Shown here piece after piece: positions 1 through 64,000 of a stretch of 64,000 nucleotides of DNA (its first letter is position 1; each line of letters opens with the position of its first letter). Location of the stretch: NCBI RefSeq assembly GCF_006345805.1, contig NC_043002.1:97030001-97094000 (forward strand), in the 5' to 3' direction. A model generated the notes under the pieces. The model worked only from the letters and a program-made list of their open reading frames with translations, had not been told where the DNA came from and made no database searches. Made by a program: the position numbers and the translations under genes. This DNA comes from Octopus sinensis (taxonomy: Eukaryota).

Positions 1-336
1 TCACGTACCAAGACCCCACTACTAGGTATATGTACGTACCCAAGATATACATACATACATACATACATACATACATACATACTGACAGACAGACAAACAA
101 ACAGACAGAAGGAGAGAGCGAAAGGGGCAAGATACGAACCAAACAGGAAGTTATTTCACAGACAGATTTGAGAAAAGTTATCATAACGATTTGTTGACAT
201 TAATCCTCGGCCTTGTTAAAGGTGGCAGTTATTTGCTAAAGAATTCTAAATAAAATTATATCATGTATTGAACCAAAATATGCAACAATATATCCTCTAA
301 TCAGGCCTGTTTCTATTTTGCATTTCTTTAATTCAG

Positions 337-476
337 GATCAGGATTAAATTGCCCGAGTCTTCACACTCTACGAGTTGATTATAACAATTTGACTGAAAT
401 TAAAAGTTCTCAGTTGGCTGGCTGTCCAAATTTACGCTCCTTAAACGTTTCCAGCAATAATTTGAAAATTTTGTCG
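337..476 (+). CDS. SDS22-like LRR protein, first exon visible in window (phase 1 to 0)
   Basis: ttcAG acceptor at 335-336 and GTGAGT donor at 477. Encodes (G)SGLNCPSLHTLRVDYNNLTEIKSSQLAGCPNLRSLNVSSNNLKILS, with two LxxLxLxxNxL repeats. The upstream exon is not in the window. Confidence 0.9.
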
Positions 477-1508
477 GTGAGTCAATTAGAATTTAAAAGA
501 AAATTATAACTGATAGAATCGTTTGAGCGCCAATTATAATATGAATACCTTGCAGTAATTGTTACATCTCTCTTTACACTGAATTCAAATACCACCGAGG
601 TCAGCTTTGCCTTTCATCCTTTAGAGCTTCATAAAATAAAGTGAAGTTCAAATACCGAGTCGATATTATTGACTGACACCTCTCCCCATATCTTTTGCAC
701 TTGTGTCTACGTTAAAAACTATTTTAATTAATTAATAGAAATCGCTGAGCATCGAATAGAATGCCCTAAAATATTTGATCCTGCTTTCTCTCCTCTTTGA
801 GTTCGAATATCAATGAGATTAGTTTCGCCTTTCATCATTTCCAGATCGACAAGTAAGTTACCATCCAGTAATAAATTCGATTTTTTTGTCTGTTTTTCTT
901 TTTGTTGTTTTTTTGTTGAAATCTGATATGTAGCTGTCACACTGAGTCAAGCTGAGAATTGTGTTAAAGGTAGATAATTTTTGTTGCATCTCAGAATATC
1001 TTGTATCTGTGAAATTTTTGTCGCATCTCAGGAGGGCCAATACCCCAACAGTAAACGCTATGCAATGATTCTGTTTCACTACTGTTTTATTTATTTATCA
1101 ATTTCTTAAGTATTTAACCAATTACCTAATCGATTACTTAAGCAATCGTTCCATTAATCAATCAATGATAAACCTAACTGACTGAATTATCAATTAAACA
1201 ATCGATTGGTTAATTGGCAAAATAGTTAGCTAAATCACACATAACTAATGAAAATGTGAAATAGATCCAGTGAGTGGGTTTATCATAATGACCCCCAAAA
1301 TACTACAAGAGGTGTTTCAACAGACGAGTTCACATCAAGAATGTTGCTAATACGAAAATGAAAAATGTCCATATATATATCACAAGTATAAATTTATGTT
1401 TAAACAAATGAATACTCATCGTGGAGACCGACGGAGAACCAAATCTAGTTCCCAACATCAAATCTCTGGTGCCAGATTGTCATATGAAATAAAAATGTAA
1501 ACAAAATG

Positions 1509-2121
1509 TTCTTTTCTACTCTAGGCACAAGGCCCGAAATGTCTGGGGAGGAGAGCCCAGTCGATTAGATCGACCCCAGTGCGTGACTGGTACTTAATTT
1601 ATTGACACCAAAAGGATGAAAGGCAAAGTTGACCTCGGCGGAATTTGAACTTAGAATGTAACGGTAGTCGAAATACCTATTTCTTTACTACCCACAAGGG
1701 GCTAAACACAGAGAGGACAAACAAGGACAGACAAACGGATTAAGTCGATTATATCGACCCCAGTGCGTAACTGGTACTTATTTAATCGACGCTGAAAGGA
1801 TGAAAGGCAAAGTCGACCCCGAAAATATGAAAGGCAAAGTCGACCTCAGCGGAATTTGAACTCAGAACGTAGCGGCAGACGAAATACCTATTTCTTTACT
1901 ACCTACAAGGGGCTAAACACAGTGAGAACAAACAAGGACAGACAAACGGATTAAGTCGAGTATATCGACCCCAGTGCGTAACTGGTACTTATTTAATCGA
2001 CCCCGAAAGGATGAAAGGCAAAGTAAACCTCGGCGGAATTAGAACTGAGAACGTAACCGCAGACGAAATACCGCTAAGCATTTCGCCCGGCGTGCTAACG
2101 TTTCTGCCAGCTCGCCGCCTT
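1509..2121 (-). mobile_element. tRNA-derived SINE family A (GGCGGCGAGCTGGCAG head), head plus three tandem bodies
   Basis: A and B boxes; repeated body joined at gacgaaatacc|tatttc. Confidence 0.85.
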
Positions 2122-2512
2122 AATGTAAACAAAATACTAAAAAATTACAGATGCTGACAAAATGTGCATATCATAGAAACCGAAGTTGAACGGGCTGAGA
2201 AAAAGGTACCTTTGTGTTCACTCAAGTTGCTAGAAATAGCAATCGTATCTCCCTGAATATAAAACACAAATTAGTTGATATAGTCTAGGGATGCTATTCA
2301 TGAAGAGATGGTCACACTATAAATGTCTTTGATTATAAATTATATCAATCTGAACCGATCTTACACTAAACAAGTACGATACTTTCAGTATACAAAGAAA
2401 AAAATTCTTTATTTTACTTTTGTATTTATTTAAAGAAACTCTTATGTAGGATAAATCAGTGATACATATATATTCAATATTTTCTTTGGCGATGATATTT
2501 TTTTACCTACAG

Positions 2513-2671
2513 TTTGTAAAGGTTTTACCGGATTTAGAAGAACTTGCAGCTTCCGGCAATCAGCTATCAAATCTTTCTGATATTTCAACTTGTCTATGTT
2601 TGCGAGAACTTGATATTAGTGACAATCGACTGAGTGATATATCTGGCATAAGCGACTTGGCATCTTTACAG
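2513..2671 (+). CDS. SDS22-like LRR protein, exon 2 (phase 0 to 0)
   Basis: Pyrimidine tract plus ctacAG acceptor, GTAAAT donor at 2672. Encodes FVKVLPDLEELAASGNQLSNLSDISTCLCLRELDISDNRLSDISGISDLASLQ. Confidence 0.92.
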
Positions 2672-3109
2672 GTAAATTCATTTACATTGCTAATTATACT
2701 TACTACAGCAATATGTGTATCATACTTCATGTAAATATATCTGGAGATGAAACCTTTTATGGACGTACTCTGTTAAACAACGCAAAAATATATCAGTAAC
2801 ACACGTAAATCGTCGTCCAACGCATTTCTACCAACTGGATCTTTGTCAGCACCATTTGCCTACTGACATGCTATGTAAAATCCTTTTCTAATCTAATACT
2901 GCTTCTTTTACACATAACAAATTAATATTTTCAACTTTTATGTATCAGAAAATTTCAAGAATTCATTCTTTTTCTCCCCACACAATTCTTTTCTTTTTCT
3001 TTTTTCGCTTTTTTCATTTCTTTAATTTTTTTGCTTTCTCCTCTACTTACGGCAGAATCAGTACAGTAACAAAGTGTCTTGGGACATTTAACTTTCATTT
3101 CTATCAATC

Positions 3110-3367
3110 TACAGTCCACACTGTAAAGTGGCTGGCATTTGGAAGGGCACTTAACTGTAAAAATCATGCCAAAACTAACCTCGCTTGTGCTAGTGCCACG
3201 TAAAAAGCACTGAGTCCACCTGCAGACTGGTTGGTGACAAGAAGGGCATCCAGCCGTAAAAACCCGCCAAAACCGATACAGTAGCCGGCGGTAGTCATCT
3301 ACCTGGCTGCCCCCTCTCAACCGTCCTACCCCCGCATGTATGGAAGACGGGCGTTAAATGATGATGT

Positions 3368-3405
<38 letters not shown>
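3110..3405 (+). mobile_element. RTE-related SINE/LINE 3' end with (GAT)n tail
   Basis: gaagggcatccagccgtaaaaac motif and ...gggcgttaaatgatgatg terminus. Confidence 0.7.
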
Positions 3406-4509
3406 GTGGTGGTGGCGGCGGTGGCGGCGACGGTGGTGGTGGTGGTAGTGGTGATGATATATGCTTGGTTACAAGGGGTTAACGGTGTAAGATAAAGTAT
3501 TAAGAAAGATGGGTTGCGATTATACTTTCATCAATATTTATATGTAAAACTTACAATTGAAATTATTGATTATAATTACAAATTTTAAAAATGCAATAAG
3601 TGGCTGATAGAATTCACGTCACGTATACCATAATGTTCGGACTGGAAGTTGCTGTTCATTATATTAAAATAAGGTTTCATTTAATTAGTAACCAAACTAA
3701 TCTTCTCTTCAATTATATAGAAGTAGTTCTTATGAAAATGTTTATAACTATTGTATTCCAGCTACACTCGTAAGTATCTCATTGCTATAATTTTAAGCCA
3801 GGTTTTAAAATGTTCCTTATTGGAATGTCTTATTCTTATGTGTGAAAGTTCTTTGAAAAAACTGTAATGTGAAAAAACAGTGTCATACGCATTTATGGTA
3901 TTCACAGCTTTTTCCCTTTCCGTGTAATGTAAGTGAAGTATCAATATGTTTGACTTCTAAATTGTAAAGAACGATGCAAAGCAGCTATAGTGGCCGTGAC
4001 GTTGAAATATCACCTGCCGAGAAAAGTTTGCTAGCCAAAGAAAAGAATATTGCTAATCGAAAATTCTTCGGAGAATTCAGCCCCGCTGTGAATACCAAGA
4101 AACAAGACAACGAATAATTAGAAGAAATATTCCATATTCAGCAATCTTTAGGAGGGGGGGGGGGTTTCCAGAGACAACAAGCAATGATAACAACGACAAA
4201 ATGTGTTGAGAAAAGACAAAAATATTTTTAAAAAAACAGCAACAACGGTATTATTACCAATGCTTGCTCCAACATTTCCCACCACTTTGCCACTACGACA
4301 AAAATCAATACGTTTTTCACTTCTTCCACTGCCACACTTAGAATGACCTTCACAATCACACGCAGCAAAACACAGCCGCTACGAAAGAAGCTGTGTCAAC
4401 CGATCTACAAATGCCATCGTCTTTTCCAGGATCGGCAAAAATTTAAACAAATATTTCTAAAGGAACAAACGAATTAAAATGCACTAGAACAAAAAATACA
4501 TTAGCAATT

Positions 4510-4551
<42 letters not shown>

Positions 4552-4587
4552 GAATAATAATAATAATATAATAATAATAACAACAAC

Positions 4588-4650
<63 letters not shown>

Positions 4651-4651
<1 letters not shown>

Positions 4652-5110
4652 TGGCATAAAAGATGGCCTACATTAAATATTCTAATCAATACCACAGATT
4701 TGCTTGTCAGTTGTTTGACCTTAACCGGTTGAGGATGTCCCTCAGTGGCTGACGATATGTATATCTCTGATCACGGGTAGAAGTAGTGGGGGAGCATCAT
4801 AGCCATGTGTTGAGAGGAATTCTTTGGGGTTTGGATAATTCACCTCAGGAAACATGGGTGTTTTGTTCAACATCCTTAAACAACTTTTATTCAGGGACCC
4901 TTTGAGCGGGATGGGCTACATGACCTGAAGAAAATTCTAACTGTGCCCTACCTGCAAGGTCATGTGCTGTTTATCTTCATATGAGACTACAATGTCGTGC
5001 ACCTATGGTTGTGATACATGTGCCTGGTGTACCCTTATCAGACAGGTAGTCATGATGGATATACTGGGCTTCGTATATTCACTTTGATGGCATGCACTGC
5101 TCTCACATTC

Positions 5111-5153
<43 letters not shown>

Positions 5154-5702
5154 CCCTGATGCTGTACCAGGCAGTGGCTCTCGTGGCTTCTGATCTTAAC
5201 TGATTGGAAGTCTTATCATGTGCATTATTTTGTCTTGGTATAAAAGATGGGCTACAGCAAATATTCCGCTCAATAAACAGATTTGCTTGTCAGTTGTTTG
5301 ACCTTAACCAGTTGAGCAGGTCCCTTAGTGGCTGACGATATGTGCATCTCTGATCACGAGTATATGTAGTGGGGGAGCATCATAGCCATGTGTTGAGAGG
5401 GATTCTTTGAGGTTCGAATAATTCACCTCTGGAAACATGGGTGTTTCGTTGAACATCCTTAAACAATCCTTATTCAGGGACCTTTTGAGCGGGATGGGTT
5501 ACTCGACCAGAAAAAAATCCTAATTGGGACCCACCTGCAAGGTCATGCGCTGTTTATCTTGATACGAGATCACCATGTCGCGCACATATGGTTGAGATGC
5601 ATGTGCCTAGTGTACCCTTATCAGACGGGTAGTCATGATGGGTATACTGGGCTTCGTATATTTTACCCCTGTGTCACTTTGATGGCATGCACTGCTCTGT
5701 CA
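4651..5702 (+). mobile_element. two tandem LINE 3'-UTR-like repeats, each ending in (AAT)n
   Basis: 4651-5110 and 5153-5702 are homologous to each other and to 7595-7932. Confidence 0.65.
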
Positions 5703-5721
5703 CATAATAATAATAATAATA

Positions 5722-6704
5722 CATGAAGAGAGCAAATTGAGAAAAGGCACTGATAAATGTGGAAGACTGTGCGAATATCGAATGCGAGAGCTATATGAGA
5801 TACCTGGCCCAAAGTAAGGAAACCTTGCTAGTGACAGTTAGAGACGAGGGAGTATTGAGAGCAGAGGAAAAAGGAAAAAACAAAGGAAGAAGTACAGAAA
5901 GGACATGAAGAAGGGACTATACAATCAATTCCATGTAGCCACAACAGAAGTTTCTGAAGAAATAGGTGGAATTGGCTGATGAAAGTATTCTGAAAAAAGA
6001 GACCGAGAGCACTATACTGGCCGCGCAAGACCAAGCATTGATCACGAACTGCAGGGTCCACCTTGGGAATGAGCAAGTGACTCCGTTGTGCGGTATCTGC
6101 AGTAGAATGGATGAAAGCATTGCCCATATCACGAACGAATGCCCTAGACTTGCCCATAACCACTACAAGTTGTGGCGATACGACCAGCTAACGAAAGTCC
6201 TACAGTAGAAACAGAGCGAAAATCACAGAGTGTAAGAGTTGGAGACTAAGCAAAATCCTCTGGGATTTCCCAATGCAAACAGATCAGATGGTAGAGCATA
6301 ACAGACCGGACCTAACGGTGGTGGACAAGGTGCACCACATATGCTATAGAGTTAACGTTGCATGTCTCTTTCATCCACGAATAACCAAGAAGGAAGGCGA
6401 AAAGATAGATAGGTAGATATACGGAGAGACAGACAGACATTCACAACCCTCTTATGTACGAAATAGCCCGGCTATGGAAAACGAACAAGATGAAAATAAT
6501 GCCAATTATTGCTGGGAAGAGTATCAGAAGGCATCAAGTGGAATATAAAGGAAATTGGAACAGGGTGCCCAGTAGAAATATTATAAAAGGTTTGCCTCCT
6601 TGGCACAGCCAGAATAATCAGGAAAGCATTAGCTGAAAAGAACGAATGCATGTAGTAAGTCCGCTACGTATGCAAGACCCCCAACAAAACCTACGAGAAA
6701 GAGA
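5722..6704 (+). mobile_element. R4/Dong-like RLE non-LTR retrotransposon, 3' fragment
   Basis: ETESTILAAQDQAL, CCHC knuckle CGIC..DESIAHITNECPRLA, RPDL (PD-D/ExK). Ends in (AAT)n. Confidence 0.8.
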
Positions 6705-6780
<76 letters not shown>

Positions 6781-6830
6781 TAATAGTAATAATAGTAATA
6801 ATGATAATAATAATAATAATAATAATAATA

Positions 6831-6866
<36 letters not shown>

Positions 6867-6881
6867 GTAATAATAATAATA

Positions 6882-6924
<43 letters not shown>

Positions 6925-6975
6925 GTAATAATAATAATAATAATAATATAATAAATAATAATAATAATAGTAATA

Positions 6976-7014
<39 letters not shown>

Positions 7015-7060
7015 TGATGATGATAATAATAATAATAATGATGATAATAATAATAATAAT

Positions 7061-7091
<31 letters not shown>

Positions 7092-7244
7092 GATAATAGT
7101 AATAATAGTAATAATGATAATAATAATAATAATAATAAAATAGTAATAATAATATAATAATAATAATAATAATAATAATAAAATAATAATAATAATAATA
7201 GTAATATAATAATAATGATGATGATAATAATAATAATAATGATG

Positions 7245-7302
<58 letters not shown>

Positions 7303-7348
7303 TAATAATAGTAATAATAATAATAATGATAATAATAATAATAATAAT
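6705..7348. repeat. (TAA)n microsatellite, about 640 bp
   Basis: Seen directly. Confidence 0.98.
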
Positions 7349-7535
7349 GTGTTAGTACATGGAACAAATAGGGGCTGTAATAAGGGTGAAGAACTTACAG
7401 AAAACAGAACTGCTTGGAACCGCGCGAATACTCCGGATGGTGCTCCAAAAATATGGGGTGTTACCTTAGTTCACTGGCAGTGAACAGCTGGCACCGTAGT
7501 ACATCTCCAGCGTTAGAAGCTGTGCAAAGACAATA

Positions 7536-7586
<51 letters not shown>

Positions 7587-7932
7587 TAATAATAAGTGGG
7601 GGCGCATCATAGCCATGTGTTGAGAGGGATTCTTTGGGGTTTGAATAATTCACCTCTGGAAACATGGGTGGTTCTTTCAACATCCTTAAACAACCCTTAT
7701 TCAGAGACCTTTTGAGCGGGATGGGCTACTCAACCTGAAGAAAATTCTAACTGGGCCCCACCTGCAAGGTCATGTGCTGTTTATCTTGATATGAGATCAC
7801 CATGTCGCGCACATATGGTTGTGATGCATGTGCCTGGTGTACCTTTATCAGACGGGTAGTCATGATGGGTATATTGGGCTTCGTATATTTCACCCCAGTG
7901 TCACTTTGATGGCATGCACTGCTCTCTCACTC
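7349..7932 (+). mobile_element. R4-like 3' end (LLGTARILRMVL) plus a third 3'-UTR-like copy, separated by (AAT)n
   Basis: RLE-LINE C-terminal motif; homology to 5153-5702. Confidence 0.65.
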
Positions 7933-8039
7933 AATAATAATAATAATAATAATAATACCGCTACTACTGCAACTGCTGCTGCTATACTTTTCCTGAAGAA
8001 TGCTTCATTAATTAATCTCCACTGGTATCTATTTCACAG

Positions 8040-8095
8040 ACTTTAAATTTATCTGGGAATAGTTTGAAAGACATCAAGAATGCAGGAAAACATCC
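8040..8095 (+). CDS. SDS22-like LRR protein, exon 3 (56 nt, phase 0 to 2; absent from the ORF track)
   Basis: tttcacAG acceptor and GTAAGT donor at 8096. Encodes TLNLSGNSLKDIKNAGKH(P). It completes LQ|TLNLSGNSL and bridges the phase between exons 2 and 4. Confidence 0.9.
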
Positions 8096-8264
8096 GTAAG
8101 TACGATGCTTTCAGTTTTCAAACTTGGTGGAGCTAGGATCGCAGTTTTCACTTTTACATTCTTTCTTCATTGTAACAACTTATGAGTGCAAATGCACTCA
8201 TGAGGTTTAAGATGAGTGATATATGTATGCATGTATGTGTATATATGAGGTACATCAACATATA

Positions 8265-8299
<35 letters not shown>

Positions 8300-8324
8300 G
8301 GTTGAAAAGGAACACACGAGTTGA

Positions 8325-8561
8325 TATATATGTAAAAAAGAGTCAAGGTAGAAAATGCTGAAATAATTTTATAAAAAACCTTTCAGTACCGGCTTCAGTA
8401 ATTCAGACTCTTTCAACTGTAAGTATGGAAAACAATTTTCCGAAAATTTAATTGTTTTCAATATTTAGAGTTGAAAATGTCTCAATGGCTGAAACCGGTA
8501 CTGAAATGATTTTTATAAAATTGGTTTAGCATTTTCTATCTCCACTCTTTTTTCCTGATAT

Positions 8562-8562
<1 letters not shown>
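8325..8562. mobile_element. inverted pair of PLE pseudo-LTR-like segments with degenerate hammerhead motifs
   Basis: 8325-8420 is the approximate reverse complement of 8468-8562. The arms carry TTGAAA...GAA(A/G)CCGGTACTG. (TA)n flanks. Confidence 0.55.
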
Positions 8563-8633
<71 letters not shown>

Positions 8634-8862
8634 GATTTAAAATAGGATAACATCTTTATAAGACTTTATGAAGTAGTTAGCGTGTAAACCTCATAAGGGG
8701 AAAATTTATAATTATTCTCTTTAAATACTTATATTATATTAAGGGCATATACGTAAATGTCTCACGCTATTAGGAACTTTTCAAGTGAAAACTACCATAA
8801 TAAATACACAGTGTGCCGAACGCGAGGGAATGCAACCTTTGGAGCCAACCCTTAATATATAT

Positions 8863-8896
<34 letters not shown>

Positions 8897-9061
8897 AATT
8901 TATTGTATCGACCCCGAAGGGATGAAAAGCAAAGTAGACCTCGGTGAAATTTCAACTCAGTCCGTAAAGAGGGATTAAATGCTGCTAAGTATTTTTCCCA
9001 GCATGCTAACGATTCTGCCAGCTCGTCGCCTTATATATAGGTGTATATATATATATATATA

Positions 9062-10658
9062 TCGGGAGTGGCCATGGGAACGCGAATGGCCCCCAACTAT
9101 TCGAACCTGTTCGTTGGCTATGTTGAGGCGCAAATATCTAGTTTCACTGATCCCACTCCCGAACTATACGGTCGTTACATTGACGACATTATCGGTGCCA
9201 CCTCACTCTCCCGCGAACATCTAGACTCCTTCCTCTCTTTCGTTCAATCCTTCCATCCTGCCCTCCACTTCACCTGCACTATCTCCAACACTTCTGTCTC
9301 CTTCCTCGACATTTCGGTCACCATTCATCACTCTACTCTTACCACCTCCATTCACTACAAACACACAGACTCACACCCATACCTAAACTTCTCTTCCTCC
9401 TACCCCAAACACACCAAGTTTTCCATCCCTTTTTCCCAATTCCTCTGTCTACGTAGGCTCTGTAGTGACGACCATGACTTTGAGACTCAGTCTCAACGCA
9501 TGGCTCGCCACTTCATCATACGTGGATACCCCCTCACCACTATCCACACCTCCCTTGCCAGAGCACGTTCCGTAGACCGTGCATCTGCTCTCTCCCCCGA
9601 ACCCGCCCTAAAGTCTCCCGCCTCCCTTTTCACCTCACTTACCACCCTACCGCACCATTCTTCGAGCTTTCCGGCTTCTCCAGTCCGACCCGTCCACTTC
9701 AAACCTCTTCCCTAACCGACCCCTACTCTCCTTCAAACGAGCCCATAACCTACGAGACCTCTTGATCCACAGCTTCTTCCCTGACCCTACCTCCCAGCCT
9801 GGCTCGTTCCCCTGCTCCCGCTCACGTTGCCGCACTTGCCCTCACCTCTCCAACACCACCCTCCTCACCGGCACCCATCACCGACCCTATCGCATCATCG
9901 ACTCCTTCACCTGCGCCTCCAGCAATATCATCTTTTGCATCTCCTGCTCTCTCTGCTATTCCCTGTACATCGGACAAACGGGACGCCGCTTGGCTGACCG
10001 GTTCGCGGAACACCTCCGAGACATCCGCCTCGCCAATGACACACCAGTATCACGCCATTTCCGCTCCACCGGTCACTCATTGCAACACCTGTCTGTGTTC
10101 GGATTGTCCTTGCACAGAAGCCATCCGGATTCCCGCTTGCGCTGTGAACAGGGATTAATCTTCTCTCTTCGCTCTTTTACGCCATTTGGGCTCAACTCCC
10201 CCCCCCTTTCATCTAACCTCCCCCGACTCCTACTTCTCTTCATTCCTTCATCTTTTCACCCCTACTCTCTTTCCCTCCTCTTCCCTTCTTTCCCATCTTC
10301 CCCTTCTTCCCTCTTCTTTCTTCTTTCTTCTTCCCTCTTCCCCTTCTCTCTTTCTCTCTGCTCCCTCACTCCCCTTCTCTCCCCCTCCCCTCCTCCTCTC
10401 CCTACCACTCCCCTCCTTTCTCATCGTCTGACCTCTGACCTCTGACTTCTGCCTGAAGTCAGAACGCCATGATAGACCGTTAGCTCCTACACGCATTTTT
10501 TCCTTCCTTGTTTCTTTTCTGTGTATCTTTCTGTCGAAGAGCGTAGGCTCGAAACGTAAAAGACTTGTTCTATTTCTATTCCTGAGCGCCATACTAATAC
10601 ATTTGTTTTTTTGTACTCCACCTGCCTTCTCTTTTATTTATTTTCGTAAACCTTCCCG

Positions 10659-10660
<2 letters not shown>
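9062..10660 (+). mobile_element. Penelope-like element, 5'-truncated (RT C-half, GIY-YIG endonuclease, pseudo-LTR), frameshifted
   Basis: GVAMGTRMAPNYSNLFVG and RYIDD (RT); SNIIFCISC..LYIGQTGRRLADRFAEH (GIY-YIG). (TA)n at both ends. Confidence 0.92.
10526..10563 (+). ncRNA. minimal type I hammerhead in PLE pseudo-LTR, A6 mutated to U
   Basis: TCTTT-CTGTCGA-A-GAGC GTAG GCTC-GAAA-CG-TA/AAAGA. Confidence 0.6.
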
Positions 10661-10693
<33 letters not shown>

Positions 10694-10752
10694 GCCGTAT
10701 CTTGTAGTTTTAGCTTTCGAACTTCTCACCAATAGAATAGGAGTTAGCATAT

Positions 10753-10960
10753 ACGAGGGTGTTCAATAAAGATTTATCCTGACCCACTTCTAAACGAAAC
10801 TTGGCGTAATTATTAGTTATTCTCTACATAGCCACCACCAATGGTGACATACTTCTCCCATCAATTTATGCATCTGTGAAGACCTCGTCTCTAGAAGTCG
10901 GTAGGTTGCGTCTGCATCTACGTAGGCTGCGTCTATGTCTTCAAAACGGAACTAGACCTC
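10753..10960 (-). mobile_element. mariner 3'-end fragment
   Basis: TACGAGGG-type terminus; reverse complement encodes a WEKYVTIGGGYVE-like transposase C-terminus. Confidence 0.6.
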
Positions 10961-11276
10961 TTACTGTCAAGTGTCCCAGATGAACGAACTTCACGGCATG
11001 AAATGCAGCGGCATCAAACTCCCTCATGAAACAAACGTTAATTTCTAAAAAAGGGCAGTGAAGTAAAATTATGTAGCAACATCAAATGAGAGTGCCCCAG
11101 TATGGCCACAGCTCATGAGCTGAAACTAGATCAAATCAAATCAAATCAAACATATATATATATATATATATATATGGAATAAAAATGAGTAACTAAGATA
11201 TACAAGTGTCAATTCATCTTCACATAGCTGGTTTACGTTGCCTGCACACACGGCAGGAATATCAGGTACAACCCCC

Positions 11277-11311
<35 letters not shown>

Positions 11312-11316
<5 letters not shown>

Positions 11317-12364
11317 GATTGTCCGGAAAGTTCCTGCCGATTATTGTAGCTTACATTTCGACTTATTTTAGAACATGGTTGAGTCCATAAAATAGAATTT
11401 GCCTACACCTCTATCTTTCGTGGAAGAAGGTGTATGTCCCTATAACCTGTGATAATTCTGTAACTCTTTAAAATGGAAGATAAGAAAGATTGTAGCCTTA
11501 TTGATAGAGAGCGATCAGGCAGACCATCCACTACATATGATGACCTAATCAAGTCATTAATTGAGAATAACCCACAGTGCACAGCTCTTGTAAAGCTTGG
11601 GTACACAAATCGCTACGATCTTTGGGTACCACATGAGTTGAGTGAGAAAAATCTTTTGGATCACATTTCCATCTGTGATTTGCTTTATAAACGCACGTTT
11701 TAAATCAAATTGTGACAGGTGATGAGAAATGGATTATCTACCGAAATGTCCAGAAAAAGCGATCCTGGAGTAAGCGATATGAGCCACCCTTAACCACCCC
11801 AAAAGTAGGTCTTCACCCTAAAAAATCTTGCTTTATGTCTGGTGGGATTGGAAAGGAATTCTGTACTATGAGCTTCTCCCAAGTAACCAGACAATTAATT
11901 CTGAGAAATACTGCACACAATTGGACGGGTTAAAAGCAGCAATTTAAGAGAGACATCCAGAATTGGCCAACAGGAAGGGTGTTGTTTTCGAACATGATAA
12001 TGCAAGACTGCATGTTTCTTTGGGAACCAAACAAAAATTGCTGCAGCTCGGCTGGGATGTGTTACCCTACTCTCCATATTCACCAGATATTGCTCCTTCG
12101 GATTTCCACTTATTCATGTCCCTGAAGAATAGTCTTAATGGTAAAAATTTCAATTCCTTGGATGACGTAAAAAGATACCTTGAATTATTTTTCATGAAAC
12201 CACCTCAATTCTGGGAAGAGGGCATTTCCAAGTTAAAAAAACTGATGAAGACACATTGTGCAACAAAATGGTTCATATTTGGTTGATTAAAATGTAATGG
12301 CAAGTATTTATTGACCTTTTTCTTTCCTTTACAAATCGGCACGAACTTTCCGGACAACCCAATA
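11312..12364 (+). mobile_element. Tc1/mariner DD34D transposon, internally deleted and frameshifted
   Basis: About 32-bp TIRs (tagtggattgtccggaaagttcctgccgat / atcggcacgaactttccggacaacccaata) in (TA)n. Motifs WVPHEL, TGDEKW, HDNAR, YSPDIAPSDFHLF. Confidence 0.93.
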
Positions 12365-12678
12365 TATATATATATAAACACCAGAAAACGTCTCCTAGTT
12401 TTGTTAGCAACCGACTTGAACTCTCAAGAACTTAAATTAATCTCAAAGAAAAATCATACATATATATAGTTTATTTTCTATGTATATAGAGAAATTATTA
12501 CACCTAGACAACGACTTAAATTACATTAGTGTCTAGATATTGGACGATGATGGCAATCACAATATTCGGATACAGGTGATTCTAAAATTAAAATTCATAA
12601 GTTTTCTATCAGGTTAGCCGATTGCTAACAAGTCAAGGAAACTTTTTGAGTTAAGAGAGTTTCTGATTGATATATATA

Positions 12679-12732
<54 letters not shown>

Positions 12733-12749
12733 GTATGTATGTATGTATG

Positions 12750-12783
<34 letters not shown>

Positions 12784-13841
12784 TGTATGTATGTATGTAT
12801 GTATGTATAACACAATAACAATTTTTTACTCAGGATTCGTATGGGAAAATTGGCAATGGCAGGAACCTGTTACAGAATGAATAAGTCTGTTGCTCTGTCG
12901 TGATTGCTATGCAGACGGCAACATTAATTCGTTTATTTAGACTTGTTATGTTGGCAAGACTATTTTGTTAGGTTTAAGTAATTTTGTCGTTCCGACATTT
13001 TTTAGATCTTTTAAAACACTTTTCTCATGAAACCAGCTAAAATTGTTTTCTTCTTGGCATGCTAAAAACAATGATAATATGGTTCAGTCATCATATTTAA
13101 TTCAGAAGGATTTGGTTAACTTGATTTTTATCTCAAGGCACCGGTCCTAAGGAATCATACATTTCTCAACTAAGCGCCTAATCGTAATGAAATCTTTATA
13201 CGTTAGAATCGAGGCTGTAAGAATATGTTTCACAACTACGTAACTAATTCTAATAGAATCATTCTACATTAGTGTCAAAGCTGTTTGTTAAATATACGTC
13301 TGTTATTGATTGGAATTTTTATAATGAATATTATTATTGAAGGTGTGGCAATACCAAACTTCATGAATTAGTTAATGGTTGATATTGACAGAAGGCCGGT
13401 GTAATTATATTATTGATTTCTTTTTCAACTGCCTTGTTGGTGTCAATGATCATGTTTTCTATAAATATGCATGGAAACGATATTGGTGTTGGTTACAATG
13501 GTAGGGTGCCGTTCTTTTCACAATATACAATACGTAATCAGAGCCAGTCATCAACGAAGTAACTTTCCCGCCACACAGGACTGGGATTTTGTTTTTGGTT
13601 TGACCTATTCATGTTAGCCATAATCGAAATTGCTTATAATCAAGCGTTGTCCAGTTACATTTAGCTCATCATTTGGTATAATTTTTTTTTATTTATGTAT
13701 CATCTAAGACGGCGATCTGGCAGAATTGGTGGGGAATTGGACAAAATGCTTTGTCGTATTTTTTCCAGCCCTTTATGCTCGGAGTTCAAATCCCGCCGCG
13801 ATCAACCATGACGTTCATCCCTTCCGCTTCACTAAAATAAA

Positions 13842-13891
<50 letters not shown>

Positions 13892-15141
13892 AAGCATATG
13901 TGTATTATATATATGTATATATCTGTGTTAGTGTGACTTTCTGTTTGTGTTTGGGCACCATCATCGCTTGACAACCGGTGTTGGTGTGTTTGCGTTTCTG
14001 CACGTTAGCTATTCGGCAAAAGATTCCGATAGAATAAGTGCCAGGCTTTACAAAAATAAGTACTGGGCCCGACTTGTTAGACAAACCCGTGAACATGGTG
14101 CTGCAGCAAACAGACTATGCCAATGATTGGAACAAGGAGCGGAAGCAAATGAAATATGTAGTATGTATGTATAATTGTAAGTATGAATGTGTGCTGTGTA
14201 CGTATGTTTGAACATCAGTGAAGGTCCGTGGCTATGTGCTTAGGGTATTCAGTTCAGGATCTTAAGGTCGTGTGTTCGATACCTTGCGGCGTTATCTTCC
14301 TCGAGGAATATAACGTTATTTCATGTATCTCCAGTCAGCTTAGCCGCCAAGAATTAGTTGTACGTCTATCTCTGAGGGCCAGCCTTGTCACATTCTGTGT
14401 TACTCTGAATCTCCGTGAGAATCACATTGAGGTTATGCGTGTTTGTGGAGTACTCAGCCACTTGTATGTTAATTTCGTTGCTCGGTTCAGCTGGAACACT
14501 CGAAGCAGACGGAGAATTAATGAACTGAGCATTGATGAATTGTATAAACATCGGTGAGAAAATTGCTGACATACTGGTGTGTCGAACCAAAATAGCTTGC
14601 AATATTTATTACCCCAGCCTCTTGTAGCTCTCGCCTTCGGCAATGTAATGAATCACTGATTAATCCGTCCTAAAATTAACAAACGACGTTTTGCTAAAAA
14701 AAAATGCATGATATAGAATAAAATTAATTAAACCAAATTCTTTATACGTTTTGTATATTTTCGCGTTGGTGTGTATGTCTGTGTGTTTGTGTGTGTATGT
14801 GTGTGTGTGTTAATGTAAAATTACACATGCTTACATTGCATGAGAGCAAATTGTAATTATTGTCAATTAGTAGAAAAATTCCTTTCTTGCTTTTGTCATA
14901 TTTGTACGATTAATTAACTCTTAAGGAAATTAATATCCTAATTAACTGATAGCTCAATTAACATGAAATTAGTATAATTAACAACTGATTATTCACTAAA
15001 TATTTAATTAGCACACGAAAAGTATTATTGAGCTTTAAAAAATATTACATTTAGATTGACTTGTTTAAAAGATGATATCCACGCTCATATGCTCCTGCCT
15101 AAATATTATTCTTCTAATCCATTTACTAACGTTATTTTCAG

Positions 15142-15265
15142 AAAGTTAACAGATTTACAGATACAAGGAAATAAATTAACTGAAACAGAAGACATATGTG
15201 TGCAGTTTCCTAATTTAGAAGTCCTGAATATATCATTTAATCTGCTTGATTCGTGGACAGAAGTG
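15142..15265 (+). CDS. SDS22-like LRR protein, exon 4 (phase 2 to 0)
   Basis: ttttcAG acceptor and GTAAGA donor at 15266. Encodes KLTDLQIQGNKLTETEDICVQFPNLEVLNISFNLLDSWTEV. Confidence 0.9.
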
Positions 15266-15390
15266 GTAAGACCAACAACATAAAAAATTCCTTTCATAGA
15301 ATATTAGCGCAAATGCTACATCATTTTTTTAAAATCTACAAGGAACATTCCTGAATGTTACTTTTTAAAGGTCACTGAGAGAAGGCTGTC

Positions 15391-15424
<34 letters not shown>

Positions 15425-15535
15425 GTAACAGAAAAGAGGAATTTCGATTATCCCCACGTGGTGAGTTGTAATGCATATAAGAAATTAAAAAAAAGAATAT
15501 ACGCACACTTATATAGTTTTAATATAATTTTTAAT

Positions 15536-15570
15536 ACATCGACCGGTTTCGCTATCGCTATTCATGATAT
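15536..15570 (-). ncRNA. minimal type I hammerhead, A3-U8 core (inverted pseudo-LTR copy)
   Basis: Reverse complement reads ATATC-ATGAATA-GC GATA GC-GAAA-CCGG-TC/GATGT; helix I is kept through a G-U pair. Confidence 0.68.
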
Positions 15571-17073
15571 TATGTTTTACTTATTTGAATATACATTTAT
15601 TCTTAAGAATAAATTTGGTCCATGTTGTGTGTGATGAAATTCACGAGTGAATGACTAATATGGGTAACCATATTTCAGAAATATGGTTACCCATTTTACC
15701 TCTACATAAGAGAAAATTGGAAGCGATACCTGGACGACTGCTTTATCATCTGGAAGGAGAACATCGACAAACTTTTGGATTTCAAAACAACACTAAATGA
15801 CATAAATAGTAACATTCAATTCAAAATGGAATATAATAAAGAACAACTTCCATTTTTAGACATCATGATAAAAAAAGTTAACAATGAAATTATAACTGAC
15901 TTTTATTATAAACAATATCTTCAAAACAATATCTTCTTTTTAATTCATGCCACCCGAAACACATAATAAACATCCCTTTCAACTTAGGAAAAGGGATCTG
16001 CACAATAGTGTCTGATAGAACAACTCGGGACCTTCGTCTTCAAGACCTCAAAACAACACTTATTGAAAGACAATATCCACACTCTCTTATCGACGAGGGA
16101 ATTAAACGTGCTAAACAATTAGGCACAAAAATACTAAGAAAAAAATAAACATAGCACCACACCTCAAACCAAAACATTACTATTTATATCAACACACAAC
16201 CCCAGAAACAGTGAGGCATTCAACACTATTGTGCAAACTTTTCCTTTACTAACTAGATATCCAAAAATGAACTACATCCTGAAAACACACAAACTCATCA
16301 AATGCAAAAAAAACAAGACAAATCGCTAATGAGACTACTAACAAATGCGAAGCTTTACAAAACAACCACGAAACCAGCAGTTGAAAAATGTGGACGCCCA
16401 AACTGTAGAACCTGCCCCAACCTACTTGAAGGCTCGGATTTCCTTTTCAAACAAGGACAGAGGTTCACAATTAAAACTAGTTTCACTTGTACCTCTGAGA
16501 ACCTAATTTATGTAATAACCTGCTTGAGTTGCGGACACCACTATATTGGACAAACGAGTATGACCTTGAGAAAGAGAACATAAGGAGCAAATCCGTTTCC
16601 CGCAATACAGACAAATTCCTCTCACTGAACATGTAGAAAAATGTGCAGGTAACATCAAACCAAATTTCACAATCTTCCATTTCTACCAAGTGCAAAGACG
16701 CAATCTCTCAACTAGAACGTTTGAATAAAGAAACTTTTTTCATTGAAAAATACAAAACACGTCTTAATATGCACTCATAAACAGCGTTTATCTTTTTACA
16801 TATTTCAATTCACGATTACATAACTGTACATAAATCCCCTACTAAACAAGGTTTTTAAAACTTGTCTCTGTCTGAACACATAAATAATCTCCACCCATTA
16901 CCGAAAGCTGAAAAGTTATCTCCCTTACCCACAACAATAACAACACTAACGACAACCAATTACCTCCCTTTATTTATCTACTTGTAAAGTCATTCACTCG
17001 TGAATTTCATCACACACAACATGGACCAAATTTCTTCTTAAGAAAAAATATATATTCAAATAAGTAAAGAATA

Positions 17074-17108
17074 ATATCATGAATAGCGATAGCGAAACCG
17101 GTCGATAT
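17074..17108 (+). ncRNA. minimal type I hammerhead, A3-U8 core
   Basis: ATATC-ATGAATA-GC GATA GC-GAAA-CCGG-TC/GATAT. Confidence 0.7.
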
Positions 17109-17312
17109 ATTAAAAATTATATTAAAATTATGTAAGGTGTGCGTATTTTCCCTTTTTTAATTTCTTATATATATATATATATTGAAACTGAATGCTACAA
17201 AATATAGCAAATTATCTGATAGTTTAATATAGTTTATCGGTATATTGGCGCTAAAACTCAAAATATGTTTTCACAGTAGCGTGTTTTATACAGTAATAAT
17301 TTATATATACTG

Positions 17313-17729
17313 TGGGGTGTGGAGTGGCTGTGTGGTAAGTAGCTTGCTTACCAACCACATGGTTCCGGGTTCAGTCCCACTGCGTGGCACCTTGGGCAGA
17401 GTGTCTTCTACTATAGCCTCGGGCCGACCAAAGCCTTGTGAGTGGATTTGGTAGACGGAAAATGAAAGAAGCCCGTCGTATATATGTATTTGTGGGTGTG
17501 TGTTTGTGTGTCTGTGTTTGTCCCCCTAACATAGCTTGACAACCGAAACATAGCTTGACAACCGATGGTGGTGTGTTTACGTCCCCGTAACTTATTGTTT
17601 CGGCAAAAGAGACCGATAGAATAAGTACTGGGCTTACAAAGAATAAGTCCCGGGGTCGAGTTGCTCGATTAAAGGTGGTGCTCCAGCATGGCTGCAGTCA
17701 ACTGACTGAAACAAGTAAAAGAGTAAGAG
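17313..17729 (+). mobile_element. SINE family B (GGCGCAGGAGTGGCTGTGTGG head, CORE-like domain, internal microsatellite)
   Basis: A and B boxes, ccttgggcaagtgtcttc-like domain, (AAAAGAGT) tail. Confidence 0.85.
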
Positions 17730-17769
17730 ATACATATACACATACATATACATACATATACATACATAC

Positions 17770-17810
<41 letters not shown>

Positions 17811-18388
17811 TATATATATATAGGTTTTTCACGCTGACTACTGATAATTTCTTTAAAGATTTTATCCTCAATTGTTAATTTATATTTTTCACCGGAATAG
17901 TTCAATACTGAATTTTATTCCGACTAGACAATTTGTTACCGAAATGCATTGCGAATAAGCCCGCCATTTTCATAGATATGTAAAGATAAACATTCGTACA
18001 TGCTACGGCGAATTCTACGGTTGGCTATCGAGCTTGTAATGTTATGTTTTTCTCTTATATTTCTTGAGTTTGTTGCACTGATGAACATGAAATGCATATT
18101 CTGCATTAAATGCGAAATCACATGTGATATGTAACTGAATTCTTTTTTAAAATGATGTGTTTTGAAGTTTTGCATTCGGTAAAATTTTGTTTATTTTTAG
18201 TAGTTTTGACCGCATTGGTCCCTCTTAGCGTGTTGGTATCTACGAATAGTAGTACCCACAATATAATATAAATGAATATTTTCAAAGAGGAAGAATTTAC
18301 GGATTTTTTCTCTTACGAGGTTAATGACTACTGATAATTTCTTTTAAAGATTTTATCCTCAATTGTTAAAATATATATATATAATATA

Positions 18389-18445
<57 letters not shown>

Positions 18446-18503
18446 ATAATATATAATATATATACATACATAATATCATTTATTTATATGGTATATATTT
18501 ATG

Positions 18504-18536
<33 letters not shown>

Positions 18537-20368
18537 ATATATATATGTGTGTTATTATATATATATCTATATATATATATATATATATATATTATTCATA
18601 TAATTAAGGGCTAAAGAGGGTTATTCTAAAGCCAAATACACTGTTTTATTCCACTTATAATCCGATATATACATATATATATACATATTATATATACATA
18701 TATATATATATATATAATATATATATATATTATAATATATGTATGTATGTATATATGTATGTATGTATGTATGTGTGTGTATGTGTGTATGTGTAAATGT
18801 TTGTGTGTCTATGTTTGTCCCCCCAACATGGCTTCACAATATGGTGGTGTGTTTACGTTCCCGTAACTTAGCGGTTTGATATAAGACACCGATAGAATAA
18901 GTATTAAAAAGCTTACAAAGCATAAGTCCTGCGGTCGATTTTCTCGACTAAAAGCGGTGCTGCAGCATGGCCACAGTCAAATGACTGATACTAGTAAAAG
19001 AGTGATATATCCTGTACTAATTACTTCAAATTTTATTTATTTTAGAGAGAAAAGAGTAGTCGTTGGGCTTTCTTCTTCGATCCCGAATGGATGGAAGGTA
19101 AAGTTGACCCCGGCGGGATTTGAACTCAGACTGTTCAAAAAAAAAAAAAGCCGGAGCGAATGATGCCAAGCAATTTGTCCGGCGCTTTAACAATTCTGTT
19201 GACGATCCTGTACTAATTAGGTTTCTAAGTTCTGGCGCAAGGACAGTAATTTCAGGGCGAGTGATAATCGATTGATTTCATCGTCCCCTATGTTTAACTG
19301 GTACTTTATTTAATAGATTCTCAATTGTCGCAAGGCAAAGTTGACTTCGGCGGGATTTGAACTCAGAACGTAAAGAATCAGAAGGAATGCAGCAAAGCAT
19401 TTTGTCCGACACGTTAGGGACTCTGCCAGCCTGCCGCTTTATATCCTGCACTAATTATACAGTAAAATTTTGCCGTGCTATGTCACAGCAATTTTCACTT
19501 TATAAGCAAATATTAGTAGATAGGCTCTTGGGGATAAGAGACTGGTTTATTTCATGACCTGTTTGAAAATAGAGCTGATTTAATAATGTGGTAACAGTGA
19601 TCAATTTTCAACAAATTGGGAATTTCTTAATGTATACTTCACACAATATTTCACAGTGGATATGCTATGGAATTTTAAAACAATTAAATATACCGCCATT
19701 CTTTCTTGGCCTATTTTCCCAAATATAATTTACTATATCGAAGGGCGTTTATGACAGAAATGATAGAGTAGCTTCTCTTAATGTTTTGCTTTCAAATCTC
19801 ATTGAGATTTAATTTGCCTTTCATTTCTGAGACAGTGAAATAAGTACCAACCGATGACTGTCATGATTCAGCTGTCTGTGAAGTTTTACAATGAATGAAC
19901 ATTGAGCTAATGTAAGAGATGTATATTATTTACTACAGTACAGCTTTAATAACTTACATCAAATGATGCTACATCAGATAGAGAAATCTAAAGCCCCAGT
20001 CCCATCGGTTTCAGAGACAATAAATGGCCGCAGCGAGAATCTGGTTATAAAGATTCATTTCTAAATTTTCTAAAACCAGCTGCTTGTGCGCTAAGAAGAT
20101 TTCTACCCAACTACATGGTTTTTGGTCCAATCTCATTGCGAGGCATCTTGGACAAGTGCCTTCAACTGGAGCCCCGAGCTGACCAGAGATTTCTGAGTGG
20201 ATTTAATAGGCAGAACCTGAAAGAAGCCCATCGATATATATATATATAATTACTTATCCACACACACACACACACATATACATATATATATATACACACA
20301 CACATAGATTTTTATATCTATGTATGTATATATATATGTCTGTGTTTGTAAATATATATATGTATATA

Positions 20369-20410
<42 letters not shown>

Positions 20411-20414
<4 letters not shown>

Positions 20415-20815
20415 TACTCTTTACTGTTCAGTCACTTGACGCGGCCATGCTGGAGCACCCCCTTTTAGTCGAGCACATCGACCCCAGGACTTATTCTTGT
20501 AAGCCTGTACGTACTTATCTATCGGTCTCTTTTGCCGACCGCTAAGTAACGGGGACGTAAACACCACGCATCAGTTGTCAAGCGATGTTGGGGTGACAAA
20601 CACTGACACGCAAACACACACATTACATATATATATATATATATACAAATTACGACGGGCTTCTTTCAGTTTCCGTCTACCAAATCCACTCACAAGGCTT
20701 TGGTCGGCCCGAGGCTATAGCAGAAGACACTTGCCCAAGATGCCACGCAGTGGGACTGAACCCGGAACCATGTGGTTGGTAAGCAAGCTACTTACCACAC
20801 AGCCACTCCTGCGCC
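20411..20815 (-). mobile_element. SINE family B
   Basis: Full-length homology. Confidence 0.85.
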
Positions 20816-20816
20816 T

Positions 20817-20859
<43 letters not shown>

Positions 20860-20897
20860 TATATATATGTAGATATATATATATATATATATTTATA

Positions 20898-20938
<41 letters not shown>

Positions 20939-21071
20939 TATATATATATATATGTATATATATACTATAGAATATATATATATACTATATATATATTATA
21001 TATAAATATATCTATTTACATATATACGTATATATACATGTATATGTATAGATATATATATTATATATATA

Positions 21072-21106
<35 letters not shown>

Positions 21107-21792
21107 TTGCGGCCATACTGGGGCACTGCTTTGAAGACTTTTTTGTCCAATCAATCGACTCCTACTAATTCAAATACTAATTTAGGGGACGAAACAGACT
21201 AACACTGGTTGTCAAGCTTTTGACCATGGAATTACTATATTTGATATTTAAATAAGGGTCAGTAATATTTTCATGTCACGGAAACGCAATAAATAATTCT
21301 GCAGATTTATATGATGTATTTTGTTTGTCCATGCTCAAGGCAGAGAGAGGAAATGAGGAGGATGTTGGCACACAATGTGGAAGAAAATAAAGGGTGAATA
21401 GAAATGGGAAATGAACGAAGAAAACCGAGAATTGTGTCCCTTTTCTCAGAGGAAATCATAATCAATTTAGCTAATGTAGAATAATTTAACAGCGAAGCAG
21501 CCAAAGTGTGCGAAACAGCTGCTCTGTGCTTGCATTTGCTAAATCTTTCAGATGTTCGATTAAGTAATGTGGTGGAATACTTGAATCTAAAAAGAATGAG
21601 TGATATTTTAGCTATACGTAGCTTGCATCACTTTGATCAATTTACATATGGCGTAGATTTGTCCGTGATATTCCACGTAAAAGTAGTGGTGCGCAATTGG
21701 TATTCAGATCGCATGCATAGCTAGCTCTAGATGTGTCGAAGTTATTAACACCCCTCTTCTTGTAAAGACATGACGATCTCTCTCTCTGCTGT

Positions 21793-21827
<35 letters not shown>

Positions 21828-21869
21828 CTATCTATCTATCTATCTTCTATCTATCTACCTATCTATCTT

Positions 21870-21934
<65 letters not shown>

Positions 21935-22144
21935 TCTCCTTTTTTTTCTTTTTTTCATTTCTCTTTTCTTTTGTTCCTTTTCCTTTTTTTCCCCTTTTAC
22001 GATCCCTTTTGATCGAATACCTTCGCCACCTTTTTTTTTGTTTCTTTTGTTTTTGTTTTTTGTTTTTTTTCATCCCCCAAAAGAAAAGCTCTACCTTGTA
22101 ACTTGTCCCATCTGTGTGCAGCCCTGTGTGGCCAATAAAGAAAC

Positions 22145-22213
<69 letters not shown>

Positions 22214-22316
22214 ACTCTCTCCCTTTCCTTCTCTCTCTCTCTCTCTCTCTTTCTCTTTCCGTATGTTTGTGTTTGACCCGCAATAACAAAGGATTTCGTT
22301 CAATTGTTAAAACTAG

Positions 22317-22442
22317 ATTAATCTTCAAAGTCTTGCATCTCTGACGGAACTGACAGTGAAATGTAATTCCTTTGTGCACCAGTATAAATTTTATCACGCC
22401 GATGTGGTGAAAGAAATTCCTTCATTGCAGTGGTTGGACGGG
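22317..22442 (+). CDS. SDS22-like LRR protein, exon 5: last LRR plus LRRcap (phase 0 to 0)
   Basis: acTAG acceptor and GTAAGT donor at 22443. Encodes INLQSLASLTELTVKCNSFVHQYKFYHADVVKEIPSLQWLDG, matching the U2A'/SDS22 LRRcap pattern (Y...V...IPxLxxLDG). Confidence 0.9.
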
Positions 22443-22538
22443 GTAAGTACGATAGAAATATTAATTTTTACGCTAAATGAAAAGTTAAACATCTGTGATA
22501 ATATAAAGAAGTCGCGTGGCTAAATGGTTCGAGAGTTT

Positions 22539-23514
22539 CACTTACGTATTGTGGTTTTCACTCGTCGACTGATGTGCGCGGAGAGAGGTGTGTTATTTTC
22601 TTGAGCAAAACACTTCATTTCACGTTTCTTTACTTCACTCACGTATTGTGGTTTTCACTCGTCGACTGATGTGCGCGGAGAGAGGTGTGTTATTTTCTTG
22701 AGCAAAACACTTCATTTCACGTTGCTTTACTTCACTCACGTATTGTGGTTTTCACTCGTCGACTGAGGTGCGCGGAGAGAGGTGTGTTATTTTCTTGAGC
22801 AAAACACTTCATTTCACGTTGCTTTACTTCACTCACATATTGTGGTTTTCACTCGTCGACTGATGTGCGCGGAGAGAGGTGTGTTATTTTCTTGAGCAAA
22901 ACACTTCATTTCACGTTGCTTTACCTCACTCACGTATTGTGGTTTTCACTCGTCGACTGATGTGCGCGGAGAGAGGTGTGTTATTTTCTTGAGCAAAACA
23001 CTTCATTTCACGTTGCTTTACTTCACTCACGTATTGTGGTTTTCACTCGTCGACTGAGGTGCGCGGAGAGAGGTGTGTTATTTTCTTGAGCAAAACGCTT
23101 CATTTCACGTTGCTTTACTTCACTCACGTATTGTGGTTTTCACTCGTCGACTGGGGTGCGCGGAGAGAGGTGTGTTATTTTCTTGAGCAAAACGCTTCAT
23201 TTCACGTTGCTTTACTTCACTCACGTATTGTGGTTTTCACTCGTCGACTGAGGTGCGCGGAGAGAGGTGTGTTATTTTCTTGAGCAAAACGCTTCATTTC
23301 ACGTTGCTTTACTTCACTCACGTATTGTGGTTTTCACTCGTCGACTGAGGTGCGCGGAGAGAGGTGTGTTATTTTCTTGAGCAAAACGCTTCATTTCACG
23401 TTGCTTTAATTCACTCACGTATTGTGGTTTTCACTCGTCGACTGAGGTGCGCGGAGAGAGGTGTGTTATTTTCTTGAGCAAAACACTTCATTTCACGTTG
23501 CTTTACTTCACTCA
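22539..23514 (+). repeat. 10 x 97-bp tandem array amplified from the inside of a tRNA-derived (CORE-like) SINE
   Basis: gtcgactga recurs at 97-bp spacing (22564, 22661, 22758 and onward). SINE head with A box at 22510; SINE continuation after 23514. Confidence 0.95.
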
Positions 23515-23649
23515 GCTACAAACGAATAACCAGAATATTGATGTCCAATCAACTCTTTACTTCGATTTCGTTTTTATCATAAATATATATTGTAATGCAA
23601 GAAGAAAGATATGTTTTTTTCAACACGAAAGTACTGGTAGAAAGTATAT

Positions 23650-23955
23650 CACGTGATCACGTGACCGACCAGACCATCAGATGCTGCTACACACCGCTGG
23701 TCACAATGCGTTCGCATTGTTTTAGCCTTCGAATGACGCCACCCCGCTGGCTAAGCGAGCAGGCCAACAGAAGTGTGAGAGAAAGAGTGGTGAAAGAGTA
23801 CAGCAGGGATCGCCACCACCCCCTGCCGGAGCATCGTGGAGCTTTTAGGTGTTTTCGCTCAATAAACACTCACAACGCCCGGTCTAGGAATCGAAACCGC
23901 GATCCTACAACCGCGAGTCCGCTGCCCTAACCACTAGGCCATTGCACCTCCACGA
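23650..23955 (-). mobile_element. SINE family C head with an alternative 3' part
   Basis: 12-bp TSD tagaaagtatat at 23638-23649 and 23956-23967. Confidence 0.85.
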
Positions 23956-24083
23956 TAGAAAGTATATATAGGATAAAATCATTACAGAGCAGAAAAATCT
24001 GTCAGCAACCAACCTCCCATGTCTTCAATACATTTCAGCGCTTCAAAAACAAACTTGTTTGTTTACATATGATATGAATTGTT

Positions 24084-24478
24084 ATGTTATTATCAGAGCG
24101 AATATGCCTGATGTACGTTCGAACTGGAGAACAACCTACTCACTGCTTTTCATTAAGGAAAATATATTCCGTTTGTTGACAAATGGTGTGAATACACCTA
24201 GATCAGCTCGCAGCGCCATCTACATAGAAAAGCATAAGCGAGACAATCTCTTCAATCAACTCGTAGCTTCGTCTGCCTGGTGTCTGTGACCTATGTGGAT
24301 ATAACTTCTCCGATATGCAAGCATTTCACGGTCTAGGTAAGTGGAGCTACGAGCTGATCTAGGCGTATAAATACCATTTGTCAACAAGCGAGATACATTC
24401 TCCGTGACAAAACGCAGTGAGTAGCTTGTTCCCCAGTTCGATCTTGCCTCAGGCATATTCGGATTAACACAATAACAT
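24084..24478. repeat. diverged long inverted repeat (about 145-bp arms, 103-bp spacer)
   Basis: 24084-24228 versus the reverse complement of 24332-24478: 25 substitutions and no indels over the 125 nt aligned by hand. Confidence 0.85.
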
Positions 24479-24611
24479 TACAATTTTATTTATCACTGCT
24501 TAGCGCTCCTCCTCAGTAACATAAATATAAAATTTAATTTCAAAACAGCAATTGGAAAAAAACGGCTGTATTTTAAACATGTTGTTCAGTAAATTATTTT
24601 CTTATTTTCAG

Positions 24612-24678
24612 ATTAATGTGAAAGAAAATAAGAAAACGTTAAATAATTCAAATATCCGACAGGCGTCTGCATATGCTG
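24612..24678 (+). CDS. LRR protein, exon 6 (phase 0 to 1)
   Basis: Strong ttttcttattttcAG acceptor and GTTAGT donor at 24679. Encodes INVKENKKTLNNSNIRQASAYA(G). Phase fits both neighbours. Confidence 0.75.
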
Positions 24679-24738
24679 GTTAGTACTTTTAATATCCTAA
24701 TTAGAAGATATAAAACTATGGATATCTATAATTATATA

Positions 24739-25122
24739 TGGAAGCACTCCGTCGGTTACGACGACGAGGGCTCCGGTTGATCCGATCAACGGAACAGCCT
24801 GCTCGTGAAATTAACGTGTAAGTGGCTGAGCACTCCACAGACACGTGAACCCTCAACGTAGTTCTCGGGGATATTCAGCGTGACACAGAGTGTGACAAGG
24901 CCGGCCCTTTGAAATACAGGTACAACAGAAACAGGAAGTAAGAGTGAGAGAAAGTTGTGGTGAAAGAGTACAGCAGGGATCACCACCATCCCCTGCCGGA
25001 GCCTCGTGGAGCTTTAGGTGTTTTCGCTCAATAAACACTCACAACGCCCGGCCTGGGAATCGAAACCGCGATCCTACGACCGCGAGTCCGCTGCCCTAAC
25101 CACTGGGCCATTGCGCCTCCAC
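24739..25122 (-). mobile_element. SINE family C (GTGGAGGCGCAATGGCCC head, ...GGAGTGCTTCCA end)
   Basis: TSD tctataattatata on both sides. Confidence 0.9.
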
Positions 25123-26250
25123 TCTATAATTATATACTCCTATCAATCAAACTAAGTTCTTTTTATTCATTATTCCACGAAAGAAGGCAGAGCATGTAGC
25201 ATTTGTGGGCCCACTTATAGTGGTAGCATTAGCTTGTTTGATGCTTTAATTAAACATCTGTAAAGTGATACATGTGGCAAACAGGTAGGGTGGAAGCGCT
25301 GTCAATTAGAATACTACAGCTTTCGTATCCACTCAAACTAGTATTAAGTGAAATTATTCGATGCTTTAATAATCTACTTCAGACTGATCGATGTGCATTT
25401 AGTTTCACGCCATTTAGCTTCATTGGTTAATCATGGTGCCGGCGAGGACCTAGCTGCCATACCATCAAGTTCGTGTCATTCCAAATCTATCTTTTATCTT
25501 TTTTACTCCTTTCAGTCACTGAACTGCAACCACCATAGGGCACCACATTGAAAAGTTATAGTCGAAAAAAATCGACCCTGATATTTAGGTTTTGTAACGT
25601 AAACAAACTAACACCGGTTGTCAAGTGGTGGCAGAAAACACAGACACTAAGACACACACAAATACAAACCCAAACATGTATGTATATATGTACGTCTGGC
25701 TTCCACACAGTTTCCGTCTGATAAATTCATTCACAAGTCATGAGCTGTTCGGGTTTAAAACAGAAATCATTTGCCTCTGGTGACACCCAATGGAACTAAA
25801 CGTAAAATCCTGTGGCTGCAAAGTGACCTTCCAATTCATACACCTATACCTGTGTCTGCTACACAGACATCGAATAGAAGTTAGTCAATGATAGATAGAC
25901 TGTAACTTATTTATAAAAAGAAAATATATTTCCTAAACTTGAGTGAACCGAAAACCAAAGAAACTGATCCTAACAATATATTCTTCCCCGAAACATTATC
26001 TGCAAAGAGGCATTGCAAGCACGAAAAGGGAGATGGAATTTGTATTTGGTAATAGAATTTGTATCGTATTTTCAGAATTCCTAGAGCTTTCGTGTTTTCA
26101 AGCTTTAACTATGTTTAATCTAAAAACTTGCATCGCGTTCTCAGCTATCCAGAACTTTCCTTATTCAATGTTCATTTATATCACTTTACAATAAAATTTG
26201 CGACAAAATATTATAGCTCTATTTGTTTTGTTTTTTTTTTCTTTTCGTAG

Positions 26251-26329
26251 GAGCTGTTGGAAATGATTTAAATAAGGAGTTGGAATCACTCGATTTAAGT
26301 CCAGAAATTATAAACGATATTACTGAGAG
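26251..26329 (+). CDS. LRR protein, exon 7 (phase 1 to 2)
   Basis: Long T tract plus cgtAG acceptor, GTAAGA donor at 26330. Encodes (G)AVGNDLNKELESLDLSPEIINDITE(R). Confidence 0.78.
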
Positions 26330-26988
26330 GTAAGATTTCATAGCTGCACTGTGGTTATAACAGGCAGAACAGAGTCTTTAAAAGGTGGATTGTTTGACAA
26401 AATATTTTACTGTGTCTGATTAATATTCCATTCTATAAAAACGTGTCTGACCATGGGGAATTATTGCATTGTATAGAAATAAATAAGGATTTCATGAATA
26501 AACGACGTTTGACTAATAGAAGCATGAAAATGTGGACTTCAAATCTATTATGACGGTGATGGTGAATTTTTATTTCTGAATCCTCTAAAATCGACAGAAC
26601 AAATATCAGTTATATGCCGAGATTGTGAAAATGGATTACGCTAAATGATTACTGGGGTGGAAGGATACTGACAAGGTTATTGGCTGATGAAATATTCTTT
26701 GCTTGAAAAGAATATTTCATGTCTAAGAAAGACATTGTCCATTGTATAGAGACAAAATGAGAACTCACAAAGGAAGAAATAAAGGAACCTAATATTGGAG
26801 TGAATCAACAACAGAATATGGCATTATCCTTTGATTATGGGTTGTAGAGTACCTGGAAATATTATGCATTCTAAATGGAAAATTTTACATGAGACACACT
26901 TGATACTTATGGTCAAGCATTTGTTTGTAAAATTAATATTGAGTTTTAGATATCTTTCTAACATCTAATTGCGTACGTTATTATATAT

Positions 26989-27021
<33 letters not shown>

Positions 27022-27198
27022 TCTCGCTGGAGCAATGCTTTGAAAGGTGTTATTCGAACAAATTGACCACACAGCTTGTTTTTTAAGCTATCACTCATTT
27101 TATCGGTCTCATTTGTCGAACTGCTAAATTACAAGGACATAAACTCACCAACACCGGTTGTTAAGCGGTGATGGGGGAAACACAGACACAAAGACACA

Positions 27199-27262
<64 letters not shown>

Positions 27263-27460
27263 GTATGTATGTTTTTCCAGTGTTTACAAATATCACGGAA
27301 AAAAATAAACAGTTTCCAGGGTAGCAAAAATTCACACAAGTAACAAGGATATAGCACTCTATTTATAAAGGTAGAAATTTCAGGTTTAGGTGAAATGTTT
27401 TGTATAATATAGGTAAATAAATAAATGGAGTTAAACGCAGGTGTTATTCAAATTCTTTTA

Positions 27461-27549
27461 CTTCCGACATATGTTTCGAAGTCAGCATTGGTATTATTCC
27501 AAAAGGAATAAAATGGTGTAAAACAATGCAATCTTTTCATCAGTGAAAG
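27461..27549 (-). ncRNA. type I hammerhead-like motif with long helix II in a PLE-like remnant
   Basis: Reverse complement reads CTTTCA-CTGATGA-[AAG..GCATTG..TTATTCC TTTT GGAATAA..CAATGC..CTTC]-GAAA-C ATAT G-TC/GGAAG. Confidence 0.6.
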
Positions 27550-28424
27550 AAAGACACCAAACACATCAATAAGACATTTTAACGGTATGTGCTCACTGCG
27601 TATAATGATGAAAGGGAACGCTATCAAGTTTTTTTTTTTAAACTGTTAGTAGATATAACGTCAAAGGTAGTTTATAGAAAGAGAAGGAGGAGAAAGAAAT
27701 TAGGAGAAAACTAATAGCGGAGTGATATAGAGCGATAGGTGAATTTAGAATACAGCTTGAAGGTATGGAAATAGGGATATTTTGTGGAAGTGCAATATAA
27801 GAAGACAAAGACGAATTTTATAGAATGGTAGAAATCACCTATAGGAACTAAAGGTATGTTTCTGCCAATGTTTGCAACGATAAGCCCGTTCTATAAACAT
27901 GTTTATAAAGGGATTCTTTGAGAAAAGGATGAAAAAATATTTCACTATGATAAATATTTCACTATTTATAAGGTAAAGAAATGACTAGAAAATTCCATTC
28001 CAAATTAAATCGTTTATTATGATCTTTTAGATACCAGATTGATTTACTAAGCCCAGTATTGTTAAGTTTATTGATATGCCTAAATGTAGAGTAAAAATTA
28101 AATATTGTTTTGGAAAACTGAGATGAAGAACTACCTATATAAAAAAGACGTCAGAACCGGAAGTAATGTTACAGTATACCGCTATTCGTCTCGGTCCCCC
28201 ATCATCTCCCCTGAAAGCCTCAACACCTTAAAGTCAGTCTTCACCAATTCGTCCCACGTTTCTTAGGTTCTCCTCTTCTACAGATTTCTTTCACGTTTAG
28301 CGATCGCATTTCTTTAATACAGCCGTCTTGTATATACAACCAAAATAGTTATGTGTAGCGAAAGATATCTCTGAAACTAATCAAAACATAAATTCTCATG
28401 GGTTTTATATAATTTTCCTTTCAG

Positions 28425-28461
28425 GTTTGTGAAACTACGGTCTAGCATCTCCAAATTATAA
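28425..28461 (+). CDS. LRR protein, probable terminal coding exon (phase 2 to TAA)
   Basis: ttttcctttcAG acceptor. Encodes (R)FVKLRSSISKL*. Phase matches exon 7, but there is no transcript support. Confidence 0.55.
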
Positions 28462-28834
28462 GAGAAACTTGACGTAATGAAGTGACAAGAGGAACTCCAA
28501 GAAGCAAACGAGCAAACATTTATAATTCATTGAATAATCTAATTTAAACCTTTTTGAAAAAATATGTAGAAATAGAGTCGCACACACCTATACACACATA
28601 TGTATGTGTATGTGATCAAAATTCAAATACGATCTCATTAATAGAATTATCATGTTTCCCATTTTATTGTAAAAAAACAATCTGGGTGTGTTTTTATACC
28701 TAACACATAGAAACTATCATTTCTTATTAAAAGCTTGTGTCAAGTGCATATATTTATGTACTAAAATTCATAAACTTTTTTATTTACTTATTTACTTATC
28801 TATGTTATACATTGTGTAAATTAATGCATATGTA

Positions 28835-28865
<31 letters not shown>

Positions 28866-29729
28866 CAGACAGACAGACAGAAGACGGAGTCTGCATGTGC
28901 GCCATAGTAAACGAACATTTCCTTTAAAATGTAAATCAGACGCAAAACCAGCACTCCTTGCGGTCTTTAGAAAACTAAAGTATATATAGCATGTTGCGCT
29001 TTGATTTAATATCGAAAATTTATACAAAGGACATTTACAGATACTGGCTTCAAAACAAATATATTCTACACTGTAATTATTGATTTCAAATATTTGCACA
29101 AAGCCAGCAATTTTAGAGTAGGGGTTAAGTCAATTACATCGACCCCAGTGTTCAACTGTTAATTATGCCATCCACCCCGAAAGGAACTCCGAACGTAAAG
29201 GCGGACGAAATGCCCCTTAAACCGGCGTGCTAACGATTCTGCCAGCTCGCTGTTTAATTCTATTCCGTAATTATTATTTCATATCTATACCAATAATATT
29301 TTGTTCCCACAAGTAGATAACTAAATATTTTAATTAGAATTTTTAAATACTGAGATTTTCAGGTGAAGATAGTAATTTGTAACATGCCCTCTGCATACAA
29401 AACAATGAAATATGCAAGAATTTCTAAAGTCTTCCGTGTGCTCTGAAGGAAATGCAATAAAGTGTAGCAAAAAGGAGCCAGTCTGAAAAATGGGATTTTA
29501 CATAAACTTAGAAGTGAAAATAGCTCGAAATTTGAACATATATTTCATCTGACATTGTTAGCTAGAAAAACGAAATAAAATTTCCCTCTATAATTTTAAG
29601 CCAGTTATTTCCTATATATTTTTCATGGCACATACTTTTAAAAGAAAATTATCTTGCAATCGGGAAAACTAAGAGATCTGCTAGTTTTGCGAGATCTTCA
29701 GCTGAACGGTGAACAAGAAAAGGAAAGCC

Positions 29730-29792
29730 GAAACTTCCGTTTCCATTTTAAAATTACGGAGGATGTCGGAAAGGTTAGGTGGGAAGTGACGT
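29730..29792. promoter_or_regulatory. candidate core-promoter motif cluster (ETS, YY1-like, ETS-CRE)
   Basis: ACTTCCG at 29733, CCATTTT at 29743, GGAAGTGACGT at 29782, all in non-repeat sequence. Confidence 0.3.
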
Positions 29793-29810
29793 AGATATAT
29801 GTATGCATAA

Positions 29811-30040
29811 AGGCGGTGATCTGGAAGAAACGATAGCACGCCGTGCGAAATGCGTAGCCGTATTTCGTCTGCCGTTACTTTCTGAGTTCAATTTCCGCCG
29901 AGGTCGATTTTGCCTTTCATCATTTCGGGGGTCGATAAATTAAGTACCAGTTACGCACTGGGGTCGATGTAATCGACTTAATCCGCTTGTCTGTCCTTGT
30001 TTGTCCCCTCTATGTTTAGCCCTTTGTAGGTAATAAAGAA
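29811..30040 (+). mobile_element. SINE family A
   Basis: Head, B box GAGTTCAATTTCC and body. Confidence 0.85.
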
Positions 30041-30289
30041 ACAGATATATGTATGCATATACACATATAACGACATAAGCTATCTACTCCTGTGTTCATA
30101 TTATGTATGTGTGTGTGTGTGTGTAGTTACGTACATGCAAACGTACATACAATCATACATACTGAAATGCAAACGCACATAATTTCCAACAGATAAAAAC
30201 CACGATGTCACAAGAAGTACTGATTCATCCACACGCATGCATTTTAGGCGGTGATCTGACGTTAAAAAGTTAAATGCTTTATATTTCAA

Positions 30290-30780
30290 CATCGTTTAGA
30301 CTTCATTGTGATAATACTTATCAAAAGTTGTCTCGATCGACACCACTTGACAATAGAATAGGTCGTCACTCTTCGCATCGCCTTTGATAGATACACCTGA
30401 ATAACTTCATTCAGGTGATTATTTTAGATTAATATCTCAGGTGGGTATAAATAGCACGAACATCACGACGATCGATGTAATGTTGGCAGCAAATATCCAG
30501 TATACGTTGCTTATCCAGAGATGGGAAACGGATTAATATTGTGCAGATTTCCTTTGGTTCTTAGCTTCAGACATATATCTATGAGATTTTATGATTATTT
30601 TGTGAGATTGCTGTCTTGGCTATTCACCAATGTTGTTATTTTTTTTCCAAATATTTTTCCTATTATGTTGCTATCTGAAACTATAATCACATGTCATGCT
30701 TCAATAAAACTCAGTCACATTTCTATCAACATACACTTATTTAAAATCATTGGAATCCACTTCTCTGTCTTTCTTGTTTG
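30290..30780 (-). pseudogene. possible decayed YWTD-repeat remnant
   Basis: Minus frame gives VYVDRNVTEFY*S (TGA where W is expected) and LWISNVYWIF, resembling DWIxxNLYWTD blades. Many stops. Confidence 0.3.
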
Positions 30781-31207
30781 TTTCTACTTTCATTGCTCAC
30801 CTAATAAACATCATTTACGATTGGATAAATATACATACACACACACAAACGTGCACACATATTTATACACACACACATATATATATACATATATATACAT
30901 ATATATATATATTATACATATATGTATGTATATATATATACATATATATATAAATTTATATATATATATACATATATGTATGTATATATATATATATATA
31001 TATACATAATTTATATATATATATATATACATAAATTTATATATATATATATACATAAATTTATATTATATATATACATATACATAAATTTATATATATA
31101 TATATATACATAAATATTTAGATATGTATATATATATTATATATATATTTACATATATATTATATATTTATATTTACATAAATATATATATATATATATA
31201 TATATCT

Positions 31208-31238
<31 letters not shown>

Positions 31239-31267
31239 TATATATTATATATATATATATATAAATA

Positions 31268-31405
31268 CAGTGTACATTTAAACACATAAGAGGTATCTGT
31301 CACAAGGTTCCTTGCACGCTAGAAAGAACAGTTAAATTCCAAACTTGCCTTCTAGCGTGCAAGGAACCCTATGATGGATACCGCTTATGTGTTAAAGGTA
31401 CACTG
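31268..31405. mobile_element. MITE (foldback, TA-flanked)
   Basis: CAGTGTAC...GTACACTG termini and long internal complementarity (aggttccttgcacgctagaa / ttctagcgtgcaaggaacc). Confidence 0.75.
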
Positions 31406-31498
31406 TATATATATATATGAATAATATATAGTCTATTGACAAATTTTTTTACACACTGGTAATGGAAATTTCAAATATTTCTGATTACCCTTTGACAT

Positions 31499-31606
<108 letters not shown>

Positions 31607-31613
31607 ATATATA

Positions 31614-31657
<44 letters not shown>

Positions 31658-31659
<2 letters not shown>

Positions 31660-32053
31660 CGCAGGAGTGGCTGTGTGGTAAGTAGCTTGCTAACCAACCA
31701 CATGGTTCCGGGTTCAGACCCACTGCGTGGCATCTTGGGCAAGTGTCTTCTGCTATAGCTCCAGGCCGACCAATGCCTTGTGAGTGGATTTGGTAGACGG
31801 AAACTGAAAGAAGACTGTCGTATATATGTATATATATATGTGTGTGTGTGTGTATGTTTGTGTGTCTGTGTTTGTCCCTCTAGCATTGCTTGACAACCGA
31901 TGCTGGTGTGTTTAGCGGTTCGGCAAAAGAGACCGATAGAATAAGTACTGGGCTTACAAAGAATAAGTCACGGGGTCGATTTGCTCGACTAAAGGCGGTG
32001 CTCCAGCATGGCCGCAGTCAAATGACTGAAACAAGTAAAAGAGTAAAAGAGTA
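31658..32053 (+). mobile_element. SINE family B
   Basis: Full-length homology. Confidence 0.88.
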
Positions 32054-32499
32054 ATATGCATGTATGTGCGCGTGCGTGTGTGTGTGTGTGCATGCATTAT
32101 ACTTTCGCAAGATGCGAGGGTGAGATGGACTTCGAAGTTTCCGGTTCTTCCTCTTTATTTTGTGAGTTCAAATCATGCTGGTGCCAACTTTGAGTTTTAT
32201 CGTTTGGACTCGACAACGTAAAGTACTTGTTAAGTACTACGTCAGTATCGTTGACCATCCCTCGCTCAAATTTCATGGTTTATAACGGTTGCCAAGAATA
32301 ATTATCATGAAAATGAGGTCTATGATGCATTAACCTACGATAATTTCATGAGAGCATTGTCAATTTTTTAACAGTATCTAAGCCCATCAGAGTAAAAACA
32401 AAAAAGTTTCTCTGTAAGACTATAAAGATATACCAAGTGAGAAGTGACAATAGTCTAAACCGGTCAACTATTCTATAACTAATCGCATACACGCAGACG

Positions 32500-32940
32500 C
32501 ACGCACACATACATATATATATTTCATATTGAATATTATGTATATTAATATATATATAGGTAAATGTAAAAAAGCACAAACTGGGACAAGAACACAAAAC
32601 ATTTAGAAGGCGATACAAAAAAAAACGGACGGGACATTCGAAGCCTTCGATCTTCAGTCAAGAACCGGATCATCTTCGCAATTTCGGCTGATTAATCTTG
32701 AGATTGCTCCGACCTGGCCAGCCCCAAAGGAAAATCTAAGCCAAGCGCATTAGATTCCTTGGAAGAAAGCCACGATTGTATACAAAACAAGGACGGGAAC
32801 GAATAAGAATACAAAAATACGTAAAATTAATAATGATAACACGAATAAGAATACGAAAATACGTAAAAACAATAATGATAATAATAATAACAAAAACAGG
32901 ACGTTACAGACAGGCGTCTTTTCGACAGGACGGGTGAACT
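32500..32940 (-). mobile_element. PLE pseudo-LTR-like remnant
   Basis: Eroded CTGAAGA...GAA motif on the minus strand, a 42-bp internal duplication and (TA)n ends. Confidence 0.4.
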
Positions 32941-32978
32941 TGATATATATATATATATATTACATAAAATATATATAC

Positions 32979-33384
32979 AGCAGGAGTGGCTGTATGGTAA
33001 GTAGCTTGCTTACCAACCACATGGTTCCAGGTTCACTCCAACTGCGTGGCACCATGGGCAAGTGTCTTCTACTATAGCCTCGGGCCGACCAAAGCCTTGT
33101 GAGTGGATTTGGTAGACGGAAACTGGAAGAAGCCCGTCGTATATTTGTATATATATGTATGTGTGTATATGTTTGTGTGTCTGTGTTTGTCCCCCCCACC
33201 ATTGCTTCACAACCGATGCTGGTGTGTTTACGTCCCCGTAACTTAGCGGTTCAGCAAAAGAGACTGATAGAATAAGTACTAGGCTTACAAAGAATAAGTC
33301 CTGGGGTCGATTTACTCGACTAAAGACGGTGCTCCAGCATGGCCGCAGTCAAATGACTGAAACAAGTAAAAGAGTAAAAAGAGT
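32979..33384 (+). mobile_element. SINE family B
   Basis: Full-length homology. Confidence 0.88.
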
Positions 33385-33590
33385 ATAAGCCATCCTATTT
33401 GTATTTTATTAGACTATATATTTTTACCTCCTGTGATTTTATGTGTATGCATTATTTTTATGTGTTTGTAGACCATAGTATATGATTAAATGTTTGAGGG
33501 TGGTGTTGTAATGTAAAGTCGTTAACCGAAATTTAATGTGTGTTCTATAAACAATGCTTCTTTATAATATATATAATATTTTACGTAAAA

Positions 33591-33985
33591 TCTTTATACA
33601 TAAAAGTCAAGTTGTGTATCTGTCTCCTACGATTTAGATTCCTAACTACTCCCACATTTTGCGGTGCAGTTTAACCAAAACCGGGTATCTTATAGTCGTG
33701 ATTCATATCGAGACCTTCTGGGTATTAGCGCGCGTCTACGATGAGTCTACGATTAAAAAAGAAATTACCATCATATTTTTCCATTTTAATGCATTCTTTC
33801 GCTATTATATAGGGGAAGTAACTCTCTAAAAATGTCTACGATGAGTCAACGATTAAAAAAAATTTACCATAATTTTTTTTCCATTTTTAATGCAATTTTT
33901 TGCTGATTTTTGGCTATAACTCTCTAAAAATGCTTATATAGTTAATTCCCTTACAAACCCGAGCAACGCCGGGAGATACTGCTAG
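33591..33985 (+). mobile_element. non-autonomous Helitron
   Basis: A|TC 5' end, subterminal hairpin CCCG-AGCAACGC-CGGG at 33958-33973, CTAG|T 3' end. Confidence 0.8.
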
Positions 33986-34199
33986 TACTATATAAATTTG
34001 TTAAAAAAGAAAGCTAAACACCAAGGCAAAAACTCTCAAGTCATATATGACTTGAGATATTATTAAAAATTATTGAGCAATTTTTAAAGTCTTACAGCTG
34101 TTTCAGGGATATTCCAAAAACGTGGAATATACCATCATTGGAGACAGATGGTGAGTAAGTGAGAGGGTATAGATTATGGAAACGATGAGAGATGTAAGA

Positions 34200-35150
34200 A
34201 AAGGAGAAAAAGGAAAAAAAATACATAGATGTTCACAGTTTAAGTTTCCGATAGTACAGGTGCTAATCTGTGAGCCTTTAGGTAGAATCCAATATGAATC
34301 CAGATAAGATAATATTCCTGATATTGTAGAAACATACTTCCATGTCAAAGATTCATAATGTAATATATAATATTTTACGTAAGATAAAGAATCCATATCC
34401 AGCATATATGAAACAAAACTTATGTCTTCCCCACGTAATCGCTATACAAAAGTAACAATTATGGTTAAAGAGTTTCCGTTGCCAACTATATACACATGCA
34501 GGTACTGTCACTTGAAGGTATTGTTCAATGCGCCACTTCTAAATCTTCTAAAATATTCATACATCTTTAAATTAGCGATAATTCAGTCTTGTATAACCCA
34601 GTCAAGTATAATAGGTGTAATAAAAACTCTACTCTTTACGTATAAACAATGTGGTTTGTTAGTGAATTGTATAGCGTTAAGCAATACAAATGGTACGTAC
34701 TATAATCAATAATCATGGACACAATACAAAAGATTTTTTATTTCGCTTTAGATTCGGGAATGTGTGAGTCATAAAGAAAGAAATTCAAGTAATAAAGGAG
34801 TAAGCAGGAAAGATAGATTATGTGGGTATTTCTGTAACAACATTCTTTAGATGTATGATACACAAGTTGATACTTTCGCAGCAGAGAGTGAGCCTCTTGA
34901 ATGGCGAATAAACGAACTAGTTGTAATCTTCTATTTTACTATTGTTAAGGGGTTTAGGTGAATTTGCGCACTTATTTTATATGGCACTGAACATGGAATA
35001 TAACGCTCTATCTTCTTATATAGCTTTTATAATTTGTGGTGAAGATCACACACAGCAAAATTCTTATAGTCGTTTCACTTAGTAATGCTTTTCATTACGG
35101 ATATTGTCCGATCAGGTTCATTTAAGGCGCTAGCCTTGACCATCACATTT
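34200..35150 (-). pseudogene. possible decayed YWTD beta-propeller plus EGF (LDL-receptor-family-like) coding remnant
   Basis: One minus-strand frame, interrupted by stops, gives KNLLYCVHD, ILDWVIQD, GALNNTFK and ends GSQISTCTIGNLNCEHLC (C-x6-C-x3-C, like the EGF that follows YWTD propellers). Confidence 0.35.
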
Positions 35151-35195
35151 TAACTTTATAGACATTCTACATAAAACTACACTATCCGGTCTGCA

Positions 35196-35583
35196 GAGGC
35201 GCAATGGCCCAGTGGTTAGGGCAGCGGACTCGCGGTCATAGGATCGCGGTTTCGATTCCCAGACCGGGCGTTGTGAGTGTTTATTGAGCGAAAACACCTA
35301 AAAAAGCTCCACGAGGCTCCGGCAGGGGATGGTGGTGATCCCTGCTGTACTCTTTCACCACAACTTTCTCTCACTCTTACTTCCTGTTTCTGTTGTACCT
35401 GTATTTCAAGGGGCCGGCCTTGTCACTCTCTGTGTCACGCTGAATATCCCCGAGAGCTACGTTAAGGGTGCGCGTGTCTGTGGACTGCTCAGCCACTTAC
35501 ACGTTAATTTCACGAGCAGGCTGTTCCGTTGATTCGGATCAACCGGAACCCTCATCGTCGTAACCGACGGAGTGCTTCCATCC
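35196..35583 (+). mobile_element. SINE family C
   Basis: TSD atccggtctg at 35184-35193 and 35584-35593. Confidence 0.9.
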
Positions 35584-35926
35584 ATCCGGTCTGTCTTTAA
35601 TTTTAAAGATGGAAAGGAATTCGTGACATGTTTGATTGCTATTGTGAAAGCGCCTGGCCTAGTGGTTAGGGTGTTACGTTCACGATCGTAAGACGGTGGT
35701 TTCGATTCCCGGACGCGAATTTTTTTCCCACGAGAGTTCCGGGGATCCATTTAGGAACTCATTTGCATACCCCAATCAGTGCTCAACTATCAAACTAACT
35801 TATGAACGTATAACAAGTGTTGGGCGATAAGTTAAGGTCACTGAAACTACTATGCTTCTTTTTCTCTTTTAATAATGTTTGTTGTTCTTGTTCTTGTTTC
35901 AACCATGGCTGCCTCTGCGTAGTTAT

Positions 35927-36342
35927 TTACTCTTTACTCTTTACTCTCTTTTACTTGTTTCAGTCATTTGACTACAACCATGCTGGAGCACCGCCTTTAG
36001 TCGAGCAAATCGACCCCGGGACTTATTCTTTGTAAGCCCAGTACTTATTTTATCGGTCTCTTTTGCCGAACCACTAAGTAACGGGGACGTAAACACACCA
36101 GCATCGGTTGTCAAGCAATGCTAGGGGGACAAACACAGACACACACACATATACACACACACTTATATATATATACACATATACGACAGGCTTCTTTCAG
36201 TTTCCGTCTACCAAATCCACTCACAAGGCATTGGTCGGCCCGGGGCTATAGCAGAAGACACTTGCCCAAGATGCCACGCAGTGGGACTGAACCCGCAACC
36301 ATGTGGTTGGTTAGTAAGCTACTTACCACACAGCCACTCCTG
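35927..36342 (-). mobile_element. SINE family B
   Basis: Full-length homology. Confidence 0.88.
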
Positions 36343-37999
36343 TACTTTGTAAAACAGTAAGGGGTTGCTAGCACATCACCTTCTACCCACATTTTTCCTA
36401 TCCACGTCTTTAGCATATGGGACCCTAACAAAATCCAATAATAGATACAGATGCAAAGCTATCTAATTACTTGTCTCCTAAAATCAGGCCTATGTTGGCG
36501 ATCGGTCAACTTACAACATCGTTCTTTGTCTTGAGTTTACTTGGTAGAGTATGTTTGTTATCTTGACAACAAGGTCAAGGTGAGCTCTGATTGGCTGTAT
36601 GCAAATGAGTTCATTACTGGAGTCCGGAACTCACGTGGGGAAAAAATTTCACTTCCCGGACCGGGTGTTTGGGTGTGCTCTTGAGCAAAGTACTTCATTG
36701 CACGTCGTTTCAGTTCACTCAGTTGTAAATGAGTGACCTTGCCATGGATTGATATCTCGTTCAGAGGGAATATTGTGGTCTCGGTGACTTATACACCGTG
36801 GGAACTTAGCAACCGTCTCTGTCAGACCTACGACTCAACAGTACTTACTTTTACATTGGTTGCTATTTCTAGCAAGTCAAGCAATCACATAGAACGAATG
36901 TGTACATTCCACAGAATTTGCTGTGATTCGATGAGGATTGTTATCTGAATTTTAAGCAGTAAGTATTATCTTAGTATTAAAAATATCGTCCGTTAAATCA
37001 CTGAGATAAAGATATGAGCTTAGGACAGATTACTAATCATTGAAGTCGACTCGGAGAAAAACCAACTAATGCATTTTACTTGGAGATGTTCTATCTGAAA
37101 TCTTCCAAACAATTTTATTAACAATATGTAAGTCTATGGGGTGACGTTTTAACAGGATAATATTACTTCGGAACTGAATTAGTGGACAGAAGTTTGAAAT
37201 TAAGAGCAGCAAGTGACATTTTGTGCGCGATGTCGGAAACAAGATATCATAGCAAAAATTTACGCTAATGATCGCCGAGAGAGTGTTAAAGGAAATAATT
37301 ATCTCCTTCACTTTAGAAATGTTAAATTATAGGGCAAGTGGTAGGTTCAGAGATATTGCGCTTGCTAGTGATTTAAGACATATAGTTAGTTTCAATATCT
37401 CGGCTTAGTTCCCAGCAGAGAAAGACATAGAAAGATGGACAGATAACTAAAGAGAGGGAGAAATGGAGTGTGGGATAGAACTTTATTCTGACAGAAGCAA
37501 TCTGTTTGTCTCAGTTGACCGAGATATCTTCCACGAAACTGAGAAATATCTGATATTTACAAAAGCTTTATAACTTAACCTTCGCTCATGTTTCTGATTC
37601 AGTTAAAATTTAGAAAGTAATATTTAGTTTTCCTATATTGCATCACTAACAAATCTCTTATTTTCGTTTATATCTTCCTACTTTCCCAATGACTATTAAA
37701 AACAAACTTTCAATATTTTATTCCTCTTAGCTTAATTCCATCTAACTTTTGTTTCTAAAATTCCTCAACATCTTTAAAATAACATATACCAATAATGCAC
37801 ATGAGTGTTATTTTATATCAAATATTAAACATACGCAGTTTATTACCTCTGGTGTAAATGCATCAATGTTACACCTGACAAACTGTCAAACACTAAATAT
37901 AAATATGTGTGTGTGTATATATGTATTTATATATCTATCTATCTGTGTGTGTATGTATGTATGTATGTATGTATGTATGTATGTATGTATGTATGTATG

Positions 38000-38047
<48 letters not shown>

Positions 38048-38166
38048 TCATTCCAGTTTTCTATATTCATTTATATTTGTTTTCTCTTTTTCTTATATTC
38101 ATTGCTCATCATTTTTCTCCATCTCTTCAACCACTCTCTTCTCTTCTTCACACGCTTATATATATA

Positions 38167-38215
<49 letters not shown>

Positions 38216-38475
38216 ATGTATGTATGTATGTATGTATGTATGTATGTATGTATGTGTGCGTGTGAGTGTGTGTGTGTGTGTGTGTTTGTGTTTGTGTGTG
38301 TGTGTATTATTTTTTTCTTTCGTTAACTCCATTCACGGATACGGCATAATATGCGTTATTCTACAATTACAAAACCATATAGAAGTATGTTTGGGAGTAA
38401 CACGTGCATTTCACACCGACATACACATATATCAACGTATAACATCACACCAACAATCGCTTACACACACACACA

Positions 38476-38506
<31 letters not shown>

Positions 38507-38986
38507 CACACCACACACACACACACACAATCATACATGTACAAGCGCACATATACACACTCATTCGTGTTAACAGTATTCCAATCAGATTAAAAACTTT
38601 TCTTCTAATTAGTATTTCGATTCCAACACTACCCGTTTTTCTTTTCAAATACAATTCCGATAGCTAACCAAATGGAAATTTCACGATATTTTGGTACTGA
38701 ACACCCTCCAGCAACACTTTCTGCTTCTTCTTCTTTCACATCCATTCTAATGCAGTCAATAGTTTATATATTCATACACACACAACAATTGAATCTATGC
38801 ACTGTATGAATATATACGTTATGTACATACTATCTATGTATTAATGTGCTTAATATGTGTGTGTGCGCGTGTGTTTGAGTGTGTATTATATATATTTGAC
38901 ATATATTATATATATATATACATATATAACATTTATTTAACATATATTATATATATATATATATAATATATATATATAATATATAT

Positions 38987-39040
<54 letters not shown>

Positions 39041-39082
39041 AATGTGTACATGTATCAGTATATATATATATATATATATATT

Positions 39083-39128
<46 letters not shown>

Positions 39129-39475
39129 TCTGTGTGTGTGTGTGTGTGTGTGTAAAACGCTATCTCTATATGTGTGGTAGAGATGGAGAGAGATGCAGAG
39201 GCAAAAGAGTGAAAGAGTAAAACATTACAACAGTTATTTTCTCTTAGCTCTGCATTATTCTCCTCCTTCTCTCTAGCTTTTTTTCTCCTTCTCTGCGTTT
39301 GTCTTCATTTCTTTCACCTTCTCCTTCTCACTTTTTTTTTGTTTTCTTACAATTATTGTCTGTCTTCCATTCTCATTTCTTTTATCTATAAATATTGTGC
39401 TATGGCATTAATTTTTTGTCCTATTTTTTTTTACTGCAGAAAAGTAAACTTACTTTAAATTGTTATTTACGCAAA

Positions 39476-39510
<35 letters not shown>

Positions 39511-40100
39511 CTTTGCTACCATTTCCCTTTTTTTAAAAATTTCTTGTTTCGTTTTTCTTTTTTATATTTACTGTTTCGACTTTTTGTATGATATACAAAG
39601 AGAAAGGCAAAAAAACGGTATAAAATTATGAAAGAAAACGCAAACGTTGTTGTGGTTTACACTATGATGTATATTTAGGATTTCAATTAAAATCTCGCTT
39701 ATGCATCCACTGCCTGTTCGAAACCAAAGAACAAAGAATGCAAATATCAAAACCATCTCTTCTCTGCGTTTTCAGTTAATACACACACCAATAATCCTCA
39801 TATCTTTTTTTGCTGACTCAGACTAGATACTATTTCCCCATACTGTTGGTGTGTTCTTTTCCCAGGAAACAATATTTAGTTTTAACGATTATATGTATGA
39901 GTAAATATATTGGTAGGACAAGATGAACATTGAAATTATGAATATGCGAGAGTTGATCGATAGCCAGGCTGCTGATTTGCGGGAGAAACGATGTACTTTA
40001 GTCATACTAAATGTCACTTTGTAAAATGCTCAATTTACTCATTTACAGCTTATATGAAATGAAATAGTAGAATCGTAGAACCGGGTATATATATTATATA

Positions 40101-40185
<85 letters not shown>

Positions 40186-40333
40186 ATATATAGATATATA
40201 TATATATAAAACAAAGAACTGCATTTCATTTGAAAATTCTAAACGCCCTGGGCCAGGAACATTAAAGCCATAAATTGGTTTTCCGAAAAGAGAAATGGAA
40301 TTCTACAACTCCAATTACCACTACCACCACAAT

Positions 40334-40364
<31 letters not shown>

Positions 40365-40979
40365 GTCACTACTATTACTACTACGACCAACAGTCTTCTA
40401 CTGCTGCTGCTGCTGCTACTACCACAGCCAGTGAATTGCTGCTACAACACCAACCACCACCACCACGGTCACTACTACAACGACCAACAGTCGCTGCTAC
40501 TACTGCTATTTCGGCAACTGATCATTTTCACAATTACAGCCAACGAATCTAGTCAACGCACAAGACAGCCATTATGTTCCCCCCACAAAACACCCCCATG
40601 TGGACTCTGTTGAGATTAGTAAGAAACAATTATGAACTTTTTTATTACACTTAACTTTTTAAAATATTTCTGATAAGGTTTCGTTTTTTCATGAAGAACC
40701 GAAACATGCAAAATCTCTAAGAAACTTAAAATGTATCTTATATAGTGGCGTTTCCAAACTTTTTAATAAATATATACCCACTCGTATGCCACCTACACTT
40801 TTTATAAATATATATATAGGTGAGAGAGTTGGTGTGTGAAAGAACGTGGTTGGATGTATAAAAAATAAAAAAGAGTGAAAAACACTACAGAAGGCTTGTG
40901 TTATAAGGTTAAAGAATATAATTAAGTCGTTATGTTAGAAAAATGCTAGAAAATTTTATGTATAGCAACATAGTTTTGG

Positions 40980-41018
40980 GAGAAATAACCGGTTTCGTAT
41001 AGTCTTTTCAAATTTCTC
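40980..41018 (-). ncRNA. minimal type I hammerhead, U3-A8 core
   Basis: Reverse complement reads GAGAAAT-TTGAAAA-G ACTATA C-GAAA-CCGG-TT/ATTTCTC, with a perfect 7-bp helix I. Confidence 0.6.
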
Positions 41019-41770
41019 AAATTTCTTTACCTATATCGTGTCATGTCTTCGTATGAAGTTAAGAGTTCCAGGCAGGAGAAGGTAATCAGGGATTTCTTCC
41101 GGTATAAGTGAGATAATCGCTTTATATTTTTTCTTTTTTCAATGAGATGAGTTTCCTTATATAAAAATGTTAGGATGGTTAAGTTTTGGTTTATATTTTT
41201 CATTAGAGAATGTTTCCATGTTTAATCTAATTTGTGTTGGTGTTTCAATAGCACATTGATAGTATGGAAAGATTAAAAATTGCAGTAGTAGTTGCTTTGC
41301 GCATTTCTCAATATGTTCACTAAAGGGTATCATTCTGTATTCTGGGAATGCAATCTGTTGTCGATGCACAGTGCATCTGCGTCTGAGCGATAATCCTGTG
41401 GACCATATATAGTGTTGGTGGCAGCCCGAGCATCTTATGACATAAATTAGGTTTTCTGAAGCACAAGTAAAATTAGATTTGATCTTGAATTTTTGTCCCT
41501 CTTTGAAGAGGAATTCTGATCCTGCTCAGTTTGGTCTACCATATTTTTTTTACTTTTGCATCCGTTATTTCAGAAAACAATTTTGCCTTTGTGAGGAACT
41601 TTTTTAGTGATTTAGGTTGTTTGTAGCTTTTAATGATTTTTAGAATTTCCTTTAATTTGGGGTCCTTATGAAGTATTGGTAAATTCTGGGTGATGATGGT
41701 GAAGGCTTCTTTGTTTCTGGGGTTGTATGTGGATATGTAAGGCAGAATTTTCGCGGAAGGTGTATTGCTA

Positions 41771-42175
41771 TACTCTCTTTTACTCTTTTACTTGTTTCAG
41801 TCATTTGACTGCGGCCATGCTGGAGCACCACCTTTAATCGAGCAACTCGACACCGGGACTTATTCCTTTGTAAGCCCAGTACTTATTCTATCGGTCTCTT
41901 TTGCCGAACCGCTAAGTAACGGGGACATAAACACACCAGCATCGGTTGTCAAGCAATGCTAGGGGGACAAACACAGACACACAAACACACACACGCATAT
42001 ATATACATATATACGACGGGCTTCTTTCAGTTTCCGTCTACCAAATCCACTCACAAAGCTTTGGTCGGCCCGAGGCTATAGTAGAAGACACTTGCCCAAG
42101 GTGCCACGCAGTGGGAATGAACCCGGAACCATGTGGTTGGTAAACAAGCTACTTACCACACAGCCACTCCTGCGC
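41771..42175 (-). mobile_element. SINE family B inserted in a PLE
   Basis: Full-length homology; PLE coding remnants on both sides. Confidence 0.88.
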
Positions 42176-42295
42176 TGAACTATTCTTAAAGTTTCTATGT
42201 CGATTTCTGTTGCACGTCTGATTCCATCCTCTATGAGTTGAACTGGGTAGTGTCTGTCAAATAAGGTGTTTTTGAGTTCTTACAGTCTAAAGTTC

Positions 42296-42780
42296 CTGGA
42301 ATGTCCGCGATGCCTGGAATGTCAGGGATGTCTGAAATGTCGGGAATATCTGGAATGCCAGGAGTGTCAGGAATGTCTGGAATGTCTGGAATGTCAGGAA
42401 TGCCTGGATGTCTGGCATGTCTGGAATGTCAGGAATGTTTGCAATGTCTGGAATATCTGGAATGTCACGAATGTCTGGAATGCCTGGAATGTCAGGAATG
42501 TCTGGACTGTCAGGAATATCTGGAATGTCAGACATTCCTGACATTTCAGACATTCCAGACATTCCAGACCGCGTGAGTACCGTTTGCGATTTTTTCCTCC
42601 GTCTTCTCTTCTTTGGATCTTTCCTTTTCCTATGTTTCTGACGAAGAGCTCCGCTCGAAACGTTAAACTCTCCTTCTTTCCTTCCTTCCTGATGTCCACT
42701 AATACTATATTTGTTCCACGTCCTCGCGTTGTTATGTTTCCTCTTTGTGTTTGCTTGTTTGGATTAAATTTATATATGTA
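42296..42780 (+). mobile_element. composite: 9-bp GACATTCCW minisatellite (inverted then direct) plus PLE pseudo-LTR, copy 1
   Basis: Array orientation flips at 42530/42531; the pseudo-LTR begins cgcgtg at 42570. Confidence 0.75.
42634..42668 (+). ncRNA. minimal type I hammerhead (C3-G8, extra A after A9, GUU triplet)
   Basis: GTTT-CTGACGA-A-GAGC TCC GCTC-GAAA-CG-TT/AAAC. Confidence 0.65.
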
Positions 42781-42862
42781 TATATATGTGTGTGTGTGTT
42801 TCTGTGTGTATGTGTGTGTGTATATATATATATGTATATGTATGTATATATATATATAGATA

Positions 42863-42905
<43 letters not shown>

Positions 42906-43117
42906 GAAATATTAAAATAACTAAGTCTCTCTAAAAGAGAACAGCGGCAGCGTTCCCGGAAAATAATAGTTATCGCCATACTAATATGGCATTCTTATAA
43001 AAATAAGAAAAAAGCTGTCCGCTTATTAGCTCCATGAGGCCATCGCCTTAAGTTAGCTATTTGATACACAAACTGTATCCATATAACCTTCGAACAAGGG
43101 AGGTCAGTCGCTCCACA

Positions 43118-43188
43118 CTACTTGACCGGCAGCTACAGACGCGTTTCGGAGTATTGCCCCTTTTCAATGCAGCGTAGCCAGCCAGTAG
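43118..43188 (-). ncRNA. type I hammerhead ribozyme, U3-A8 core (copy A, intact)
   Basis: Reverse complement reads GCTGCA-TTGAAAA-GGGG CAATA CTCC-GAAA-CGCG-TC/TGTAGC, with an extended helix I. Confidence 0.85.
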
Positions 43189-43491
43189 GTGTCGCTTCCG
43201 ACAATCTCTGTTCGATGGTTTTATTTACCTAGTTTCGGTGGAATACATCCACTTGTTTTCAATAATAGAAATATTAAAACTCATGGAGCTAATAAGCGGA
43301 CAGCTTTTTTCTTATTTTTATAAGAATGCCATATTAGTATGGCGATAACTATTATTTTCCGGGAACGCTGCCGCTGTTCTCTTTTAGAGAGACTTAGTTA
43401 TTTTAATATTTCTATTATTGAAAACAAGTGGATGTATTCCACCGAAACTAGGTAAATAACACCATCGAACAGAGATTGTCGGAAGCGACAC

Positions 43492-43561
43492 CTACTGGCT
43501 GGCTACGCTGCATTGAAAAGGGGCAATACTCCGAACGCGTCTGTAGCTGCCGGTCAAGTAG
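43492..43561 (+). ncRNA. type I hammerhead, copy B, GAAA reduced to GAA (probably inactive)
   Basis: Same as copies A and C except ccGAACGCG at 43531-43539, lacking one conserved A. Confidence 0.75.
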
Positions 43562-43852
43562 TGTGGAGCGACTGACCTCCCTTGTTCGAAGGTTATATGG
43601 ATACAGTTTGTGTATCAAATAGCTAACTTAAGGCGATGGCCTCATGGAGCTAATAAGCGGACAGCTATTTTCTTATTTTTATAAGAATGCCATATTAGTA
43701 TGGCGATAACTATTATTTTCCGGGAACGCTGCCGCTGTTCTCTTTTAGAGAGACTTAGTTATTTTAATATTTCTATTATTGAAAACAAGTGGATGTATTC
43801 CACCGAAACTAGGTAAATAAAACCATCGAACAGAGATTGTCGGAAGCGACAC

Positions 43853-43923
43853 CTACTGGCTGGCTACGCTGCATTGAAAAGGGGCAATACTCCGAAACGC
43901 GTCTGTAGCTGCCGGTCAAGTAG
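43853..43923 (+). ncRNA. type I hammerhead ribozyme, U3-A8 core (copy C, intact); predicted cleavage after GUC at 43903
   Basis: Helix I GCUGCA/UGUAGC, core UUGAAAA, helix II GGGG/CUCC, GAAA, palindromic helix III ACGCGU, GUC triplet. Confidence 0.85.
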
Positions 43924-44097
43924 TGTGGAGCGACTGACCTCCCTTGTTCGAAGGTTATATGGATACAGTTTGTGTATCAAATAGCTAACTTAAGGCGATG
44001 GCCTCATGGAGCTAATAAGCGGACAGCTTTTTTCTTATTTTTATAAGAATGCCATATTAGTATGGCGATAACTATTATTTTATATATATATATATAC

Positions 44098-44404
44098 ACA
44101 CTTAAACAAGCACACAAAACGCACACATAATATACACGTAGGGTTTGGCAAAATTGGGTATACCGATGCTGTCTAAAACATTCACTCACAGTTCCCAGAA
44201 ATCGCAAAACAGGCTTCTCCCCCGTGTACACTCACACACAAACGCATATACGCGCGCGCACATACGCAAAAATGCACACAGACATACACATGCACAAACG
44301 AACGCACACATACGCACGCACACGCACACACACGCGCACTCATGCACACACGCACGCACACACATACACACACACGTGCACACGCACACACACACACACA
44401 TACA
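44098..44404 (+). repeat. dispersed repeat X (about 130 bp) plus CA-rich tail, copy 1
   Basis: cttaaacaagcac...cccagaaatcgcaaaacagg matches the reverse complement of 56520-56650. Confidence 0.75.
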
Positions 44405-44640
44405 CGAGTGCCTTTAACCACCAGGTCCGAAGGTTTGATACCACTGCACAGCACCATGACCTTGAGAAGAATATGAAAGAGATAAACAGGACAGACGCGT
44501 GACGAGCTGGCAGAGTAAATTAACACGTTGAATAAATTGGTTGGGGCATTACTACTTCCGGTTCTTTACGTTTTGAGTTCAAACTCTACCAAACTTAACG
44601 TCGCCTTTCATCCTTTAGGAGTCAATAAAATAAAAGTACC

Positions 44641-44872
44641 TATTTCTTTATTACCCACAAGGGGCTAAACATAGATGGACAAACAAAGACAGACATAGGT
44701 ATTAAGTCGATTCCATCGACCCCAGTGCGTTACTGGTACTTAATTTATCGACCCCGAAAGGATGAACGGCAAAGTCGACCTCGGCGGAATTTGAACTCAC
44801 AGCGTAACGACAGACGAAATACGGCTACTCATTTCGCCCGGGGTGCTAACGTTTCTGCCAGCTCGCCGCCTT
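44641..44872 (-). mobile_element. SINE family A nested in an older + strand copy
   Basis: 13-bp TSD aaataaaagtacc at 44628-44640 and 44875-44887. Confidence 0.85.
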
Positions 44873-44989
44873 ATAAATAAAAGTACCTGTCATGTACTGG
44901 GCTCGATTTGTCCTTTTCACTCAAACTGTTAGCCTTGAATCCTGCCACCGCTCGGCGTCCTATTCATGGAGAATATTGTAATCCCGGTT

Positions 44990-46029
44990 AAGGGCTCAAA
45001 AAAATTTGTACGATGCTGAAGCGTAACGCTTATAGCGATCACTGTGCAATGACTAAGGAAAATAGTCTAATATTGGGGCACAGAACCCTCGACAGAAAAA
45101 AAGGTAGGAGTTACAATCCGCGTGGGACTCGAAACCACATCCCCTTGTTAACGCGATTAAGCGTGTTATCATTGGAAGCACTCCGTCGGTTCCGGTTGAC
45201 CCGATCAACGGAACAGCCTGCTCGTGAAATTAACGTATAAGTGGCTGAGCACACCACAGACACGTGTACCCTTAACGTAGTTCTCGGGGATATTCAGCGT
45301 GACACAGAAAGTGACAAGGCTGGCCCTTTGAAATACAGGTACAACAGAAACAGGAAGTAAGAGTGAGAGAAAGTTGTGGTGAAAGAGTACAGCGGGGATC
45401 ACCACCATCCCCTGCCGGAGCCTCGTGGAGCTTTAGGTGTTTTCGCTCAATAAACACTCACAACGCCCGGTCTGGGAATCGAAACCACGATCCTACGACC
45501 GCGAGTCCGCTGCCCTAACCACTACGCCATTGCGGCTCCACCGTGTTATCATTACACCAGCGAATTAACCTCCCTGTTTCTGTCAAATTTAAGAACTATA
45601 TTAGTTCGTACTTGTTTTTGTAAACAAAACATTCCACGTTCTTTTGGTGAGAATGGTCTTGTTATACGGTGGCCGGTTTTACAATCTTGGAAATAATAAT
45701 AATAATGTTATTTACATAAGTCTAAGACTTATAGCGATCACCGTGCAAATGACTAAGAAAAATAATCTAATAATGGGGCATATAAGCCCTCGACAGAAAA
45801 AAAGTAGGCTTTCTTATCTGCGAGGGACACGAACCCATATCCCTTTGTTAGCGCGTTGGTGTAATGGTAACACACTTATTCACTTAACAAAGGGATGTGG
45901 GTTCAAGTCTCACGCGGATAGCAAATCCTACTTTTTCTGTCGAGGGCTTATATGCACCATTATTAGACAATTTCCTTAGTCATTGCACGGTGATCGCTAA
46001 AAGATTTAGTCTTATGTAAATACCATTAA

Positions 46030-46090
<61 letters not shown>

Positions 46091-46123
46091 TACAGGATTG
46101 TAAAACCCGGCGCCGTATAACAA
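44990..46123. repeat. three copies of a tRNA-like repeat with downstream flank; two form a palindrome at 45658-46123
   Basis: D-arm GTGT/ACAC, T-arm GTGGGTTCAAGTCTCAC, a T-run just after, and shared ctgtcgaggg...ttagtcattgcacggtgatcgcta. Confidence 0.7.
45174..45542 (-). mobile_element. SINE family C inserted in a tRNA-like repeat
   Basis: TSD gtgttatcatt at 45163-45173 and 45543-45553. Confidence 0.9.
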
Positions 46124-47659
46124 AACTATTCGCAATATCTATATGCATATATAAATACCTAACGATCAGATTATTGTAGTGGTTACTCCAGCTGTCTTCG
46201 TTTGATGTAATACCACCGATTAAACTCTTAATGCAGGGATGCCACTGGCTAACAAGGCACAACGATGTAGAAACAACGGGGATCCGAAGACAATTTCAGT
46301 AATGAATGAAATGGCTACAAAAATACATTCGTCGTGCAGAAGACGTTGTTCTCTACCAAAACACTACAGCGATTAGCGTATTCAAGTTCGAATCTACCGG
46401 AACGTATGCAAGTTATCGTTCGATTTTTTGCTATTCACCGTGCATATGATAACTTATTAATAATATATTTACTGCACCAATATATTGCAGCAGATTTTCA
46501 AAGTAATGCCTTTCCTGCACCTGCATTATTTCATGAGAATTTCTGATTTTCATTGTTACCATTGTTATCATTATATGATATTGTTTATAAAGACCCAGAA
46601 AGTTAACAAACAAAATATTATGAATAAAACTAATTTAAATTCTTGATCGAATGAGGGAGGCTCTATCCCTCTCATTAAATCAAATTTAATGCTTATTCTT
46701 ATATGTCATCATGTGTTACGAAACAAATCAAAGTTAAACAAAACCAGTTCTATATCCCTGGTTCCTTGAATATGCCTATCTAAGTTTGGTACAAAGCCAT
46801 CAATTTTACGAGAGGGGTAAGTCGATTACAACGGCCCCATTGCTCAGCTGCTACATATTGTATCGACCCCAGGGGGATAAACAACAAAGTTGACCATGGC
46901 AGAGTTTGAACTTAGAAAGTAAAGAGCCGAAAAAATATCGCGCAGGACACATCACATTGAAATCATCGGTTCTCATCCGCTGACCGAAGTTAAACAATGT
47001 TGAGTCTAGTTATTTAGATGAGTGAATATTTAGGAAACCTAAATACTTTAAGCAAAACCACTACTTTTCGGTTCCTTAAATAATACATCCAAGTTTGTTC
47101 AATAAAAGATTTGGAGCATTCAAGTAATGTTTGAGCCCCAATATGTGAAAGGGTATGTCTCCTTTACCAATGACGAGTAAAGGAATTACAAACTCGATAC
47201 AATAACCGGCAAGTTTGATAGTAATTTGTGCTAAATATTTTACCATAGACAAACTAGCATAACAATGAAATGCGCAAACAAGTTAATTATAATTTCATCT
47301 GAGTGAGGTGGTTAATCGAGAGTCCTTTCAATATTACAATGATGCGTTTCCATTTTATGAGAATCAGTTATAGAAATAAGGATATGCAGCGGAAAGAACC
47401 TCTTTTCAGTACATAGAAAAGGACAGTCTTTAATCCCACCATTTGAACATCAGCCTCTTAGCCCGTAGTGTAGCCCTAGTTCCAAAAACCCATTTCCATT
47501 ACAGATGCAGATGACGCCTTAAAAGTTGAGCAACTCCTTCAAAACAGGTAGCAATTGAAATCAGTCCTTGCTTATGAGCGTTCTCTAATGACCACAAGTT
47601 GGCAAAAGTGACCGATCTCATTAATTTTCACACGCTTATATTTCTTTCACCCGGAAGTG

Positions 47660-47870
47660 GGTGAGCTAGCAGAACTGTTAGCACGCCGGGCATAACGCTT
47701 AGCAGCATTTTGTCCGTCTTTACGTTCTGAGTTCAAATACTTCTGGAGTGGACTTTACTTCTCGTCCCTTTCGGGGTCGATAAAATAAGCACCAGTAGAA
47801 CACTGGGATCGATGTAATCCTTACCCTCCCCCGAACTTGCTGGCCTTGTGCAAAAATTTGAAACCCATAT
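47660..47870 (+). mobile_element. SINE family A (older variant)
   Basis: Head and body homology to other family A copies. Confidence 0.75.
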
Positions 47871-48132
47871 TTCTTCCACCGAGTAGTTTAACAAGCAAAA
47901 GAGTCTAGAATATTTAGACATTATATAAAAAGAAATTCAATGAATGAAGTAAGTAGTATCTAAATAGTAACATTCTTGTGCAATTCGTTGCATGTTTACA
48001 ATTGAAAGTTTTGTTGCAAGCATTGTATTTAGTATGAGAAAATTACTCTGTTTATAGTATACATATTCTGTGAATAACTTCGTAATTTTAATTTCCAATA
48101 AAAATTTATATTTGTTAAAATATATTTCTCAG

Positions 48133-48291
48133 GCATGTGATGTCAACGAAGATGATGAGAGAAGTTAGGAAAAGATTATGTCCCAATAAAAGACAGAACG
48201 AGAAAGTGGGATTCAATAAGAGATGCGAGAGGGAAAAACAGCTTCTAGAAATCGTGAGTCTACGAGCAACCGCACCTAGAAAACCATTTAA
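48133..48291 (+). CDS. candidate orphan coding exon (phase 2 start)
   Basis: tatttctcAG acceptor. Open frame HVMSTKMMREVRKRLCPNKRQNEKVGFNKRCEREKQLLEI, with donors GTGAGT at 48254 or GTAAGA at 48292. No domain recognised. Confidence 0.35.
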
Positions 48292-49547
48292 GTAAGAAAT
48301 ACCTATAAAATATTATAAACCTAACATTATCGGCTTACTTCGTTAGCATTAATTAATTGCCCAAGCATTTATACCTGTATTCACAGGCACAAATACACTT
48401 TCTGATAGTTAGACAAATAAACGTAATTATATAGGGTTATACAGTGCTATATACACACTGGCATTGGATATAAAATATAATTGATTGAAAGAACAGCAAG
48501 AAAGATAACAATAGAAATGAGCTTGGGAAAGCAAAATCAAACAAAACCGAGGTATATTTATACCATGAAGGGTTGGGAATGAATACATAGTAATTATTAT
48601 TTCATAAGATGTGGTGCCCCAGCATGGCCGCAGCCTCAAAGCTAAAACGTATAAAAGAATAAAAGAATACACCCCAGCTTCCAATAAATCTACCTTCCAT
48701 TCCACTTCATTGTTTGCTTTTCAAGTACACTTTCAGGGGATTAATATTATCCGACGAAAATCTCTACCAGTTAGATCGTATTTAATTCTCTGATTTTATT
48801 CCATATACCTCTAAACATATTATCGCCATCTCAATCGCAGCTATCAAATAGAATCATAACACTTTAGCACACGAGTTGCTGAATGCTATATTCATTAAAT
48901 CATTGTTATGGTAACTACGAATAAAATATCCTTTCGTTCTACTTTGATTTTCCACAGCTAGCTTCTGTGTTTTTCCGTAGAAAAAGTGTTCACTAAATTC
49001 CTATTCTTCAACACAAGAACGAATGTTGTCCACATCCCGCCATTCTCATTTCACAAGGCCCTGTTCAAATTAATATTTCTTGGCAACAAGAATAGATAAC
49101 ACAATAGACAATATCCTGTAAAACAGTTGCTTGGAATTTCTGAAGTATGTGTTGGCTTTATTTAAACAAGAATGAAGATATATAAGCAATTTCATTGATT
49201 TTTGGCTTCAAATCTCACCAGCTTTTCTTTCCTGGAAGGGTTTATTCTGTTTTTAAAATGAATGCTCAGAGATACCGTAAGCTCTTATTCATCAGCCTAA
49301 ATTGATTAAAAACGGCCAATAGAAAAATACACGCATAATATCAATAAATATTGAAAATTTATTGATAGGAAAATTAATAAAGTTTCCCGCAAACTAAAAT
49401 TATCAAGTGTAATTAAATAACCTATGCTGTATGAGAATCATGATAGTCTGAAATGTTAGGGAGAAGATTATCTATGAATGGTTCTGCGTATTATGTGTGT
49501 AAATAATAGGCTTATGAGCGTGTATGTGTGTGTATTCAAGTACATGC

Positions 49548-49612
<65 letters not shown>

Positions 49613-49628
49613 TAGATAGATAGATAGA

Positions 49629-49663
<35 letters not shown>

Positions 49664-49687
49664 GTATATATGAATATGTACTCTACA

Positions 49688-49770
<83 letters not shown>

Positions 49771-49926
49771 AATGATAATAATAATAACGTTATTAAACAC
49801 ACTATGCGTATGAGAGGGCTGATCAGTGTCAATACGAAATATCATTTTCATTTCGATTAAAGCAAAATAACATTTCGTAGAAATAATCGTTCTATTTACG
49901 GATATGCACTTGCATAGCAAGTGACT

Positions 49927-49963
49927 TGATTTGAGGTCGTGTGCTCGGAGCATATACATATGC

Positions 49964-50038
<75 letters not shown>

Positions 50039-50095
50039 ATATATATATATATATACATGCATATGTATATGTTCCGAGCACACGATCTCAAATCA
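49927..50095. repeat. foldback with about 45-bp arms around (TA)n
   Basis: tgatttgaggtcgtgtgctcggagcatatac / gtatatgttccgagcacacgatctcaaatca. Confidence 0.8.
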
Positions 50096-50519
50096 TACAT
50101 ATATGTATGTTTATATATTTATGTCTATATAATAATAATACCAGGGAATATAATTCCAAAACTTACAGGGAATAATTCAATTTAATAATTTTAAATTAAA
50201 TTTCACTGTAATTAAACACAAGAGAATATGCTTCACCACGCGAACTCGCATAAGAATCTTGCAAGGCGAATTCACAATATAATATATATGTATATAACTT
50301 AGAGAAAAACCTTTATTAAACAATTCAATAATGAAAGATATTATTCACAGCATATAGAAAACATATAATATAAGAACCTTATTCTAAAAATAAATAAAGT
50401 ACAATAAATAGTAAATAGTAGTAAAAAGACTACGCGCGTTTCGTGGCTATATTTTCAATAGATAACAATAATAAAATCAATTCGTAAAAACTAAAGATAT
50501 CCCCATTAGAAGAGGATAT

Positions 50520-51838
50520 TCCGGGGAGAGACGCTCTCTCCACTCCTTTTCTGCCTGGCACTGAGACCTTTATCTGATATCCTAAACAGTAGTGGATGTG
50601 GATACAATTGTTACGGCAAAGCAGTCAGCCATCTCTTATATATAGATAATATAAAACAGTATACTACAAATGATATACAACCGGAAACATTATTACAGGC
50701 AGTACATAGATTTACGAAAGAAATAAACATGAAATTTAGCTTAGAAAAATGTGCCAAAGCAACCTTGAAAAGAGGAAAATCGTTAAGAGTATCAATATCA
50801 TACTAGACAGAGCAAATGAAATAAGAGAATTAGACCAAATAGTTAGGCATCAATGAACTGGATACGATGCAACACACACAAATGAAAGAGAAGATAAAAA
50901 AGAATACTATCGACGAGTTACATTAATATTGAAAACAGAGCTCAATGCGAAAAACAAGCTAATAGGTATCAATATTCTAGCCGTCCTACTTATAAATTAC
51001 AGGTACAATATTATTAACTGGACCCTAAATGAATTAATCAAAATACACAGGAAAACAAGAAAGATAATGACAGGATTTAGGATGCGCCACCCAAACTCTG
51101 ACATAGAAAGGCGATATATACAACATTTGGAAGTTGGTAGAGACCTTATAAAGTTAGAAAGCTATTGCAAAATAACCGCCATAGGACTACAGAAAAACCT
51201 ACTTCAGAAGCAAAGTAAACTAATACAAATATCCACAAAACATGAACAAAACAAAAAACTTTCAGCCTTTAAGGAAGTGAACAAATACAAAAAAGAAAAC
51301 GAAGAAACAACAAAGGGTTTAAAATAACTGAAATTCAAATTGGAACAGCAACGGATCATGATAAAACGATGGCAAGGAAAGCCCCTTCATTGTAAAAAAT
51401 GGGTTAAACTAACCAGAAAAGAAATAGACAAAGCAAAATCCCAGCTATGGTTGAGAAGTTCAGGACTCAAAGCAGGGACTGAAGGATTTTTAATTGTAGC
51501 ACAAGATAAAAGCCTTCCTACCAGACATTACCAAAAATATGTGATGAAAAGAAATACAAGTAACTGAAGGAAACGTGGAGATGGAAAAGAAGAAGCAATA
51601 AATCACATTGTCTCTGGCTGCCCAGTCCTAGCTAAGAAGGAATATATTCACAGACACGACAGAGTTGACACCTGTATACACTGGAAGCTATGCCAACACT
51701 ATGGAATAACAACAGAAAAAAGATGGTATATGCACACACCAGAAAAGGTCGCAGAAAAGGAAAAAATAACCATACTCTAGGATATGCTAATATACACAAA
51801 GATAGAGAAATCAACACCAATAGTTCGGATATAGTTGC
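50520..51838 (+). mobile_element. R4/Dong-like LINE fragment (RT and C-terminus), degenerate
   Basis: GIFRGDALSPLLFCLAL, SHLLYID, TEGFLIVAQD, EAINHIVSGCPVLAKKEYIHRHD. Confidence 0.85.
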
Positions 51839-51869
51839 TTGAATTTGAATTGCCTTAAAGGCAAGCATT

Positions 51870-51870
51870 G

Positions 51871-51929
<59 letters not shown>

Positions 51930-51977
51930 ATCTATATATCTATATCTATATATCTATATCTATCTATCTATCTATCA

Positions 51978-52036
<59 letters not shown>

Positions 52037-52037
52037 A

Positions 52038-52114
<77 letters not shown>

Positions 52115-52217
52115 GATACATCGATGGCCGGATACCCGAAGAGATGGCAGCGTAGATTTCCATCCCGTCATCCGAAACTCGGAGTTTTGTCAAATTGTCA
52201 CAGATTACATTTACAGT

Positions 52218-52255
<38 letters not shown>

Positions 52256-52275
52256 TATATATATATGTATGCATG

Positions 52276-52331
<56 letters not shown>

Positions 52332-52339
52332 CATGTATG

Positions 52340-52421
<82 letters not shown>

Positions 52422-52560
52422 TAAATATATATATTTGTCTATCTCTCTATCTGTCTGTCTATCAGTCAATCTATCTCTCAATCTATCTGTCTCTCTGTCT
52501 CTCTGTCTCTCTGTCTATCTGTCTGTCTATCAATTTATGTATCTATCTATTTGTGCATGT
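51870..52560. repeat. compound (ATCT)n/(TA)n microsatellite
   Basis: Seen directly. Confidence 0.95.
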
Positions 52561-52950
52561 ATATGCCTGTGCCCGTTTCTCATTATTTGTGTATCTATAT
52601 GAATGAAATTTTGTTTCTCCCCGTCATTCTTCCTATGGTCCTTGCAAGATGAAAAAAAAACAAGCTGCTGTTATATTCATCTGAGTATTTTAATCTCCTT
52701 TTCTTTGCTTTTACCCGCTGTATTGTTGTTGCTCTTGTTCATGCTGTTGCCATTTCTATTGTTGATGATGTTACCGTTGGTATTGTTACTAAAGCAGTTT
52801 CAGGTGCCAGGTATTATGCTGTAGATAAAAAAATATTCGAATATGAAACAATGATACAGACCACAACAAAAATTCTTCCCCATTCACCGTTCTGAATGCA
52901 CGTTTCATTAGTAAACGTATGACAAGCACCAACAGAAACAATGTTCATAA

Positions 52951-53180
52951 GGCGGCGAACTGGCAGAAATTTTAGCACATTGGGCGACATGCTTAGCGGT
53001 ATTTCGTCTACAGCTACGTTCCGAGTTCAAATTCCGCCGAGGTAAATTTGCCTTTCATCCTTTCGAGGTCGATAAATTAAGTACCAGTTATGAACTGGTG
53101 TCGATGTAATCGACTTAATACCTTTGTCTGTCCTTGTTTGTCTCCTCTATGTTTAGCCCCTTGTGGGCAATAAAAAAATA
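52951..53180 (+). mobile_element. SINE family A
   Basis: 18-bp TSD agaaacaatgttcataag at 52934-52951 and 53181-53198. Confidence 0.9.
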
Positions 53181-53219
53181 AGAAACAATGTTCATAAGTC
53201 ACCTACATCCCTGGAATAT

Positions 53220-53801
53220 TCTTTTCTACTCTAGGCATAAGGCTTGAAATTTTGGGGCAGGGGCCAGTCGGTTAGATCGACACCAGTAAGCATCTGGTTC
53301 ATAATTTATCGAGACCAAAAGGATGAAAAGCAAAGTTGTCCTCGGCGGAATTTGAACTCAGAACGTAGCGGTAAACGAAATACCTATTTCTGTACTACCC
53401 ACAAGGGGCTAAACACAGAGGGGACGAACAAGGACAGACAAACGGATTAAGTCGATTACATCGACCTCAGTGCGTAACTGGTACTTAATTTCTCGACCCC
53501 GAAGGGATGAAAGGCAAAGTCGACCTCGGCGGAATTTGAACTCAGAATGTAGCGGCAGACGAAATACCTTTTTTTTTACTACTCACATAGGGGTAAACGT
53601 AGAGAGGACAAACAAAGACAGACAAACGGATTAAGTCGATTATATCGACCCCAGTGCGTACCTGGTACTTAATTTATCGACCCCGAAAAGATGAAAGGCA
53701 AAGTCGACCTCGGCAGAATTTGAACTCAGAACGTAACGGCAGACGAAATACGGCTACGCATTTCGCCCGGCGTGCTATTGTTTCTGCCAGCTCGCCGCCT
53801 T
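53220..53801 (-). mobile_element. SINE family A multimer (three bodies)
   Basis: Same junction as 1509-2121. Confidence 0.85.
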
Positions 53802-54716
53802 ACAACTTTCGTATATTATCTAACAAAAGAAACTATTGACATTCGTTTAACTTTACTGGTTTCACAGCAAAGTCCATGCAAAATATTGCAGATTTTTTCC
53901 ACTGCACACTGTATTATGCCTATTTTATCTGTTTTAACAAATATATCTTTTAGGATGCTTCTCTTACCACAGCAGATTTCCAACCTTGGAATGGGTCATG
54001 GTTTCCTTATTTATGTCTCTATAGCAACTTCAGTATATGAAATCGATCGTGTTATTCGTACTGCAATAACAAACAGAAATACTATTTACTATTGATGGTC
54101 GCTATAAAGAAGAATTTCATTCCAAGACCTTTCCTTTACTTTCTCCTTAAACATGTTTATTTTACAGTCTTCTCTTACACTCAACTTTTTCCTATTCTTC
54201 TCACTCCACCCTCTATTCCACCCCCTCTGTAACACACTCTTTCTTTCTTGGTCACGATGGCATCCAACTGAAGATGTCACATAAGAGTAAATATTTATAG
54301 AAATTAAGTAATGCCGACTGTGAGACAACTAAACAGCTGTTCTCTTACACAACTTGTTCTGCGGGTCTATCTCATTCACTTCGTCGACATAATGCAAAGG
54401 CCAAGGCTGTTCGTTTACAGCTATAAAGCATGCGTTGATTCTCAATTATCATCGTCTGTCCTTCAGCTGCTTTCTACGCCACCAGTTCATGAGTATTTCG
54501 AAGACAATTACTGTGTAGCAGAAAAAGCTTACACTCTTTTACAAGTGATACAGCTGGATATGAGTGAAAATGTAAAATAACATATGGAGGTTTAATTTAA
54601 ATCCCTAAGTTAAATATATGTTTGTTTTTCTTTCTCCCAAGTATTGTCTCCAGAAAATTTGCTTTCTAACCTGCCAGTCAAACACATTGAACAGTTCCAT
54701 CTGAAACACTTCTGCA

Positions 54717-54789
<73 letters not shown>

Positions 54790-55066
54790 CTCTCTCTAAT
54801 CTCTCTCTCTCTCTCTCTCTATATATATTATATATACATTCACAGATATATACATGCATATATATATATATATTATATATATACATATATACACACATAT
54901 ATGTATATATATACATATATACACATATATATATATACATGCATATATATACACATATATATATATACATGCATATATATACACATATATATATATAATA
55001 TATATATATATATATACATATATATATGCATATATATATATATATATACATATATATAGATATAGA

Positions 55067-55109
<43 letters not shown>

Positions 55110-55170
55110 TATTCGCCAGAAATTAAAAAGTGAATTGCGAATAGCTACCTTAATAATTTTTATACATATG

Positions 55171-55220
<50 letters not shown>

Positions 55221-55829
55221 TAGATACATACATGCATACATACACACACACACACACGTATATATATATATATATAATATATATATATATTATATATATA
55301 TTATATATATATATATATATATACATTGATATATGTGCGTATTGTGTGTGTTTGTACGCATATGTGTGTGTATGTGTAGATCGATAGATAGATAGCAGAC
55401 ACATAGATAGAGAGAGACATTTCTATAAATATGAATGCGTGTGTATGTGTGTGTGCGAGATGCATGTGTGTGTGTGCCCCTGTGTGTGCTTCTATATGTG
55501 TGTATGTGTGTGTGTGTGTGTTTTGGTGAGTGCTGTTTTTTTTTTTTTTTGTTCTGATGCTGTGAATAACAATCAGTGAGCTGACATCAGCTTTAGCTTT
55601 GTTCATTTATGTTGAAGGAAATTATATTTTCTGATGTTTCTGCACGCAGCTGTTGCGATAGAGGCGAAGGCCTTCATTGTAGCAACCATAATAAATTAGC
55701 AACCAAAGACAGAAATTAGCAAACGAGTTTTTTTAATTTCTTTCTTTCTTGTTTTAATTTCTGGAATCCTTATTACAGTATGATATAAAATGCATAAGTA
55801 TTAATTGCTAATTAACGTGAGTAGAAATC

Positions 55830-56650
55830 TGTGTCTGTCTCTCTGTCTGTCTGTGTATGTGTGTGTTGGTGTATGTGTGTGCGTGTGTGCATGCGAGTGC
55901 GTGTGTGTGTGTGTGTGCGTGTGTGCGTATGTATGTGTGCGTATATGTGTGTGTGCATGTGTCTGTGCGTGTGTTTGTGTATTGCGTGTGTTTGTGATTG
56001 CGCGCGCGCACGCGTGTGTGTGTGCGCGTGTGCACGTGTGTGGTGTGTATGTGTGTGCGTGTGGTGCTGCGAGTGCGTGTGTGTGGGTGTGCGTGTGTGC
56101 GTATGTATGTGGGTGTGCGTGTGTGAATGTGTGTGTGCATGTGTGTCTGTGTATGTGCGCGTTTGTGATTGCGCGCGTGCGCAAGTGTGCGTGCGGGTGT
56201 GCACTTGTGTGTGTATGTGTGTGCGTGTGTGCGTGCGAGTGCGTGTGTGTGTGTGTGCGTGTGTGCGTATGTATGTGTGTGTGTGTGTGCGTGTGTGAAT
56301 GTGTGTGTGCATGTGTGTCTGTGTATGTGCGCGTTTGTGATTGCGCGCGTGCGCAAGTGTGTGTGCGGGTGTGCACTTGTGTGTGTATGTGTGTGCGCGT
56401 GTGTGTGTGCTTGTGTGCGTGTTTGTGTGCGCGTATGTGTGCGTTCGTTTGTGCGTGTGTATGTCTGTGTGCATTTTTGCGGGTGAGCGCGCGCGTATAT
56501 GCGTTTGTGTGTGTGTGTGTACACAGGGGAGAGGCCTGTTTTGCGATTTCTGGGAACTGTGAGTGAATGTTTTAGGCAGCATCTGTATACCCAATTTCGC
56601 CAAATCCCACGTGTATATTATGTATGTGTTTTATGTGCTTGTTTAAGTGT
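55830..56650 (-). repeat. dispersed repeat X plus expanded GT/CA-rich tail, copy 2
   Basis: Reverse complement of 44098-44404 with internal tail duplications. Confidence 0.75.
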
Positions 56651-56727
56651 ATATATACATACATATATATAGACACACACACAAACACAACACACACACA
56701 GACAAACACACACACACATATATATAT

Positions 56728-57810
56728 AAAGTTAATCCAAACATGAAAACACAAAGAGAAAACACAACAACGCGAGGACGTGGAACAAATATAGTATTAT
56801 TGGACGCTCAGGACGGAAGGAAAGAAGGAGGATTTAACGTTTCGAGCGGAGCTCTTCGTCAGAAACGTAGGAAAAGGAAAGATCAAAGAAGGGAAGACGG
56901 AGGAAAAAATCGCCATCGGTACACACGCGGCTGGAATGTCTGGAATGTCTGACATTCCACATATTCCAGAGAGTCCAGACATTCCTGACATTGCAGACAT
57001 TCTAGACATTCCTGACATTCCAGAAATTCGAAACATTCCAGACATTCCGCACATGACATTCTTGACATTCTGTGTCGTGACGTGACATTCGATTCCATTC
57101 CTTGACGTGACGTGAGATTCCATTCCATTCCATGACGTGACGTGACATTCCATTTAACGTCACGTCATGTAACGTCATTTAACGTCATTTAACGCCACGT
57201 CGTTTAACGTCCCCTCATATAACTTCATTTAACGTCCTTTAACGTCAAGTCATTTAACGTGACGTTATATGACGTTGCGTTAAATGACGTGAGATCAAGT
57301 GGTGTTAAATGTCGTTAAATGACGTGCCGTTAAACGACGTTAGGTGATGTTAAATGAAGGAGTATGACGTGACGATAAATGACGTTAATTGTCGTCAAAT
57401 GACATTCCAGACATTCCTGACATTCCAGATATTCCAGACATTCCAGACATACCTTACATTTCTGACATTCCAGTCATTCCAGGTACTCCGGACATTCCTG
57501 ACATTCCAGGTATTTTGGACATTCCAGACAATCCTGACATTCCTGACATTCCTGACATTCCAGACTTTCCAGACATTCCTGACTTTCCAGACATTCCTGA
57601 CATTCCAGACATTCCTCGCATTCCCGATTTTCCAGACATTCCAGGTGTTTTTGACATTCCTGACATTCCTGACATTCCAGACATTCCAGATATTCCTGAC
57701 ATTCCTGACATTCCAGATATTCCTGACATTCCTTGCATTCCAGACATTCCTGACGTTCCTGAAATACCTGACATTCTTGGCATTCCAGATATTCCTGACA
57801 TTCCAGACAT
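56728..57810 (-). mobile_element. composite: PLE pseudo-LTR plus 9-bp GACATTCCW minisatellite, copy 2
   Basis: 56728-56929 is the reverse complement of 42570-42780 with the same array junction; the array flips at 56950/56951. Confidence 0.75.
56832..56866 (-). ncRNA. minimal type I hammerhead (C3-G8), same core as 42634-42668
   Basis: Reverse complement reads GTTT-CTGACGA-A-GAGC TCC GCTC-GAAA-CG-TT/AAAT. Confidence 0.65.
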
Positions 57811-57832
57811 ATATATAGATACATGTCTGGAA

Positions 57833-57914
<82 letters not shown>

Positions 57915-58124
57915 ATTTCAACAATTGAGGGCAAAATTAATTAATTATTAATCAATTTCACCAAGTGTTCAGTATGCAAAGGACCATTCAAGGCGAATTC
58001 AATTATTACATTATATAAAAGGGCTTAGTAAAATAAATTACTTTGCCGCATACTTTTTTAGCTGCTATTTCTAATGAGTTCAGTATGCGGCAAAGTAATT
58101 TATTTTACTAAGCCCTTTTATATA

Positions 58125-58157
<33 letters not shown>

Positions 58158-58379
58158 GCACGGAAATCTTGACAGTGAAAGGTCGCGGTCTCAGAGCGAC
58201 GAAAATTATTTGGAAAATTAATTTGAATTGTTGGAATGAATCTAACGGTTTTTGTGTGTTCGCAAATGGCATATAAACACCTTTCACGCTGCAATTGTTG
58301 TGTATATATTTGTGTTCGTGAGTGTGTGTGTCCGAGAGTGAGTGTGTGTGTGTGTGTGTGTGTGTATGTGAGTGTTATG

Positions 58380-58672
58380 GCGCTCTGTCGGTTACGACGA
58401 CGAGGGTTCCAGTTGATCCGATCAACGGAACAGCCTGCACGTGAAATTAACGTTCAAATGGTTCAGCACTCCACAGACACGTGTAGTACGCGTGGGGTTT
58501 CAGCGTGACACAGAGTGTGACAGTGAAAGAGTACAGCAGGCTTCGCTACCACCACCATGCTGGAGCCTCGTGAAGATTTTAGGTATTTTCACTCGATAAG
58601 CACTCACAACGCCTCGTCTGGGAATCGAAACCGCGAGTCCGCTACCCTAACCACTGGATCAATGCGCCTCCA
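58380..58672 (-). mobile_element. SINE family C, internally deleted and diverged
   Basis: Homology to 24739-25122. Confidence 0.75.
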
Positions 58673-59519
58673 CTATATATGTGTATATGTATGTATGTAT
58701 GCATGTGTGTATGTATGTGTGTGTGTATGTGTGTATGCATGTATGTATGTATGTATGTATGTATGTATGTATGTATGTATGTATGTATGTATACGCAGAT
58801 AATTCAAGCTTGACTGGATCAATAATGGTGTTGCTTTAAGTTAAAGTGTAAAATGAATAGAAGACGTCGTTAGAGAACCGTCGGATTTGAGATTTAAATA
58901 CTTTGTAATATTACTGCAAATTCTTCACCAACCGGCTCTGCATTTCTAATAATGCCAAATGTTTTTTGCATTTCAATTTGTAACACACGTTCTCACAAAA
59001 ATTGGCTTCGCACCAATATTACTGGTACATCCTGGCAACTAAGTGTTGTAGTAACTGTGCTATGCATGCGAATTATGACTAATAAACCAGCCAGAAATTG
59101 TATACCCTGCAGTTAAACGGTAAAAACCAAGTGTGTATGCAATCCAGCAGTTGCCCTGTGTTTTAGCAGCTGTAGGCTTTTATCTATCTCGTAGTTTTGA
59201 GATGCCAGATATACAAATACACAAAGACGTGGGAAAAAGTATTGTCATCAAGCGGCGTGCGTGCACTTCCAAAATGAAAGAAGGATCGCATCACAGGTTT
59301 ACAACACTCGAGCCTTGACTGTTTCTCCTGCATTGGCGCTTTCGTATTATTATACGAATTTAGACTTTACTCTGTATAAAATTCATTCGTTAAAGGGTTG
59401 TGTTTCAAAAATATGTGCACCAATATTTAAAGAAGATTATAGCAGAAAAAACTGTTACACTAGATAGTGTAAAACTAGTCATACAACAGTTAAGATTGAA
59501 AACTTCTAGAAATATAGGT

Positions 59520-59730
59520 TTCAAATTTTGGTAAAGGTACAGCAATTTTGAGGGGTAGGGATGTCGATAAAATCAACTCCAGTGTTCAACTGGTACTTAT
59601 TTATATCGATCTCGAAAAGACGAAAGGCAACGTAGACTTCGGCGGAATTTGAACTCTGAACGTAAAGAGGGGCGAAATGCAGTTGAGCATTTTGCCTGGC
59701 GTGCGAACGATTCTGCCAGCTCACCGCCTT
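59520..59730 (-). mobile_element. SINE family A (older variant)
   Basis: Head and body homology. Confidence 0.75.
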
Positions 59731-60009
59731 ACCTTCTGGAAAAAGAAAGATATGACTTCTCCCCTCGGTTGAAGGGCGATTGTAATAATGGAATTAGCAA
59801 AATAAGAATGTTTAATTGAACGTAAAGTGCATGTAACCGTTTAACGGTTAAGAATTGAAGACTTTAATTACTTAAGGGTTTCTTGACTGGAAACTGGATT
59901 TCTTTAAATGCAGCTGGGACATTCAGCGATTGGATATATGAGACAAAACTTTTACGATAAAGAAATTAGGATGCCAATGGACGATGTTGTTGGTAGAAGT
60001 AATCAGGTA

Positions 60010-60440
60010 CGACCCAGTCATAGTGGCTGTTTGATTAGGTAACTCTGGTTTCCGGTTCAATCCTATTTGGCGACACGCTGAGCAAGTGTCCTCTACCATG
60101 GTCTAGGGCCGACAAATGTCTAGTGAATGAATTCGGTAGATGGAAACTGCGTTAAAGCTCATCATGTATATATGTGTGTGTGTGAAAGAGAGTATGTGTG
60201 TGTGTGAAAGAGAGTATGTGTGTGTGTGAGTCAGTGTTTATACCCCCACCCACCCAGCTTGACAACTGTTGTTGAATTTGTTTACGTTCCTATAACTTAG
60301 CAGTTCAGTAAAAGAAACCGAAAAAAATAAGTACCACACTTACAACTAAGTCCTGTGGGGTTTAATATATTTGACTAAGCCTTTGAAGGAGGTGCTCCAG
60401 CACGGCCGCAATCTAATAACTGAAATAAATAAAAGATAGA
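60010..60440 (+). mobile_element. SINE family B (old, diverged)
   Basis: Diverged homology along its length. Confidence 0.7.
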
Positions 60441-60724
60441 TTATATTAATTCACATAAGAAACAATGAAAATAATCTGATTGATGAAAAGAATACACCCT
60501 GATGGTGTTGGCTCAGGTGATTGTAAAACTATAAATATACTGTTCCACAATTAAAACTATATATTTTTTGTCTACCCCTTTTTCTATACATGTAAATATA
60601 AACATTTCTTAGTAGCTTCCATTTACATATTTCTCGTTTTATGTTTGTATATACTTTATAAATAATACACAGATCGCTTTTTTAAAGTACTATGATGTTT
60701 GAAATTCCGCAGATAAATTTGTCA

Positions 60725-61185
60725 GCGGGTCGTGTAGCTTAATGGTAAAACACTCAGGCGGAGTTTTTGAGGGATATGGGTTTGAGTCCCATGGATGGTG
60801 GTTAACAAATATATCCACCTTGTAAGGGTAATTTCCCAGTATTTCTGTTCTTCTAACGGCAACTCTGCGTTCGAAAATTTCATCTTTTTGTTTGTATTGT
60901 ACAATACACATATCGACGCTTCATATATTAATAATACTAATAAGCTGTTTGTTTACATTTATAAACATGGCTGATCTATAGAAGCTAAACTATTTAGCGT
61001 CTCATTTGGACGATGAAATTGTCAGCGTGCAGGTTAGGTTAACGGTAAAGTATCCAGCCGGAGTCATTGAGGGACATGGGTGCGACTCCCCTGCCTGGTT
61101 GTTGATAAATATTTCCTCTTGGTAAGTGTAATTTACCCAGTATTTCTGCTCTTGTAACAGCAACATTGCGTTCAAAAAATATCAT
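60725..61185 (+). repeat. two diverged tandem tRNA-headed repeats
   Basis: 60725-60890 resembles 61025-61185; the first copy has A box TAGCTTAATGG and B box GGTTTGAGTCC. Confidence 0.55.
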
Positions 61186-61464
61186 ATGCATATATATTTT
61201 TCGCCTACCCTTTTTTCTATACATATAAATATAAACATATATATGTATATTTATGTGTATGCACACACGCATATGCATATGCGTATATATATATATATAT
61301 ATATAACGTGACGTATTTTTGCCATTTCAATATGGCTAACCCTAAGGGTGGATGCTACTGTAGTTTTTAGCCCCAGGAGGACACACTCCTCCAGCTGGCC
61401 ATAGACCATATTATCATATTATCATTATATATATATATATTATCATATTTATCATATTTATCAT

Positions 61465-61526
<62 letters not shown>

Positions 61527-62351
61527 CTTCACATATATGTATGTATGTATATATGCACCAGAGCTGAACAAGAAACACCTGCAAATTTTTGATTGCAATA
61601 TTTCTTTCTGAAAAAGCAAAATATTAAAAATATTAAAATATTAAAATATTGCTGGTGGAACATCTTTCCTTATAATTTAATTACTACGATGAAATAATAA
61701 TAATTCCGACATTTAACAAGCATTTTCTTTGTATTTTCATTCTTTTACTTCAATGCTTGTTCTTTCACTCCATTCTTATTTCCCTCTTTCTTATTGTTTT
61801 TAACGTTTTTTTTGCAAATTTATTTTTCCTTCAGATAATATTAACCTAATAATATATCGAGCATTAAAATTCTCAGTGTTGTATTTCTGCGGCTAGTGGT
61901 TTTATCTGAGTAGCTTGTTGAAATTAAACCAATTGCCGAGTGCATTCGCACATTAACCATTCAAATACACATAGAAGTTTCAGCTAAATATTTATTATTT
62001 TAATGTCAACAAATTTCGTCGCACAATCTGCAACAGAGTCGATGACACGGTTACACTGCAGTTGTTGTAAGAAAAAGTTAGTGACATGTCGTTTGTAGTG
62101 TTAGGGACATTTTGGAACCAAATAGTAATTCTTTTGAATTTTGGCACAAGGCCAGAAATTGTGAGAGATAGGGGCGAGTTGACTGCATCAACCCAGGCTA
62201 GTACTGGATTTTATTGGCCTCGAAGAAATGAAGGTTACAATCGACCTCAGCAGAATATGAACACAAATGGTAGAGACTGAAAAAATGCTGGCTAGCGTAT
62301 TGACCGGCTCGGTAACGGTCCAGGAAGATAGGGTAGCGCCTTTCTTCTTGA

Positions 62352-62416
<65 letters not shown>

Positions 62417-62419
62417 CAA

Positions 62420-62730
62420 CAACAACAATTGGCAAAATGTTGAACCTCAAGATTAAAACAATACCTGTTGTCATAGGTGCCCTAGGAATGAAAGCAAAAG
62501 GCACAGATTCCTACCTAGCTCAGATACCAGGAAACCCCAAAATGGCAGAAATTCAAAAGATAAAATACTGTCTATGTAATCTCAAATTTTAAAACAAACA
62601 TAATTTTTTGATCCTTAAACATTCTCTAGAACAATACTACGTACAATACCAAATATATGACACCATAGGCATAACATCAACATGGACTTGTAACTTGTTG
62701 CCTCTTGATTTGGAGTCAAAAGTCAAACAT
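62420..62730 (+). mobile_element. R4-like LINE 3' fragment between (AAT)n tracts
   Basis: KTIPVVIGALG..IPGNPKMAEIQK, the RLE C-terminal region. Confidence 0.65.
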
Positions 62731-62764
62731 ATAATAATGATAATAATAATAATAATAATAATCT

Positions 62765-63345
62765 TTTTTCCTACTCTAAGCACAAGGCCCGAAATTTTGG
62801 GGGAGGGGGACAGTCGATTAGATCGACCCAAGTATGCAACTGCTACTTAAGTTATCAACCCCGAAAGGATGAAAGGCAAAGTCGAACTCGGCGGAATTTG
62901 AACCCACAACGTAATGACAGACGAAATACCTATTCTTTACCACCCACAAGGGGCTAAACACAGAGGGGACTAACAAGGACAGACAAACGGATTAAGTCGA
63001 TTACAACGACCCCAGTGCGTAACTGGTAATTAATTTCTCGACCCCGAAGGGATGAAAGGCAAAGTCGACCTCGGCGGAATTTGAACTCACAACGCAAAGG
63101 CAGACGAAATACCTATTTCTTTATTACCCACAAGGGGCTAAACATAGAGGGGACAAACAAGGACAGGCATAGGTATTAAGTCGATTACAATCGACCCCAG
63201 TGCGTAACTGGTACTTAATTTATCGACCTCGAAAGGATGAAAGGCAAAGTCGACCTCGGCGGAATTTGAACTCAGAACGTAACATCAGACGAAATACCGC
63301 TAAGCATTTCGCCCGGTGTGCTAACGTTTCTGCCGGCACGTCGCC
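62765..63345 (-). mobile_element. SINE family A multimer
   Basis: acgaaatacc recurs at 62921, 63104 and 63289 (about 184-bp unit). Confidence 0.85.
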
Positions 63346-64000
63346 AATCGGTTGTCAATTGGTGGTAGATGGACAAATATAAAGTGGAACATACGTATAC
63401 TCACACACACACACACACGCACACATACACACATACACACATACACACACACACTTATGTATATGTATGAGATTCCGTGTATCAAGTTCACTCCCAATGC
63501 ATTAGTTGACCCCCGGGTAATAGTAGTAAACGCTCGACCCAGACGCTGCGCAGGGAAACTCAACATGAAACCATGTAGTTGCGAAACGATATTCTTAAGC
63601 ATAGGCATAAACATTAATATTTTGAAACAGCTCGTACGAATTTCTAAAATGTGAGCATTCATTCAGACGCCAAAGACTTTTTTCTTCCTCCTTTCATCTG
63701 AACGGAGACATACGATCGGGAAACACTATCTCAGAGTAAGCATAAAGTGAGACGTGGACTGCGAACAAATATTTATACAATGGACTGCGCCGTATCCGAT
63801 ATCCATTTTATACGTAAATGTATAAAATCAATATGTGTGTGTGTGTGTGTGCGTGCGCGTATGACCATTACATATATATATAACATCACATATAATTATA
63901 CATTTCAAATACTTACTAATATTTTTAGATAGATAGATAGATAGATAGATGAATAGATAGATAGATATATAGATAGATAGATAGATAGACAGATAGATAG

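What the first reader, a model, noticed from the sequence alone, without database searches (positions are those of the whole stretch)
42901..44080. Candidate non-LTR retrozyme: young, ORF-less 362-bp tandem repeat with one full hammerhead per unit
Seen: a 362-bp unit repeated about 3.2 times, about 3 differences in 1180 bp, no ORF, embedded in (TA)n, each unit carrying a type I hammerhead. Established: non-LTR retrozymes are tandem arrays of a few hundred nt with one type I hammerhead per unit; they self-cleave to monomers, circularise, and are thought to be copied by Penelope-like RTs. Inference: this is a recently mobile cephalopod retrozyme yielding 362-nt linear and circular RNAs, mobilised by the PLEs abundant in this window. 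I do not recognise the family, but novelty needs a search.
Basis: partly seen in the sequence, partly recalled or inferred. Interest (0 to 1): 0.95.

Follow-up and report, generated by a model that had tools for sequence, protein, structure and literature searches.

The report
Hammerhead-bearing retrozyme-like insertion in (TA)n
A young 1.18-kb ORF-less insertion of a 362-bp unit (one inverted copy plus 2.2 direct copies) sits in a TA microsatellite and carries a variant hammerhead ribozyme motif, so it looks like a new member of the known animal 'non-LTR retrozyme' class, inserted in the manner typical of Penelope-like retroelements.

Summary
The repeat is real, but it is not 3.2 direct copies. 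42900-43279 is an antisense 1.05-unit copy, joined head-to-head at 43279|43280 to 2.2 direct copies (43280-44081). There are three variant sites, no ORF over 56 aa, and (TA)n on both sides.

No Rfam hammerhead model matches, even at E<=10 on 86 nt, and there is no CUGANGA box. A hammerhead-shaped motif is present nonetheless: helix I of 6 bp plus an internal loop, UUGAAAA, a 4-bp helix II, then GAAA-CGCG-UC^. Its core has U3/A8 in place of C3/G8, a covariation already published for Penelope-like element (PLE) hammerheads. My descriptor hit nothing in 300 window shuffles or 3000 unit shuffles.

One of the three copies has GAAA mutated to GAA. The 362-nt monomer folds far better than shuffles (z = -6.1).

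A paralogous copy of the flanks (about 57068-56357, minus strand) is continuous through its microsatellite. The array is therefore an insertion.

Inverted 5' copy, partial tandem and (TA)n target together match the published PLE insertion signature. A 5'-truncated PLE flanked by (TA)n and two PLE tails with min-hammerheads lie in the same window.

Verdict: probable non-LTR retrozyme, a new member of a known kind. Cleavage, circles, dispersed copies and cephalopod origin remain untested.

The parts
42821..42899 (.). Left flank: (TA)n microsatellite, preceded by (TG)n, which is the target tract
   Evidence: TRF period 2 at 42821-42902; sequence. The left flank 42417-42852 aligns to the paralog 57068-56650 on the minus strand.
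42900..43279 (-). Inverted arm: antisense copy of unit positions 122-362 plus 1-139 (380 nt, 1.05 unit). Its RNA-sense 3' end (...CTATTA) faces the left (TA)n.
   Evidence: blastn of the unit against the window; inverted repeats I1-I4; identical to the unit consensus.
43124..43183 (-). Hammerhead-like motif of the inverted arm (intact). C17 is at 43138, so the predicted cut lies between 43138 and 43137 on the minus strand.
   Evidence: Descriptor hit; sequence identical to the 43858-43917 motif.
43279..43280 (.). Head-to-head junction: antisense unit position 122 abuts sense unit position 1. It is not a symmetric palindrome centre and shows no microhomology.
   Evidence: read from the sequence.
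43280..43640 (+). Direct copy 1 (361 nt), with private C at 43460 and a 1-nt deletion in the GAAA box
43497..43555 (+). Hammerhead-like motif of copy 1, defective: GAAA is shortened to GAA (about 43533-43535)
   Evidence: not found by the descriptor.
43641..44002 (+). Direct copy 2 (362 nt), with private A at 43667
43858..43917 (+). Hammerhead-like motif of copy 2 (intact). Segments in order:
- helix I distal, GGCUGGC (43858-64) paired with GCCGGUC (43911-17)
- internal loop, UAC opposite U
- helix I proximal, GCUGCA (43868-73) paired with UGUAGC (43904-09)
- core UUGAAAA (43874-80)
- helix II, GGGG-CAAUA-CUCC (43881-93)
- GAAA (43894-97)
- palindromic CGCG (43898-901)
- U16.1 and C17 (43902-03)
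The predicted cut is after 43903.
   Evidence: Coordinates; descriptor hit; the MFE of the 85-nt segment is this three-way junction, z = -2.7; the dimer cofold forms an intermolecular ACGCGU helix III.
43542..43903 (+). Predicted 362-nt monomer RNA, cut site to cut site
   Evidence: MFE -123.9 kcal/mol against shuffles at -88.9 +/- 5.8, z = -6.1. Folded as a circle: -118.9 kcal/mol, 64% paired, 41% GC.
44003..44081 (+). Partial direct copy 3 (unit positions 1-79). Its 3' end (...CTATTATTTT) abuts the right (TA)n.
44082..44096 (.). Right flank (TA)n, followed by CA-rich sequence
   Evidence: 44081-44395 aligns to the paralog 56667-56357 on the minus strand.
56357..57068 (-). Paralogous 'empty site'. 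The same flanking sequence (84-88% identical) runs continuously through a TG/TA microsatellite (about 56650-56667) with no 362-bp array.
   Evidence: blastn; three-way alignment.
9062..10660 (+). Context: a 5'-truncated, frameshifted PLE (RT fragment, GIY-YIG endonuclease with a CX4CxxC linker, degenerate min-hammerhead at 10531-10558), bounded by (TA)n on both sides. It is a candidate relative of the autonomous partner.
   Evidence: ORFs; tblastn; 212 homologs carrying PF26215, PF00078 or PF01541; sequence.
42570..42760 (+). Context: a PLE-type 3' tail with a canonical-core min-hammerhead (42638-42664), ending at the same microsatellite that received the array
   Evidence: Descriptor hit; homology to 57068-56719 on the minus strand.

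Best explanation
The 1.18-kb block is a retrotransposed insertion of a small non-coding, hammerhead-bearing RNA element of the metazoan non-LTR retrozyme type.

Proposed cycle (steps 1-4 are inferred):
1. A master copy is transcribed as a multimer.
2. Neighbouring hammerheads have a helix III of only 1 bp capped by the palindrome CGCG, so they pair through ACGCGU and cut after GUC.
3. The 362-nt monomers are ligated into a highly base-paired circle.
4. A Penelope-like element's GIY-YIG endonuclease nicks a (TA)n tract, and its RT copies the circle or multimer by target-primed reverse transcription.

What this locus shows:
- Both strands of the target appear to have been used as primers. One cDNA of 2.2 units and one of 1.05 units lie in opposite orientations.
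- Each cDNA ends at an AU-rich CUAUUA site next to (TA)n.
- The two are joined head-to-head at 43279|43280.
- Both arms exceed one unit length, so the template was either circular or multimeric.

Shown here:
- The block is an insertion into (TA)n.
- The two-orientation, longer-than-unit architecture is present.
- The hammerhead-shaped motif is not a chance occurrence.
- The monomer fold is stable.
- (TA)n-associated PLE copies lie in the same window.

Inferred, not shown: self-cleavage, circularisation and PLE-mediated reverse transcription.
For: 1. Insertion. The flanks 42417-42852 and 44081-44395 are contiguous in a paralog at 57068-56357 on the minus strand, at 84-88% identity. The array copies are 99-100% identical, so the insert is much younger than its host repeat.

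2. Architecture. [quoted passage not shown]

3. Hammerhead motif.
- It has helix I of 6 bp, helix II of 4 bp, and helix III of 1 bp with a palindromic tetraloop. This is the architecture quoted for canonical metazoan type I hammerheads (PMC4209133; PMC7229834).
- The two core changes fall exactly on the pairing positions 3 and 8 (U3-A8). That covariation is already reported for about 1,300 PLE hammerheads in Schistosoma mansoni.
- The descriptor found 0 hits in 300 window shuffles and 0 of 3000 unit shuffles. In the real 64 kb the only other hits are two PLE min-hammerheads.

4. RNA fold. Monomer z = -6.1. The dimer cofold is -53.1 against 2 x -23.5 kcal/mol, with an intermolecular helix III.

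5. Class properties. 362 nt, 41% GC, no ORF, no LTR fit the published range of about 170-400 nt and below 50% GC.

6. PLE context. The window holds a 5'-truncated PLE bounded by (TA)n with the CX4CxxC linker proposed to target (TA)n, plus two PLE tails ending at microsatellites (linker hypothesis).
Against: - No Rfam hammerhead model reports the motif, even at E<=10 on 86 nt. The same models also miss the canonical-core PLE min-hammerhead at 42638, so this silence is weak evidence, but it remains a failed test.
- The core is non-canonical. The activity of a U3/A8 core in this context is unknown, and published PLE hammerheads cleave poorly in vitro.
- One of the three copies carries a deletion in the GAAA box.
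- There is only one locus, and no second copy in the 64 kb.
- No relatives turned up in metagenome, viral or prokaryote contig scans, or in the 5.8-billion-protein set. Family status, covariation in the helices and dispersal are therefore untested.
- My hammerhead descriptor was written after I had seen the motif.
- TRF did not report the period.
Confidence: 0.6

Rival explanations
1. Dead relic. The unit descends from a hammerhead-bearing repeat (a retrozyme or PLE terminal region), but its UUGAAAA core is inactive. The locus is then just a young inserted or duplicated minisatellite that makes no self-cleaved or circular RNA today.
For: The core is non-canonical and no Rfam model hits it. One copy already has a broken GAAA box. 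PLE-type hammerheads cleave weakly in vitro (PMC4209133).
Against: The two core changes are exactly the complementary pair 3/8, which random decay would rarely produce, and the same covariation recurs in about 1,300 natural PLE hammerheads. All three copies, including the independently oriented arm, share it, so the template RNA already had it. Helices I and II, G10.1-C11.1, the palindromic helix III and the very stable monomer fold are all intact.
Confidence: 0.15
2. The 362-bp unit is only the terminal (pseudo-LTR) part of a longer autonomous Penelope-like element. The locus would then be a heavily 5'-truncated PLE insertion rather than a separate non-autonomous element.
For: PLE insertions are typically 5'-truncated, partially tandem, accompanied by an inverted copy, and placed in (TA)n. 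A 2026 preprint derives vertebrate retrozymes from PLE pLTRs. PLE tails lie in the window.
Against: The unit repeats head-to-tail with an exact 362-bp period for 2.2 units, and the inverted arm also crosses the unit boundary. A multi-kb PLE template would give a multi-kb period. The unit shows no similarity to any PLE piece or tail in the window. Its hammerhead has the classical architecture (6-bp helix I with internal loop, no bulge before helix II), unlike the min-hammerheads of the window's PLE tails.
Confidence: 0.1
3. A DNA-level event or an artefact: a local duplication and inversion (replication fork-stalling, template switching or break repair) in an unstable microsatellite, or a long-read mis-assembly, with no RNA intermediate.
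For: (TA)n tracts are fragile. Large, 100% identical inverted arms of 320 nt are the sort of structure assemblers and repair processes can both create. A homopolymer-length difference (AAA versus AA) is a typical long-read error.
Against: Something 362 bp long still had to arrive at this site, because the paralog lacks it entirely. The junction is asymmetric (unit position 122 against unit position 1), not the symmetric palindrome made by fold-back reads or snap-back. No contiguous stretch of the present direct array reproduces the inverted arm without extra mutations, or else it lacks unit positions 80-139. The whole architecture matches a described retroelement signature.
Confidence: 0.1
4. 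A foldback or TIR-type DNA transposon, or a MITE, inserted at a TA target.
For: It has long inverted repeats and sits in TA dinucleotide repeats.
Against: The termini are not inverted repeats of each other. The left end is unit position 139 and the right end is unit position 79, so the complementary arms are offset by 60 bp. The interior is a direct tandem with a 362-bp period. No transposase is present.
Confidence: 0.03

Closest known systems
Metazoan non-LTR retrozymes (Cervera & de la Pena 2020, PMC7229834; examples include Mytilus galloprovincialis, Acropora millepora and the axolotl HHR_Amex1 repeats)
   Same: Short (about 170-400 bp) low-GC non-coding tandem units with one type I hammerhead per unit. 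Helix III is 1 bp capped by a palindromic tetraloop, as in the amphibian HHR_Amex1. The monomer is highly self-paired, and the elements co-occur with PLEs.
   Different: The core is U3/A8 instead of C3/G8, and Rfam models do not score the motif. There are only 2.2 direct units, plus an inverted 1.05-unit copy, which I did not find mentioned in those papers (no occurrence of 'inverted'). Copy number and circular RNA are unknown here.
PLE minimal hammerheads with U3-A8 covariation (Cercyon PLEs of Schistosoma mansoni; Cervera & de la Pena 2014, PMC4209133)
   Same: The same compensatory change in the catalytic core, the same palindromic 15.2-16.2 region, and the expectation that the ribozyme acts as a dimer.
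   Different: Those are min-hammerheads in the pLTRs of autonomous PLEs, with a short helix I, a long helix II and a bulged base before helix II. Here the architecture is the classical type (6-bp helix I with internal loop, 4-bp helix II) in an ORF-less 362-bp unit.
Complex insertion structure of Penelope-like elements (Naiad, Neptune and others; Craig et al. 2021, PMC8557442)
   Same: Partial tandem, an inverted 5'-truncated copy at the 5' side, and insertion into (TA)n so that no target-site duplication can be read.
   Different: The inserted sequence encodes no RT or endonuclease and has a 362-bp period. The 30-40-bp 'tail' extension described for PLEs was not identified.
Twin priming of LINE-1 (5' inversion). 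This comparison comes from my own knowledge and was not checked in a paper here.
   Same: Two cDNAs primed from the two strands of one target and joined head-to-head, giving an inverted 5' segment next to a direct 3' segment.
   Different: A different RT and endonuclease class would be involved, there is no poly(A), and both arms here are longer than one template unit.
Newt satellite 2 and Schistosoma Sm-alpha hammerhead repeats
   Same: Tandem or SINE-like repeats of about 330 bp carrying type I hammerheads with a weak helix III that work as dimers. From memory only, the 'UAC' internal loop in helix I and the CAA(A)UA loop 2 resemble the Schistosoma ribozyme.
   Different: There is no detectable sequence homology, the core is a variant, and the loop resemblance was recalled rather than tested.

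Membership tests
Metazoan non-LTR retrozyme | Head-to-tail tandem repeats of a unit of about 170-400 bp | tested here: met
   43280-44081 holds 2.2 direct units of 361/362 bp. A further 1.05 unit lies in inverted orientation.
Metazoan non-LTR retrozyme | A type I hammerhead ribozyme in each unit | tested here: inconclusive
   A hammerhead-shaped motif with a U3/A8 core occurs in every unit and is intact in 2 of 3. It is non-random. No Rfam hammerhead model matches, and catalysis is untested.
Metazoan non-LTR retrozyme | Non-coding, low GC (below 45-50%), no LTR | tested here: met
   Longest ORF 56 aa and longest stop-free run 55 aa; GC 41%. There are no terminal direct repeats beyond the unit itself. 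PBS and PPT were not specifically searched for.
Metazoan non-LTR retrozyme | Monomer RNA predicted to be stable and highly self-paired | tested here: met
   z = -6.1 on the plus strand and -4.3 on the minus strand. As a circle: -118.9 kcal/mol, 64% paired.
Metazoan non-LTR retrozyme | Many dispersed genomic copies (a repeat family) | not testable with these tools
   No second copy in the window. The source genome is not in any searchable collection, and the scans found nothing.
Metazoan non-LTR retrozyme | Expressed as self-cleaved linear and circular monomer RNA | not testable with these tools
   No transcriptome data are available here.
Metazoan non-LTR retrozyme | Co-occurrence with Penelope-like elements | tested here: met
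   PLE RT/GIY-YIG fragment at 9041-10445; a second fragment at 15712-16577; PLE-type tails with min-hammerheads at 42638 and 56862.
Canonical hammerhead ribozyme (Rfam Hammerhead_1 and related models) | Conserved core C3 U4 G5 A6 N7 G8 A9 ... G12 A13 A14 ... U16.1 H17 | tested here: not met
   The core reads U3 U4 G5 A6 A7 A8 A9. There is no CTGANGA on either strand and no Rfam hit. All other core positions are present (GAAA, U16.1, C17, G10.1-C11.1).
U3-A8 variant of PLE-associated hammerheads (Cervera & de la Pena 2014) | U3-A8 replacing C3-G8, an otherwise intact core, and a palindromic helix III region | tested here: met
   UUGAAAA ... GAAA-CGCG-UC; ACGCGU is a palindrome; literature description.
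PLE-type insertion | Partial tandem with an adjacent inverted 5'-truncated copy, plus a microsatellite (TA)n target | tested here: met
   compared with the description in PMC8557442.
Autonomous Penelope-like element or its pLTR | Contiguity with an RT plus GIY-YIG ORF, or sequence identity to a PLE terminus | tested here: not met
   There is no ORF in the array, and the unit shows no similarity to any PLE piece in the window. PLEs elsewhere in the genome could not be examined.
TIR or foldback DNA transposon | Terminal inverted repeats at the very ends of the element | tested here: not met
   The ends are unit position 139 (left, antisense) and unit position 79 (right, sense), so the complementary arms are offset by 60 bp.

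The most novel reading that the evidence does not exclude
The locus is a fossil of a single twin-primed, rolling-circle reverse-transcription event. A (TA)n-targeting Penelope-like element copied a circular 362-nt retrozyme RNA from both nicked strands of the target. If so, it gives insertion-site evidence for which machinery mobilises animal retrozymes. [quoted passage not shown] It would also show that a classical-architecture type I hammerhead can function with a U3-A8 core.
Probability: 0.35. Interest if true: 0.65.

Novelty: new member of a known kind. Interest (0 to 1): 0.5.

Why it matters
Animal non-LTR retrozymes are known, and their mobilisation by Penelope-like elements is suspected from co-occurrence and, recently, from pLTR phylogeny. 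The integration step itself has little direct evidence.

This locus offers three things. It has a clean paralogous empty site. Both of its arms are longer than one unit, which implies a circular or multimeric template. It also shows the inverted-copy plus tandem plus (TA)n signature described for PLE insertions.

If the same layout recurs at other insertions of the family, it would tie retrozymes mechanistically to PLE target-primed reverse transcription. It would also argue that multimeric arrays can arrive as multimers, rather than only growing locally by unequal crossover, as the 2026 preprint proposes.

The U3/A8 core in an otherwise classical type I hammerhead is a natural test of the C3-G8 tertiary pair. 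It also shows that standard Rfam screening misses such elements.

Tried and rejected
- Rfam at four levels of stringency gave no hammerhead or any other ribozyme. The miRNA 'hits' at 43223-43457 only reflect the large inverted repeat across the head-to-head junction.
- TRF gave no 362-bp period. The repeat was established with the repeat finder and blastn instead.
- Exact-pattern scans with hammerhead-region strings found nothing in metagenome contigs (two scans), viral contigs or prokaryote genomes.
- Exact look-ups of two array ORFs found nothing.
- A search with concatenated stop-free translations of the unit against 5.8 billion proteins found nothing. No relatives were obtained, so no covariation test was possible.
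- Pfam on the eight longest ORFs gave nothing useful, because they are mostly microsatellite translations. The PLE was recognised from its motifs and from the homology search.
- Organism identification failed. The closest PLE RT is 75% identical on an unnamed ENA metagenome scaffold.
- The TIR or foldback transposon reading was rejected because the termini are not inverted repeats.
- Simple snap-back or palindromic-read artefact was judged unlikely because the junction is asymmetric.
- One literature search was badly posed and returned only cephalopod biology papers. No held paper combines 'hammerhead ribozyme' and 'octopus' beyond the PLE paper.
Full report
**1. Observation.**
- blastn of one unit against the window and the repeat finder give four blocks:
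  - 42900-43279, the reverse complement of unit positions 122-362 followed by 1-139 (380 nt, 1.05 unit)
  - 43280-43640, a direct copy of 361 nt
  - 43641-44002, a direct copy of 362 nt
  - 44003-44081, a direct partial copy covering unit positions 1-79
- The antisense and sense parts meet head-to-head at 43279|43280.
- TRF did not list a 362-bp period.
- There are three variant sites in all: A at 43667, C at 43460, and a 1-nt deletion at about 43535. The inverted arm equals the consensus.
- No ORF exceeds 56 aa, and a consensus multimer has no stop-free run longer than 55 aa.
- (TA)n adjoins both ends.
- The unit occurs nowhere else in the 64 kb.

**2. It is an insertion.**
- The left flank 42417-42852 and the right flank 44081-44395 both have a paralog on the minus strand, at 57068-56650 (84% identity) and 56667-56357 (88%).
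- In that paralog the two flanks run into each other through a TG/TA microsatellite with nothing in between (alignment).
- The host sequence is an old duplicated repeat. It includes a 9-bp minisatellite and a PLE-type tail.
- The 1.18-kb block was added to the (TA)n tract of one copy, and it is much younger (99-100% identity between units) than the 12-16% divergence of the flanks.

**3. The hammerhead.**
- Rfam finds no hammerhead:
  - at gathering score
  - at E<=10 in 1.6 kb
  - at E<=1 in the window
  - at E<=10 in 86 nt
- Neither strand contains CTGANGA.
- Read directly, the sequence is 5'-GGCUGGC-UAC-GCUGCA-UUGAAAA-GGGG-CAAUA-CUCC-GAAA-CGCG-UC^UGUAGC-U-GCCGGUC (43858-43917). In hammerhead terms it has these parts:
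  - helix I of 6 bp next to the core, then an internal loop and 7 more pairs
  - a 4-bp helix II with G10.1-C11.1
  - the GAAA box
  - helix III of a single A-U pair capped by the palindromic tetraloop CGCG
- The only departures from the consensus core are U for C at position 3 and A for G at position 8. These are the two residues that pair with each other.
- Cervera & de la Pena 2014 describe exactly this covariation ('U3-A8 instead of C3-G8') in about 1,300 PLE hammerheads of Schistosoma mansoni. The same paper gives the 6-bp / 4-bp / 1-2-bp-plus-palindromic-loop architecture as the canonical metazoan type I form that acts as a dimer.
- I wrote a descriptor allowing either core, a 0-1 nt bulge, helix II of at least 3 bp, a palindromic insert of 0-6 nt, and helix I of at least 4 bp. 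Its results were:
  - four loci in the real window: the two intact array motifs, and two canonical-core PLE min-hammerheads at 42638 (+) and 56862 (-)
  - nothing in 300 dinucleotide shuffles of the window, and nothing in 3000 shuffled unit dimers
- The descriptor was written after I had seen the motif. A back-of-envelope estimate still gives a chance expectation of about 1e-3 or lower, even if the helices are taken as given.
- Rfam also misses the canonical-core min-hammerhead at 42638, so its silence is not strong evidence.
- The motif of copy 1 has GAA instead of GAAA and should be dead.

**4. RNA structure.**
- The 85 nt around the site fold into the hammerhead three-way junction as their MFE structure (z = -2.7).
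- Two copies of the motif cofold at -53.1 kcal/mol against 2 x -23.5, with an intermolecular ACGCGU/ACGCGU helix III. This is the double-hammerhead form.
- The monomer from cut site to cut site (43542-43903) folds at -123.9 kcal/mol against -88.9 +/- 5.8 for shuffles (z = -6.1). The complementary strand gives z = -4.3.
- As a circle, the monomer is 64% paired and 41% GC.

**5. Context.** The window does contain Penelope-like elements.
- 9041-9715 encodes RT motifs, and 9762-10445 encodes a GIY-YIG endonuclease preceded by a CX4CxxC motif. A frameshift separates the two.
- The RT piece has 212 homologs carrying PF26215, PF00078 or PF01541.
- This copy is 5'-truncated and bounded by (TA)n on both sides. 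Its tail holds a degenerate min-hammerhead at 10531-10558.
- A second, divergent PLE piece lies at 15712-16577.
- The two PLE-type tails with min-hammerheads (42638, 56862) each end at a microsatellite.
- Craig et al. [quoted passage not shown]
- Relative to the hammerhead-sense strand, the array has that same layout: an inverted copy on the 5' side, then a partial tandem, in (TA)n.

**6. Mechanism proposed.**
- The element is a non-autonomous retroelement of the retrozyme type.
- Shown here:
  - insertion into (TA)n
  - two arms in opposite orientation, each longer than one unit
  - RNA-sense 3' ends facing outward and stopping at CUAUUA-type AU-rich sites next to (TA)n
  - an asymmetric head-to-head junction
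  - a non-random hammerhead-shaped motif
  - a very stable monomer fold
- Inferred, in order:
  1. Transcription of a master multimer.
  2. Dimer-mode cleavage after GUC.
  3. Ligation to a 362-nt circle.
  4. Nicking of (TA)n by a PLE endonuclease.
  5. Target-primed reverse transcription from both strands (twin priming), running more than once around a circle or along a multimer.
  6. Joining of the two cDNAs.
- Because both arms cross the unit boundary, a linear monomer cannot have been the template.

**7. Rivals.**
- (a) An inactive relic: possible given the variant core, but the compensatory nature of the two changes argues for function.
- (b) A mere PLE pseudo-LTR: disfavoured by the exact 362-bp periodicity in both arms and by the lack of similarity to the PLE pieces here. 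It is not excluded genome-wide.
- (c) A DNA-level rearrangement or mis-assembly: disfavoured by the empty paralogous site, the asymmetric junction and the match to a described retroelement signature. It is untestable without reads.
- (d) A TIR or foldback transposon: rejected, because the termini are not inverted repeats.

**8. Comparison and novelty.**
- The class is known: metazoan non-LTR retrozymes have been described in a coral, a mussel and the axolotl.
- The U3-A8 core is known in PLE min-hammerheads, and the insertion architecture is known for PLEs.
- Three things appear new:
  - the family itself, since no relative could be found
  - the combination of a classical-architecture hammerhead with a U3/A8 core
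  - a retrozyme insertion carrying the PLE-type inverted copy next to a readable empty site
- The retrozyme papers I read do not mention inverted copies, and they say no motif points to the mobilising element.
- A 2026 preprint argues for a pLTR origin and for local amplification.
- I could not verify that the window is cephalopod.
- I rate the finding a new member of a known kind and of moderate interest. Everything beyond the DNA anatomy awaits a genome-wide copy survey and RNA experiments.

Noticed in passing
window 9041-10690: A 5'-truncated, frameshifted Penelope-like element. The RT fragment is at 9041-9715 and the GIY-YIG endonuclease with a CX4CxxC linker at 9762-10445. It is bounded by (TA)n on both sides (9045-9061 and 10661-10690). 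Its 3' tail carries a degenerate min-hammerhead, CUGUCGA-A-GAGCGUAGGCUC-GAAA-CG-UA, at 10531-10558 (A6 replaced by U).
   Followed up: partly
window 42296-42760 (+) and 56719-57810 (-): Two copies, about 85% identical, of a repeat made of a 9-bp minisatellite (CTGGAATGT)n followed by a PLE-type tail. The tail has a canonical-core minimal hammerhead (CUGACGA-A-GAGC-UCC-GCUC-GAAA-CG-UU; 42638-42664 and 56862-56836). Each copy ends at a TG/TA microsatellite. Rfam does not detect these hammerheads.
   Followed up: partly
window 15712-16577 (+): A second, divergent PLE-like fragment, 24-36% identical at the protein level to the RT and endonuclease pieces at 9041-10445.
   Followed up: no
window 46942-47054 (+): A 5S rRNA-like sequence scoring 45.6 bits against a gathering score of 38, with 36% GC and several broken pairs. 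It is probably a pseudogene or the head of a 5S-derived SINE.
   Followed up: no
window 46818-46932 and at least 9 other sites (e.g. 1559-1673, 29863-29980, 53448-53748, 62993-63282): A dispersed repeat of about 115 bp, about 74% identical between copies, lying just upstream of the 5S-like sequence. It is an unidentified interspersed element.
   Followed up: no
window 50929-51327 (+): A 132-aa ORF that by eye resembles the C-terminal region of a LINE-type ORF2. It was not tested.
   Followed up: no
window 43223-43457: The sub-threshold Rfam 'miRNA precursor' hits (MIR2606, MIR6217) only reflect the long hairpin formed across the head-to-head junction of the inverted and direct copies.
   Followed up: yes
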